32,177 nucleotides of DNA, from the IMG/VR virus record IMGVR_UViG_3300049139_000086, positions 1 through 32,177 of that record; one strand, given 5' to 3'. This document shows, piece by piece, positions 1 to 32,177 of the stretch. Both the position numbers and the translations under genes were made by a program. The notes under the pieces were generated by a model. The model saw only the letters and a list, made by a program, of their open reading frames with translations. It made no database searches and was not told where the DNA came from. The stretch comes from a virus. Its lineage: Duplodnaviria; Caudoviricetes. Each line of letters opens with the position of its first letter. Positions within the stretch are counted from its first letter, which is position 1.

Positions 1-54
1 GTGGGCGACAAGCTTCTTACCGAGCGATGTGGCGAGGGCGAGCTTACTCGTCAT
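1..54 (-). CDS. 5' end of a gene running off the window (MTSKLALATSLGKKLVAH...), position suggests the lysis module
   Basis: ATG at 54-52 overlaps the end of the upstream ORF and is preceded by GGAGAGG; the frame is open to the window edge. Function is guessed from position only. Confidence 0.45.
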   Translation of the reverse strand, partial: MTSKLALATSLGKKLVAH

Positions 55-148
55 CGTCGTCTACCTCTCCCTCGTCCCCCTCGGGGACATCCGCCTCAGG
101 CGGAAGCTCATCAGGGTATCCGGGATCAAACCAAAAGTCGGCTGACAT
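44..148 (-). CDS. 34-aa very acidic peptide (MSADFWFDPGYPDELPPEADVPEGDEGEVDDDDE)
   Basis: Translated by hand (below the ORF-track cutoff). AAGGAAAG SD lies before ATG 148, TAA is at 46-44, and it overlaps both neighbours. Confidence 0.55.
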   Translation of the reverse strand: MSADFWFDPGYPDELPPEADVPEGDEGEVDDDDE

Positions 149-602
149 CTATCTTTCCTTCGCTGCTGTAATGGCCGGCAGCCCTACCGGCTGCCTTCGG
201 CATGCTCGGCACCGCAGGGCCGAGAGGCATGAAATTAGGGACGTTCAAAGAGCGGACCCAACCTAGGACGCCTGCGAGCCCTGGCAGGCTCTCTACGGCC
301 TGCCCCTTGTGCGGGAACGGGGCATCCTCGGGGATGCCGCACACCAGGATTTGAATCCCCTCGGAGTTGACCCACATGCCGCGCCTATCGGCCGGCAACA
401 TCTGAATCACTTCGTCGGTTCGTGCGTCATAGACGATGTGGGGGCAACGGGCTTCGGCATTGGCGTAGCGAGCCGCGAGCGCGGCTGAGTACTCGTCGCC
501 CAGTCCGGAGGCGATCCATAGACTTCGCGGGGCATCCATTGCCAGTGAGCCGGCGTCTCTGTAGGCGCGTACCCTGCCCGCATCGGGCATCCAGGCAGGC
601 AA
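126..602 (-). CDS. Amidase_2/PGRP-like (endolysin-type) protein, apparently lacking Zn ligands
   Basis: GAGGAG SD precedes TTG 602. Motifs WMP.A, PR..W, PHIVYD..T.EVIQMLPADR, IQI.V, W.RS..VP..P.GP and GHY resemble actinophage N-acetylmuramoyl-L-alanine amidases. Confidence 0.6.
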   Translation of the reverse strand: MPAWMPDAGRVRAYRDAGSLAMDAPRSLWIASGLGDEYSAALAARYANAEARCPHIVYDARTDEVIQMLPADRRGMWVNSEGIQILVCGIPEDAPFPHKGQAVESLPGLAGVLGWVRSLNVPNFMPLGPAVPSMPKAAGRAAGHYSSEGKIDVSRLLV

Positions 603-814
603 CCGGTCTCCTCTGCTTGTGCGGTCAACTTGTCCACGGCCTTTTCCACCTTGGTCAGGCGATCGGCCAAAGAGCCGCCGCCATTCGGAACCAGATGAGA
701 TCTGACCTCGTCTTGCATGTACGCCTTGAGCCCGCGCATGATGGCGCGGTAAGCGAGCGTTCCTAATCCGATGATGAGAGCGGTCGCGACTGCGACAGTG
801 ATTTCAGTGACCAT
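407..814 (-). CDS. Membrane protein, single N-terminal TM helix plus PNGGGSLAD motif and coiled coil (lysis-region, holin-associated type)
   Basis: ATG 814 is in a TAATG overlap with the upstream stop. It has a hydrophobic ITVAVATALIIGLGTLAY segment and a PNGG.S..D motif typical of actinophage lysis-region membrane proteins. Confidence 0.65.
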   Translation of the reverse strand: MVTEITVAVATALIIGLGTLAYRAIMRGLKAYMQDEVRSHLVPNGGGSLADRLTKVEKAVDKLTAQAEETGCLPGCPMRAGYAPTETPAHWQWMPREVYGSPPDWATSTQPRSRLATPMPKPVAPTSSMTHEPTK

Positions 815-2709
815 TAGTTCAACGTCCGTAGCTCGACCGTCAGAATGCCGCCCCAAGACTCCCGCGGCTGCGGGGAAACCACCTGACGGAACTCAATCTG
901 CTCGATCGTGACGGGCTCTGATGTGTTGTTGGCAAGGTCCTCGAAGAGGACCACTTCGCCGGCAGAGTCGAGCTCTTCCATAGTCTGGAGACGCTCAAGC
1001 CCGAATCCCGGATAGCCACCATGCACACCGTTGATGTCCAACTCACTGTCATAGCAACGCAGCGGGATCACATAACGTCGCGGGCGCGGTCCGCCCGGCA
1101 GGCTCTTAACCTGATATCCGCGAAGGATCGGCGTCTTTGTAGCGTCGCCGGTAGGCGCCGAGAGCGTGAAACGAAGCTGGATGAATTCCTGCGGCGAGGT
1201 GGGCACATTGATGGGTAGGTCTTCGTCCTGCTGGGCATTGCTGGACACTGACGCTAGAAGCGTCGTCGTACCCGTGTCATCCACAGACGAGACGGCAACA
1301 GGCCCGTCAAGGTCGGCCTTGATGCGGAACCGCTTGAACAACTTAGGCCAGAGCGTGTTATGCCGAATGCGACCGGTCGTGAACCAACCGCTCGTTTCAT
1401 AGTCCGTCGTGGATTCCACGTAAAGCCCTTGGCCGGCCACGGCCAACACAAGGCGCTCCTGGCGCCCGAACGTCGTCACGCTCGCAACGTCGCCCGTTGT
1501 ATGGGTCATCGCGTCTTTGGCGTACGGGTAGCGTCCGCTCCCGAGCAGTTCCGCGAGGTCGATGCGCAAAGCGCCGGAGGAGTCGTCACTGAATCCACCG
1601 GTGAAACCGGCGAAGACGAAATGGTCACGAGCCACGAAGTCCATGACAGGGTTAGGAGTGGCGATCAGCGGCCCATACTCGACATCTCCGCCCGCGCCGA
1701 TCACCGCGACACGGCAACCCTTGTTAGTGCCGATGAGCAAGAACTTTCCTACATACGTGTAGAGCGCGGTCCCGAGCTCTCCTCTGGGCAGCTCCGCCGC
1801 GGACGTGGCGAGCGTCAACGTAGGCAGCCCGCCAGTGGAAGCATTGAGCGTCATTTTCAGGATCAGCGACTCTGTCCCGTGATAGCCGATCGCATAGATA
1901 GCTTCCGGCCCATCAGAGATGCCGGTCCACACGAACGACGAAACAGGATGCGTGTAGATCGGGGTAGCCGGCAGCGCCAGAGGCGGACTGCCAGTTTCAA
2001 CCAGCTCATAGATAGCGTCATCGATCGCCGCCACAATCCTGCCCTTACACCAGCGAACCAGGACGCGCGAGGCTGTGACCGTCCAGAGCTTGGCGCCGGT
2101 CGTCGTGCCGGTCAGAGAGCCCTTGTAGATCCCATCGGCAGCGCCGGCGTACCAGTTGGCGCCATCGGTGGTGATGCTAAGGATTGCCGACGAGCCACCC
2201 CAGGTGATCGCAGTAGCGCCCGACGAGGTCACGAAATACAGGTCGTCCCCATCGGCGTACAGCACGCCATCAGCGGACCCGACGACGCCCAGGGCGAGGA
2301 CGCTCGAACCGCCTCCGGCAACCTCATCCATCTTGTGAAGGAGCTTGAATTGCCCCTTCGTCCATGGGTCAACGCCCTCGGAATCCGCGTAGCGGAATTC
2401 TGACGTGTCATCAAGGCGGACATCAGAGTTGACGATGCCTGTACCGAGGTGCCAGCTCGACTGTGAGCGAAGCCACCAGCCGGAAAGGGTCTGTTCTCCG
2501 GGCTCTAGCCCGTTGTCGAACTGATCTTTGCGGAACTGGGCAGACGAGCGGATCAGCGGATTCTCGGGGCTTGCGTCACTTCTAAAAGGGACACCGCCGA
2601 TCGCATAATCATAGGTGTTGTGATAGTCCTGGAACGGGCTGGCTACCGACTCGACTCGATAGAGCGGTGTCGGTAGCGTGCCGGTGATGGCACTCTTCGG
2701 CCTTGGCAT
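814..2709 (-). CDS. Tail nozzle / tail tubular protein B-like (beta-rich, 631 aa)
   Basis: Long coupled ORF after the adaptor and fibre genes, beta-propeller-like composition, and an N-terminal GEQTLSGWWLRSQSSWHLGTG motif of actinobacterial podophage tail proteins. Confidence 0.65.
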   Translation of the reverse strand: MPRPKSAITGTLPTPLYRVESVASPFQDYHNTYDYAIGGVPFRSDASPENPLIRSSAQFRKDQFDNGLEPGEQTLSGWWLRSQSSWHLGTGIVNSDVRLDDTSEFRYADSEGVDPWTKGQFKLLHKMDEVAGGGSSVLALGVVGSADGVLYADGDDLYFVTSSGATAITWGGSSAILSITTDGANWYAGAADGIYKGSLTGTTTGAKLWTVTASRVLVRWCKGRIVAAIDDAIYELVETGSPPLALPATPIYTHPVSSFVWTGISDGPEAIYAIGYHGTESLILKMTLNASTGGLPTLTLATSAAELPRGELGTALYTYVGKFLLIGTNKGCRVAVIGAGGDVEYGPLIATPNPVMDFVARDHFVFAGFTGGFSDDSSGALRIDLAELLGSGRYPYAKDAMTHTTGDVASVTTFGRQERLVLAVAGQGLYVESTTDYETSGWFTTGRIRHNTLWPKLFKRFRIKADLDGPVAVSSVDDTGTTTLLASVSSNAQQDEDLPINVPTSPQEFIQLRFTLSAPTGDATKTPILRGYQVKSLPGGPRPRRYVIPLRCYDSELDINGVHGGYPGFGLERLQTMEELDSAGEVVLFEDLANNTSEPVTIEQIEFRQVVSPQPRESWGGILTVELRTLN

Positions 2710-3722
2710 TACGCCACCCGATGAATAGAAATGCTAGCGTACTCGACCTGAATGTCTACCGGCGCAGCCTCGTCAGTGCCCAACCGGACCTCAATCCATC
2801 GGCCAGCGGACACCGCCTGGAAATCCCCGCTAGCGCTGAGCCGCCTCTGTGAGCTGCTTGAAAACGCCAATGTATTGCCGTCCGTCGCAACAATGCCCGC
2901 GTCCTGATGAACAATGTTGATAAAGGGTCCATCTGTTTCGATATCAACTGACGCTTGAGCAGTAGCCGACACATGCCAGACTCCATTAGCGACGTCGGTC
3001 GGAAGGGTGATACGAGTGCTGCTACCGTTGACCGCCCAAGTAGTATTACCGCCGACGTTATAGTCTAGATCAGGGAGAGGGATTGGTGCCGCCCCAGCGT
3101 CGCCCGCCGAACTGATGGCGACAGGGGTAGGAGTATCCCGAGAGCGCTTATAGGCCAGGCCGGTAGTTCCCCCGCCACTCCCACCGCCCTCGATCTCGCC
3201 GCCATTAGCGGCATTAGAGTGATCGTGAGTCGCATTGATAAAACTAGCGATCGTTGGGGTTACCAGGATTGGACTCTGCAAAGTGAGCCCGGTACCGAGC
3301 GTCACAGAGTTGAGTGTCCCGCCATTGATCGTAGGCGCGGTGAGAGTCTTGTTCGCCATTGTCTGCGTGTCGGTCGTACCGACAACGCTGGACGAGGAAG
3401 CGAGCCCATGCACGCCCGTCGAGTCGGCGATGTGGTCCTGAATGTCACGCAGGTCACGAGCCGAATAGCCATGCACAACGACCGCGCCCGAATCGTGGCT
3501 AGACGCTGCCGTACCGTCAACGCCTCGCGTGATAGTCCACGTGGTACCCACAACCGCGGTAACCTCGCACACCTCTTCAGTCGCAAGGCCAGGATCAATA
3601 AGAATCGTGTAAGGGACGGACGGATAGCCGGTGTTGGAGCCCACAGCGATAGACGTTTCAGAGCTATTGATGCCCGTCGAGAGCGCAGTCTCTTCAGCCA
3701 CATTCGAGTAATTACGTGCCAT
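2709..3722 (-). CDS. Tail fibre / receptor-binding protein
   Basis: N-terminal anchor (TITRGVDGTAASSH.SGA.V.H), a fibre motif (VVGTTDTQTMANKTLTAPTIN), a Gly linker and a beta-rich C-terminal head. Confidence 0.75.
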   Translation of the reverse strand: MARNYSNVAEETALSTGINSSETSIAVGSNTGYPSVPYTILIDPGLATEEVCEVTAVVGTTWTITRGVDGTAASSHDSGAVVVHGYSARDLRDIQDHIADSTGVHGLASSSSVVGTTDTQTMANKTLTAPTINGGTLNSVTLGTGLTLQSPILVTPTIASFINATHDHSNAANGGEIEGGGSGGGTTGLAYKRSRDTPTPVAISSAGDAGAAPIPLPDLDYNVGGNTTWAVNGSSTRITLPTDVANGVWHVSATAQASVDIETDGPFINIVHQDAGIVATDGNTLAFSSSSQRRLSASGDFQAVSAGRWIEVRLGTDEAAPVDIQVEYASISIHRVA

Positions 3723-4618
3723 CAGATATACCTAAAGTGGGTAGACGTAGGGTTGGCCCTGATCAGTCGCTCACGCTCACTCTGCAACGAGATCTGATAG
3801 AGCTGAAGGAAATGCCTGGAGGCATGCTGCGAAGCACCGGGCGGCACCTGCGTGGCGCGTAGTTGCTGCTCGATCGAGGAAATTTGCAGGCGAGGCATTT
3901 CGACCAGGCCGGCGAGGCGGAAACATGCGCTGTAGACGATGCAGTCTTCCGACGATGCGGCAAGCCCTGTCGCGGCAGCGAACTCAGTAGCCGAGTCCTC
4001 GAACACCGAAGGAGGCTTCATATACATGACGCGGATCGTCTGCCCAGGAATGGGCTCCTGGTAAATGTCGATACTCTTGCCCGTGTCGAACGATTCAGGA
4101 TCGGCATGCGGGTTGTACTGCCACCGCTGAAGCGTCGCCCACCGCTGGCTCGGGCCAATGGTCCTAGTGGTCACACTGTGGACAAGGTCGGTATCGGCCG
4201 GCAGCTCGTACGTGGTACGAGCAGCGACCGCAGGGAACTCGACGGACGTGGACACATACAAGTCCGGGTAGACGCCACGGATGGCGTCATTGATGGACTG
4301 GTGGATCTGCCGCTTGGGGAACTTCGGCGAGTTGAGAATGCAAGAGTTCTCGCCATGGGCGACCGCGGTTGTGCCCTGGTAGCCGCGCCCGAAAGGCGCG
4401 ATGGTCACATCACCAGTGGAATTGTCCACGCGGGAAACCCATAGAAGCTCGTCCTCGATCTCACACATGCCAGCACTGATGAATTTAGGGTCGTTCACCC
4501 GAAAGGTAAGCGCGTCATCGGTGATGGCGGAAACGGTCCAAGTCTTTTCCTCCTGATCACGGCTGAAGCCCTGAAGATAGGAGATGACTCGATCGGTCAA
4601 CTGAGAGAGCGTGCTCAT
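3722..4618 (-). CDS. Head-tail adaptor / tail tubular protein A-like (298 aa)
   Basis: The real start is ATG 4618 (ATGA overlap). Motifs EIEDELLWV, PFGRGY.GTTA, INDAI..YP and RTTYELPAD, and the position between capsid and nozzle, support this. Confidence 0.6.
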   Translation of the reverse strand: MSTLSQLTDRVISYLQGFSRDQEEKTWTVSAITDDALTFRVNDPKFISAGMCEIEDELLWVSRVDNSTGDVTIAPFGRGYQGTTAVAHGENSCILNSPKFPKRQIHQSINDAIRGVYPDLYVSTSVEFPAVAARTTYELPADTDLVHSVTTRTIGPSQRWATLQRWQYNPHADPESFDTGKSIDIYQEPIPGQTIRVMYMKPPSVFEDSATEFAAATGLAASSEDCIVYSACFRLAGLVEMPRLQISSIEQQLRATQVPPGASQHASRHFLQLYQISLQSERERLIRANPTSTHFRYI

Positions 4619-4854
4619 GCGATCGCCGCCAGCGCGCCAGGCGCGTCGAGACCATCTGTGCCGGCGAGTGCGTTGCAGACGCCTGCTAGGTCCTGGTCGT
4701 GTGGCCACTCATCGAGATCAGCCAGAGCCTTAGCGTTGAGAGCGCCAACGACGTCCAGGCCGTCAGTGCCGGCCCACGCGTTAGCTGCTCCGGCTTCGCC
4801 CAGGCCGTCAGTGCCGGCCAAGCGATTCAGCTCGCCTTGCAGGTCAAGCGCCAT
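4615..4854 (-). CDS. Small virion-region protein with three AGTDGL repeats
   Basis: ATG 4854 overlaps the upstream gene; sequence contains ELNRLAG, GAANAWAGT.GL and CN.LAGT.GL. Confidence 0.7.
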   Translation of the reverse strand: MALDLQGELNRLAGTDGLGEAGAANAWAGTDGLDVVGALNAKALADLDEWPHDQDLAGVCNALAGTDGLDAPGALAAIA

Positions 4855-5101
4855 AGGGCGCCCCAACCTTGTCGCTCTGGTCTAGAGCGTGACGGATATC
4901 CCGAGTCTTGGTCGTGTCCGGCTTGATGCCCTGCTTACGTGCGGAGGCGTACAGGTCAAGCTCTGCGTTCCAGCGCTTGTCCGCACTGAAGTCGTTGCGC
5001 GGGTTCGTGGCCGATCGGCAATACCCGACCTTGATGCCGTGAGCGCGTCTGCACGCGCCCCACGACGGATGATCCTGCGTAGCGCAGGCAGAGATACACA
5101 T
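4844..5101 (-). CDS. Hypothetical protein, 85 aa, N-terminal Cys/His cluster (C-x3-C-x3-H-x5-C)
   Basis: The real start is ATG 5101 in a TAATG overlap; the upstream part of the ORF-track call overlaps the 453-aa gene. Contains KRWNAELDLYASARKQGIKP. Confidence 0.7.
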   Translation of the reverse strand: MCISACATQDHPSWGACRRAHGIKVGYCRSATNPRNDFSADKRWNAELDLYASARKQGIKPDTTKTRDIRHALDQSDKVGAPYGA

Positions 5102-6462
5102 TAGGTGATCAATTCCAGAGTGATGTATGAGCCGTAGCCGGCTGCGATCAATGCGTCTGCCTCGTCCACCGTCAGGACGTGGCGATGTCCGCCCATGTAG
5201 ACCGCTCGTGCCGTCTCGATCTCGGTCTGTGCGGGATAGCGCACGGCCGACCAGACGCCGGAGGCGTCCTGCATGATCGTGATGCCTCGATGGATGCCAA
5301 ACCGGATGTTGAGTCGGTCCCACGCGGCCGGCGTTTCCTGAATCGAGGGGTTGACGAGCACCAGGTGAGACAGGTTCCGGATCGTCGGGTCTTCTACCAG
5401 CTCGGCAGGCTCGATCCCAAAGGGCTCGATCGTCTGCGGATAGCCAAGCTGAAGACCTGGCGTGCCCCACGCCTCGCGCGTGGCGATGCCTGGGATAGAT
5501 AGGAACTGCTCAAGGCCGAGATTGGTAGTGCCCCACGCTTCCGCGGACGGGATGCCGGTCGGGCCGATGAGAGCCGCCAGGCGCACGGCGCCGAACGCCT
5601 CGGCGCTGGCTATGCCGGAGGGCGACAGATAGAGCCTGGTGGTCAGCGTGCCGAAGGTCTCGCCGGAGGCGATCCCCGTGCCGGTGATGGTCTGCGGGAA
5701 AGGCGTAGAAGCGACAAGGCTGCCGAACGCCTCGCCGGAGGCGATGCCCTGACCGATGATCGTGAAGTTCAGCTTCGCCGTGCCGAAGGCTTCGCCGCTG
5801 GCTATGCCGCTAGGTGTGATTCCCTGAGTGGTGCTGGTCGAAGGGACGCCGACCGTATAGCCGATCCGGTCCACGGCGGCGCCGGATGCGGTGAAGTTGA
5901 GGCTTGTCGTAGCGCTAGCAGACGCCAGGGTCCTAGTGGCGCTTGTGGCAGTCGGGAAGCCGGCCTGGTTGACGTCAGTCCGCTCCGTAAGGCCGCCCGG
6001 AGGGGTCCACGTATGGGGAGTGCCCTCGCCCGTGCACAGGACCATCCGGATTTCAAGCGCGGTCGCATCAGGCGGCGTTATCCCAGGCGTTGGGCCGGTA
6101 GTGCCGTTACCTGCCGTGGTCGTCTTCGCCCAGACAGGGGCGCCTGTCCCTGCATCATTTGACGTGATGATTTGAGCGACCGCATAAGCGGAGCTCGCGG
6201 CGTTGTAGGAAACGGAGTAGGTCGCCGGTTCAGAGGCTCCCGCAATTTTCCAGAAAAGACGATAGCCCATCTGACCCAGAAGCCCGACGTCAAGCGAATT
6301 CCAGGTCGAGCCGCCCGTGATTCCAATACCCGAGCCGTTGTTCCCGGAGTCGTTTGCAACAGTAGCGACCATATAGGTGCCGGCAACGGTGCCCGTAGGC
6401 CGCGCTATATTGAAGGGGCTTGTTGTGCTCCCGATTGACGAGTTAGCGCTATAAGTGGCCAT
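5101..6462 (-). CDS. Fibre-like structural protein: N-terminal beta domain, GIASGEAFG repeats, C-terminal ~80-aa domain
   Basis: 453 aa, rich in T/G/A/S, with seven imperfect repeats, located just downstream of the capsid gene. Confidence 0.7.
   Translation of the reverse strand: MATYSANSSIGSTTSPFNIARPTGTVAGTYMVATVANDSGNNGSGIGITGGSTWNSLDVGLLGQMGYRLFWKIAGASEPATYSVSYNAASSAYAVAQIITSNDAGTGAPVWAKTTTAGNGTTGPTPGITPPDATALEIRMVLCTGEGTPHTWTPPGGLTERTDVNQAGFPTATSATRTLASASATTSLNFTASGAAVDRIGYTVGVPSTSTTQGITPSGIASGEAFGTAKLNFTIIGQGIASGEAFGSLVASTPFPQTITGTGIASGETFGTLTTRLYLSPSGIASAEAFGAVRLAALIGPTGIPSAEAWGTTNLGLEQFLSIPGIATREAWGTPGLQLGYPQTIEPFGIEPAELVEDPTIRNLSHLVLVNPSIQETPAAWDRLNIRFGIHRGITIMQDASGVWSAVRYPAQTEIETARAVYMGGHRHVLTVDEADALIAAGYGSYITLELIT
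5401..5826 (-). repeat. Seven imperfect ~20-22 aa coding repeats, consensus (I/L)xPxGI(A/P)S(G/A)EA(F/W)G
   Basis: GIASGEAFG twice, then GIASGETFG, GIASAEAFG, GIPSAEAWG, GIATREAWG and GIEPAE in the translation. Confidence 0.85.
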
Positions 6463-6468
6463 TGAAGG

Positions 6469-6882
6469 TTACAGTTTGAAAATCTTGTTCGCGCCCGAAT
6501 CCCAGGCCACGGTGACGTCGCCGCCATTTGGGGTCAGAGGCAGACCGGTCGCAGTATCGATAAGGCCGATAAGCGGAGACGTGGCAGTATTACCCGTGTC
6601 CTTGGCAATGATCAGGTGTTGGCACGCGGCGCCAGCGGGGACCGTGCTGAAAGTGATGTCGGCTGCGTCTGCGACGCCCGCCGTTGAAGTCTTCGAGGAA
6701 AGGTTAGCCGACGTGGCGACGATAGTGCCGCCTCCACCACCGGTGATGTCAGCGACGAATTCATGGGTGGCGGCATTCGCGGTGTAGCCGCGGACAAGGT
6801 AAACCTTGATGTCGTCCGCTGCCCAGTCAATGTCCGCGTTCAGGAACTTCTCGCGGCCTTCGTCGTACAGAGTGTTAGCCAT
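6469..6882 (-). CDS. Conserved phage structural protein (137 aa), fibre-associated type
   Basis: Pattern MAN.LY..GRE.FL...IDW..D.IK, GV.DAAD.TF, SPLI..ID, GLP.TPNGGD..V.WD.GANKIFKL, recognised as a widespread phage family usually next to fibre genes. Confidence 0.8.
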   Translation of the reverse strand: MANTLYDEGREKFLNADIDWAADDIKVYLVRGYTANAATHEFVADITGGGGGTIVATSANLSSKTSTAGVADAADITFSTVPAGAACQHLIIAKDTGNTATSPLIGLIDTATGLPLTPNGGDVTVAWDSGANKIFKL

Positions 6883-6893
6883 GTATATACACC

Positions 6894-6952
6894 AAAGGCC
6901 GTCCGGCCCAACCCCTTCAAAACGTAGAAGGGGCGGAGCGCAGACGGCCTTT
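6894..6952. terminator. Terminator-like long hairpin between the capsid gene and the 137-aa gene
   Basis: AAAGGCCGTC/GACGGCCTTT 10-bp inverted repeat enclosing CCCCTTC/GAAGGGG. Confidence 0.45.
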
Positions 6953-6976
6953 CAGGGTCGTAGGGTATAGAGAGAT

Positions 6977-6998
6977 AGGGCCTGGTTGCCCAGGCCCT
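6977..6998 (-). terminator. Hairpin just after the major capsid stop codon
   Basis: On the minus strand, AGGGCCUGG-GCAA-CCAGGCCCU: 9-bp stem, GNRA loop, weak U-tail. Confidence 0.6.
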
Positions 6999-7008
6999 TA
7001 GAATCGCG

Positions 7009-7977
7009 TTAGCTGATGGACGACTGAGACTCGCCACGGATCAGCGCAGCCTCGCGGAAACGAGACCAGCCGAGGACGCCATAGAAACCGATCGGCCTCA
7101 TTCGCATAAGCTTGTCGGTGATGTTACCGATAACGGTGTGCGGCTCTTCCGCGACAGCTTCGGCAAGCGCCTCGCGACCATAGAAGAGTGCACGGTAAAC
7201 CGTGCCGCTAGAAGCGCCATCATTCGCAGTGTGAATACGAGGCGACTCGGTGTACATACACCCCTCGTAGACCCCAATATTGCCCTGCCAAATGCTGTCC
7301 GGAGCGCTGTAGTTGTGCGGGTCACGCCACGCAGCGCCACCGGTCTCCTTGCGGAGATCGTGACTCTGATCAGGGTGAAGCATGCACGCGTACAGATCGC
7401 CATGACGAGGAATAACCTTGCCACCACGGAGCTTCGCAACGGCGAAACGAGCCATAGCCGAAGAGAACGTGTCGGTCGCAGCGATAGCGCCAACGGTGCC
7501 GGCATTGGAGCCGGCCAGCATGTTCGACTTCAGGACGCCCGCATTGATGCGGACCTGGTTAGTGCCACCGACAAGAACCGGCTTGACGATCTCGTCCAGC
7601 GAGTCGCGCATGTTGTAGGCGAGGATGTTACCGATACCGGAATCCACGTCCGACAGCGAGAAAAGCTGAAGCTTCCTAGTCTTGAGAACAACGTTGCCGT
7701 ACTCGCGGAGAGTAATGGTCACGCTGGACGTAGACGGGACGCCGACAGCGTCCGGATCGACCGTCTCATCGAGTTCTGCGGTAACCGGCGAAAGGTCGTT
7801 GTAGAACTGCATCACAACAGACGCACCGGGCATAGACTGCTGGACAGGAGAGCTGTCCGCAATCATTCGGAACATCGGCGTAGACCGGAGTGCGAAACGC
7901 ACGTAGCGGTCATACGCGGTCTGGATCAGACTGGTACCAAGAGAATCGGCAGCAGTCGAAGTATAAACGTTAGCCAT
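7009..7977 (-). CDS. Major capsid protein (HK97 fold, N4-gp56-like family)
   Basis: 322 aa directly after the scaffold gene. Motifs: AYDRYVRFALRSTP.FR, VTITLREYGN, YACMLHPDQSHDLR, G.IG.YEG..Y.ESPR, DKLMR.RP.GFYG.LGW.RFRE.AL. Confidence 0.9.
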   Translation of the reverse strand: MANVYTSTAADSLGTSLIQTAYDRYVRFALRSTPMFRMIADSSPVQQSMPGASVVMQFYNDLSPVTAELDETVDPDAVGVPSTSSVTITLREYGNVVLKTRKLQLFSLSDVDSGIGNILAYNMRDSLDEIVKPVLVGGTNQVRINAGVLKSNMLAGSNAGTVGAIAATDTFSSAMARFAVAKLRGGKVIPRHGDLYACMLHPDQSHDLRKETGGAAWRDPHNYSAPDSIWQGNIGVYEGCMYTESPRIHTANDGASSGTVYRALFYGREALAEAVAEEPHTVIGNITDKLMRMRPIGFYGVLGWSRFREAALIRGESQSSIS

Positions 7978-8017
7978 AGTTACGGCGGAGCCCTAACTCC
8001 GCTGGGAATCATCGCAG

Positions 8018-8554
8018 TCAGCCCGCCTTGAGGAGGGCCGTAAACTGCTCTTCGGTCAATTCAGGATCGTTCAGCTTCGCCATCAGCTCGTCATGCCTGC
8101 CGCCGAACGGCTGGCCAGACGTTGCGGTGTTCTGCATGCGCTGGGCATTAGCAATCTCCTCGGGCGTGAGCCCGTTCGCCGTGGTGGCAGCGCTCTCAAT
8201 GGACGTCTGACCATTTGAATTCACAGCCTCACCCGTGCTTGCCTGCGTCGCAGGCGTAGACGAGGAAGGGGTGAACACGTCCGAATAGTCGGACAGCCAT
8301 GACTTGATTGCCTCGCCTGACGTGACGTCAGACGGAATAAGCTTGGCGACCTTTTCAGGTACGCCCATGGACTTCAGAACGTTAGTGACGTGGATTTCGC
8401 GGTTCTCCTTGCGGAGAACTTCAGCCTCATCCTTGGCCGCCTTGGCTTCCGCCTTAGCATCCTTGATCACCTTTCGGAGCTGCTTAGGCAGGCTCCTCGG
8501 GTCAATAGGCTGCTCGTCATCGTCGTCCTGGAAATCCCAGTCGTACTCAACCAC
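8018..8554 (-). CDS. Capsid scaffolding protein
   Basis: GGGAG SD plus GTG; acidic N-terminus, coiled coil (KQLRK...AKAEAKAAKDEAE), low-complexity middle and helical C-terminus; immediately upstream of the capsid gene. Confidence 0.8.
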   Translation of the reverse strand: MVEYDWDFQDDDDEQPIDPRSLPKQLRKVIKDAKAEAKAAKDEAEVLRKENREIHVTNVLKSMGVPEKVAKLIPSDVTSGEAIKSWLSDYSDVFTPSSSTPATQASTGEAVNSNGQTSIESAATTANGLTPEEIANAQRMQNTATSGQPFGGRHDELMAKLNDPELTEEQFTALLKAG

Positions 8555-8586
8555 TTGTTACTCCCATAATCGTTAACTATGAATTC

Positions 8587-8669
8587 GCAGACCACACTCT
8601 TTGATGGGGCGTCGCCGAGTGGCTTCCGCTGCCAGGCTTAGATCACATGAGGGGGCTGGTCGGTCCCTC
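8587..8669 (-). ncRNA. Putative pseudoknotted leader RNA upstream of the scaffold/capsid genes
   Basis: Hairpin GAGGG/CCCUC, whose loop CCAG can pair with downstream CUGG, followed by a GCGGA..CACUC/GAGUG..UCUGC stem with a CCCC-containing loop. Confidence 0.45.
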
Positions 8670-8675
8670 TATGGG

Positions 8676-8746
8676 CTCCCTGCCAAGGGGTCGAACCTCG
8701 GTTGCGCGGTCCAGGGCCGCGAGTCTTGCCATTAGACGAACAGGGA
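8676..8746 (-). tRNA. tRNA-Gln(CUG) with atypical C33; CCA not cleanly encoded
   Basis: Cloverleaf: UCCCUGU/GCAGGGA acceptor, GUCU/AGAC D stem, CGCGG-CCCUGGA-CCGCG anticodon arm, CGAGG-UUCGACC-CCUUG T arm. Confidence 0.9.
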
Positions 8747-8803
8747 TAGATAGGGCGTGCTAGCATCCACAGCACTTAGCCCATCAAGACAGGGCGAAGG
8801 CAC

Positions 8804-8866
8804 GAAGAGCCCCCGTAGGAGCCAGCCGTAACGGCGCATGGTGACCGCAAGGGGGCTCTTCTTTTT
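8804..8866. terminator. 11-bp perfect inverted repeat with internal hairpin; U-tract on the plus strand
   Basis: GAAGAGCCCCC (8804-8814) and GGGGGCTCTTC (8851-8861) followed by TTTTT, enclosing GCCGTAACGGC. Confidence 0.45.
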
Positions 8867-8891
8867 GTCTGAAGGCAGACGAGATGAGCGC

Positions 8892-9013
8892 TAGGGCCGT
8901 CTCGCCGGGCTCCCCGCCAGCTTCGTAGGCATAGACGGGGCATCCGGACTCCAGACTCCTCTAACCCGCTAAGCGGGCTGCGTGCTACTGGCCAAGGCCA
9001 GGACTACAGCCCT
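8892..9013 (-). ncRNA. ~120-nt structured tRNA-like RNA with an Arg(ACG)-type anticodon loop
   Basis: Closing helix AGGGCUGU/ACGGCCCU; hairpins CUGGCC/GGCCAG and AGCCCGC/GCGGGUU; arm CCCCGUC/GGCGGGG capped by CU-ACG-AA. The G-U pairs form only on the minus strand. Confidence 0.5.
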
Positions 9014-9015
9014 CG

Positions 9016-9088
9016 CACAGCCCCCAGGAGTCGAACCCGGATCTTGCCGCTTTGGAGGCGGCAGCTCTGCCGATTGAGCTAGGGCTAT
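9016..9088 (-). tRNA. tRNA-Trp(CCA); CCA end not encoded
   Basis: Cloverleaf: AUAGCCC/GGGCUGU acceptor, GCUC/GAGC D stem, GCCGC-CUCCAAA-GCGGC anticodon arm, CCGGG-UUCGACU-CCUGG T arm, G discriminator. Confidence 0.93.
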
Positions 9089-9148
9089 AAGGGTGGGCGT
9101 CACAATGATCGTTTAAGCTCGCATCTCAGCGCGAGCCCCACCGAGCTA

Positions 9149-9457
9149 TCAGGCGGCAGGCTCCAGAATGAGCCAGCCAACCTCAGCAACATCAGTCGCC
9201 TGGCTGGACAGGATCGTGAACGAAGTGCCCGCGGTGCGGGCCGACACGATCGGGAAACCCTCGGTACCAGCGGCAAGGCCCTGCGTGGTCACAAGGATGA
9301 TGCTGTCGTCCGTGACAAGAGTGTTTGCAACCGTGACAGTGCCGGCAACTAGAGTCGCCGTGCCCATCCGCTGATTAGACCCAGACGGGACAGACGCCAG
9401 GATGTCGGCAGCCGTCAGGTTACCGGTCAGCTCGTTAACGCTAGAAACATGAGACAT
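9149..9457 (-). CDS. Small beta-rich structural protein resembling an actinophage fibre C-terminal domain
   Basis: AAGGA SD; pattern RMGTATLVAGTVTVANT...SARTAGTSFTI.SS..TD...VGWLILEP. Confidence 0.7.
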   Translation of the reverse strand: MSHVSSVNELTGNLTAADILASVPSGSNQRMGTATLVAGTVTVANTLVTDDSIILVTTQGLAAGTEGFPIVSARTAGTSFTILSSQATDVAEVGWLILEPAA

Positions 9458-9469
9458 TGATCAATATCC

Positions 9470-10537
9470 TTAGTACTCGCCGCGGGTCTTGCCCGCGAGC
9501 GCCTTATCTCCTACGCCACTTCGGCCGGAGAAACGTGATGCTTCCTTGAGTGAAAGCCGCTTGCGCTTCGCGGAAGCGAGCCCCGAGCCTCCGAGAAGTT
9601 CGTCTTCCATATCGGTTTGCCCGTACGACTCGCCATACAAGGCGCCCAAACGTCCGGCTGCATCCTTGTTCTCTGCGATGTTCTGATACGCCTGACGAGC
9701 CTGGTCAGCGCTAACGCCCAAATCGGCGTAGTACTCGGCCCTCTGCTGCGTGATACCGAGCGAATTCCTGGCAGCCTCGGCGCCCACCTGTGCGGCGCGA
9801 ACCTGCTTCTGAAGCAGAGGCAGAGCCTTTTTCCCGTCGAGCATGTAGGCGACTAGATCGCCATCGCCCAGGCCATAGGACTTGAGCGTCTGAAGATAGT
9901 GCGAGTCGGAGCTGTAGAGCGCAGACGAGGCGAGAGACACACGCTCCTGGATCTCAGCCGGCGACACGTCGCCAGCAATCCACGTCGTGAAATCGCTGTA
10001 GTCGTCATAGAAGCCTTCAGGCATACCGGCCGACGACATGAGCTGACGATACTGCCGCTCAAGCGCAAGATATTCAGCCGGAGGAAGGACAGGAAGGCCC
10101 GCAGCCTTCCGCTGCTCATTGCCGGCGAACCGGGTTTTGTATTCCGGCGTGTCCTGGATCATGAGCATGATCGTGTCAGCGTCGTAACCGTCCTGAATGT
10201 ATTTCAGGATGACAGGCGCGAGCCCTTCCAACCCCCAGCCGGAGAACAGCCGATTAAGGTATTCGTAGGCGTTGCGCTGCTCGTTATTCTGGGCAGTGCT
10301 GCTAGTCGAACCAGCCGCCGCCGCACCTGCGGCCGGAGGCCCGCTAGGCGCCGATCCATGCGTGGTAACCGAACCATTGGGGTAATCCTGCGAATAAGGC
10401 TGATTCGGGAAAGTGCTAGTGTACGCGTCTGTGAAACCGGGAAGCTGCTCCGGCCCCGACTGGCTTAGCTTGGGAGGCGCCGAGCCCTCTTCATACCAGA
10501 CGTAAGACATGTTGTGCGGGTCAAATTTGTAGGGCAT
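9470..10537 (-). CDS. Putative internal virion (ejection) protein, 355 aa
   Basis: Coupled helical ORF with motifs YKTRFAGNEQR..AGL.VL.PAEYL.LE..Y and GDVSP.E...RV, in the block between portal and scaffold. Confidence 0.65.
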   Translation of the reverse strand: MPYKFDPHNMSYVWYEEGSAPPKLSQSGPEQLPGFTDAYTSTFPNQPYSQDYPNGSVTTHGSAPSGPPAAGAAAAGSTSSTAQNNEQRNAYEYLNRLFSGWGLEGLAPVILKYIQDGYDADTIMLMIQDTPEYKTRFAGNEQRKAAGLPVLPPAEYLALERQYRQLMSSAGMPEGFYDDYSDFTTWIAGDVSPAEIQERVSLASSALYSSDSHYLQTLKSYGLGDGDLVAYMLDGKKALPLLQKQVRAAQVGAEAARNSLGITQQRAEYYADLGVSADQARQAYQNIAENKDAAGRLGALYGESYGQTDMEDELLGGSGLASAKRKRLSLKEASRFSGRSGVGDKALAGKTRGEY

Positions 10538-11397
10538 TAGAACGTCATCCCAAACATTTGGCCGATCGTCCTACCCGTGGAGTTGAGCGACGTCCGAGCA
10601 TTGTTAGTCTGTAGCCATCTCGGGTCCTTGCGGAGTTTGTTCTCAAACTCCCACAGCGGCATCATCGTCGGCTTGCCATCAGCACCAGCGCCATTAAGGG
10701 CGCTGCGGATCGTCGGGTCATCCAGCTTCAGAGCTCCCGCATTGACTTCAAGTAGCCGGCCCATCGTCTGCATGTAAGGGTCCGCAATGTCTTTGACAGT
10801 CATACCGCCCTTGATCTGCTCCGCAAGATTCGGGAAAGCAGACATGGCGAGCTTCTGGATATAACCCTTGTAGTCCTGGAGAGTTCGGGTGCCGTTGATG
10901 ATTCCCTTCAGCCAGCCGTGAAGCTGGCCGGAATCAACCTTGATCCCCATCGAATACGCGTACTGCTCAAGCTGGACTTGAGCCTCGCCGGCGTCGCCGC
11001 CGTACTGACCGCTCTTGCTCTTCAGGTGCTTAGCAAGTTCCTGCTTGAGCTTGCTATTCGACCAGCCGAACATGAGCGCGTCTTCCGCCATGTCCCACAT
11101 AGCCTGCCAATTAGGCTTGACACCCATGCTGCCGGCTAGAGACTGAATCTCCGAATAGATCGTACGGACACGCTCACGCCAGGTATTCGGGTCAGTGTGC
11201 TTGAGAGCCAGCGTTTTACGCGCTGTCTCCCCGTTCTTCTGATACCACGAAGTCTTCTTGAGCTCGGAGACAAACTTAGACGCAGTCCAATTGCCCTTGG
11301 TCGCCTTCTGAAACAGATTCCACAGAGAGTTATCGCTCTTGAGCAGGCTCAGCGCCCACCCGTAATAGTCAGCCCATTCGGCTTGTGTCTTAGCCAC
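10537..11397 (-). CDS. Putative internal virion protein, 286 aa
   Basis: Coupled helical ORF with motifs I.GG.TV.DIADPY.Q.M..LLE and LWEFE..LRKDPRW..TNNAR. Confidence 0.65.
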   Translation of the reverse strand: MAKTQAEWADYYGWALSLLKSDNSLWNLFQKATKGNWTASKFVSELKKTSWYQKNGETARKTLALKHTDPNTWRERVRTIYSEIQSLAGSMGVKPNWQAMWDMAEDALMFGWSNSKLKQELAKHLKSKSGQYGGDAGEAQVQLEQYAYSMGIKVDSGQLHGWLKGIINGTRTLQDYKGYIQKLAMSAFPNLAEQIKGGMTVKDIADPYMQTMGRLLEVNAGALKLDDPTIRSALNGAGADGKPTMMPLWEFENKLRKDPRWLQTNNARTSLNSTGRTIGQMFGMTF

Positions 11398-12033
11398 TTA
11401 GTAATCCAATTTAACGCCCCAGGCGTTGCCTTTGCCGCTGATCTCGTTCGAGCCCAGCTTGCGAATGCGGACATGCCCGCCAGGGCGAGGAGCCTCAAGG
11501 ACCATTCCGTCACCCAGGTAGAGCGCGATATGATCCGCGCCGCGCTGGGCGGCGTTGTTCTCCCAAGCGATGAGGTCGCCAGCCTGCAAGGCGCTGATAG
11601 CCGTGCGCTTACCGCGCTCGGCCTGCGCCATGGACACGCGAGGAATATCAATGCCCGCCTTTTTGAAGGCGTAGAAGAGAAGACCGCTACAGTCGTAGCC
11701 GCCTTCAGAATCGCTCTCGCCACCCCAGACATATTTCATCCCGAGCTTTTCCCTGGCGAACTCGATCACAGATTTACGCTTACCGGCAGCCCCTTCAGGG
11801 GCGAGCGCCTTGCGCTCCGCCGCACGCTGCTTCTCCAGCTCTTCAATGACATCTAGGGGGTTGTCCTGCATTTGCAGGACCCCAGGCGCGATAGTGCCCG
11901 TGTCGCCGTCGAGACCAGAAGTAGAGTCAACGCCGGTAGCGACATCAGGTGACAAGCCCGCGGGGATGTTCGCGGAGAGCTGCCATTCGAGGGGGATCTG
12001 AAAATCGGTGGCGACCGTAGGAGGCCACGGCAT
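11398..12033 (-). CDS. NlpC/P60 (C40) peptidoglycan hydrolase, probably virion-associated
   Basis: YVWGGE..GYDCSGL (catalytic Cys), GDLI, HIALYLG (His) and EAP. The real start is ATG 12033 in a TAATG overlap. Confidence 0.9.
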   Translation of the reverse strand: MPWPPTVATDFQIPLEWQLSANIPAGLSPDVATGVDSTSGLDGDTGTIAPGVLQMQDNPLDVIEELEKQRAAERKALAPEGAAGKRKSVIEFAREKLGMKYVWGGESDSEGGYDCSGLLFYAFKKAGIDIPRVSMAQAERGKRTAISALQAGDLIAWENNAAQRGADHIALYLGDGMVLEAPRPGGHVRIRKLGSNEISGKGNAWGVKLDY

Positions 12034-13058
12034 TATACCGGCGCCCCAAGCGCCGCATAGAACGCCGGCATGTAGGTAGACAAAGCCTGGTAAGACCCCG
12101 CCTCTTCCTTGTTGTGACCCATGGACCACTCTTCAGCAAAGCTCGTAGCGTTCACGCCGCCAGACGTTTCGGTGTTCGACGACTGGCTAATGTTCTCCGT
12201 GCCCGAACCGCTCACGGTCGTTGTCGTCTTCGTGGTCGTCGGCTCTTTCTTCTCGGCCGAGTTCAGAGCCTCAAGAAACTTCTTCTTCTCGTCCTTCGTT
12301 GCGGAGCGCCCAAGGCGCTGCGCCAGGGCAGCATCAACAAGCGTGTTAGCGTCACGAGGCGAAGAGAGATTCGTTGACTTGGAAATGCTCGTCGTGGTCA
12401 CAGGGCCGAGAGCCGCCTTAGTGGCGTCGGTCCCGTCCTTGCCATAGCGCTGTAGGAGCTGCCACGGAGTGACAGTCATACCGCGTTCCCACATCTTTGC
12501 CGACCGGATAGCGAGCGCTTGCCACACGGATTCGAGCGCATCCAAGTTCTTTGTCGGCTCGCGAAGCAAGCCGGCATCCACGGCCAGATTGGAGAACTTT
12601 TCGAGCTTCTTAGCTCCCCAAGTATTGATCTGCGCCGTAACCTCGGCGATGTCTTCCAGCTTCGGGGCGCGCCCCCAGTTCTGGCCGCGCTGCACATTCT
12701 TCGTGCCGACGTACACTTTGCCGGTGGGCAGCGTCCCGTAAAGGTCGCTGTTCACCTTCACAGCATCGGCGCTAGTCAGCGCACGCTGTTGCGCGGTCTC
12801 GTCATCCCTCGCGTTCGGATTCTTCGGAGGCGCCTTGGCCGTAGTCGTAGCCTTGGCCGTAGGGCTCGGGGAAGGGCTCGGCGAGGGAACCGGCTGCGCC
12901 TGCTCCCTATACGCCTGCTCCTGCTTTGCTACCTCATCGGCGACATTCTTGCCCGTCGAAGCCATGCCAGGCAGCCAGGCATTGGACACGCCAATATGGC
13001 CGGTCTTCTCCGAGCCGAACATGATTTCTAGAAGGTTACTCCACCAGTCGTCAGCCAT
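12033..13058 (-). CDS. Putative internal virion protein, 341 aa
   Basis: Coupled ORF with a PSPSPS linker and LGRSATKDEKKKF..ALNSAEKKEP followed by a Thr-rich segment. Confidence 0.7.
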   Translation of the reverse strand: MADDWWSNLLEIMFGSEKTGHIGVSNAWLPGMASTGKNVADEVAKQEQAYREQAQPVPSPSPSPSPTAKATTTAKAPPKNPNARDDETAQQRALTSADAVKVNSDLYGTLPTGKVYVGTKNVQRGQNWGRAPKLEDIAEVTAQINTWGAKKLEKFSNLAVDAGLLREPTKNLDALESVWQALAIRSAKMWERGMTVTPWQLLQRYGKDGTDATKAALGPVTTTSISKSTNLSSPRDANTLVDAALAQRLGRSATKDEKKKFLEALNSAEKKEPTTTKTTTTVSGSGTENISQSSNTETSGGVNATSFAEEWSMGHNKEEAGSYQALSTYMPAFYAALGAPV

Positions 13059-13060
13059 TA

Positions 13061-16000
13061 TCAGTCCTGCAATTCATCCCGCGCCAGGTAACGCCAGTAA
13101 AGGTCACCGAATCGCGTATCGCTCGCGGCGAAAGCCCGCTTAACCTGGTCCCACTGCTGGGCCAGGGGGGCATTAGCTTCCGCATCCAAAGTGTGAGGTC
13201 TGCCCGCCGCCTTCAAGGCGCCAAGCTGCGCGACGAACAAGTCGCGCGTAGCGATGTACTCGCCGAGAACACGAAGATCCGTACGCATGGGATTCTCGAT
13301 CAGCTTCGGTTCAGCCGACAGCTTGCGGAACACCTCAATACGCTTCGGCATAGCCGCGCGATCGCTCGTGTTGTAGTCGTCAAGCCATTCCGTGTGCTCT
13401 TCGCCGATGAAAGAGACGATCGCCTGGCGAGCTGCGGTGAGCTGCTTGCTTGAGTACTTACCCGACTCTTCCATGGAGGTAAGAATCGCCCCGTACTTCT
13501 GGAACTTCATCCAACCCAGCTTGCGCTGATTGTCTGCGATGGCTTCCATGGGGTTCCGCTTCTCGCGGGCCATCAGATTCGAGCCAGGCTTGACCGACTG
13601 GCCGAACTGGAAATCATGAATGTACTGGTTGAACTTACCTGTGTTGGCGTCAGGGCCGACAATCAGCGCCCCGTATTCCGGGTTCGCTGCAATCAGATCC
13701 TTGTATTCCTTGCTCGCCAGATAGGCCGACTCCGTAGCCTTCAAGCCGACGTTGTTCTTACTCAGAGCAGTCGTGAACAGGTACAGGTCATCGCCGTACT
13801 TCTCATAAAAGACCTCGTCGGCCTGATCGCCGTGCACCTCGGCAAGCTGCCTGTACTGATCAATGTAGAACTGATAAGGCGTCTGCAAGTCTGCTGTGAA
13901 AGGCAGAAAGAACCGAGTGAACGAACGGATCTTGAATGCCGCATCTGTGCGGCGCTGGATTTCCTTCGCGAACTTCACAGGCGAGGGGCGAGTACGCTGC
14001 CCTGTCCTAACCCGCATTTCCTCAGTTTGGAGAATGTTCATATACGTGAACGCATACGCGGGATCTTCCAAACCTTCGGCCGAGTTGATCCCTTGCTTGA
14101 GCCAGCCAGGCAACATCACATCGGCAACGCTCGTCGGCCCGAACGGAATAGCCCACTCGTAAACCTGCTTGATGTTCGGCGCCCTCTTGGCAATCTCGCT
14201 GACGCTAACCTGCGTCAACGGGCCGGCACCGGGAAGCCACCAAGGCGTACCCTGAAGAATCAGGTTGAGGCTACTCTTCGGGATCGGTAGTGCGCCGTAC
14301 TCCTCGGCGCCAGGAATAACCTTCTGAATCCACTTAGGAATTCTGGCGACAATACGTTCGTTGCTGTCGATCGTCGGGTCTGACTGGTGCCACTTGCCTT
14401 CAACGTCGGTGTAACCCCACTGCTGCCGGCCGTCGATAGACTTCTGACTGATCTGCCGGCCCTGCTCGTCAACGACAGAGATCCGCGGAACCCTGTTCCC
14501 CGCCTCGTCTTCGGTCATGCCAAAATTCATCTGATTCGGCGCTTCATAGATCTTGGAGCCGATGAACAACAGTTGCGGCTTGTCCATGGCAAGCCGACTC
14601 CACTTAGTGAGCGAGTCTTCCCAAGCGCTGAAAAAGCTCGTGGTGAAACGCGCCGCGTGAGCGGCATTGCTCTTCGTGCTCACGTCATAGAGAAGGTTCT
14701 GCACTCCCTTGAGCGCGGTCTCCCTTGCCGTGTGCTCCATCGCCGCCAGGTCGTCACCCGTGATCAGAAGCTCATCGCCCAACTGGCGATGCAGGTTGTC
14801 ATACTGCTTGCGAACGGAGTCCTGGTACAGGCTCCGGAACGTCGGGTGACGCATCAGCTTGTCTGACGGGATCTGCGAGAGCCACTTGAACCCGGTCGAG
14901 ACGATGGAGTCCATGAACTGGTGAACCGCGCCCTGATGCAAATTCAGATCGACGGTCGGCCCGTGTACCTGCGGGCGAGCATCAACGTCAGGAAAGACCT
15001 TCTCAAGGGTCTTCGCGTCCAGCTCGCCGGCGAGCGCCAGGCGCCGGAGCGCCATCGGGTCGTCAGAGTCCCGAAGGATCGGGATGTACTGGTCAACCAC
15101 AGCTTGTGTCTCGCCGGCAAGGCGCTCAGGGTCTCGGCCCTTCGAGCCGATCCGCTTGCGGACTGCGATCCCCTCGGCGCTGGTACGTAGCCAGCGCTCT
15201 ACCTGCTCACCGGTCCAGCCTTCGAGATACCGTCGCCCGATCGCACTCTTGCCGATCTGGTTATTGATCGCATAGACCCACGAGTCGAGATGGTCAGGGT
15301 CACCGGGGTTCTTCACATCCCAGTGCGCGTAGTCGCTTCTAAGCTTCTCGATGATCTCGCCGCTGGTCCTGGCGATAGCCTCATAGCTGCCGCCAACGAC
15401 CTGCCGGTACACATCGCCGCGGCCCTCGTACGGGCCGGCGATCTGACGACCTCGGTACGCAAAACCCGTCTCACCGATCGTCCGAACGGACTCGATGTCT
15501 CGCCCCAGCTCGTCAACCTGCGAGCGAAGCACCTCTGCGACATGCGCAGGGCTGCCCACCTCTTCAAGGCTGAGAGCCGTCCGCTTCAAGCCGGCCTTGA
15601 CGTTCCGCGCTCTCTGACCGAGCGCACCCTTGGCAGGGCTGAACGTAGACCAGGACTGACCGTCCGCGGTCAGCATGTTCCGAGCGCCGGCGCTGATGTT
15701 GCCCATGATGGACATGGCACCGAGCGATGCCCAGATGCGGAGCATGTCATCGGTAAGAGTCCTTACCGTATAGCCAAGGCGCATCAGGACAGAGAAGGAC
15801 CAAAGCGGGTTCAGAATGTCATAGGCTTTGTCCATGAACTCGGCGACGCTCGCCGCCGTCTTATCGAAAGCGCCAAGCGTGTCAGAGTTCATGCGGAAAG
15901 CACGGTCGTACTTTTCCAGGTCGAGCAACGGAATCGAGTTGACTTCCTGCGTCTCGAAAAGCGGAGACGTGACAGGGATCAAATCGTCATCGACGGGAAA

Positions 16001-17377
16001 GTCTTCAAACGGGAAATTGCGCTCGGTCACGGCGATATCGCCGGCGAAACGATTCTCTCGGTTCTTACGAAGCTGCGAAATGATCGAGTTGCGCTCACCG
16101 ACAGCACGTGAGGCGATCTCCGCCGCTGCATCCTCGGACAAGCCATAGGAGACAGCCATGTTCCTGATAGCCGTCGCCTCGACACGCGCCAGCAGTTCAC
16201 GCTTAGCCGTAGGGTCATGCGAGCTCATGTAACGCCGCATGAGCTCATCTTTCGTCGGAGCGTCGATAATCGAGGCAGAGTTTAGATAGGCGGCGAAAGC
16301 CGCGTGAGAGTCACCGCGGTTCGGATCGATCCAGGAAGGGGCACGCTTCTCGGAGAAGGAGCGAGCCACATGGAAAGGCATCTCTTGGATGACGCGCACA
16401 GGAAGCCCGAAAGCCTTCGGCTGGATGATCCGCTCGGCAACGCCGCTGCGAGTCTCCCAATCATAGGCAAGAGCTTTATCAGCCTTGCGAAGCTGCTTAT
16501 CTCCCGTGATGGTCTGGCCAATCATGGCGTTCCAGACGCCCCTACCTTCGCCACCGCTGCCAACGGCAGCGTTCAAAAGGTCAAGGTCTCGGCCCGTCTT
16601 CTGGGCCAACTCCTTCTGGTAGCTCATGAACCATTTGGTAGACTGCCGCTCCCACGGCATGATACGCATCGACATTTCCTCGGACCAGTCGTCAACCGTC
16701 TGGCCTAGAGTGGAGTGATGCTGCCGCCACGACTTGGCGGCCTTCCACTGCGAGTTTTTCGGGGGAAGCCCCGGAATGCTGAGCTGTTCCCATTCCTGCG
16801 CAGCACGCACGCGAGCGGACACATTGAAGTACGGAACCATTTCCTTGACGCTCTCAGCGTCAACCGGTCCCTTCATCCAATAGGGTCCACCTTCGGCGCT
16901 CGTCTTCGGAGCGATGAAATACTGTCCATCGGTGGTCTTCGGGAAGTTTCCCGCGATGCTCGGATAGTTGAACGACTGTCCGGCCGGTCCACCAGGACCG
17001 CGCGAAGGCTCCGGGCCTTCGAGGTCCATTTCCTTGCCGGCCTTGCCTTCACCCTTAACGCCAGGCTTCCCCTTCGGGAAAGCGGCAATATCGAACAGCG
17101 GAAGCTGCTCGGGATCGGGCTGGTTCACGGGAGGCTTGCGCCGAATGGCAGGCATGACCATCTTGTCGCGCCAACCCTTAGAGACTTCATACTGCATGGC
17201 GAAATTGACCTGGTTGTCAGCGCGAGCAACACGCATAGCCAGATCGTCACGCCTTTGAGCAAGCTCGCCGAGAGCGCGCTTGGAGCCGTAAGCCGTAGCG
17301 ATAATGAGCCGGCTCGTCTCCGTGTCCGCGTCCTGCAAAAGACCAGCAACCACACTGCGATAAGGGCTAGCCTTCAC
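13061..17377 (-). CDS. Large internal virion / DNA-ejection protein, 1438 aa (possibly the continuation of the upstream 237-aa ORF)
   Basis: Largest ORF, mostly helical, in the podoviral core-protein position; GTG start overlaps the upstream TGA. Confidence 0.75.
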   Translation of the reverse strand: MKASPYRSVVAGLLQDADTETSRLIIATAYGSKRALGELAQRRDDLAMRVARADNQVNFAMQYEVSKGWRDKMVMPAIRRKPPVNQPDPEQLPLFDIAAFPKGKPGVKGEGKAGKEMDLEGPEPSRGPGGPAGQSFNYPSIAGNFPKTTDGQYFIAPKTSAEGGPYWMKGPVDAESVKEMVPYFNVSARVRAAQEWEQLSIPGLPPKNSQWKAAKSWRQHHSTLGQTVDDWSEEMSMRIMPWERQSTKWFMSYQKELAQKTGRDLDLLNAAVGSGGEGRGVWNAMIGQTITGDKQLRKADKALAYDWETRSGVAERIIQPKAFGLPVRVIQEMPFHVARSFSEKRAPSWIDPNRGDSHAAFAAYLNSASIIDAPTKDELMRRYMSSHDPTAKRELLARVEATAIRNMAVSYGLSEDAAAEIASRAVGERNSIISQLRKNRENRFAGDIAVTERNFPFEDFPVDDDLIPVTSPLFETQEVNSIPLLDLEKYDRAFRMNSDTLGAFDKTAASVAEFMDKAYDILNPLWSFSVLMRLGYTVRTLTDDMLRIWASLGAMSIMGNISAGARNMLTADGQSWSTFSPAKGALGQRARNVKAGLKRTALSLEEVGSPAHVAEVLRSQVDELGRDIESVRTIGETGFAYRGRQIAGPYEGRGDVYRQVVGGSYEAIARTSGEIIEKLRSDYAHWDVKNPGDPDHLDSWVYAINNQIGKSAIGRRYLEGWTGEQVERWLRTSAEGIAVRKRIGSKGRDPERLAGETQAVVDQYIPILRDSDDPMALRRLALAGELDAKTLEKVFPDVDARPQVHGPTVDLNLHQGAVHQFMDSIVSTGFKWLSQIPSDKLMRHPTFRSLYQDSVRKQYDNLHRQLGDELLITGDDLAAMEHTARETALKGVQNLLYDVSTKSNAAHAARFTTSFFSAWEDSLTKWSRLAMDKPQLLFIGSKIYEAPNQMNFGMTEDEAGNRVPRISVVDEQGRQISQKSIDGRQQWGYTDVEGKWHQSDPTIDSNERIVARIPKWIQKVIPGAEEYGALPIPKSSLNLILQGTPWWLPGAGPLTQVSVSEIAKRAPNIKQVYEWAIPFGPTSVADVMLPGWLKQGINSAEGLEDPAYAFTYMNILQTEEMRVRTGQRTRPSPVKFAKEIQRRTDAAFKIRSFTRFFLPFTADLQTPYQFYIDQYRQLAEVHGDQADEVFYEKYGDDLYLFTTALSKNNVGLKATESAYLASKEYKDLIAANPEYGALIVGPDANTGKFNQYIHDFQFGQSVKPGSNLMAREKRNPMEAIADNQRKLGWMKFQKYGAILTSMEESGKYSSKQLTAARQAIVSFIGEEHTEWLDDYNTSDRAAMPKRIEVFRKLSAEPKLIENPMRTDLRVLGEYIATRDLFVAQLGALKAAGRPHTLDAEANAPLAQQWDQVKRAFAASDTRFGDLYWRYLARDELQD

Positions 17378-18087
17378 AGCCTCATGATCTGCCGGCCGTT
17401 CTTACCAGCCGACCATTCGAGAAAGTCTGTTACCGCCTGGGAGTTCGCGTACTCGTACGGGTCAATGTCGCCCTGACCGATCTTCGTGCGCTTCGCGATT
17501 TGCCGCTGAAGCCAAGGATCAGAGGCGCGATGTCCGGCGCCGAACCCACGGGAGACGGCTTTGCCGGCTGCGTACGCCTTGCCGCCCACAATGGTGGGGT
17601 CAAGGAAAATCGCGGTCGCTGCGTCGATCGTCCCCGAGACGGCATTGAAGACGAAACCCTCTTTCATCCTCTCGATCTCGGGATCGTCAAGAGGATCGGT
17701 GCCGGAGGCAGCCAACGTGAAAGCCTGACCGAACGACCTGGTATCGGCCATGTCGCGGGCCTTACCCCACGTCTCAGCGTCGAGAATGTTGCGTCCCCAC
17801 GTACGGGACTTCGCGAGCTGGTCAGCCGTCACAACGGTTGACAGAGGCTCGCTCACGAGGTTTTCAGCGGCATAGTTGGCGCCCCAAAGGACGCCACCTC
17901 CGACGCCTAGACCGGCCTGCGCAAAAGCGTTGACCGTACCAACGCCGAGAGTGCCAAGGTTGCCGGCGATCTCAGCGAAGGACTCGTCATCGTCATCGAA
18001 AACAGACGTAGCCAGATCGACGGCTGCGCCCCAGGCTGCGCCCAGGGCAGACGATGCGATGCCGAAACGCTCAATCCAAGTTGTCAA
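17374..18087 (-). CDS. Gly/Ala-rich hydrophobic protein, 237 aa; putative N-terminal part of the ejection protein
   Basis: TTG start overlaps the upstream stop; contains FNAVSGTIDAA..IFLDPTIV.GK. Confidence 0.7.
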   Translation of the reverse strand: MTTWIERFGIASSALGAAWGAAVDLATSVFDDDDESFAEIAGNLGTLGVGTVNAFAQAGLGVGGGVLWGANYAAENLVSEPLSTVVTADQLAKSRTWGRNILDAETWGKARDMADTRSFGQAFTLAASGTDPLDDPEIERMKEGFVFNAVSGTIDAATAIFLDPTIVGGKAYAAGKAVSRGFGAGHRASDPWLQRQIAKRTKIGQGDIDPYEYANSQAVTDFLEWSAGKNGRQIMRL

Positions 18088-18554
18088 AGTGAAGCCTTCA
18101 GATTGCGCACGATGTTGCGCAGAGACGCGCTAGCGCCAGGACGATTAGCGAGGAATTCAAACACGGGCAGATACTTGATGAGCTGCTCCGTGTCTGCTCT
18201 CTGCTCTAGCGTCTTCTCGTCCAGCATTCCCAAGGATGCGGAGCCGGGGCCGGCTCCCATGTCGATACCGGCCGTGATCGGCTCTTCAGGGCGAGAGGAA
18301 GGGGAACCGAAAGGAGGAACAGAAACCCCGCCACCGCCAGGCATGCCCATTCCCGCAGAAGGGGGAGAGCTAGGAGGGCCTAGCGCGTTGCCCTGCATGG
18401 GAGCGCCACCCTGCGCAGAATCAAAGGCGCTCTGTTCGCCATAGGCAGCGTCGGGAAGGGAGCGCTTAGGCTGGCTATCGGTGCGACGAGAAAGAGCACC
18501 AGGGCCAGACACGGGAGCGGGATTGCTCGGCTTGCGATATCCGCCAGGCGGCAT
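18084..18554 (-). CDS. Conserved Pro/Gly-rich virion-region protein, 156 aa
   Basis: TAATG coupling; motifs GGYRKPSNPAPVSGPGALSRRTD and PS.RPEEPITAG.D.GAGPG. Confidence 0.8.
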   Translation of the reverse strand: MPPGGYRKPSNPAPVSGPGALSRRTDSQPKRSLPDAAYGEQSAFDSAQGGAPMQGNALGPPSSPPSAGMGMPGGGGVSVPPFGSPSSRPEEPITAGIDMGAGPGSASLGMLDEKTLEQRADTEQLIKYLPVFEFLANRPGASASLRNIVRNLKASL

Positions 18555-18757
18555 TACTTGACGCGCCGGACCTTAACGCCATCGCCGCCAGTGCCGGCGC
18601 CAGGCTTGACCTCTGAAACGTTCACCATCGTCGCTTTACCAGGCGACGCCATCCGCGGAGTTCCAGAAGTGCGCGGAGGCGCCTCGTAAGGAGTCGCGTG
18701 GGTGCCCTTCTTAGGGTTCCGCGCGGGAGCCGGAGTCTTGCAACTGCCCTTGTGCAT
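18554..18757 (-). CDS. Small basic hypothetical protein, 67 aa
   Basis: AAGGA SD before ATG 18757; the stop overlaps the next ATG. Confidence 0.65.
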   Translation of the reverse strand: MHKGSCKTPAPARNPKKGTHATPYEAPPRTSGTPRMASPGKATMVNVSEVKPGAGTGGDGVKVRRVK

Positions 18758-18768
18758 GATGTGATTCC

Positions 18769-19002
18769 TTAGACGCGCTCGGGCCAATGCCACGAGCCGC
18801 CAGAGTGGTTATGCTCGTCCTGCTTGACGTGCTGATTCATAAACAGACCGGTCGGATTGAGAACGCAAAGGCCGACTACGCCTAGCGCTTCGTCGTCCAC
18901 CTCGGTCACAATGGCCGCGCGGCATTCGCTCTTGTATTCGCCTCGCGGCGTGCCATAACTTTCGTAGTGGACTACGCGTCCGATGCTCGGGAGTTGGCTC
19001 AC
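18769..19002 (-). CDS. Conserved actinophage hypothetical protein, 77 aa
   Basis: Pattern PSIGRVVHY.SYGTP.GEY...CRAAIVTEV...VGLCVLNPTG.F.N...GGSWHWPERV; GTGA overlap with the portal gene. Confidence 0.8.
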   Translation of the reverse strand: MSQLPSIGRVVHYESYGTPRGEYKSECRAAIVTEVDDEALGVVGLCVLNPTGLFMNQHVKQDEHNHSGGSWHWPERV

Positions 19003-20810
19003 GCTGGCATCGCTCTCTTAACGTTTACATTTGTCGTAGGACCGCCACCAGAGTTCAATCCTGCGAGCATGGTCATAAGGTCAGGTGTTCCGCCTGGACC
19101 CATCTGCGCCTGTCCAGGCGCGGCCGTAGAGAATGGGCCGCCACCACCAGGAGCACCGGGCATCCCGCCAGGACCGGCAGGCATACCGCCAGGCATGCCG
19201 CCCATGGTCGGATCGGCACCAGGCGGAGGCTCCGGAGGTGCGAAAGCATCGCTTACCACATCCTCAAGTGCCTTGCCCTTCTGCCTGCCCTTGATGACGC
19301 TCGCGATCCGGTTAACCGCTTCTGCGGGGTCCATTCCCGCCTGTGCCATCATCGGCACAGTGGTCGCATAGCCGGCCATCGACTGAATCAGCGAATCCCG
19401 AAGGTCTTCAATCTCGATCCGCTGCGATTCCTCGGTCACGTCGATGTTGAACGGGAACTGCCTTCTCGCCAGATCCTTGGAAATCAGGCGAGCGCCCAAC
19501 ATCTGAAGAATGAAGACGAGGGAGCGGTTAGGGTCAAGGCCGACCGCGAAGCCGTAAGAAACGTCAATCGAGTTGAAGGCGCCATCAATATCACGCGACG
19601 CCTTGAACTTGATTTCGTACGGCACACCGTCCATATTGCCCGAGATAGACTTTTCATCGTCAGGCCAATAGTGCTGATGCATCCGCAGAGCGTAGCTTGC
19701 GGCATCGCGTAGCGTTTGAGCGATAACGTCCTGTGCGGCGCGAAGCAGATTGTCATAGCCGCCCTGAAGGGCGCGCACGCCCTGACCGGTGATGATGCTC
19801 GCATCCGAGTTCCCGCCACGGGTCTCGGGATAGCGGGCACCGGTCCTTAGTTCCTGCTCAAGCATTTGCCCCTCGACAAATGCCGCCTGCGGCAACTCCG
19901 TTGCCACCCTGCGAATCTTCTCAGGCGTGTTAGACCTGATCATCGCATGCGGGCCGAACGCGAGTTCCTGCACGTCGTAGGGAACGGCTAGCGGGGCTTC
20001 TGTCGCCATCTCAGCGGCAGCCATAGCCAGCGAGGCGAAACGGTTCCTAGCGACCTGGACCCAAAGAACATCGTCATACTGCCCACGGGCGAGCACGAGC
20101 CCAGGCCGGCGAGCGATAACGACAGGGCAGAAACCCAACGTGTTCTTAACCTCGGAAAGGACCAGGTCATGCCGATCAGGCAGGAACATAGTAGTTGTCG
20201 CGTCGTCCATGTAAAGGACGACTTCTATCATGCTCTGCGAGTAAGGCGTCTCACCAGGGCGAGGGATCTTATCGGCAAGCTCCGGGTACTCGGCACACAG
20301 GTCAGCAATCGTCTTTTTAAAGACCTTCGTGTAGCTGCGAGTACGCCCGAAACGATCGATTTCCGGATAGCAGTTGCGCGGGTCCTGGATGAGGAACCGC
20401 GGACACTTCGCGTCAAAGTCAGGCTCAATCAGGATAGGCATCATGCCGTAAGAGCCGTAGTAGTCGGCTCCGTCGTACATCTGCACCTGTAGCCTTGAGT
20501 GCTGAATGTAGTAGGCGATGCCCTTGGTCAGCTTATCGGCGCGTTCGCGCGCTCGGTCACTGACCATGTTCGTAGCGCTGGCATTGAACGACGGAAGCGG
20601 AGCCAGGCTTTCAGCGAAATCCCTAGCGAACGTGTCGATAGCGTTGGCAACGACAGGCTTCGGAAAGTCCTCGTTGAACATTTGAGGGAAGACCGCGTCA
20701 ATGTTGCCGGCTCGAACCTGGTAAATGTCCGCCATCGCGGCATCACGTTCGCCGGCCGCTGTGCGCAGTTCGCGCACCTTGGCGGCAATGAACTTCATAT
20801 CACGAGGCAA
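18999..20810 (-). CDS. Portal protein (head-tail connector)
   Basis: 603 aa immediately after the terminase. Motifs VAN.ID..ARD..E..APLPSFN, DPR.CYPE.DRFGR and RYPE.R.G..DASIITGQGV.AL.GG.D; P/G/M-rich tail. Confidence 0.88.
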   Translation of the reverse strand: MPRDMKFIAAKVRELRTAAGERDAAMADIYQVRAGNIDAVFPQMFNEDFPKPVVANAIDTFARDFAESLAPLPSFNASATNMVSDRARERADKLTKGIAYYIQHSRLQVQMYDGADYYGSYGMMPILIEPDFDAKCPRFLIQDPRNCYPEIDRFGRTRSYTKVFKKTIADLCAEYPELADKIPRPGETPYSQSMIEVVLYMDDATTTMFLPDRHDLVLSEVKNTLGFCPVVIARRPGLVLARGQYDDVLWVQVARNRFASLAMAAAEMATEAPLAVPYDVQELAFGPHAMIRSNTPEKIRRVATELPQAAFVEGQMLEQELRTGARYPETRGGNSDASIITGQGVRALQGGYDNLLRAAQDVIAQTLRDAASYALRMHQHYWPDDEKSISGNMDGVPYEIKFKASRDIDGAFNSIDVSYGFAVGLDPNRSLVFILQMLGARLISKDLARRQFPFNIDVTEESQRIEIEDLRDSLIQSMAGYATTVPMMAQAGMDPAEAVNRIASVIKGRQKGKALEDVVSDAFAPPEPPPGADPTMGGMPGGMPAGPGGMPGAPGGGGPFSTAAPGQAQMGPGGTPDLMTMLAGLNSGGGPTTNVNVKRAMPA

Positions 20811-22653
20811 GACTTACATCCGTCTGAGCTAGGTAATCCTCGATGCGGACGACGGCCTGATGGCCGCGCCTGTAACGAGGGACGTACTTGGAATTGGCAT
20901 GTGCGTTCGCCCGCGCCGTGCGCTGTGCGACAACCTCGCGCGCCTTGATCTCCGCAAACCACAAAGCCATGGGCAAGTCCTGAACGAGGTCTTTGCCTTT
21001 GGCGCCAGGGCGCCAGGTAATGAGCTGCTCCACGAGGGCTTTCGTTCCCTCGGAATTGTGCGCGCTCGGGAGCTCGATCATCCGTTCTGAAAAGAGCGGG
21101 GCGAGGGAAGCGACACCGAAATCAGGGTCCAATTTGTTGTTACCGGAGTAGTGCTCGACCATGGCAACGCCCCTGTTAGCGAGGTACTGCCTAATGTGCT
21201 CGTCCCTCGTCAAGAACAACTGGAAAGCGTTTTTCTCGACCACCCACGTAGACGGCATATACTTGTCGGTCCACTGCGTGATGATGTCGCGAATCGCCTG
21301 CGGGCTAGGCGCCCGCATTCTGTTCGCTTCGAGGACGTAGCGTTTAAGATTCTGCGGATCGACCGCGTAAGCGATCGTCGCTGTCTCCCCCGCCATAGCG
21401 GGGTCCATCGAGCAGACCACGTATAGGCCCTGCATGCCGTTATCACGGTGGTATTCGTTAGCGGCATTCATAGGGCCGATGGTTCGATTGCCGTTGATGC
21501 AAGCCCGAATATCCTTCGGGTCAAAGATCGCAGAAGAGCTAACACTCTGCTGCATATACACCATCGACCAGATTTTGGGGTCGAGCAGCGAACGACGCTT
21601 AACGAGCTTAGGGCCGGACCACCGCGGATAGAGCCCGTCCTTGTCGGGCTCGTCCTTACTGTTCGGCCAGCGCTGATCAGAGCGCGGCCAGAGAGTCACC
21701 CAGTCGAACGAGGAATCGGCGAATTCAAGAACGGCCGGCATGCCCAAATAAGTCCAAGGCGGGTCAACCTCGTCCGGATAGTTGTCCGGGTTGCGCAGCT
21801 CCGAATACAAGTCGATCGGGTCAACGCGAGTGCCAACGACAATAAGCTGCCCAGTATCACCCAGGCGAGTAATAACTTCCTGCGTCAGCCAACGACGCTG
21901 ACTCTCGTGCTGATGCGCGTTGCTCAAAAGCACCGCATCGTCAAGGAAGATCTTGGTCGAGCGGACTCCGTAAATCTGGCCGCCAATGCCAACACATTGG
22001 ACGGTCGGATCTTTCTCTTCAGGGTCACGAATGCTCGAAGGGAAATAGATCCTGTCGGCCTGCCAAATGGCATCCTCGGAGTCGAACCCCTCGGCCGGCC
22101 CAAAGTCCTGCTGCAACCTCGAATACTTGTGATGCGTAAGTCTCTGCTTCACAGCCCAGAGCATTTGCTTAGCAAGCTCTTGGGTCTTACTGACAAGAAC
22201 GATACGCTCATTAGGATTCGTGCAAATGAGATACGTAACGTAGTCAATCGTCAGCGTGACGGTCTTCGCATGGTCGGGCGGCACATTGATCAGCACATGC
22301 TGATCGGAACGACGCTCGTAGGTCATGCTCGGGTGCAGCCAGCGAGGCGCCCTGCCTTCAACGACGTCGATCATGTTGAGCTGGTGATCGAAGGTGCGCG
22401 ATCCCAGGTATTCCTGTCGGAACTCCTGGAAATCCAGCCTCGGCATGTCAACGCCGTTCGTGCGCTTGGCACGAACCAGGTCGATCATGTCCCTGAACGC
22501 CGGATCGTTCTTGCGCCACGCCTCGTAGGTGCGGGGATGCCGGCCAACGGACGACATCGCCCAATCGACGGTCTTGCCACCGCGGATCGCGGTCGCTACC
22601 AGCTCTTTAGCCTCAGCAATGCTAGGGCGGTTCTGTGCTTGATTTCTAGCCAA
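20800..22653 (-). CDS. terL: Terminase large subunit with N-terminal HTH-like extension
   Basis: Walker A variant INVPPDHAKT, Walker B IFLDD, C-motif VVGTR, and nuclease motifs SMDPA, VVEKNAFQ and QDLPMALW. The start is uncertain: TTG 22653 is preferred, but the ORF is open to 22743. Confidence 0.93.
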   Translation of the reverse strand: MARNQAQNRPSIAEAKELVATAIRGGKTVDWAMSSVGRHPRTYEAWRKNDPAFRDMIDLVRAKRTNGVDMPRLDFQEFRQEYLGSRTFDHQLNMIDVVEGRAPRWLHPSMTYERRSDQHVLINVPPDHAKTVTLTIDYVTYLICTNPNERIVLVSKTQELAKQMLWAVKQRLTHHKYSRLQQDFGPAEGFDSEDAIWQADRIYFPSSIRDPEEKDPTVQCVGIGGQIYGVRSTKIFLDDAVLLSNAHQHESQRRWLTQEVITRLGDTGQLIVVGTRVDPIDLYSELRNPDNYPDEVDPPWTYLGMPAVLEFADSSFDWVTLWPRSDQRWPNSKDEPDKDGLYPRWSGPKLVKRRSLLDPKIWSMVYMQQSVSSSAIFDPKDIRACINGNRTIGPMNAANEYHRDNGMQGLYVVCSMDPAMAGETATIAYAVDPQNLKRYVLEANRMRAPSPQAIRDIITQWTDKYMPSTWVVEKNAFQLFLTRDEHIRQYLANRGVAMVEHYSGNNKLDPDFGVASLAPLFSERMIELPSAHNSEGTKALVEQLITWRPGAKGKDLVQDLPMALWFAEIKAREVVAQRTARANAHANSKYVPRYRRGHQAVVRIEDYLAQTDVSLAS

Positions 22654-22746
22654 AAGTATGTGTATGCTCGCAAACGCCACCGCGGCTAGCGCTGCGGTTC
22701 GTTCGCGGTGGCCGCCTCCTTGGAGGGAAGGCGTGGTCAACACGAG

Positions 22747-22786
22747 AAGGGCCGGCGCCCGTGCAAGTCGCCGGCCCTTTGTGTTT
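22747..22786 (+). terminator. Intrinsic terminator-like hairpin upstream of terL
   Basis: AAGGGCCGGCG/CGCCGGCCCTT 11-bp inverted repeat followed by TGTGTTT on the plus strand. Confidence 0.5.
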
Positions 22787-22883
22787 GGTTGTGCACCTGT
22801 AGACGGGGAACAAAGCTCAACGAGGAGCAGAGCTCAAGGGCGGGAAGGTGTGGACCCTAGGGGACCCGCCTACAGGGCGTCTA

Positions 22884-23039
22884 TCAGTCCGACTCGCCCG
22901 ACTCCTCGGGCTCGTCGAAAGCGCTACTGATCGGCGCCGGCCTGGGCTGGGCGGCAGCCACTTCGCGGAACGGCCAGAACACCATCAGGAAGGTTTCCCA
23001 GCTCGAACCCCGTTCGGAGTCTCGCCGCATGGCGATCAT
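22884..23039 (-). CDS. Small hypothetical protein, 51 aa
   Basis: ATG 23039 is in an ATGA overlap with the upstream ORF. Confidence 0.4.
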   Translation of the reverse strand: MIAMRRDSERGSSWETFLMVFWPFREVAAAQPRPAPISSAFDEPEESGESD

Positions 23040-23251
23040 TGCTTGGCTCCCAGGGCCTTCACGCAGTTCACGCAGCCGCCGTACGCGGGCAGCCAGGTCT
23101 CTTTGTAGCAACCGAAGACGGTCGCCGTTACAGTCCTCTCCCCGCATACAGCCGTGGCGTACATGTGCGCCGTCAGCCCAGGGCGATCCAAGATCACATG
23201 CGGACCGTTCACGCCGGACCAGCCGGTCACATAGCGGCTCTCGCCGGCCAT
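23036..23251 (-). CDS. Hypothetical protein, 71 aa, possible Zn-binding (H..., CG, CxxC)
   Basis: Starts 2 nt after the upstream stop; contains Cys/His residues and C-V-N-C. Confidence 0.6.
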   Translation of the reverse strand: MAGESRYVTGWSGVNGPHVILDRPGLTAHMYATAVCGERTVTATVFGCYKETWLPAYGGCVNCVKALGAKQ

Positions 23252-23253
23252 GG

Positions 23254-23571
23254 CTACGGGACTAGATAGGAGACGTTGACGGTGGGCCGTCGCTGTTGCT
23301 CGGCGGGAGCCGCCTCTAGCGCCAGGCGCCGGACAGTCTCTATCGCCTTCGGTGCCGCGTCGTCGTACGTCGCGGCAGGGCGAGGCTCAGTTACCCCGTA
23401 CTCGATAGCCAACTCTAGGTAGCCGTCGAACCCCAACGACTCGGGCGAGATCGTCAGCTCATCCAGGCAGAACCCGCGACGCTTCATATCCGCCTTGTAG
23501 GCGGCCAGCTCCGCCTCTCGGGCTTCCTCGGGATCTACCGCCTCGGCGGGGTCGTAGATTTCCATGCTCAT
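23254..23571 (-). CDS. Acidic hypothetical protein, 105 aa; first gene of the leftward arm
   Basis: Protein-like composition; divergent from the GntR gene. Confidence 0.6.
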   Translation of the reverse strand: MSMEIYDPAEAVDPEEAREAELAAYKADMKRRGFCLDELTISPESLGFDGYLELAIEYGVTEPRPAATYDDAAPKAIETVRRLALEAAPAEQQRRPTVNVSYLVP

Positions 23572-23670
23572 ACCATACGGAACATGTACCGTGCAGTCTA
23601 GGGCGATCCTATGACCGTCCGTTACCGTCCGGTCTATGTGTGCAGGTCACACCCGTTTTAGGGTCCGCCC

Positions 23671-23943
23671 ATGACGATCGATGAGCCGGCCTGGACAGAC
23701 GACGACTGGGACCCCACGATCTACCGGTACACGCAGATAGCCGATTGGGTAGAGGAGCGCATCCGAAACGGCGTCTGGCCTGCGAGAACGGTCCTGTCAG
23801 AGATGGCGTTGCAGGCATATTTCGGCGTTGGACGAGGCACGATCCGCCGCGCCATGGAGATCCTGCGAGAGCGCAAGATGATCAGCACGCTGCCCGGCAA
23901 GGGCAGCGCCGTGATCTGGGCAAACGGTGATCTGCTGGACTGA
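23671..23943 (+). CDS. Stand-alone GntR-family winged-HTH regulator, probably leaderless
   Basis: Pattern Y.QIAD..E.RI..G.W.....L.SE..L...FGV.R.TIRRA..IL.E...I.T.PGKGS. A -10-like TAGGGT (23659-23664) ends 6 nt before the ATG and there is no SD. Confidence 0.88.
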   Translation: MTIDEPAWTDDDWDPTIYRYTQIADWVEERIRNGVWPARTVLSEMALQAYFGVGRGTIRRAMEILRERKMISTLPGKGSAVIWANGDLLD

Positions 23944-23977
23944 CGCATATATCGCCGCAAAAGGCAAGATTCCGGAC

Positions 23978-24006
23978 TAGGCACAAACCGGGATAAGTGC
24001 TAGCGT
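23978..24006 (+). promoter_or_regulatory. Putative sigma70/HrdB-type promoter
   Basis: TAGGCA-N17-TAGCGT with an extended -10 TG; predicted start ~24012-24013. Confidence 0.5.
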
Positions 24007-24267
24007 GGCCACTGCTCACGCAAAGGTGCTGCGGTCGCTCCCGCTCCCCTTGCAAACAACCCCCAAGGCCGTCGCGGGCCAATCACGCGGCGTGTCTTGA
24101 TTCGCAAGACCCGATCGACTCGCCTTGCCGCCTTCACCCTCGGCGCTCGGCGTGGTCGTGAAGGTCTTGTATGCGGCAGATGTCACGCTGCCGTGCGGGG
24201 AGAGCCGTGGTAGGGGTCTAGGGGGTCTTGGCCGCGGTTCTCCCCCTCCATCAATGGAGGAGGGATC

Positions 24268-24471
24268 ATGCTAGAGGTAATCGAAATCCCGTGCGCCTGC
24301 GGTCAGCACCCGCTGACATTTCTCGCTATGCCCGCGACGCCGGCCATCCAAACTCCCTACATCCCGCCGTCACCGGCTCTGCGCCGGATCTACGAGCAAG
24401 GGCTGAAGGGTGCGGCTCACATCGCCCTACACAGGCAGTTCACTCACGGCGCCCTCGGGGGCGCGTCGTGA
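24268..24471 (+). CDS. Hypothetical protein, 67 aa (CxCxxH)
   Basis: Strong GGAGGAGG SD; stop overlaps the next GTG. Confidence 0.6.
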   Translation: MLEVIEIPCACGQHPLTFLAMPATPAIQTPYIPPSPALRRIYEQGLKGAAHIALHRQFTHGALGGAS

Positions 24472-24695
24472 GCCTCGAAGACTCGAACGTCAACGCGGTG
24501 TTACTCAACGGAACCGTAGTCATCCTCTCCAGGAGAGATAACCCCGACCGTGCCAGTATCGAGCTGCTGCCATCCCAATGGGAGGCGCTGCGCGACGCAA
24601 TCAAGGCCGGCGAGCTCGACCGTCTTCCCCGGAAGGGTCGTGACATCGGCTGGCCTGACGGCCCGGACGCCGACGCGCTAAGGCGCGGCATATGA
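24468..24695 (+). CDS. DUF397-like protein, 75 aa
   Basis: GTGA coupling. VVILSRRDNPDRASIELLPSQWEALRDAIKAGELD resembles the DUF397 C-terminal pattern (V.VRDSK.P.GP.L.F...W.AF...VK.GEFD). Confidence 0.55.
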   Translation: MSLEDSNVNAVLLNGTVVILSRRDNPDRASIELLPSQWEALRDAIKAGELDRLPRKGRDIGWPDGPDADALRRGI

Positions 24696-24798
24696 GCAGA
24701 CTGCGAGGCGACTGGAGAGCGAGCCTCTGGGCTCACTATCCGCGACGTTTAATACCCGTCCCGCGACAGTGTCCCAAGCCCGACGAAGCAGGAGACCC

Positions 24799-24981
24799 GT
24801 GTCACCCGAAGTCAGTAGCGCTCTCAGCAACCTTATCGCCGCTTTGAAAGCGACCGATGACGAGAGCCTAGGTAAAGTCGTCATCTGCGACTTCGACGCT
24901 AAGAGGCATATGGGTGGCGTCATCTCGTCGGAGACGAGATCCGCCATTGAATCGCTCATGCTGCGGATGAACAAGTACTAG
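24799..24981 (+). CDS. Hypothetical protein, 60 aa
   Basis: AGGAG SD before GTG 24799; a hairpin follows the stop. Confidence 0.5.
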   Translation: MSPEVSSALSNLIAALKATDDESLGKVVICDFDAKRHMGGVISSETRSAIESLMLRMNKY

Positions 24982-24983
24982 AC

Positions 24984-25263
24984 GTCTCGCGCTAGTACGC
25001 GAGACAGGGCAACGCCCCGGAGTGAAGGGCGTTGCCAGAGAAGGGGCGAACTCGCGTTCGCCAGACGAGGAGAAGGTAAGGCAAGCCATCGGCCCGGAGG
25101 GCCTTGCCTTCTCCTTATTCAACAGGCTCCGTCTTACGGCGGAGCCTTATCTATCTAAGGAGGGGCGACGGGCTTTAGAGCCCCTCTCCCCCATTGCTAT
25201 AGAGGCAGCCTCACGGGCTGCCGTTCGTTCGGGGGGAAGGCTTCGGGCGTTCCGCCTTCCCCC
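24984..25263 (+). repeat. Cluster of eight consecutive inverted repeats
   Basis: Hairpins at 24984-25005, 25008-25036, 25045-25062, 25069-25114, 25124-25147, 25159-25189, 25204-25222 and 25232-25263. Confidence 0.75.
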
Positions 25264-25913
25264 AGTTCGAAAAACCCTCTCATATATAGTTGTCTGAACC
25301 GTACAGTGTACGGTGAGCTAAAAGTGGTAACGATTTGATATACGACCTTCGACCTGCGGCTCTCTCAAAAGATTTTTCACCTGGAGCCCCAACTTTATAC
25401 ACAGATTCGGGAGTGGATAGTAGGAGGAGGGGCGGTCGCGGGTTTAAAAGGGGTGGGTCAGCCGGCGAGCCACCGAAGGTGACAGAGCGGTCGCTCTGCG
25501 CTGTTTGCGCAGGTCAGAGCGTCAACGACGAGCCGGCTCCTGGTGAGCCGACATGATGGACTATGAACGCAAAGTCTCACTGTATGTGCAGGTCAGAGCC
25601 CTTATCATGCCATGATCAGCCCATAATGTGAGCAACCCTCACCTTTTGTCGCCTATTGATGGCGACACTCCATACCAAGCGGTTGCTTGGTTGCTCTGGC
25701 CCCCCATATTGCCCCCCATATTGACGACTGTTGATCATGGTCTGTTGTGCGCCCACAGGCGCCGTAAGACTGCCGCGAGAACCCTTCCGCTAGCGCTACA
25801 GGGACCTCTTTGCCAACGAGCGAGAGGGAGCTGTGAGAGCCGGCCGTGAGCCGGCCTAGTAGGGCTGGGAGCGCAGCTCACCAGCCATTTCCAAGGTTTC
25901 TGAAAATTGGGGG

Positions 25914-25944
25914 TTGACAAGCATGGGGACATGTCCCCATGCTT
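25914..25944 (+). promoter_or_regulatory. Early promoter overlapped by a 26-bp perfect palindrome (operator)
   Basis: TTGACA (25914-25919)-N18-CATGCT; AAGCATGGGGACATGTCCCCATGCTT (25919-25944) is its own reverse complement. Confidence 0.75.
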
Positions 25945-26000
25945 TGGGTATACGAAATAGCGTGGTAGTTGGCTCTACCACCTGGAGAGAGGTAGGCGCC

Positions 26001-26192
26001 ATGTGCACTAAGTCAGAGATGGACAAGAACACCCCTATCCAGTACACCACTAAGGATCGTTCGCGCACTGCCTCATACGACATGGTCCGTAACACCGTAA
26101 CGGTATTTGAGGGATGCGCTCTAGTTGCCAACGTCGAGGTCCCCTGCGGCTTCCCGTCCTGGCGAGTGTGGGAAATAATCAAGAGTGCCTAA
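26001..26192 (+). CDS. Early hypothetical protein, ~63 aa
   Basis: GGAGAGAGG SD before ATG 26001; first ORF after the promoter. Confidence 0.6.
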   Translation: MCTKSEMDKNTPIQYTTKDRSRTASYDMVRNTVTVFEGCALVANVEVPCGFPSWRVWEIIKSA

Positions 26193-26227
26193 TCAGAGAT
26201 CAGACAAACGAACGAAAGGGGCTGGAA

Positions 26228-26386
26228 ATGGATGCTCGGCACATGGTGACTATCACTCACAGGGGAGACAAGGCGCACGCTGATTGCGCCTGTTATTGGG
26301 GAACGGATCTTATGGAGATCTCCCAGCTTCACGGCACGATCATGGGTCACTACATCAAAATTGGATACGTCCGCGACGCTGCCTGA
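26228..26386 (+). CDS. Early hypothetical protein, 52 aa (CxC, His-rich)
   Basis: GAAAGGG SD before ATG 26228; the stop begins an intergenic hairpin. Confidence 0.65.
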   Translation: MDARHMVTITHRGDKAHADCACYWGTDLMEISQLHGTIMGHYIKIGYVRDAA

Positions 26387-26455
26387 TCACTTGCCAAGGG
26401 GCAAGCGAGCAACGCCCGCCGGCTCCTTAGTGAGATCAGACAAAGGAGGCTCGCT

Positions 26456-26644
26456 ATGAAGATCACCATCCACGTCACTCTCGACTTAGACGCGCAAGCA
26501 CGGGACGCATGGGCGACTGAGTTCGGTTGCGACAACACCGCCGATGCGGTCCGCAGTGACGTCAAGGCGTACATGCGCAACCAGATTCACACCGACAGTT
26601 TCAAAGAGGCTGGGGTTCCTGGAGTCTCAGTTTCGGTCCGCTAG
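26456..26644 (+). CDS. Early hypothetical protein, 62 aa
   Basis: AAGGAGG SD; flanked by family hairpins. Confidence 0.75.
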   Translation: MKITIHVTLDLDAQARDAWATEFGCDNTADAVRSDVKAYMRNQIHTDSFKEAGVPGVSVSVR

Positions 26645-26734
26645 TGATCTTGTTCTAGGGCAACCAGCGCGGGGGCGCTGGGCGGCCCTGGTGTGAGATC
26701 AATCGCTCTGATCTCCAGCCCAAAGGGAGTTCCC

Positions 26735-26917
26735 ATGCAAGCTCGTAACCCGCTGTTCAACGTGCTTACGCCTATCGAGGCGATGTTTCTGGAGTCGCGC
26801 TTGCGGAGCGCGTACAGCCATGCGGGTGCCGCTCTGTTCACCACTAACCGATATGACGCGTATCGCGTCCGTAGCGAACTGTTGGACATCATCGATGACC
26901 TGTCACCCGCTTCGTAG
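26735..26917 (+). CDS. Early hypothetical protein, 60 aa
   Basis: AAGGGAG SD before ATG 26735; flanked by family hairpins. Confidence 0.7.
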   Translation: MQARNPLFNVLTPIEAMFLESRLRSAYSHAGAALFTTNRYDAYRVRSELLDIIDDLSPAS

Positions 26918-27032
26918 TGACTTTGCCAGGTGACATGCGCGCTTTGGGGAGCGCGCAGGCTGCCTAGTGAAGCCACCAAACGGTTTCATTCCTCGCCTGT
27001 GGCTAGACAGGCACGGTGGAAGGCTCACGCAA

Positions 27033-27269
27033 ATGGTTTCGTTCACGAACGGTACGGCCGAGATGGTTCACGCCATGGTTGAGGCGGACAAGGCCGACAT
27101 GGAGAGTTTCCCCATGGTCCTCAACCATGGGGACATGGAAGCCCTGATTTGGGTCATGTCCACCACTGTGGGTTTCGTCTCCCTGGAGGACATCCCCGAG
27201 GATATCCGCGAGCGTGCGGAAAGTCTGTTCACGGGCATCGCCGAAACGCTGGGTATTGAGGGGATCTAG
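27033..27269 (+). CDS. Early acidic hypothetical protein, 78 aa
   Basis: GGAAGG-CTCACGCAA-ATG start context. Confidence 0.7.
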   Translation: MVSFTNGTAEMVHAMVEADKADMESFPMVLNHGDMEALIWVMSTTVGFVSLEDIPEDIRERAESLFTGIAETLGIEGI

Positions 27270-27383
27270 AAACGCAATGAGGACGCCCGTTCGGGGACGG
27301 GCATCCAATTGTGTGGCTAGCTCGGCTGCACTGCCTCACTCGTGGCTAGACGAGTGAGAATCGCTCACGCAAAGGACACGACC

Positions 27384-27689
27384 ATGGCTGTTTTCGCTAC
27401 GTGGCACGGTGGTTCCGGCTACAGCATCGGCACCATTGATGATGACCTGGAGTCGTTCCCTTCCATCGCTCTTGCCAGGGAGACGTTCCGCGAGCGCGCC
27501 AACACGTCGGGCGCCGCGTACCTCAACACGTACTACGTCAACCGTGAGAACGAATCGGTTCGTTTCCCTGCCGTTGACGAGACGACCACGATGGACGTGT
27601 TTCTGTACGACCCTCGCACGGGTGGCGACTCTCCGGACTTCCGTCTTGTCCTCGGGCCGCGCGGTGGCGTCAAGCGTGAGAACTACTGA
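27384..27689 (+). CDS. Early hypothetical protein, 101 aa (WHGGSGYS...GPRGGV.RE)
   Basis: AAAGGA SD within the motif; ATG 27384; the C-terminal GPRGGV motif is seen in small phage proteins. Confidence 0.8.
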   Translation: MAVFATWHGGSGYSIGTIDDDLESFPSIALARETFRERANTSGAAYLNTYYVNRENESVRFPAVDETTTMDVFLYDPRTGGDSPDFRLVLGPRGGVKRENY

Positions 27690-27797
27690 CCCGTCATAGC
27701 CCATGATGCGCGCGGGGGCGCGCGTTGTGGAGATTGACCGGTCAGGGACGCTCGTGGCTAGGCGAGCGTCGCCAGGCAATCTAGAAAGGCTCACGCA

Positions 27798-27962
27798 ATG
27801 GATGGATACGAGGGAACCCCACTCGCCGAACTTCCGCACATCGATTACCCGCACGAGCCAGGCCGGATGTACGGCTGCTCAACGTGCGAGGCGGAATGCT
27901 TCTGTACCGGCCGGCCTGGCGACACAGAATGCATCTTCTGTGCTTCGCTGGCTGCCGTCTGA
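27798..27962 (+). CDS. Cys/His-rich 54-aa putative Zn-binding protein
   Basis: Translated by hand: MDGYEGTPLAELPHIDYPHEPGRMYGCSTCEAECFCTGRPGDTECIFCASLAAV. GAAAGG SD; the stop begins a family hairpin. Confidence 0.75.
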   Translation: MDGYEGTPLAELPHIDYPHEPGRMYGCSTCEAECFCTGRPGDTECIFCASLAAV

Positions 27963-28053
27963 CTTTGTCATAGGGCAAGCGCGCGGGGGCGCGCCGGCCC
28001 AGTAATGAGGTCAGTCGCTCGACTTCAGATGCTCACGCAGAAAGGTTCTCTCA

Positions 28054-28404
28054 ATGGCTCTGTCCAAGCCTCACAAGCTGTCGGACGGCAACACCATGCG
28101 CGTTCGTACGCGCCGCACTATCGCAGGCACGTATTTCGAGGAGGTTCACAGCCTCAAGGATCGGCCACATCAGCATTCTCTCTGGCTTCTGGGTACCTCT
28201 ATGTTCCTGGTCATGGCGAACACTAGTGAACCCCAGAGCATCAGTAACCCGGACTACAGCTATGCCAGAGATAACAAGCACGGCGCGGAAGTGGCCATGC
28301 GGTTCTTCGTGGATGGCGCGGAATCGTGCATCGAGGAGGCTCGCAAGGAAGGGCTCCCCACGATCTCTATGTATCGGATGGACTGGCAGGAACTCTCAGC
28401 CTGA
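28054..28404 (+). CDS. Early hypothetical protein, 116 aa
   Basis: GAAAGG SD after the motif; the stop begins a family hairpin. Confidence 0.75.
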   Translation: MALSKPHKLSDGNTMRVRTRRTIAGTYFEEVHSLKDRPHQHSLWLLGTSMFLVMANTSEPQSISNPDYSYARDNKHGAEVAMRFFVDGAESCIEEARKEGLPTISMYRMDWQELSA

Positions 28405-28483
28405 TCGTTGCATCAATGGCCAGTCTTTGGGGAGCCTGGCCAGGCAATGAAGTGATCAGTCAACACCACGAGAGGAAACCCGC

Positions 28484-28744
28484 ATGCCCAAGCAAATCGA
28501 GCTCACCGTGTCCGAAACGGTCGTCTACTCGTTCAAGATTGACGTGAACGACCTGTTTGAATGGGAAGACATGCCGCTAGTGATCAACCCTGACAGCGTC
28601 GAGGCAATCGAGGAATGGCTATCGGAGGACGTTGACCGCCAGGTCATCGCCGACCAGTGCACAGACGAGAATTTCGACTACTGCGAAGATCGGTCTCTCG
28701 ATAGCGCGACAGCCGTCGCCGTTGAGGCATCCGTAGCCGCCTGA
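28484..28744 (+). CDS. Very acidic early protein, 86 aa
   Basis: GAGGA SD; D/E-rich; flanked by near-identical hairpins. Confidence 0.8.
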   Translation: MPKQIELTVSETVVYSFKIDVNDLFEWEDMPLVINPDSVEAIEEWLSEDVDRQVIADQCTDENFDYCEDRSLDSATAVAVEASVAA

Positions 28745-28813
28745 TCGTTGCATCATGGCCCATCCGGGGGATGGGCCGGCAATGGAACGATCAGGCGAGA
28801 GAAAGGACTACGG

Positions 28814-28999
28814 TTGGCAACCGCCGACGAAGTGAACGGGCGCATGAACGCGCTCAACATGAACGAGGTTGAGGTTCATTTTCTCCTCGGCATCATCGGC
28901 AACCTGGCACCGGATGTACTCAATAAGGCGTTAGATGTGCTAGAGAGCTCTATAACCAAGCGAGACACCATCACCCGAGAGGAAACCAGCAATGGCTAG
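28814..28999 (+). CDS. Early hypothetical protein, 61 aa
   Basis: GAAAGGA SD before TTG 28814; overlaps the Lsr2 start. Confidence 0.65.
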   Translation: MATADEVNGRMNALNMNEVEVHFLLGIIGNLAPDVLNKALDVLESSITKRDTITREETSNG

Positions 29000-29342
29000 G
29001 CGCATCGTAGAGACGCTGATCGATGACACAGACGGCACCATTGCGTCCGAAACCGTCGTGTTCGCGATCGACGGCAGCTCTTACCAGATCGATCTCAGCG
29101 ACCCCAACGCGACGAAGATTCGTGACGCGCTGGCTCCGTTCGTGGCTGTCGCGCGGACGGTTCACGGCTCGGCTACTCGCAGGGGTCGCGGTCGCACGGG
29201 TGCCCCCCATGCGCGGCTGAGCCGCGAGAAGAGTGCCGAGATTCGGCAGTGGGCCAAGAAAAACAAGATCACTGTCAGCGAGCGTGGCCGCATAGCGGCC
29301 CACGTGGTCAAGCAGTACGAAGCGGCTAATCAGGAGGGATGA
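28992..29342 (+). CDS. lsr2: Lsr2-family nucleoid-associated / DNA-bridging protein
   Basis: N-domain LIDDTDG...ETVVFAIDG.SY.IDLS..NA.KIRDALAPFV..AR and C-domain IRQWAK.N.I.VSERGRI...V..QYEAA (RGR AT-hook). Confidence 0.95.
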   Translation: MARRIVETLIDDTDGTIASETVVFAIDGSSYQIDLSDPNATKIRDALAPFVAVARTVHGSATRRGRGRTGAPHARLSREKSAEIRQWAKKNKITVSERGRIAAHVVKQYEAANQEG

Positions 29343-29346
29343 TCTC

Positions 29347-29478
29347 GTGAGTCTGATGGGCAATCACGGTTACGACCCGTCCACTGATCCCGGAGAGATC
29401 ATGTCGAGCTACTACGACGCTGAGTACTTCGCTTGGACCGTTGATGAGGCGACTCGCCTCATCAACGACAACGACTGA
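29347..29478 (+). CDS. Small acidic protein, 43 aa
   Basis: AGGAGG SD before GTG 29347; the TGA begins a family hairpin. Translated by hand. Confidence 0.6.
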   Translation: MSLMGNHGYDPSTDPGEIMSSYYDAEYFAWTVDEATRLINDND

Positions 29479-29650
29479 TCGTTGCACCATGACTCATCCC
29501 TCCTATCGGGGGCGTGCACGGTCGCAGACCGTGAATGCCAGTGATTGATCACCTAGTGACGATCACCGGAGGGGATGAGTCTGCAATGGAGTGATCAGCG
29601 CTCGATCGCCCCACACACAGCAAACTCAGCTCACGCAAAGGAATCCCCCC

Positions 29651-30268
29651 ATGAACTATGACCCGTCCGGGCCGGGGAAACATCGGCTGCCGCCGATGCC
29701 GCCACCGCCACCACTGCCACCGGTCGCGATGCCTCGCGTCGAGGTGGCTCCTGTGAGCCAGATCCCTCCCCCTCCCCCCGAGAGCGGATTGCGCATGCTG
29801 GTGCTGGGCGTGGCTCTCGGCGCGATGGCCGCCGGCGTGCTGGGCTTCGGCATCGGACTCAAGGCCGGCGATGGCAGCGCGTCAACCGCGTCTGCCTCGA
29901 TCGTCTCGGCTTCTCCGACTCCCAGGTTCACGCCTATCCCTGCCCCCTCGCCGACGCCTTCGGCTTCGTCCACCAGGCAGCCGACCAAGGCTGATGTTCG
30001 CCTGGAGGTTGAGGAGACCCGTCGTCAGTGCTACGAGGTGGCGGGCTGCAACGTGTCTTACACCTTGGATGTCATCGTCAAGGACAAAGCCCTGTTCGAC
30101 CCTGACACCACGTACGCGATTACCTACCGCGTCAAGGGCGCACCGTCGCCCATCCTCGGGACTATCACTCTGGTAGATGGCCGTACTCCGATCGTGGATG
30201 AGTCCACGATGGGTGTACGGGTCGGTGGCAAGCTCACCGCGATCGTGACGAAGTTGCAGGCCAGGTGA
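29651..30268 (+). CDS. Membrane-anchored protein: Pro-rich N-terminus, TM helix, S/P linker, C-x5-C extracytoplasmic domain
   Basis: AAAGGA SD before ATG 29651; TM segment LVLGVALGAMAAGVLGFGIGL; QCYEVAGCNVSY resembles the actinobacterial QCFGSAGCNV.Y motif. Confidence 0.8.
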   Translation: MNYDPSGPGKHRLPPMPPPPPLPPVAMPRVEVAPVSQIPPPPPESGLRMLVLGVALGAMAAGVLGFGIGLKAGDGSASTASASIVSASPTPRFTPIPAPSPTPSASSTRQPTKADVRLEVEETRRQCYEVAGCNVSYTLDVIVKDKALFDPDTTYAITYRVKGAPSPILGTITLVDGRTPIVDESTMGVRVGGKLTAIVTKLQAR

Positions 30269-30363
30269 TGCCGGACTGGGCTTGGATGATCGGGCTAGGC
30301 GTCGGTGCAGCCCTGGTGTTCATCGCCGGCATCGTCGTCCTGGTCCTGGTGCTCACGCGCTGA
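30268..30363 (+). CDS. 31-aa single-TM peptide (MPDWAWMIGLGVGAALVFIAGIVVLVLVLTR)
   Basis: TGATG coupling; the stop begins a family hairpin. Confidence 0.6.
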   Translation: MPDWAWMIGLGVGAALVFIAGIVVLVLVLTR

Positions 30364-30428
30364 CTTGTCCATCCGTGGCCACACCTCCGGAGGTGTGGCC
30401 ATCATGGAACAGTTAGACGAGAGGAAGG

Positions 30429-30656
30429 ATGACCATGGCAAGCGCCATAGCAACCGTCAGCTCTGCCGCTGACGATCCGCAAGATTGCCACTGGTGGGAT
30501 GGCGACCGCTACGAGTGCGACTCTAAGTCAACCTACATCGTGGAAACGCCAGACACGGCCGAGGCCGGCGAGGCGGGCAAGCGATGGTTTGTCTGTGACA
30601 AGCACGTGCATACGGCGCTCTTCGAGGCGAGAACATACCTCTTCACCGGTCGGTGA
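30429..30656 (+). CDS. Hypothetical protein, 75 aa, possible Zn finger (C...C...CxxH)
   Basis: GAGGAAGG SD; flanked by hairpins. Confidence 0.7.
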   Translation: MTMASAIATVSSAADDPQDCHWWDGDRYECDSKSTYIVETPDTAEAGEAGKRWFVCDKHVHTALFEARTYLFTGR

Positions 30657-30773
30657 TAGCTGCGTCCTGGCGCTCCCGTAACAGGGAGCGCCTTTGGCGC
30701 GATGAACCTAGATGCGGGCTCGCTCCCCGTGTCACAACCGAATACAAACGCTCACGCAAAGGGGGGACGGGCT

Positions 30774-30962
30774 ATGCCCTTCCTTGAAATTCTGCTGTGC
30801 CTGGTCGCAGTCCAAGAGGTCGTCTTGGCTGTCCTGGCGATCCTCTACCTTCGTCGCGAGAAGCGCGACCGCGAACACACCGCTCATCTCGCCTGGAGTG
30901 CTGGACGCCTGTCGGCTCTGGAGAAGGCTGTCGCTGACCTCAAAGCCGAGATCGCCCTCTGA
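30774..30962 (+). CDS. Small membrane protein with coiled-coil tail, 62 aa
   Basis: Motif plus AAGGGGGG SD before ATG 30774; N-terminal hydrophobic helix. Confidence 0.7.
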   Translation: MPFLEILLCLVAVQEVVLAVLAILYLRREKRDREHTAHLAWSAGRLSALEKAVADLKAEIAL

Positions 30963-31114
30963 TGGACGGGCAAGAGGAACACACACGCATCCTGTTCTGG
31001 GAACGGTCCCTGTGCATGGGCCGGCCGTGTCGCATGTGCGAACAGGAAATGTTCTCCTGGCACGACATCAAGGGCATGACCTGGGAGCTCTGCCAGAACT
31101 GCGACATCGCATGA
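30962..31114 (+). CDS. 50-aa Zn-ribbon-like protein (CRMC...CQNC)
   Basis: Translated by hand; TGATG and ATGA coupling on both sides. Confidence 0.65.
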   Translation: MDGQEEHTRILFWERSLCMGRPCRMCEQEMFSWHDIKGMTWELCQNCDIA

Positions 31115-31320
31115 GCCGGCCACCGGCCAGCGCCCTTATCACGGTCGCGGTGATGGTCGTGATTGTGGTCATGGTCGCCGTGCCTCTAGCCATATCGGCC
31201 GCCGAGCTGCCCCTGTGGCTAGACCTTCTAGCCAGGTGGGCTTTCTGCCTCCGCTTTGGCGTCGAGTGTGGCCATGCACTGATCAATGCCGCGGATCGCG
31301 GCCAGCAAGGAAAGCGGTAG
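31111..31320 (+). CDS. Small membrane protein, 69 aa
   Basis: ATGA coupling; hydrophobic ALITVAVMVVIVVMVAVPLAI segment. Confidence 0.6.
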   Translation: MSRPPASALITVAVMVVIVVMVAVPLAISAAELPLWLDLLARWAFCLRFGVECGHALINAADRGQQGKR

Positions 31321-31330
31321 GGGGAGACGC

Positions 31331-31579
31331 ATGGGAACGGACAGCCACCAGACGATCACACCGGCACAGCAACGAGGCATCGACCGCTTCGGCGAGGTCA
31401 TCGCGGAGTACGCGCGGATGAAGGGGGTAGATGGGGATGCCCTCCAGTTGGGCGCCCCCGACCTGTACGCGGGTCTGATCGCCGATTCCCTACACTGGGC
31501 CAACCGGGAAGGCTTTGACGCCATCCTTGCCATGGGCGAGGCTTACCGCCTCGCTGAGGAAGAACGCGCCGGCGAGTGA
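31331..31579 (+). CDS. Hypothetical helical protein, 82 aa
   Basis: GGGGAG SD before ATG 31331; contains LIADSLHWA...GFD. Confidence 0.7.
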   Translation: MGTDSHQTITPAQQRGIDRFGEVIAEYARMKGVDGDALQLGAPDLYAGLIADSLHWANREGFDAILAMGEAYRLAEEERAGE

Positions 31580-31669
31580 TCATGCGCTCTCATCATCTGG
31601 GAACTGGCGAGCCTGGTCCTGGGTGGTGAAAGCGTGTGATCGGTCTCAATGCATCGGTTAGGAGGGGGC

Positions 31670-31882
31670 ATGGATAATGATCTTGTTACTCAGGCTGAGA
31701 TAGCCCAGCGGTATGAAGTGAACAAGCGGGCCGTTGGCCGCTGGATTCAGAAAAAGGGTTGGCCTAGGACGTATTATGTAGAACGCTCTGGCCATACTCG
31801 TAAGGCGTACAAGTGGGAAGACGTTCAGTCGTTCTGTCGCCTGCATGGCCTGCCTAAGAGGATAGTCTCTGACCAGGTGTAG
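31670..31882 (+). CDS. HTH DNA-binding protein (excisionase/AlpA/MerR-like wHTH)
   Basis: AGGAGG SD; pattern LVTQAEIAQRYEVNKRAVGRWIQKKGWP...Y.WEDV..F. Confidence 0.75.
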   Translation: MDNDLVTQAEIAQRYEVNKRAVGRWIQKKGWPRTYYVERSGHTRKAYKWEDVQSFCRLHGLPKRIVSDQV

Positions 31883-31986
31883 CGCTCACACCTGCCGTAG
31901 TGTTTTGCGAATCGCTCACGCGTGAGGATCTTCCGATTCTCCCATAGTGAGCGCTTGGAACAGCCGCTCACGCAAAGGTTTCATTC

Positions 31987-32177
31987 ATGGGTTGCAGGAA
32001 ATTCAAGGGTGAGGTTTTTTTTGATGACCTCACCGGGGAGACGCATCTCCCCGAGGAATTGGAAGAGCTCGTTTTTGCCTTTGATGGCCAGGCTTTGGCC
32101 ATTCACCTGGACGACGACAATGCCGCCGCGTTCCGCGCGGCCATGGCGCCTTTCGTTGAGGCCGCTCGGCCTACGAG
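31987..32177 (+). CDS. lsr2: Second, divergent Lsr2-like protein (N-terminal dimerisation domain), truncated by the window edge
   Basis: Translated by hand: MGCRKFKGEVFFDDLTGETHLPEELEELVFAFDGQALAIHLDDDNAAAFRAAMAPFVEAARPT...; motif plus AAAGG SD upstream. Confidence 0.75.
   Translation, partial: MGCRKFKGEVFFDDLTGETHLPEELEELVFAFDGQALAIHLDDDNAAAFRAAMAPFVEAARPT

Follow-up and report, generated by a model that had tools for sequence, protein, structure and literature searches.

What do the long hairpins that begin at the stop codons of small early genes do in a phage of actinomycetes? The window, the whole 32,177-nucleotide stretch of virus record IMGVR_UViG_3300049139_000086 analysed here, is part of an actinobacterial podovirus genome and is kin of Streptomyces cluster BF; the source is a soil virus, and the hosts are actinomycete bacteria. 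The original prediction saw in these hairpins a modular system that processes the early transcript into separately stabilised mRNAs, boundaries for gene shuffling, or both. Searches of the open-licence literature found no description of such hairpin arrays for these phages, an Rfam search of the array region returned nothing at gathering score (best E 0.25, to a microRNA model), and blastn of the region against cultured phages gave no matches; searches for related loci with two array proteins found none with one and G001 only with the other.

The early array and its promoter

The array (26001..32177, plus strand) comprises 21 small ORFs, the last truncated by the window end. It encodes Lsr2 (28992-29342) and a helix-turn-helix (HTH) protein (31670-31882), with an Lsr2 dimerisation domain from 31987; most other products have no assignable function, and PADLOC gave just weak HTH and Lsr2 cross-matches for the array proteins. 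Since Lsr2 and the HTH protein are the only products recognised, the suggested cargo of host-takeover and anti-defence genes finds no support. A sigma-70-type promoter (TTGACA, 18 nt, CATGCT) is predicted from the sequence at the array head (25914..25943, plus strand), overlapping a perfect 24-bp palindrome (25920-25943), and TTGACA with a similar -10 lies at the equivalent place in the relatives G001, G002 and G003. A consensus scan of 22500-32177 detected no promoters, being insensitive enough to miss the head promoter too. At three of the hairpins described below (H1, H8 and H11) the gap from hairpin end to next start is 11-16 nt, and many intergenic gaps leave too little room for new promoters.

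Hairpins at the stop codons

The long stop-codon hairpins exist: all those named in the original prediction, and their subfamilies, were recovered at their coordinates, and the count of about 12 was corrected to 14 (H1 to H14; 13 clear, one weak), all on the plus strand. Subfamily A includes H1 (26383..26439; stop codon at 26384-26386, 22 bp, z -3.5; alignment A1), H2 (26645..26701), H3 (26917..26976) and H6 (27959..28014). H4 (27266..27320), with an AA/GG loop close to its base, belongs to subfamily C, and H5 (27686..27745), with a 4x4 internal loop and the plan nearest to Actino-pnp, to subfamily D. Subfamily B includes H7 (28401..28459; alignment A2) and H8 (28738..28797; z -7.9, next start codon 16 nt away); H10 (29475..29598) has a subfamily B stem with a branched top, and H11 (30360..30417), B-like with a cUCCGg loop, stands 11 nt before the next start codon. 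The remainder are H9 (29340..29401), a doubtful, weak or decayed hairpin after lsr2, H12 (30652..30708), H13 (31578..31641; 26 bp, z -7.0) and H14 (31881..31955), which has a 9-bp base and a branched top containing a motif copy.

All 14 begin within -4 to +3 nt of the stop codon's first base, as predicted. The typical size, about 59 nt, agrees with the expected 54-60 nt, but H10 (124 nt) and H14 (75 nt), with their branched tops, exceed it. Most ORF ends carry a hairpin, yet the claim that each unit is closed by one had to be narrowed: 6 of 20 ORF ends lack it (in four the stop overlaps the next start, in one the gap is 10 nt, and one is the end of the first gene), so that a unit consists of one to four genes. 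The G-rich loop is typical for this genome, though not a trait of the wider hairpin family. With hand-trimmed ends, which inflate z, 12 of the 14 reach z <= -3, the exceptions being H7 (-2.6) and H9 (+0.1); in an unbiased test, with a 72-nt window at every stop, z fell below -3 at 6 of 20 array stops, whereas none of the 21 stops of late genes did so and, of 150 random windows, 2% did. The expected plus-strand excess of G-U pairs was also found (43 plus versus 22 minus), the plus strand folding better in 11 of the 14, and U-tails are missing throughout, with 0-3 U within 8 nt past the stem in all 14.

A shared shape across relatives

Pairing is kept while sequence diverges. Two-sided changes affect 16 of 24 pairs in subfamily A, a count that none of 500 shuffles reached, and 6 of 17, 9 of 21 and 12 of 20 pairs in subfamilies B, C and D. 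Subfamily A also has an invariant U-G/G-U tandem. What is common is a shape, whereas no single sequence model spans all hairpins: a covariance model of subfamily A found only its own members and H5 (E 0.41) and missed subfamilies B and C, the BF hairpins and Actino-pnp. Single-stem hairpins (n=31) measure 59.3 ± 3.6 nt, with 22.7 ± 2.3 bp and 27.6 ± 1.8 rungs, about two turns of double-stranded RNA on the transcribed strand; their unpaired rungs peak at 10-15 and spread from 4 to 20, and hairpins of distant relatives (n=46) have a median of 28.5 rungs. Of the close-clade hairpins 27 of 31 fold more stably as the sense strand, and of the distant ones 43 of 46. G-U pairs number 98 sense versus 34 antisense in the close clade and 168 versus 54 in the distant set, and cUNCGg loops 15 versus 1. 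All these strand counts are biased, both sets having been picked on the sense strand. Branched tops are tolerated, as in H10 and at L082:17510-17617.

The same layout is found in four close relatives and in three cultured BF phages, and also in 17 of the 19 more distant relatives; it is absent behind late genes. Among the 19 distant relatives, whose gene calls come from a crude script and whose counts are therefore approximate, a long hairpin stands behind 61 of the 179 early gene ends, and under the same gap filter none of the 51 late ends has one; at least four U in the following 8 nt occur after none of the 46 array hairpins from distant relatives. In G001, G002, G003 and G315 the array ends instead in ordinary compact terminators, stems of 8-13 bp that are followed by U-containing runs. 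Scans of metagenomes and genomes with the family-B pattern returned duplicates only (L090 is L003, and L091 is L087), each counted once, and G164, with a related terminase on a 2.3-kb contig, has no array sequence on that contig. In a host chromosome, long hairpins occur at 17 of 147 gene ends, 4 of the 147 lying at most 10 nt from the stop with at least 20 bp.

A host element offers a comparison. The hairpin at the rpsO-pnp place in three actinomycete genomes is Rfam Actino-pnp (RF01688), and we infer from position and loop that it is the one cut in S. coelicolor. In two of the three genomes it measures, like the phage hairpins, 59-61 nt with 28 rungs, and in the third it has an enlarged, evidently tolerated top; its irregular zone lies near rungs 14-16; it differs in having no sequence match to them and no stop-codon anchor, and in being a single-copy host autoregulatory element.

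Motif, short hairpins and alternative pairing

Alongside the long hairpins, the original prediction described a repeated unit containing a GGCUAG hairpin and a 13-mer. The 13-mer, GCTCACGCA (27023..27035, plus strand), is enriched, with 8 matches at up to 2 mismatches against 1.18 expected; further motif copies lie at 24014, 27363, 27789, 28031, 29629, 30750, 31914 and 31966. The GGCUAG 10-mer taken alone is marginal (8 copies against 3.8 expected), yet three copies form the loops of short intergenic plus-strand hairpins at 26995..27012, 27335..27358 and 27747..27770 (copies 1 to 3). The motif can stand on either side of the Shine-Dalgarno sequence and is essentially missing from G003, G315 and Immanuel3, though long hairpins are present there. 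The GCUC-loop hairpin with the GCUCACGC motif beside the ribosome-binding site is a separate layer, confined to a sub-clade, and is probably a binding site for a translation regulator. The motif may resemble lambda boxA. That it serves a phage sigma factor as a -10 box was ruled out, because it can stand one base before a start codon. A similar repeat, in being short, asymmetric, of one orientation and placed beside start codons of non-structural genes, is known from the SAS/ESAS of cluster K mycobacteriophages and the stoperators of cluster A (PMC3203893); SAS/ESAS have another sequence, and ESAS repeats show no RNA pairing, whereas here the motif is paired with GCUC-loop RNA hairpins.

By an energy-based measure, downstream re-pairing of the 3' arm beats that of shuffled sequence in 13 of 34 hairpins, including 7 of 13 in the window, and would often expose a GCUC loop; a looser count test of the same pairing was null (24 of 34 against 23.4 expected). 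Predicted partners lie at 26695-26715 for H2 (AUCGCUC loop), and at 28006-28027 for H6 and 29591-29609 for H10, each with a GCUC loop; H12 is followed by a short CUCGCUC-loop hairpin (30711-30733), and both arms of H14 have alternative partners. A box C/D or TIGR-like interpretation was ruled out, the CUGA pairing Watson-Crick with UCAG.

Gene exchange at the linkers

Comparison with soil strain variants supports the predicted recombination boundaries in so far as genes are swapped at the linkers; site-specific recombination at the hairpin itself is not borne out, and genes are lost at hairpin-free places too. Across the window and soil contigs, three different genes stop at the first base of H2, three different genes follow the motif at 27363, and behind H1, behind H2 and behind the motif at 27789 there are two alternative genes each. 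One X1 contig lacks the entire 27033 unit, its joint lying at the two GGCUAG hairpins and copy 1 being the left end of the missing unit, and in runs X3 and X4 a diverged H3 allele stands before a downstream gene that hardly differs. The lower 3' arm of H8 is missing from variants in runs X2 and X3, and one X3 variant lacks H6 behind the same gene. ORF 31111 is absent from one variant, at a place with no hairpin. In G001 the homologue of ORF 26735 is placed two genes later, and DNA-level matches between the window array and G002 or G003 are mostly hairpins and motifs. Because alignments are anchored by conserved elements, breakpoints at these are to some extent expected, and short-sided joints with 80% likeness could be artefacts. 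To judge from these sequences, exchange looks homologous, at shared linkers, rather than site-specific at the hairpin.

The linkers resemble T4-type PeSLs (PMC2839356), repeated modules running from a stop to the next Shine-Dalgarno sequence at which ORFans are gained, lost and replaced, as genes are here. Each PeSL has a sigma-70 promoter and a terminator stem; in the window one promoter heads the array, none was found per module in the insensitive scan of 22500-32177 or would be expected in the 11-16 nt gaps, and the stems are long and interrupted.

Proposed processing by host RNase III and competing explanations

We propose that the hairpins, as coding-strand RNA of about two helical turns, are T7-type sites at which host RNase III would divide the early transcript into segments holding one to four genes, a reading to which we give somewhat better than even chances. 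The support for such processing is indirect (strand bias, covariation, two-turn size, likeness to Actino-pnp and a single upstream promoter), and the cleavage itself is predicted. Starting at the 25914 promoter, host RNA polymerase would make one long transcript, which RNase III would cleave at or close to the irregular zone found 10-15 rungs up from the base. If one side alone is cut, the upstream piece would keep a protective 3' stem, and the freed 3' arm could often refold with adjoining downstream sequence into a 5' hairpin on the next piece. Reuse of a few linker sequence families at many positions would provide short homologies for ordinary recombination, which we read as a by-product of the linkers, not a dedicated recombination system.

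A typical RNase III substrate is two turns long, and internal loops restrict cutting to one strand and so yield protective 3' hairpins (PMC1540722, PMC3867540). An irregularity with about 11 bp to either side would be expected of such sites; the unpaired rungs here centre on 10-15 but range from 4 to 20. The S. coelicolor enzyme prefers G-C and cuts adjoining a 4/4 internal loop within the rpsO-pnp hairpin (PMC10126417); GC-rich stems beside some internal loops here would be disfavoured under E. coli and Aquifex rules, from which the S. coelicolor enzyme differs. No cut-site sequence shared among the hairpins was found. Genome G008, which carries an integrated relative, encodes an RNase III above the TIGR02191 cut-off. 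Because the pnp cut destabilises its message in S. coelicolor (PMC10126417), "separately stabilised" mRNAs are not assured. The T7 early sites of R1.1 type are likewise hairpins between small early genes that host polymerase transcribes; they span about two turns and contain internal loops (PMC1540722, PMC3867540). Here the host is actinobacterial, 13-14 sites fall into at least four sequence subfamilies with a stop-codon base, alternative downstream pairing and gene swapping at linkers are added, and the cut sites are predicted, unlike those of T7. Comparable host-takeover sites occur in SPO1 and SP82. Standing against RNase III are the commonness of U-lacking ends in Streptomyces, the gene-end hairpins of the host chromosome and the variants without the H8 lower arm or H6.

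The most serious competitor, doubtful but real, is that the hairpins act as terminators that lack U-tails and are partly read through, as pause sites, or as passive obstacles to 3' exonucleases; they would grade early operon expression and stabilise the messages upstream of them, and no endonuclease would cut them specifically. The original prediction had taken the missing U-tails to argue against terminators; the U-tract of an intrinsic (L-shaped) terminator is indeed lacking (0-3 U in 14 of 14 window hairpins, at least 4 U in 0 of 46 distant ones), but this argument is weak in Actinobacteria, where missing U-tails do not exclude termination: in S. clavuligerus most structured 3' ends are of the U-lacking class (353 versus 182 U-rich), and these ends reduce read-through (PMC8269248). 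The window hairpins have the stable GC stem of such I-shaped ends, transcript ends there being hypothetical, and their placement directly after stop codons and the tolerated loss of the H8 lower stem fit as well. Leaders of cultured BF phages, moreover, contain a box found upstream of actinomycete 16S rRNA, perhaps an antitermination signal, which would be useful if the array holds terminators. It is harder to reconcile with termination that 13 or 14 stops would stand in series behind one visible promoter, three of them with gaps of only 11-16 nt, that the arrays finish in compact stems of another type, and that a terminator would need neither so narrow a two-turn size nor conserved internal loops nor a tolerance of branched tops.

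Quite unlikely is the idea that the linkers are kept mainly as recombination sockets for whole-gene exchange, like T4 PeSLs or lambdoid boundary sequences, with RNA folding secondary. The replacements at H1, H2 and the motifs at 27363 and 27789, the missing 27033 unit, the moved ORF 26735 homologue and the matches to G002 and G003 speak for it, but compensatory change erases the sequence identity that homologous recombination needs, sense-strand G-U pairs and UNCG loops indicate RNA, ORF 31111 is missing at a hairpin-free place, and the breakpoints carry the alignment caveats given above. Ribosome-operated switches or RNA-binding-protein sites, with no RNase III cut, in which a terminating ribosome would open the base, with refolding of the 3' arm and altered translation of the next gene to follow, strike us as distinctly improbable: the stop codon does lie in or at the basal helix of the window hairpins, alternative pairing beats shuffles in 7 of 13 and covers the next initiation region (H1) or the motif (H14), and GCUC or GGCUAG loops recur, yet 21 of 34 hairpins have no significant alternative pairing, G003, G315 and Immanuel3 keep the long hairpins essentially without the motif, and no candidate protein was found among the array products. 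The analogy to integron attC sites, which would make the hairpins single-stranded DNA sites in an integrase-less cassette array, has next to no probability. Both are stop-proximal imperfect palindromes between small genes, with a left-end stop codon, two helical boxes and a variable top, and phage attC clusters (CALINs) are known, one with an actinobacterial host (PMC9892861). The analogy fails, however, on the R boxes (RYYYAAC ... GTTRRRY), of which the left one is found in 0 of 35 hairpins, while just 1 of the 35 has paired AAC/GTT close to its ends; on loops that are two-sided 86 times and one-sided 20 times in the RNA folds; and on the integron integrase, above the TIGR02249 cut-off in 0 of 3 records (G001, G003, G008), an absence that is weak on its own because CALINs need no integrase.

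RNase III processing can also be extended, speculatively and at rather low probability, to a linker that is a standardised two-state RNA adaptor: a stop-based RNase III site would be cut under the gating of the ribosome, its 3' arm would flip to a GCUC-loop 5' hairpin, and with GCUCACGC this would form a two-part regulator site, in a promoter-less, integrase-free cassette system across an actinophage family. Any ORF between two such adaptors would gain processing, protection and shut-off together.

Significance

The principle of RNase III punctuation is itself old. If host RNase III does cut at these hairpins, T7-style punctuation of the early message would be shared family-wide among actinobacterial podoviruses, whose hosts possess RNase J, a 5' exonuclease, and an RNase III that differs in its preferences from the E. 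coli enzyme. RNA-processing signals would also be tied to modular gene exchange, a connection described earlier for the promoter-terminator modules of PeSLs. Cultured cluster BF phages and Streptomyces rnc mutants exist, and with them both the reason for phage cutting and the recognition rules of actinomycete RNase III would become testable on dozens of natural substrates.

Genome organization, relatives and host

The minus strand of the window (1–22.7 kb) carries a head and tail module of the podovirus type, including genes for the major head protein, SU10 adaptor, portal and large terminase. The terminase shares 67–83% identity with those of four uncultured contigs, 71% with that of a relative (L091) within the chromosome of Herbidospora cretacea (genome G008), and 43–45% with those of Streptomyces cluster BF phages (Beephvirinae); a related terminase occurs in 3 of 401 genomes of the family containing Herbidospora. 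Because the terminase matches BF phages and a relative lies inside the H. cretacea chromosome, the host is likely an actinomycete, perhaps a member of Streptosporangiaceae. L091 (G008:C2 286210–302265) and a second chromosome-borne relative, L102 (G315:C1), both lie within bacterial contigs. The family is considered virulent, and a scan of proteins from a subset of the region recognised no integrase.

On the plus strand, 21 small ORFs (from 26001) follow one predicted sigma-70-type promoter (25914–25943) with counterparts in the close relatives G001, G002 and G003. In G001, a complete relative, the region beyond the array codes for a sigma-like factor, exonuclease, helicase and primase, and from this layout the array genes appear to be early genes. 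A perfect 24-bp palindrome (25920–25943) spans the spacer and −10 element of the array promoter, and a different 20-bp palindrome sits at the equivalent site in G003; the palindrome is a candidate operator. Just upstream, a G-rich stretch (25400–25465), present at the same place in G001–G003 and G315, resembles the annotated right end of the cultured BF phage Immanuel3 and is a probable genome terminus. The window also holds two Lsr2-like genes, one complete (28992–29342) and one with a dimerisation domain (31987–32177), whose G001 homologue differs in its C-terminal part.

Early leaders of cultured BF phages contain a TTGAGAACTC box, located on the minus strand of L081 (near 44931 and 45333) and in the related loci L088 (near 10849 and 11473), L089 (near 12066) and L087 (near 8511). 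All four rRNA leader fragments of G008 contain the same box, ~105 nt ahead of the 16S rRNA; G003 has a degenerate copy, and none was seen in the leader of the window. Its presence in BF leaders could possibly represent mimicry of rRNA antitermination or processing.

Stop-anchored hairpins in the early array

Fourteen long hairpins (H1–H14) in the array start between −4 and +3 nt relative to a stop codon, and with hand-trimmed ends 12 of them have z ≤ −3. In an unbiased test, in which a 72-nt window was folded at each stop, 6 of 20 array stops scored z < −3, whereas none of the 21 late stops and 2% of the 150 random windows did, bearing out the original observation that hairpins are built at the stop codons. 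The accompanying claim that every unit is closed by a hairpin holds at most ORF ends and fails at 6 of 20, mostly gene overlaps; units therefore comprise one to four genes. A search of Rfam returned no match for the window hairpins. After the first ORF, a 14-nt remnant (26189–26202) resembles two basal hairpin arms, as though the interior had been deleted. Strong minus-strand hairpins, neither anchored at a stop, follow the major head protein gene (6890–6960) and lie upstream of the 8018–8554 gene (8800–8860).

The same layout is found in G001, G002, G003 and G315 and in the annotated phages Immanuel3, WRightOn and FlowerPower. Among 19 distant relatives, long hairpins occupy 61 of 179 early gene ends (gap of at least 45 nt), in 17 of the 19 loci, versus 0 of 109 late ends (0 of 51 when the same filter on gap length was applied to a partly shared set of 22 loci). 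Of 147 gene ends considered over 400 kb of the G008 chromosome, 17 carry a strong hairpin with a single stem and 4 carry one of at least 20 bp lying no more than 10 nt from the stop; these counts, like those in the relatives, depend on a crude gene caller. In the early regions of L046 and L057, an identical or nearly identical hairpin-plus-Shine-Dalgarno linker occurs twice per array, which suggests recent duplication or gene conversion.

Coding-strand RNA and covariation

The hairpins are structures of the coding-strand RNA. The sense strand folds more stably for 11 of 14 hairpins in the window, 27 of 31 from the close clade and 43 of 46 from distant relatives. In the close-clade and distant sets, G-U pairs are about three times commoner on the sense strand and cUNCGg loops number 15 on it versus 1 on the antisense strand; both sets were picked on the sense strand, which biases the strand counts toward it. 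Four sequence subfamilies (A–D) recur in the window, G001, G002 and G003, frequently after unrelated genes, and two-sided changes affect 16/24, 6/17, 9/21 and 12/20 pairs in the four alignments. For subfamily A, in which a U-G/G-U tandem is invariant, none of 500 shuffles nor any slid register came near the observed covariation, a result that is no probability since the sequences are related. In soil DNA run X3, H5 shows paired double changes at 27703/27728 and 27706/27725, single changes at 27692, 27702 and 27707 that retain or add a pair, and one at 27745 that breaks the end pair (read by hand, with apical indel changes left out of scoring). A subfamily A covariance model detected no other subfamily except H5, at E 0.41; of the proposed common structural plan, a shared shape thus stands and a shared sequence does not. 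The stop-anchored hairpins are real, covarying and family-wide.

Start-codon motif and short-loop hairpins

A 13-mer near start codons (e.g. 27023–27035) has 8 matches in the window versus 1.18 expected. The GCTCACGC motif lies some 1–20 nt ahead of start codons, either before or after the Shine-Dalgarno sequence, in the window, G001 and G002, and is hardly present in G003, G315 and Immanuel3; its placement is like that of the cluster K SAS as described in an excerpt of PMC3203893. Short hairpins whose loops carry GCUC or GGCUAG number 13 on the array sense strand (8 intergenic) and 3 on the antisense strand, and occur at 0.9 per kb in late genes. Several arise when the 3′ arm of a long hairpin pairs downstream; in an energy test, 13 of 34 hairpins, including 7 of the 13 from the window, re-paired in this way at p < 0.05, and a cruder count test was null. 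Elsewhere, the stretch 23671–24075 holds a GntR-family gene and, behind it, a sequence resembling a promoter, in which the GCTCACGCA motif sits on the likely start site; a UCGCUC-loop hairpin lies just downstream. The GCTCACGCA motif recurs at the equivalent place in L001 (1624).

Processing, termination and attC readings

The SPO1/SP82 host-takeover sites are a comparison system alongside the T7 early RNase III sites; a literature search on them returned nothing relevant. In the open-licence literature searched, we found no published description of stop-anchored early hairpins in actinophages, and the portion consulted of PMC11536984, on a BF phage, mentions no terminator, repeat or motif.

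The 31 single-stem hairpins measure 59.3 ± 3.6 nt, with 22.7 ± 2.3 bp and 27.6 ± 1.8 rungs, and unpaired rungs peak at 10–15. According to excerpts of the cited papers, E. coli RNase III substrates typically span two turns, internal loops can restrict cleavage to one strand and leave protective 3′ hairpins (PMC1540722), and such sites occur in most T7 transcripts (PMC3867540); the S. coelicolor enzyme favours G-C duplexes and cleaves the rpsO-pnp hairpin on both sides of a 4/4 loop (PMC10126417). In three actinomycete genomes the rpsO-pnp hairpin corresponds to Actino-pnp (Rfam RF01688), which we infer to be the Streptomyces RNase III substrate; it has 28 rungs in two and an enlarged top in the third, as does the branched H10. 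RNase III is encoded in G008. Against this reading, the pnp cut in S. coelicolor shortens message life (PMC10126417, excerpt). Overall, we put the chance that the stop-anchored hairpins are RNase III sites at slightly better than even. The proximal-box rules, which need a cut site, derive from E. coli and Aquifex (PMC3074117, in part), and the parts consulted of PMC4681348 and PMC8388888 yielded no cut-site sequence. Also against the RNase III reading, variants in runs X2 and X3 have H8 without its lower 3′ arm, and one has no H6.

The original argument that hairpins without a U-tail are not ordinary terminators is weak, because structured 3′ ends lacking a U-tract outnumber U-rich ones in S. 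clavuligerus (353 versus 182; PMC8269248, excerpt). In favour of RNase III sites, the arrays of four relatives finish with compact stems that have U-containing runs behind them, most clearly in G003, and at H1, H8 and H11 only 11–16 nt separate the hairpin end from the next start codon, leaving no room for a promoter behind the hairpin. The suggested integron attC analogy falls: judged by the features described in part of PMC9892861, R boxes are absent and the loops two-sided, which excludes attC identity; the complete relative G001 encodes no integron integrase.

Gene exchange at the hairpin linkers

Relatives of the window were found in four soil DNA runs, one of which, X1, may be the sample it came from. 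Within 26370–28030, 16 of the 21 loose ends listed (of 24) fall in linkers or at start or stop codons, at 10 places that are not independent; 3 lie inside ORF 26735, where alignment to a diverged homologue starts, and 2 come from one short, probably unrelated match. Conserved elements anchor the alignments by construction, so breakpoints there are partly built in. The predicted gain and loss of genes at hairpins is matched by swaps at H2, the first base of which is the end point of three different genes in the window and soil contigs, and at the motif at 27363, which three different genes follow; ORF 31111, however, is lost from a variant at a hairpin-free spot. One X1 contig lacks the entire 27033 unit, with a joint between two GGCUAG hairpins (weak, with a side of 27 letters), and the ORF 26735 homologue is relocated in G001. 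Most likely, the hairpin linkers also serve as fixed sockets for gene exchange. Such swapping is like that at the T4-type intergenic promoter-terminator modules (PeSLs) described in part of PMC2839356, although here there are no per-module promoters. In the way it would work, the array resembles T7 early processing combined with PeSL shuffling.
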